Shown here: in pieces, positions 1 through 6,442 of the stretch
Position numbering within the stretch: the stretch's first letter is position 1
Layout: each line of letters opens with the position of its first letter
Origin: Candidatus Heimdallarchaeota archaeon
Lineage (GTDB): Archaea > Asgardarchaeota > Heimdallarchaeia > Heimdallarchaeales > Heimdallarchaeaceae
Reading direction: 5' to 3'
Length of the DNA: 6,442 bases
Assembly (NCBI GenBank): GCA_030668875.1
Contig: DAOVER010000096.1
Coordinates: 1-6,442 of the forward strand
Made by a program: the position numbers and the translations under genes
The notes under the pieces: generated by a model
Told to the model about the DNA's origin: nothing
What the model saw: only the letters and a program-made list of their open reading frames with translations
Database searches by the model: none

Positions 1-89
1 TTATAGAGATTTTTTGCTTGATGACAAATTCTACTCAGTGCTGGATGATACTCCACTTCTATACGCTCTGCACGCAATACCTTTGCCAT
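1..89 (-). CDS. tnpB: TnpB-like RNA-guided endonuclease, N-terminal 29 codons only (runs off window edge)
   Basis: Manual translation of the minus strand from ATG at 89-87 gives MAKVLRAERIEVEYHPALSRICHQAKNLY(N/K), open to position 1. The 'xxERI...L..lCH.aKNLYN' pattern is what I recognise as the N-terminus of IS200/IS605/IS607 TnpB proteins. It is not in the ORF track (short, edge-truncated). The RuvC domain is not visible. Confidence 0.75.
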   Translation of the reverse strand, partial: MAKVLRAERIEVEYHPALSRICHQAKNLY

Positions 90-91
90 CC

Positions 92-119
92 ATAGTTAAC
101 CCAGAGTTCACTATAAAAA
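92..119 (-). promoter_or_regulatory. TATA-like box for tnpB overlapped by an imperfect inverted repeat
   Basis: Minus strand TTTTTATA (119-112) ends 23 nt before the tnpB ATG, which fits a leaderless archaeal transcript. Inverted repeat ATAGTTAAC(92-100)-CCAGA-GTTCACTAT(106-114) has 8/9 pairs. Confidence 0.45.
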
Positions 120-150
120 CACCCGTACTATCACTAAAATGTTACTCAAT

Positions 151-369
151 TTACACCCTAATAAGACAAAAAGACAAAAGCATATTATAAATTGACCATA
201 CAATAAATACAATAGTAATCATACCAACATCGAGTTTGATTACAGAAAAGTAAAAAGTAAAAATCATAAAGGTAAAACCTTGATAAGCAACTTGATCTGC
301 TATTACACCTGCCCCATATGCAAGATTTCTACCTAGAGGTACTTCAAGTTCCATAAATACTTTTTCCAT
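151..369 (-). pseudogene. Truncated MFS transporter, GPH (glycoside-pentoside-hexuronide:cation symporter)-like; N-terminal 62 aa only
   Basis: 'VPLGRNLAYGAGVIADQVAYQGFTFMIFTFY...ITIVFIVWSIYN' matches the TM1-TM2 start of MelB/GPH-type carriers. The expected continuation (A-x-N-D-P...G..SD...GRR) is replaced by MLLSFCLIRV-stop. An MFS carrier should be about 400-470 aa. Confidence 0.75.
163..180. repeat. Short tandem direct repeat (AAGACAAA)x2 + AG
   Basis: AAGACAAA at 163-170 and 171-178, immediately next to the inferred insertion junction. Confidence 0.6.
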
Positions 370-433
370 TTAGCTTTATTAAAAAACTTGTTCAGAAATT
401 TTAATCAAAAGAGGAAGAAAATTTGAATATAAA

Positions 434-874
434 TTAAAACAAAGGTAGCATATTAAGGTAAATAACAAATGCAAATAATGGAGCTATTAAGATAAAAATA
501 ATCAAGTAATATATCCATGCTTTCTGACTGAAATCTACTGGAGTAGTTCCAACAAATTGAGCCCAATTAGATAAAATATCATTAGGAATGTTCCATTGTA
601 AACCAAAACCAAATTTCAAGTTGACATGAATTTCTACTAAGGTATTCTTATTTTCAGTTAAACCATGATAGATAATAATTCTATAGCGTTCTCCATATGA
701 ACTTATAAAAAAGCCCATCTTCATCCCTCTTTCCACATCAATAATGCTATAGGATTCATTTGGATTATAGTTCATTGCCCGAATAATACCATTTCCTGAA
801 TTCCAGAAATTAACTGTCATATTTAACACTTCATCTGGTAATCTTGGTACTTTATAACGGAATGATTTTCCCAT
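434..874 (-). CDS. Hypothetical protein, soluble N-terminal domain plus one C-terminal transmembrane helix
   Basis: 146-aa ORF with hydrophobic tail WIYYLIIFILIAPLFAFVIYLNMLPLF. SD-like AGGAGATGAT (888-879) overlaps the upstream stop codon; 11-nt gap. Confidence 0.7.
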   Translation of the reverse strand: MGKSFRYKVPRLPDEVLNMTVNFWNSGNGIIRAMNYNPNESYSIIDVERGMKMGFFISSYGERYRIIIYHGLTENKNTLVEIHVNLKFGFGLQWNIPNDILSNWAQFVGTTPVDFSQKAWIYYLIIFILIAPLFAFVIYLNMLPLF

Positions 875-885
875 AAAATCATCTC

Positions 886-2718
886 CTAGAGTGTTTCTTC
901 ATTTTTTTGTTTTAAGTATTCTTCTCTTTTCTCTTTCATATAAACTGGAATAGGTACATCCCACCAGCCCCATGCAGGTGAACCAGTATATTTAGGGTCT
1001 CTGTTAACCATAATCTCAACTATTGCAGGTCCTTCTTGATTAAAAGCTTCTTCCAGTGTAGGTTTTATTTCTTCTGTTCTAGAAATTCTTCGACTCCAGC
1101 ACCCAAACCCTTTCGCAATAGCTGCAAAATCAGGTGTGTAAGACTCACCTTTATGGTTCTTGAACTCTGTAGCATATCCGCGTTCTTCTCCATAGACAGC
1201 TCTTTGTAAATCAGTGATTGCAACCCATCCAGCATTATTTAGAATTACAACAACTACATTCAAATTCAGCTGTTTAGCTGTATGCAATTCCTGCATTGTC
1301 ATCATGAAATCTCCATCACCGACAAGCCCAATAACTTGCTTGTGAGGTTGTCCAAGTTTTGCTCCAATAGTAGCAGGTAAAGTAAATCCCATAGTGGAGA
1401 ATCCTCCAGCTGTTATGCAAGTATAAGGTTCATAAAATTCAAACTCTTGAATTAATTGAGCTTGAACATTACCTGAACTTGTTACAACAACCGCATCTCT
1501 TTTCAAAAATTCTCGTACTTCTTTTAATACACAAGAAATCATGACAGGTTTCAAAGAAGGAATTCTCCAATCATTAACAAACTTTAACCATTCTTCTTTT
1601 CGTTGATGAATTTCATTGAAATAGAAAGATGTGAGATAATTTACTGGAGTGAAATGATGTCTTAAAACATCCAACATATCACCCAATACAGCTTTAGCAT
1701 CTCCCACAATTCCCACATCTGTTGGATAATTTTTCCCAATTTCATTGGGGTCTATATCCACATGAATCAATCTTGTATCATTTATTCCATTACCAAAATT
1801 CCAAGCTATCCCCTTTCTATAAGAACATGTAGATTCATCTGCAAATCTTGTCCCAATAGCTAGAACAACATCAGCTTCGCTACTAAGCTGTATTCCCATT
1901 TTTGTTCCTTTCGATCCTGTTGCCCAACCAAAGAGAGGGTGATCATTTGGAAATGCATCCTTTGCCATCATTGATGCAAGTACGGGAGCGCCTGTGAATT
2001 CAGCTATTTCCTTAACTTCTTCAAAAGCTTTGGATGCTACTACTCCTCCACCTATCCAAACAACAGGTCTTTTTGCACTCATTAGCATCTCTGCTGCAAG
2101 TTTAATATGGTCTATATCTCCCCTTATCTTAGATGTTGATCTTCTTTTTTCAGGAATAGGTACTTTTCCCTTGGCATAATCGCATTGAACATCCATTGGT
2201 AAATTGATATGAACTGGACCTTTTCTTCCTGTGAGCATTATGTTGAAAGCTCTCTGAATAACCTTGGGAGCTTGATCAGCTGATGATAACTCAAATGATC
2301 TCTTCACTATCGATTCAAGTATTCTAGGCATTGAACTATCCTTTCTTCTTTCAATTTCTTGAAGCACACCAACGCCTCTCATATGTACATGAGTGTCTCC
2401 AGTAAGAACTAAAACAGGCATTGAATCAACATATGCATCTGCCAGCCCTATTGCTGTATTTATTGCTCCAGGACCAATACTTGTAAAAACTGCTAATGGT
2501 TGCCCAGTTACTCTATAATAACCTACAGCCATGTGAACACCAGCCATTTCTTGTTTAGGTTGAATAACTCTTATCTTATCTTGATATTTGTATAAGGCAT
2601 CAGTGAAACCTAAACATCCATGACCAGGAATGCCAAAGATATAAGGAAGACCCTCTTTAATGAGATATTCTATGATAACTTCAGATCCAGTTAGTTCAGA
2701 CTTTTTTGCTTCAACCAT
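886..2718 (-). CDS. Thiamine-diphosphate-dependent enzyme (AHAS/POX superfamily), IolD-like (trihydroxycyclohexane-1,2-dione acylhydrolase-like)
   Basis: N-terminal FGIPGHG, catalytic Glu in KQEMAGVHMA, SIGPGAIN, GPVHINLPMDVQ and ThDP/Mg motif GDGDFMM...VILNN. The GHG loop, GD...VLQEIE segment, GW-x-AI-x-DLQ and C-terminal WWDVP resemble IolD more than acetolactate synthase. The family call is strong; the substrate is tentative. Confidence 0.85.
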   Translation of the reverse strand: MVEAKKSELTGSEVIIEYLIKEGLPYIFGIPGHGCLGFTDALYKYQDKIRVIQPKQEMAGVHMAVGYYRVTGQPLAVFTSIGPGAINTAIGLADAYVDSMPVLVLTGDTHVHMRGVGVLQEIERRKDSSMPRILESIVKRSFELSSADQAPKVIQRAFNIMLTGRKGPVHINLPMDVQCDYAKGKVPIPEKRRSTSKIRGDIDHIKLAAEMLMSAKRPVVWIGGGVVASKAFEEVKEIAEFTGAPVLASMMAKDAFPNDHPLFGWATGSKGTKMGIQLSSEADVVLAIGTRFADESTCSYRKGIAWNFGNGINDTRLIHVDIDPNEIGKNYPTDVGIVGDAKAVLGDMLDVLRHHFTPVNYLTSFYFNEIHQRKEEWLKFVNDWRIPSLKPVMISCVLKEVREFLKRDAVVVTSSGNVQAQLIQEFEFYEPYTCITAGGFSTMGFTLPATIGAKLGQPHKQVIGLVGDGDFMMTMQELHTAKQLNLNVVVVILNNAGWVAITDLQRAVYGEERGYATEFKNHKGESYTPDFAAIAKGFGCWSRRISRTEEIKPTLEEAFNQEGPAIVEIMVNRDPKYTGSPAWGWWDVPIPVYMKEKREEYLKQKNEETL

Positions 2719-2744
2719 AGTATTCAGTATCTTGTTGTTTTTGC

Positions 2745-2762
2745 TTTTATAATTGTTTTTCT
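2745..2762 (-). promoter_or_regulatory. BRE/TATA promoter for the ThDP-enzyme operon (probably leaderless)
   Basis: Minus strand GAAAAACAA-TTATAAAA; TATA at 2752-2745 ends 27 nt before ATG 2718, and there is no SD-like motif before the ATG. Confidence 0.6.
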
Positions 2763-2784
2763 CATAAATTCAATGTTTTAATTC

Positions 2785-2809
2785 TTGCAAGTCATATATA
2801 ACTGTGCAA
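2785..2809. promoter_or_regulatory. Imperfect inverted repeat, candidate operator
   Basis: TTGCA-AGT-c-ATATAT-a-ACT-g-TGCAA, with one mismatch and one bulge, centred on a second TATA-like sequence. Confidence 0.35.
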
Positions 2810-2858
2810 ACAAATGTATAGTCACCAATGATAATATTAATTCAGTAATTAGTGATTC

Positions 2859-2876
2859 AAAAAAAAGAAAAGAAAA
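2859..2876 (-). terminator. Oligo-T archaeal-type terminator after trmB
   Basis: Minus strand TTTTCTTTTCTTTTTTTT begins about 17 nt after the TGA at 2895-2893. Confidence 0.6.
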
Positions 2877-2892
2877 TGAATAATTTGCAACT

Positions 2893-3723
2893 TCATCTTA
2901 ATTTTAACTCACTAATCTTCAAACCAAGATTCTGTAAACTATCTAGTACACTTGAAATCAGTTGTAATTGAGCATGCAAAGCTATTGGATGTTTAACGTT
3001 GATTAAAACTTGTCCAAATGTGTCAATGGATGGGAAAACCAGATTCATAGAAGAACAAGAATTTTTCTCAAAGTCAACATCAACGTAGAATACACTTAGC
3101 TTTCGTGCAAGTAAATCCTGAAATGCTTCATTTTTTATTAGCTTTCTTAATGTAGGTATCTTTTGTAACCTTTCACTAGATTGTAAATGTAAAATATCTA
3201 TCTTCGGACTCAATTTCTTTCGCTCTTTCAACAAATTCTGGATCGTTTCTTCATCTTCTGAGCTTAAAAGAAGAAAAATAATATTTGTTTGCATATTATC
3301 GATTAGATTCTTTAATCCTGCATAAACAGCCCTTTTTCCTTCAAAATAGGAAAAAAGATCTTCAACATCCCTAGTACGTTGTTCTTCTTTGACTTGTTCA
3401 AAATATTTATTGGCAACTTTTAGTTTTGATTGAAATTCACTCTCTAGCGATTCAATAACAATTTCATAAGGAACTGCCATAAAAGTATCAGGAATACCTT
3501 CTTTCTCTTGTCTGGTAACAAAAGTTCGCTCAACCAATCTTTCTAGAAAGCCATAAACTTTAGGTTGAGGAACAGCTGCTAAACGAGCTATTGTTGATGC
3601 GTGAGTTGGTCCCATACCTACTAAAGATGTATATGTTTTAGCTTCACCAAGTGCTAAACCAAGACTCGAAAGTGCTCTGATTGCATCTTCTTTAGAAAAA
3701 GAAGGGGGAGATTTTGTGTCCAT
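2893..3723 (-). CDS. trmB: TrmB-family transcriptional regulator
   Basis: N-terminal winged HTH LSSLGLALGEAKTYTSLVGMGPTHASTIARLAAVPQPKVYGFLERLVERTFV is typical of TrmB, followed by a coiled helix and a roughly 150-aa C-terminal effector-domain-sized region. AGTGAT lies just upstream of the ATG; 9-nt gap after the permease stop. Confidence 0.85.
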   Translation of the reverse strand: MDTKSPPSFSKEDAIRALSSLGLALGEAKTYTSLVGMGPTHASTIARLAAVPQPKVYGFLERLVERTFVTRQEKEGIPDTFMAVPYEIVIESLESEFQSKLKVANKYFEQVKEEQRTRDVEDLFSYFEGKRAVYAGLKNLIDNMQTNIIFLLLSSEDEETIQNLLKERKKLSPKIDILHLQSSERLQKIPTLRKLIKNEAFQDLLARKLSVFYVDVDFEKNSCSSMNLVFPSIDTFGQVLINVKHPIALHAQLQLISSVLDSLQNLGLKISELKLR

Positions 3724-3732
3724 TTAATCACT

Positions 3733-4890
3733 TTAATCTCTCATTCTATTCCTTACAGTTAGAACTGCTAGCACAAAGAATAGTATACACATCCCAGCAA
3801 CAACAACAAAATCTACCCAGAGTTCTGCGAAACCCCATCCTTTAAGCATTATCCCTTCAAATAAGTTGATTCCATATGTCAATGGAACAAGGTAAGATAA
3901 TGGTTGTAACCAGACGGGTAAGCTAACAATTGGTACTAACATTCCTCCTAAAGCCATACTTGGAATAGCTGTTAGTGGAGCAAATTGTATTGCTTGCAAT
4001 TCATTCTGTGCAAAGTTTGCTAAGAAGACTGCCATGAATACATGAGCTATACCAAATAGAGTAGCAGCGAATATAAGCAAGAAGACATTTCCTTGAACTC
4101 TAGCTCCAAATATGAATACTCCAAAGATTAAAACCAGTGTTATCATTAATAGGGCAATAAATAACAAACCTATAACATAGCCCAATAATCTCTCTGAAGA
4201 TCTTAATGGTGTTGCATAGAGACGATCTTCTGTCCCCTGTATTTTTTCTCTTGTAACGGTTATTACACCTACTATGACTAGAAGAAATATCAGAACAAAT
4301 GCAATAACAGCGGGAATACCAACATCTATGCCTGTAAACTCTGCTCCCTCATGTGCTAGTATTTGCACAACATTTATTCCTGTTTCCCCCATGGCTTCAT
4401 CCAGGGCGTCATGAATCGCTCCTAGTATGCTAGCGCGCACCTGGGGTTTTGTTGCATCAACATATATGAAAAGACCACCAGAAATATCATCTCCCATGAA
4501 CATTCGGATAATGTTTTCAGAGAAATTTTCTGGTATAAGAACCGCAGCATAGAATCTGCCACGTTCAACTAAATCAATGCCTTCAGTATAATCACCATCA
4601 GTTATATCGACGCTATTGTCTGCCTGAAGAGCTTCTGAAAGATTTAAGCCAAAGTTTATGCTCATATATTCCACATCCTGATTATCAAGAATAATTGGAA
4701 CATTATTCACTTCTCCACTGAATGCTAAACCAAATATTAGCATAATAGCAATAGGAACTACAATTAGTAAACCTAAAGTTCTTCTATCTCTTCGGAACTG
4801 ATTCATGGTTCTAGATGCAATTGCCATAGTTCTTCTGAATGAAAAATTCAGGTTTTTAGGAAGTATTTCATTCTTATCTTTTTTACTCAT
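3733..4890 (-). CDS. ABC-2 type exporter permease (one N-terminal TM, extracytoplasmic domain, five C-terminal TMs)
   Basis: 'RTMNQFRRDRRTLGLLIVVPIAIMLIFGLAF', 'SITREK..GT.DRL..TPL' and 'QPLSYLVPLTYGI' are ABC-2 permease patterns. ATG 4890 (MSKKDK) is preferred over the track's GTG 4908 because it has GGAGAG upstream and overlaps the ATPase stop by 8 nt. Confidence 0.88.
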   Translation of the reverse strand: MSKKDKNEILPKNLNFSFRRTMAIASRTMNQFRRDRRTLGLLIVVPIAIMLIFGLAFSGEVNNVPIILDNQDVEYMSINFGLNLSEALQADNSVDITDGDYTEGIDLVERGRFYAAVLIPENFSENIIRMFMGDDISGGLFIYVDATKPQVRASILGAIHDALDEAMGETGINVVQILAHEGAEFTGIDVGIPAVIAFVLIFLLVIVGVITVTREKIQGTEDRLYATPLRSSERLLGYVIGLLFIALLMITLVLIFGVFIFGARVQGNVFLLIFAATLFGIAHVFMAVFLANFAQNELQAIQFAPLTAIPSMALGGMLVPIVSLPVWLQPLSYLVPLTYGINLFEGIMLKGWGFAELWVDFVVVAGMCILFFVLAVLTVRNRMRD

Positions 4891-5638
4891 CGATAATCTC
4901 TCCTTCACTTAATTTTATGAAAATCTCCTCTATAGTGGAAGCATTGTGTTCTTTCTTCAACTCCATAGGAGTTCCTTCTGCAATCAATTTTCCAGCTCTC
5001 ATCAAACCAATCCTATCTGCTCTTTCAGCTTCATCCATAACGTGCGAGGTAATTACGAGAGTAATACCTTCGTCTTTAAGTGATCTAAAATATTCCCAGA
5101 AAAAGGTTCTAAGAACAGGATCTACGCCAACAGTGGCTTCATCAAAAAACACTATTCTAGGAGAATGTATCAAAGCACAAGCTATACTAGCTCTTCTTTT
5201 CATTCCACCAGATAGGTTCTTAACCAAAACTTTTCTTTTCTCTTCCAAACGCAGAATTTTAAGTAATTCATCATATCTTGGAGAAAATTCAGCTTTGGTC
5301 ATCCCGTATAATTGAGAGAAAAAGCGAACATTTTCTTCGAGACTTAAATCATGATAAATAGAATAATCTTGAGGAGCCATTCCAATATGATTTGAAATCA
5401 AGCGTCTTTTTTCCGGAATATCATACCCAAGCACTTTAATGCTTCCTGAAGTTGGGAATAATGCCCCACTTATCATGTTTAATGAAGTTGTTTTTCCACT
5501 ACCATTTGCACCAATAAGTGCATAGATCTCACTCTTCCTTATTTTCAGATTTAAACCATCTACTGCTTTTACTTTCCCAGTTTTGTATATTTTTACCAAA
5601 TCTGTTGTTTCTATGACATACTCACTCTGAGTAGCCAA
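4883..5638 (-). CDS. ABC transporter ATP-binding subunit (exporter type)
   Basis: Walker A GANGSGKT, signature LSGGMKRR, Walker B IVFFDE, D-loop GVDP and H-loop SH. TTG start at 5638 is preceded by SD AGGTGAT (5648-5642). Confidence 0.93.
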   Translation of the reverse strand: MATQSEYVIETTDLVKIYKTGKVKAVDGLNLKIRKSEIYALIGANGSGKTTSLNMISGALFPTSGSIKVLGYDIPEKRRLISNHIGMAPQDYSIYHDLSLEENVRFFSQLYGMTKAEFSPRYDELLKILRLEEKRKVLVKNLSGGMKRRASIACALIHSPRIVFFDEATVGVDPVLRTFFWEYFRSLKDEGITLVITSHVMDEAERADRIGLMRAGKLIAEGTPMELKKEHNASTIEEIFIKLSEGEIIDE

Positions 5639-5667
5639 TTTATCACCTTCTTTATAAAGTAAATAAA

Positions 5668-5732
5668 TACTACTACCTTTAGTAGTAGTTGCTAACTAAT
5701 AAGTGTTTTGTATACAAGTATTACTTAAGTAA
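5668..5732. promoter_or_regulatory. Cluster of palindromes rich in TACT/AGTA half-sites, candidate TrmB operators
   Basis: ACTACTAC-N5-GTAGTAGT (5669-5689, perfect 8-bp arms), TTGTATACAA (5708-5717), AAGTA-T-TACTT (5716-5726) and TTACTTAAGTAA (5721-5732, perfect 12-mer). Confidence 0.55.
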
Positions 5733-5758
5733 AAAGTCTATTAGTCAAGGATTAGTTC

Positions 5759-5773
5759 GATAAACTTAATAAA
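5759..5773 (+). promoter_or_regulatory. TATA-like box for the 5795 ORF
   Basis: GATAAAC-TTAATAAA; the TATA-like element (5766-5773) ends about 22 nt before ATG 5795. Confidence 0.45.
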
Positions 5774-5794
5774 TTTACAACAATTGTCTTACTA

Positions 5795-6241
5795 ATGGAA
5801 TTCAATGAGAATACTAAAGAAAGTTCACAGAATAAATTGCAGGTATCACCGAATATCTTCAAAATTATTTCACTCATAGTTATTGGTATGACAGGTTTCT
5901 TATCTGGATTTGAACCATTTGGAGGAATTTTGCTCTTGCTAATTGATGCTGTGTACTCGCAGCTCATACAGATTATTAGTATTGTTGGTTACATATGTGC
6001 AACTTGCGCATTTATAACAATAGTAATTACAGTGATTTTCAAGGAAAATAGTTGGGTTTTTACAATATTATCTTTTATCACAGCAATTCTCGGTTCTCTT
6101 CAATTCTCCATATTTGCTGTTTCTCCCTTTGGAGAATATTCATTTACTCATTTCCAATATGTTATCCCATTTTTCACTAGCATTCTTTCAATATTATTTG
6201 TCTATTTGCATATAATAATAACAAAAAGAAGGAAGAAATAA
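5795..6241 (+). CDS. Hypothetical integral membrane protein (about 4 TM helices)
   Basis: 148-aa ORF with a polar N-terminus, four long hydrophobic stretches and a basic C-terminal tail (TKRRKK), consistent with positive-inside topology. Confidence 0.72.
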   Translation: MEFNENTKESSQNKLQVSPNIFKIISLIVIGMTGFLSGFEPFGGILLLLIDAVYSQLIQIISIVGYICATCAFITIVITVIFKENSWVFTILSFITAILGSLQFSIFAVSPFGEYSFTHFQYVIPFFTSILSILFVYLHIIITKRRKK

Positions 6242-6285
6242 TCATTTAGATACCTTAACACTTCTTTATTCAAAGCTTAACGGGT

Positions 6286-6312
6286 AAAAGAAAAAAAGGA
6301 AAAAAAGAAGAA
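6286..6312 (-). terminator. Oligo-T terminator of the incoming minus-strand gene
   Basis: Minus strand TTCTTCTTTTTTTCCTTTTTTTCTTTT starts 6 nt after the TAA at 6321-6319. Confidence 0.6.
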
Positions 6313-6318
6313 TTGGGG

Positions 6319-6442
6319 TTAAAAGAAAGTAGGTTCGCCTTCGAAAAATCTTTTGGGTAGTTCAATCTTTGCTTCTTCTTCAGGAGAGAGCAACGCTGTT
6401 CTGGAATGGGGTTTATTAGGGACTTCAATCATTGTATTTTGA
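6319..6442 (-). CDS. C-terminal 40 aa of an unidentified protein entering from the right edge
   Basis: Open frame QNTMIEVPNKPHSRTALLSPEEEAKIELPKRFFEGEPTFF-stop (6441-6319), followed directly by an oligo-T tract. Not in the ORF track; family not recognised. Confidence 0.6.
   Translation of the reverse strand, partial: QNTMIEVPNKPHSRTALLSPEEEAKIELPKRFFEGEPTFF

Follow-up and report, generated by a model that had tools for sequence, protein, structure and literature searches.

The stretch of DNA analysed here, referred to as the window, is the entire 6,442-bp contig C14 of a Heimdall (Asgard) archaeon whose genome (G000) comprises 3.23 Mb in 99 contigs and is 92% complete; base 1 of the window is base 1 of the contig. 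At its left edge, on the minus strand, lie the left end of a repeated element and the start of the tnpB gene of that element (1..186, with a 3-nt ambiguity to 183). Adjoining it on the same strand is a 61-codon 5' fragment of a transporter gene of the MFS_2/GPH type (187..369, ending ...IVWSIYN), recognised by comparison with its orthologues. The minus strand also encodes a small predicted membrane protein without a Pfam match (434-874), a thiamine-pyrophosphate enzyme of 610 aa that resembles acetolactate synthase (886-2718), a TrmB-family regulator (2893-3723) and an ABC-2 permease with its ATPase (3733-4908 and 4883-5638), which overlap by 26 nt. A further small predicted membrane protein without a Pfam match is encoded on the plus strand (5795-6241).

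The gene at the edge reads leftwards on the minus strand, a point on which an earlier note on this DNA had been silent. Translation of window positions 89..1 gives exactly MAKVLRAERIEVEYHPALSRICHQAKNLY, that is 29 codons beginning with the ATG at 89..87 in a frame that stays open to base 1, and the missed open reading frame that the earlier note had claimed at 1-89 is therefore real; recurrence of window positions 1-192 throughout the genome argues that it is not a chance frame. An extra ATG at 93..91, four bases upstream of the tnpB ATG, is out of frame. As 29 residues are too short for a profile score of their own, the fragment was assigned through its identity to residues 1-29 of P0002, the closest full-length paralogue (419 aa, encoded on C19), with which it shares 28 of 29 residues. 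The full-length paralogues of the fragment span 415-419 codons and begin with the same residues. P0002 passes the cut-offs of the profiles NF040570 guided_TnpB (143.2 bits, cut-off 100), PF01385 OrfB_IS605 (46.9 bits, cut-off 30.5; 3.9e-12) and PF07282 Cas12f1-like_TNB (43.4 bits, cut-off 26.3; 4e-11), which upholds the earlier assignment of the fragment as a TnpB start. Public near-identical proteins are titled [quoted passage not shown].

Window positions 1-192 recur at 11 other places in the genome with 88-98% nucleotide identity and at about 10 more with 71-78%, and many of these recurrences sit at contig ends. With the complete copy on C46 as query, the repeat measures about 1.43 kb, and many contigs start or stop inside it; the assembly breaks at the contig edge because the element is repeated many times in the genome. 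The genome holds 39 matches to guided_TnpB and 31 to P0002, and we put the copy number of the element in this archaeon at about 25-30. The same tnpB family is present in 20 of the 23 sister genomes of the genus, with up to 25 matches each. The public sequencing runs listed with this stretch are four marine-sediment DNA runs from one study, with no RNA run among them. In their contigs, the summed Logan contig depth is 730-1980 on window positions 1-150 versus 12.7-42 on the unique flank, a ratio of about 40-60, and the flanks of other copies branch off at window positions 186-194. Among the contigs of these four runs none bridges an empty site and none leads from the flank through the element; such contigs drop rare variants and are uninformative on polymorphism. 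The genome also holds damaged copies: C94:17815-18196 is a remnant in which similarity covers the left end and some 290 nt of the gene and then ceases, either through decay or through internal deletion, and the copies on C31 and C92 contain stops or frameshifts. The 29 codons at the edge of the window are the true tnpB start of one copy of this multicopy element, and the copy is an ordinary member of a known, unusual TnpB class.

The left boundary of the element is placed by the end of repeat similarity near position 192, by the loose ends at 186-194, by the jump in depth and by the reconstructed empty site described below. Inside the boundary, 22 nt upstream of the ATG, lies the TATA-like box TTTTTATA (112..119, minus strand). 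The earlier note had attributed such a box to the open reading frame, and it is found at 119..112 and kept across the copies of the family, with at most one or two changes in nearly all of 27 aligned copies from the own and sister genomes, even where these are only about 65-75% identical. With a spacing of 22 nt from TATA box to ATG, transcription would start at or next to the ATG; we infer that TTTTTATA acts as an archaeal promoter, from which tnpB would be transcribed with no leader or almost none. Closer to the boundary, a motif scan identified the subterminal block TTTTGTCTTTTTGTCTTATTAG (158..179, minus strand; 22 nt), which contains two direct TTTGTCTT units; the right end carries its inverted counterpart, the block ATTTGTCTTCTTGTCTTATTAG. 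The left and right blocks co-vary between subfamilies, which are of a TTGTCT type or a TTGTCAT type. Pairing of the two ends within one RNA was considered and rejected, given that the left repeat block lies upstream of the conserved TATA box.

Directly 5' of the left end stands the motif TTAT (187..190, minus strand), a candidate TAM. It occupies the aligned position in 24 of the 27 copies, compared with 0.93% of genome sites, and the flanks diverge directly upstream of a conserved TTAT(R)A. On the right, the copies terminate in ...CATCAT at 65-80 nt downstream of the stop codon; beyond this point the flanks diverge. No target duplication is present in five complete copies. A duplication of TA, AT or AAT was entertained for the window copy, in which the three bases AAT occur at both junctions, and was discarded, as this is not repeated in the other complete copies. 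In about 34 right-end flanks from the own genome and from L021-L031, the two bases after ...CATCAT are mostly R-A. The first bases of the element itself after TTAT are R-A as well, and both partners have AT-RA in common, which hints at either a short homology core at the crossover or a target preference for TTAT^RA.

Which gene did the window copy enter? The called open reading frame at 151..369 (minus strand, 72 aa) is a chimera of 61 transporter codons and 11 codons from the left end of the element, with its stop inside the element. A second contig, C72, holds the complementary parts: C72:1-429 contains tnpB codons 277-419, 94% identical to P0002 and free of stops, followed by a complete right end, behind which the transporter continues (AFNDPILGSLSDK...; AFNDPILGSLSDKTKTKKFGGGRRRPWM... 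from C72:494). Joining ...WSIYN of C14 to AFNDPILG... of C72 restores the transporter exactly, and seven orthologues in sister genomes read WS(I/V)YNAFNDPI(L/I)GG without interruption. The intact orthologues, one of which matches PF13347 MFS_2 at 3.3e-48, are 465-489 aa long and have the same TPP-enzyme gene as a neighbour. From the two transporter halves and the orthologues it follows that C14 and C72 flank one and the same copy, of which about 740 bp of the middle (codons ~30-276) collapsed in the assembly. The window copy is inserted at codon 61/62 of the MFS_2/GPH transporter gene, and the insertion is absent at the orthologous sites in the sister genomes. The reconstructed site before insertion reads TGGTCAATTTAT^AATGCATTTAATGATCC; the element went in 3' of TTAT with zero bases gained or lost, and the 3-nt ambiguity of the junction arises because both sides read AAT.

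TnpB genes are among the commonest in prokaryotes. A structural model predicted with AF2 from an alignment of 108 sequences (mean pLDDT 92.2, pTM 0.88) has the TnpB/Cas12f fold: Foldseek searches with it place AsCas12f (8j12, 2.9e-16) on top, together with ISDra2 TnpB (8h1j, 6.2e-16, TMt 0.70) and 8iaz (1.2e-14), and ISFba1 TnpB is among the best matches. The active site is arranged differently from the canonical one. Across 105 full-length representatives, one per 50%-identity cluster, Asp186 is invariant (105/105) and Asp376 nearly so (104/105), whereas the canonical position of the RuvC-II Glu is taken by Gly288 in all 105; a shifted glutamate, Glu335, is present in 103 of them. The RuvC D-E-D triad to which the earlier note had pointed is thus found in its two aspartates and not in its glutamate, in place of which Glu335 occurs. 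The CxxC zinc finger that it had named alongside the triad is absent from the family: none of the 105 representatives has CxxC pairs, and at most a single Cys is seen, at position 341 in 58 of 105. The region instead reads YTSKSSFLDNE ... FRSAQGH. A canonical TnpB paralogue coexists in the same genome (C94:41593-42831, plus strand; 413 aa), with VLENL in RuvC-II and a full CxxC...CxxC finger. In the alignment, VLENL ... YTSQTCSHCG ... FSCIYCG ... NADHNA of the same-genome canonical paralogue stands against VIIGYN ... IPEQYTSKSSFLDNE ... FRSAQGHLINADVNAA of the family, IIGYN falling on VLENL.

Similar rearrangements have been described. Altae-Tran et al. 2023 (PMC10691335) reported TnpB clades that have Gly instead of the RuvC-II Glu and whose site is completed by an alternative Glu from a loop; there, this rearranged class is treated as active and zinc fingers are noted to be lost in some large TnpB branches. 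In Yoon et al. 2023 (bioRxiv 10.1101/2023.08.09.552727), the shifted Glu precedes the zinc finger by six residues, and the spacing from Glu335 to position 341 in our family agrees with this published six-residue shift. Based on its conservation and on the published models of the class, Glu335 is predicted to be the relocated catalytic glutamate beside Asp186 and Asp376, and by its residue pattern the family is of the 'rearranged RuvC-II' TnpB class. With the rearranged RIIr clades of Altae-Tran and the shifted-Glu clade of Yoon, which lacks DPG, it has in common the Gly for Glu, the Glu six residues before the finger position, NADxN in RuvC-III, a length of about 420 aa, a mobile multicopy gene and a guide-RNA region, predicted in our family, no more than 250 bp from the right end. 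It differs in having lost the four zinc-finger cysteines, as the largest Glu-to-Gly clade keeps a C4 finger (PMC10691335). Fanzors and pro-Fanzors are set apart by an added D-P-G motif (10.1101/2023.08.09.552727). In our family, in which the shifted Glu is present, RuvC-I reads I-D-L-G, with leucine at position 187 in 77 and proline in 2 of the 105 representatives; with D-L-G rather than D-P-G the family is not pro-Fanzor. Among seven intact paralogues of the own genome, pairwise dN/dS is 0.07-0.10 at dS values of 0.5 to >2, from which it follows that selection maintains the protein in old, diverged lineages. A relative that is 40% identical, P0126 (541 aa), has an N-terminal MazE/AbrB-type antitoxin domain fused to TnpB, a combination reminiscent of the RHH/MazE-TnpB association in Altae-Tran et al. 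2023 (PMC10691335).

The 3' end of tnpB carries a second layer of conservation. Over the last ~170 nt before the right end, nucleotide conservation inside the 3' end of the gene is far above that expected from codon constraint. The stem GCCUUGC/GCAAGGU, which lies within the coding sequence, shows compensatory changes, with CG, AU, UA, GC and GU pairs at three positions. The hairpin GGAUAC/GUAUCC shows a change from A-U to G-C. A further hairpin across the stop codon is kept with many different stem sequences, a terminal hairpin is kept with at least six, and the conserved structure stops at the element boundary. Searched against Rfam at E<=1, the window and three full copies gave no omegaRNA or IS605-orfB match and one chance miRNA hit. 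The right-end structure fits a predicted omegaRNA scaffold that would end in CAUCAU and be followed by a guide derived from the flank.

Is the window copy still an intact element with a working nuclease? A decayed remnant, consisting of a lone left end and a tnpB that is truncated or broken, would be in keeping with the decayed copies of this genome (C94:17815-18196, C31 and C92) and with the fact that codons ~30-276 of the window copy are unassembled. However, both visible ends are intact and in frame, as C14 supplies codons 1-29 and C72:1-429 supplies codons 277-419 without a stop, together with the whole right end and the remainder of the transporter gene, and we consider decay of this copy unlikely. 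The earlier note had also raised a domesticated or inactivated variant and had proposed that a mutated triad would point to a TldR-like regulator. Loss of the canonical RuvC-II Glu (Gly288) and of the zinc-finger cysteines is what a domesticated, nuclease-dead TnpB acting as a guide-RNA-directed repressor might display, yet Asp186, Glu335 and Asp376 are kept in 98-100% of the 105 diverse relatives, and the Glu-to-Gly class is treated as active in the literature (PMC10691335). As these predicted catalytic residues are conserved, a TldR-like dead regulator is not supported, and the altered triad instead marks the rearranged class that is treated as active. Nor does the setting resemble domestication: the gene lies within a mobile multicopy element with defined ends rather than at a fixed locus beside a regulated gene, the insertion is specific to this species and missing from the orthologous sister-genome sites, and dN/dS is low. 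A repressor role of this kind is extremely improbable in our view, and we retain the reading of a probably intact copy of a mobile element.

What moves such an element? The earlier note had inferred an archaeal tnpB that is not preceded by a tnpA and, as one option, a non-autonomous IS1341-like element. The tnpB-only, non-autonomous character holds. IS607 ancestry, rather than IS1341/IS605, is indicated by the ends and by the closest relative that has a transposase. ISfinder practice assigns elements with tnpB alone to the IS1341 group by convention. A classical IS200/IS605 derivative of that group, moved by a Y1 HUH TnpA through single-strand 'peel-and-paste' with cleavage at TTAT on the left and TCAT on the right, would also account for several features: insertion is strictly 3' of one tetranucleotide, with TTAT in 24 of the 27 copies, the target is not duplicated, and the right end, which closes with the similar TCAT, has a conserved hairpin near its terminus that shows compensatory changes. 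Insertion 3' of a tetra- or pentanucleotide without duplication is indeed what we see, but the other hallmarks of IS200/IS605 are missing. Searches for the Y1 transposase domain PF01797 found none in the own genome, which is 92% complete, and none in the other 23 genomes of the genus, while positive controls matched, and the Y1 genes of four genomes from sister genera are paired with a different, canonical TnpB. Instead of same-strand hairpins at both ends there is a hairpin at the right end only, and the left end bears the inverted counterpart of the right-end repeats. Moreover, the nearest transposase-bearing relative has a serine recombinase. Y1-driven movement therefore seems quite unlikely to us. 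Cas1 (PF01867), as in a casposon-like mobiliser, has no match in the genome.

The comparison with IS607 is closer. IS607 ends consist of inverted subterminal blocks with short direct repeats, cause no duplication and usually have a GG terminus (PMC6188088). With the IS607 family (IS607, IS1535, ISC1926) our element shares the lack of target duplication, the imperfect inverted blocks of short direct repeats a few bases inside each end, the same dinucleotide at both junctions and a tnpB that fills the element to its right end. The tnpA(Ser)-tnpB layout is seen in P0125, which at 45% identity is among the closest relatives outside the Heimdall cluster and lies directly behind a gene for a 195-aa Resolvase-domain protein; of the other relatives outside the cluster, one is preceded by a small HTH_17 gene and two stand alone. 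On the other side, the IS607 elements have their own tnpA and a GG junction (PMC6188088), compared with AT in TTAT/TCAT here, and the choice of target is far more specific in our element. No cognate transposase was found, and serine recombinases (Resolvase), which are present elsewhere, never adjoin a tnpB of the family at any copy in 30 genomes, either directly upstream or otherwise. The own IS607-like tnpA genes of the genome (C48, C15 and C87) were considered as the mobiliser and rejected, as their ends are unrelated and GC-rich and their partner is a different, 638-aa TnpB-like protein. At C48:36202-38757 and C87:1-2286, a tnpA for a MerR-HTH/Resolvase protein of 200-219 aa is followed by a TnpB-like open reading frame, of 638 aa on C48 and split on C87; C15:30734-31390 has an IS607-like tnpA and a GC-rich right end and lacks a tnpB. 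Judging from its ends and its relatives, the element is best read as a transposase-less IS607-type derivative that would be mobilised in trans.

Taking these lines together, we assign a probability of roughly 0.9 to the overall reading that the window copy is a tnpB-only element of ~1.43 kb with a rearranged RuvC-II TnpB, which split a transporter gene and would move in trans in the IS607 manner. Such an element would be built of a ~103-nt left end with two direct TTTGTCTT repeats and a TATA-box promoter, a tnpB of 415-419 codons, and a right end reaching 65-80 nt past the stop, with the last ~170 nt encoding an omegaRNA scaffold that overlaps the 3' end of the open reading frame. The omegaRNA would measure ~170-190 nt, starting near AAAAGCGAUCC and ending 16-20 nt past CAUCAU, with its guide transcribed from the flanking DNA just past CATCAT. 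The TnpB of this family is in all likelihood a working RNA-guided DNA endonuclease, for which TTAT followed by a guide match would be the recognition site. It would cut empty donor sites, and the element would then be restored through homologous repair. Movement to new sites would require a transposase in trans, possibly an IS607-type serine recombinase that exchanges at the AT dinucleotide of the target (TT-AT) and the right end (TC-AT). ISDra2 TnpB (8h1j, 8exa) offers a partial parallel: the overall fold, a TAM 5' of the left end (here a candidate) and a (here predicted) omegaRNA that overlaps the 3' end of tnpB and extends into the right flank are shared, and a homing-nuclease role may be expected. 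In contrast, ISDra2 has a canonical D-E-D triad and a zinc finger, a Y1 tnpA, hairpin ends and the TAM TTGAT, compared with TTAT here.

In conclusion, the locus is a routine call, a real but ordinary member of the known shifted-Glu TnpB class in a tnpB-only insertion sequence. Its transporter gene, intact in sister genomes and split here, provides a natural before and after of an insertion, and the join of C14 and C72 together with the orthologous empty sites fixes the target as TTAT^RA, with exact ends and no duplication. This compact 419-aa lineage, with its relocated Glu and without a zinc finger, is under strong purifying selection and is thus a candidate for genome editing, as a small nuclease whose TAM would be short and A/T-rich. 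Because searches of 24 genomes of the genus returned no Y1 transposase, the locus also sharpens the old question of how tnpB-only elements spread. It appears rather improbable that the genus maintains and spreads such an element, with as many as ~30 copies in a genome, in the absence of any cognate transposase. If true, an unrecognised enzyme would act on the TTTGTCTT/AAGACAAA end repeats and exchange at TTAT/TCAT or, alternatively, a zinc-finger-less, shifted-Glu TnpB and its omegaRNA alone would, beyond homing into emptied sites, drive copying into new TTAT sites.

Follow-up and report, generated by a model that had tools for sequence, protein, structure and literature searches.

A probable IS607-like, tnpB-only element interrupts a cation symporter gene in a Heimdallarchaeota genome

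The window analysed here is a 6,442-bp stretch of DNA that makes up the entire contig C14 of a 3.2-Mb Candidatus Heimdallarchaeota MAG (92% complete). Near one of its ends, an open reading frame of 72 aa on the minus strand (369-151) reads like the start of a sugar transporter as far as Trp-Ser-Ile-Tyr-Asn (198-184), and then runs through ten more codons to a stop. What cut this gene short, and where exactly does the cut lie? The original prediction proposed insertion of an IS200/IS605 element encoding the nuclease TnpB, placed 3' of a short AT-rich motif that would also be the TAM of that TnpB, with the rest of the transporter resuming beyond the right end of the element.

The transporter gene and its other half

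Only 61 codons of the short frame (369-187) derive from a transporter, and the following features are relevant to its interruption.

187..369, minus strand: 5' part, 61 codons long, of a gene for a GPH/MFS_2 cation symporter; its other 420 codons are at C72:494-1753
151..186, minus strand: eleven element-derived codons and a stop, forming the tail of the artefactual 72-aa ORF
886..2718, minus strand: gene for a TPP enzyme (acetolactate-synthase-like), the synteny anchor upstream of the transporter in relatives

The right end of the element was defined from a complete copy on contig C46, and the genome was then scanned for right ends. On contig C72, a right end of the same element type is followed directly, from position 494, by Asn-Ala-Phe-Asn-Asp-Pro...Gly-Arg-Arg-Arg-Pro-Trp and a stop-free 420-codon remainder, which matches PF13347 (E 6.5e-52) and TIGR00792 (E 6e-36, with a score under the TIGR00792 cut-off). 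The transporter does thus resume beyond the right end, as predicted. It could not do so on an extended contig, where the remainder had been expected, because the window is the whole of C14; it is found on a separate contig instead.

When the halves from C14 and C72 are rejoined, they give a 481-aa frame that is 55-60% identical to syntenic orthologues and that, by its PF13347 and TIGR00792 matches, resembles the GPH (glycoside-pentoside-hexuronide):cation symporters of MFS_2, differing from other genes of this kind in being interrupted. In nine relatives with frames of 465-489 aa the 61-aa and 420-aa matches abut without a gap, and the sequence Trp-Ser-Ile/Val-Tyr-Asn-Ala-Phe-Asn-Asp-Pro is uninterrupted in six full-length relatives and one partial one. 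We also see that the intact transporter of relatives has the TPP-enzyme gene (here on C14) upstream and trxB (here on C72) downstream. Because the halves abut gap-free in relatives, intact orthologues exist and synteny is kept, the 72-aa protein is a truncation and not, as the original prediction had allowed that it might be, a natural full-length product; the MFS continuation, whose loss had likewise been considered, is present.

We infer that C14 and C72 carry two halves of one gene, with ~740 nt of tnpB unassembled between them, and sequence comparison confirms the predicted insertion, by which a GPH/MFS gene was split by a tnpB-only element of ~1.43 kb. That the split is instead an assembly artefact or a rearrangement, and the transporter not really divided by a single element, is barely credible. 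The halves do lie on two MAG contigs, and at least one assembled copy of the element (on C94) looks chimeric, but each half stops precisely where a canonical element end begins, the two can be rejoined in frame at an AT, the assembly holds no intact transporter allele, and synteny agrees on both sides. Joining C79 to C92 also yields a plausible frame, which makes this a candidate second split gene.

Identity between the transporter and its syntenic orthologue in genome G010 (locus L015) is only 60%, compared to 93% for the flanking genes, and nothing in the relatives' loci matches a 146-aa ORF at 434-874. This comparison (187-874 and C72:494-1753 against L015) suggests that a foreign allele replaced the transporter in place before the insertion. 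Elsewhere in the window, a TrmB-family regulator and an ABC-2 permease with its ATPase gene (2893-5638) are ordinary.

The AT junction and the target motif

The left junction reads ...ATT T-AT followed by the element, and the right junction reads element ...CATC-AT followed by AAT GCA. Keeping a single AT on rejoining restores Tyr-Asn-Ala and the reading frame, which places the insertion in codon 61 (Tyr) of the transporter.

187..188, minus strand: core dinucleotide AT, found at the left and right junctions and as a single copy in the empty allele
187..190, minus strand: TTAT target motif, conserved at left junctions, and predicted TAM

The original prediction had suggested alignment to empty alleles as a check, and in such alignments the one-AT join scores best at the transporter site; the empty alleles that relatives provide for four further copies (on C91, C83, C46 and C31) are likewise gap-free at the junction with exactly one AT. 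Formally, if the AT on the right is assigned to the element, nothing is duplicated.

Bases 1 to ~190 of the window match about 20 other places in the genome, the similarity stopping at 190-192, and among the copies 177-182 of the 186 nt in the left-end region are identical. Copies on C79, C86 and C98 share the left tip and have different flanks. The transporter similarity had been said to end at Trp-Ser-Ile-Tyr-Asn, and the ORF does read so, but the AAT (Asn) at 186-184 is the left tip of the element, which by a three-nucleotide coincidence starts like the right flank, so that the transporter match appeared to extend as far as Asn. Placing the junction at 184, or as late as 176 (proposed from an Ala-Phe after a 2-nt offset, which is chance), was rejected, since these bases are common to copies with other flanks; the candidate motifs TATAA and ATAAT fall for the same reason. 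Only at this site could one suppose a 5-bp duplication of ATAAT, which was rejected on the evidence of 62 paired copies and the alignment scores; +1 matches in 25 of the 62 pairs, or about chance.

Flanks were then compared, a further check that had been proposed. The non-redundant set of junctions, drawn from this genome together with metagenome contigs and about 15 relatives, comprised 76 on the left and 89 on the right. Only the internal repeats and the AT served to call an end, with the flanks kept out of scoring. At left junctions, -3 is T in 73/76 and -4 is T in 66/76, while -5 is T in 38 and A in 29; TTAT precedes 64 of the 76 left ends (the AT was forced by the search, the TT was not). 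At right junctions, +1 is R in 64/89, +2 is A in 60/89 and +3 is A in 47/89, the +2 value comparing with 31% at genomic TTAT sites (p 3e-12). Start-codon survivorship was rejected as the source of this right-flank bias, which persists without +1 G: when possible ATG start codons are removed, +2 is A in 39/62 (p 2e-7). These data show a target of the form (W)TT-AT-RAA, an asymmetric palindrome with its stricter half on the left.

Given this target across junctions, TTAT is likely to be the TAM and is our best prediction, in line with the original expectation that the junction motif would reveal it. Of the motifs first put forward, TTTAT (191-187) contains the true one and is the commonest form (35/76 left junctions), but it was rejected as the full motif, as T at -5 is only mildly enriched (35/64, p 0.007 against the intergenic background). 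The stricter left side could reflect either a transposase preference or retention by TnpB.

Insertions at C18:27364 in this genome and at locus L039 lie exactly at a start codon, where the core AT and a flanking G regenerate ATG and so leave the downstream gene intact.

The nuclease, its predicted RNA and the element ends

Complete copies of the element are 1,418-1,434 bp long. The window holds its left part.

1..89, minus strand: tnpB, which runs off the contig after its first 29 codons; complete copies encode 415-419 aa
90..186, minus strand: left end of the tnpB-only element, 97 bp, with ~20 left-end copies in the genome
112..118, minus strand: TATA-like box, 29 nt 5' of the start of tnpB, visible in most copies and likely a leaderless promoter
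165..177, minus strand: pair of TTGTC repeats with a period of 8 bp, starting 9 bp in from the AT; putative transposase-binding sites

The TnpB of the C46 copy matches NF040570 (E 1e-45), and its close homologues are from Ca. Heimdallarchaeota and Heimdallarchaeaceae; a PDB sequence search gave only weak Cas12f matches. Aligned in this copy, the RuvC catalytic triad is present as D186 in Asp-Leu-Gly, an alternative E335 and the aspartate of Asn-Ala-Asp-Val-Asn, with G288 in place of the canonical RuvC-II Glu. This rearranged RuvC-II is like that of the RIIr-5 or Ealt TnpBs, such as TvoTnpB (PMC10691335, PMC10312701, PMC10711439), a placement that rests on motifs and not on a tree with reference sequences. 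TvoTnpB, itself of the rearranged RIIr-5 type, has been shown to be active (PMC10312701). The Heimdall protein differs from this group in lacking the zinc finger and in having Asp-Leu-Gly rather than Asp-Pro-Gly, and its predicted TAM, TTAT, differs from the TGAC of TvoTnpB. A link to Fanzor was considered and rejected: pro-Fanzors are defined by Asp-Pro-Gly in RuvC-I together with the alternative Glu (PMC10711439), so this TnpB is not one.

In the last ~155 nt of the element, the consensus of 88 copies has conserved stems with compensatory pairs, and six bases of a hairpin loop pair with the CAUCAU at the terminus. The loop G pairs with a tip C in 64 copies and a loop U with a tip A in 15. 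This covariation shows a predicted RNA structure, without a match in Rfam, in which the terminal AT is part of the pseudoknot. The first base of the guide is expected to be the one that follows the right-end AT; as the pseudoknot ends the predicted omega-RNA at that AT, the predicted guide of the transporter copy matches the sequence that follows TTAT in the empty transporter allele.

Inverted TTGTC-type copies also sit 9 bp inside the right-end AT. The spacer is 9 in 64/76 left and 88/89 right ends, in a search that allowed 9 or 10. Within a single copy, the left and right ends agree at 20.3 of 28 positions, compared to 18.7±0.2 for shuffled pairs (0 of 2000 shuffles), a resemblance to which kinship among copies contributes. 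The right end has a small hairpin that is also part of the predicted omega-RNA. No hairpin was detected at the left end, the folding of which across 76 copies is on a par with that of shuffled sequences (median z +0.3, with 5% under -2; -0.8 and +0.8 for the left end in the window).

Several related loci were seen along the way. The copy at C94:36806-38237 has the left end of one subfamily, the right end of another and flanks that cannot be joined in relatives; it looks like a chimera, made by assembly or by recombination between copies. Solo right-end remnants without tnpB occur at C3:14600-14640 and C56:19130-19170. C13:57440-58860 and C27:32350-32793 hold copies of a solo tnpB family that is more distantly related (38-44%) and has another left-end motif; the C13 copy also seems to end in TCAT. 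On a plasmid from an Asgard sample (P-10H_0, LC711081.1; locus L123:2745-2897), a related TnpB gene (41%) is immediately followed by a CRISPR-like minimal array of three ~30-bp identical repeats with unique spacers of ~31 bp.

How the element may be mobilised

Databases label this TnpB family IS200/IS605 or IS605 OrfB, and the original prediction made the same assignment. In this model a Y1 TnpA inserts an IS1341-group element 3' of TTAT, with TCAT at the right end and no duplication, which a single junction does fit. The element resembles that group in being tnpB-only, in the AT-rich motif 5' of its left end, in an omega-RNA that overlaps the 3' end of tnpB and in the small right-end hairpin. 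TTAT and TTTAT are known IS605 left sites and TAMs, as for ISGst2 TnpB2, with a TAM of TTTAT (PMC9956272; 10.1101/2023.03.14.532601), and TvoTnpB, with its rearranged RuvC-II, has been drawn with an IS605 TnpA (PMC10312701). However, the right flank is non-random here and variable in IS200/IS605 (PMC10711439), the left end has no hairpin, and the ends are inverted, co-varying repeats. Y1 TnpA was not found in this genome or in 23 congeners (72-90% complete), of which 18 have this type of TnpB, and a tree shows that the TnpBs adjoining Y1 genes in the family are unrelated canonical ones. The Y1 model is thus largely refuted, and we consider it very improbable.

The tnpA-linked relatives of this TnpB point elsewhere, as all those found carry an IS607 serine TnpA. 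They comprise a Methanohalobium locus (NF033518, 190 bits), ISCbo10, a Segatella IS607 and ~13 Asgard loci, the last being a biased sample with 30-45% identical TnpB, as they were retrieved with a serine TnpA query. In the TnpB tree, which has the same biased sampling and weak deep support, the solo clade (100/100) lies among the serine-linked relatives. The RIIr-5 clade as a whole associates with Y1 and serine TnpA alike (PMC10691335). In three serine-TnpA-linked loci (L244, L125 and L246) the predicted RNA scaffolds tentatively end in CT or AT and not GG, where prediction of the end from the pseudoknot is noisy in such outgroups; cores other than GG may be common in this TnpB clade.

The comparators for IS607 were H. 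pylori IS607, IS1535, ISC1926, CboIStron and ISXfa1 (PMC6188088, PMC4058570, PMC10711439, 10.1101/2023.11.20.567912). IS607 exchanges strands across an identical 2-bp sequence between ends bearing short inverted motifs (PMC6188088), its reRNA has a pseudoknot next to the guide with the flanking nucleotide as part of the scaffold (PMC10711439), and the TnpA target is the TnpB TAM (10.1101/2023.11.20.567912). The Heimdall element likewise has the same dinucleotide at its left and right junctions, with a single copy in the empty allele (at five sites), short repeats inverted between its ends, a target motif of four nucleotides that finishes with the two-base core (TTAT in this element, TGGG in CboIStron), an RNA pseudoknot reaching into the core, and serine-TnpA-linked TnpB relatives. 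It differs in that the ends are symmetric, resembling terminal inverted repeats, that the target preference extends into the right flank, that tnpA is absent from every copy seen, and that the core is AT, while characterised IS607 cores are GG (PMC6188088). Overall, this is probably a non-autonomous IS607-type element with AT in place of the GG core, the mobiliser of which was not found. Since its working is IS607-like but the core is not GG and no MerR-HTH serine TnpA is found in cis, we file it as an IS607-like variant and not as a member.

The core and the missing cognate transposase both count against the IS607 reading. No tnpA lies upstream in ~100 inspected copies within the fetched flanks, the element ends lying ~70-115 nt before tnpB. 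Genome, genus and phylum searches gave no IS607 TnpA with matching ends, no Cas1 was found, and genome, metagenome and viral contig searches gave no cognate transposase with matching ends. The IS607 TnpA genes of the host genome belong to a separate element with different ends, which carries a serine TnpA and a 637-aa TnpB-like gene (C48:36100-38790, C87:1-2318 and C15:30700-31460).

A DDE enzyme making a 2-bp duplication would give the same junction sequence, which also counts against the IS607 reading. Such a transposase, acting in trans, would use the end repeats as terminal inverted repeats and leave AT as the target-site duplication; the inverted symmetric ends, the one AT in the empty site and the near-palindromic target fit it equally well, and DDE-linked TnpBs with inverted terminal repeats have been described (PMC10691335). 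We nevertheless regard it as unlikely, as the transposase-bearing relatives are serine-linked and an end-motif scan gave no element with matching ends and another gene. Furthermore, DDE element ends are expected to have conserved tips, whereas the left tip is variable here (+1 is G in 49 and A in 25, and +3 and +4 are mixed), and the constancy of the right tip is explained by the RNA pseudoknot.

It is quite improbable that, instead of a cognate TnpA, a host chromosomal serine recombinase or another unrecognised enzyme moves this high-copy TnpB lineage, which has persisted long without a transposase, at the palindromic TT-AT-AA. Two paralogous small serine recombinases with a Resolvase domain (PF00239; C18:25768-26481 and C29:40648-41394) occur in 22/24 genus and 27/29 family genomes and, at E 1e-25, were found in none of the other genomes among 399 of the phylum. 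This distribution roughly matches the high-copy clade, and such an enzyme, in place of an IS607 TnpA, would explain long persistence without tnpA; however, the co-occurrence with TnpB is confined to one clade and is therefore not independent evidence. In addition, the gene, part of a conserved cluster, resembles a host gene; end motifs differ among subfamilies while conservation of the enzyme is 83-97%; and the enzyme was not found in some families that have related, apparently AT-ended solo elements (L044, L047). These specific recombinases as the mobiliser are a weak lead and, in our judgement, distinctly improbable.

Under the favoured IS607-type reading, an element of ~1.43 kb (left end, tnpB, and omega-RNA with right end) would have inserted recently into symporter codon 61, and assembly would have broken inside the repeat, so that one half came to lie on C14 and the other on C72. 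The short end repeats would be bound by a serine recombinase provided in trans, and this enzyme would excise a double-stranded circle joined at AT, which would recombine into the matching AT of a near-palindromic AT-rich target. TnpB, with an omega-RNA whose guide is the bases after the right-end AT, would then recognise TTAT plus a guide match, which is exactly the empty transporter allele, and the cut made there would favour retention of the element by recombination. The filled allele would be spared, because its TTAT is followed by left-end DNA and its guide-matching DNA is preceded by TCAT.

An insertion sequence that disrupts a transporter is ordinary, and the value of this one lies in the base-exact boundaries that it gives for an abundant Heimdall TnpB family. 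For a 419-aa nuclease without a zinc finger, these yield testable predictions: a TTAT TAM, a scaffold ending in CAUCAU, and a guide starting from the next base. The data also suggest that IS607-type recombination is not tied to GG. The family reaches about 30 copies per genome with no cognate transposase visible, and if the host-recombinase reading were true, it would be an RNA-guided selfish element with its mobility outsourced to a host enzyme.
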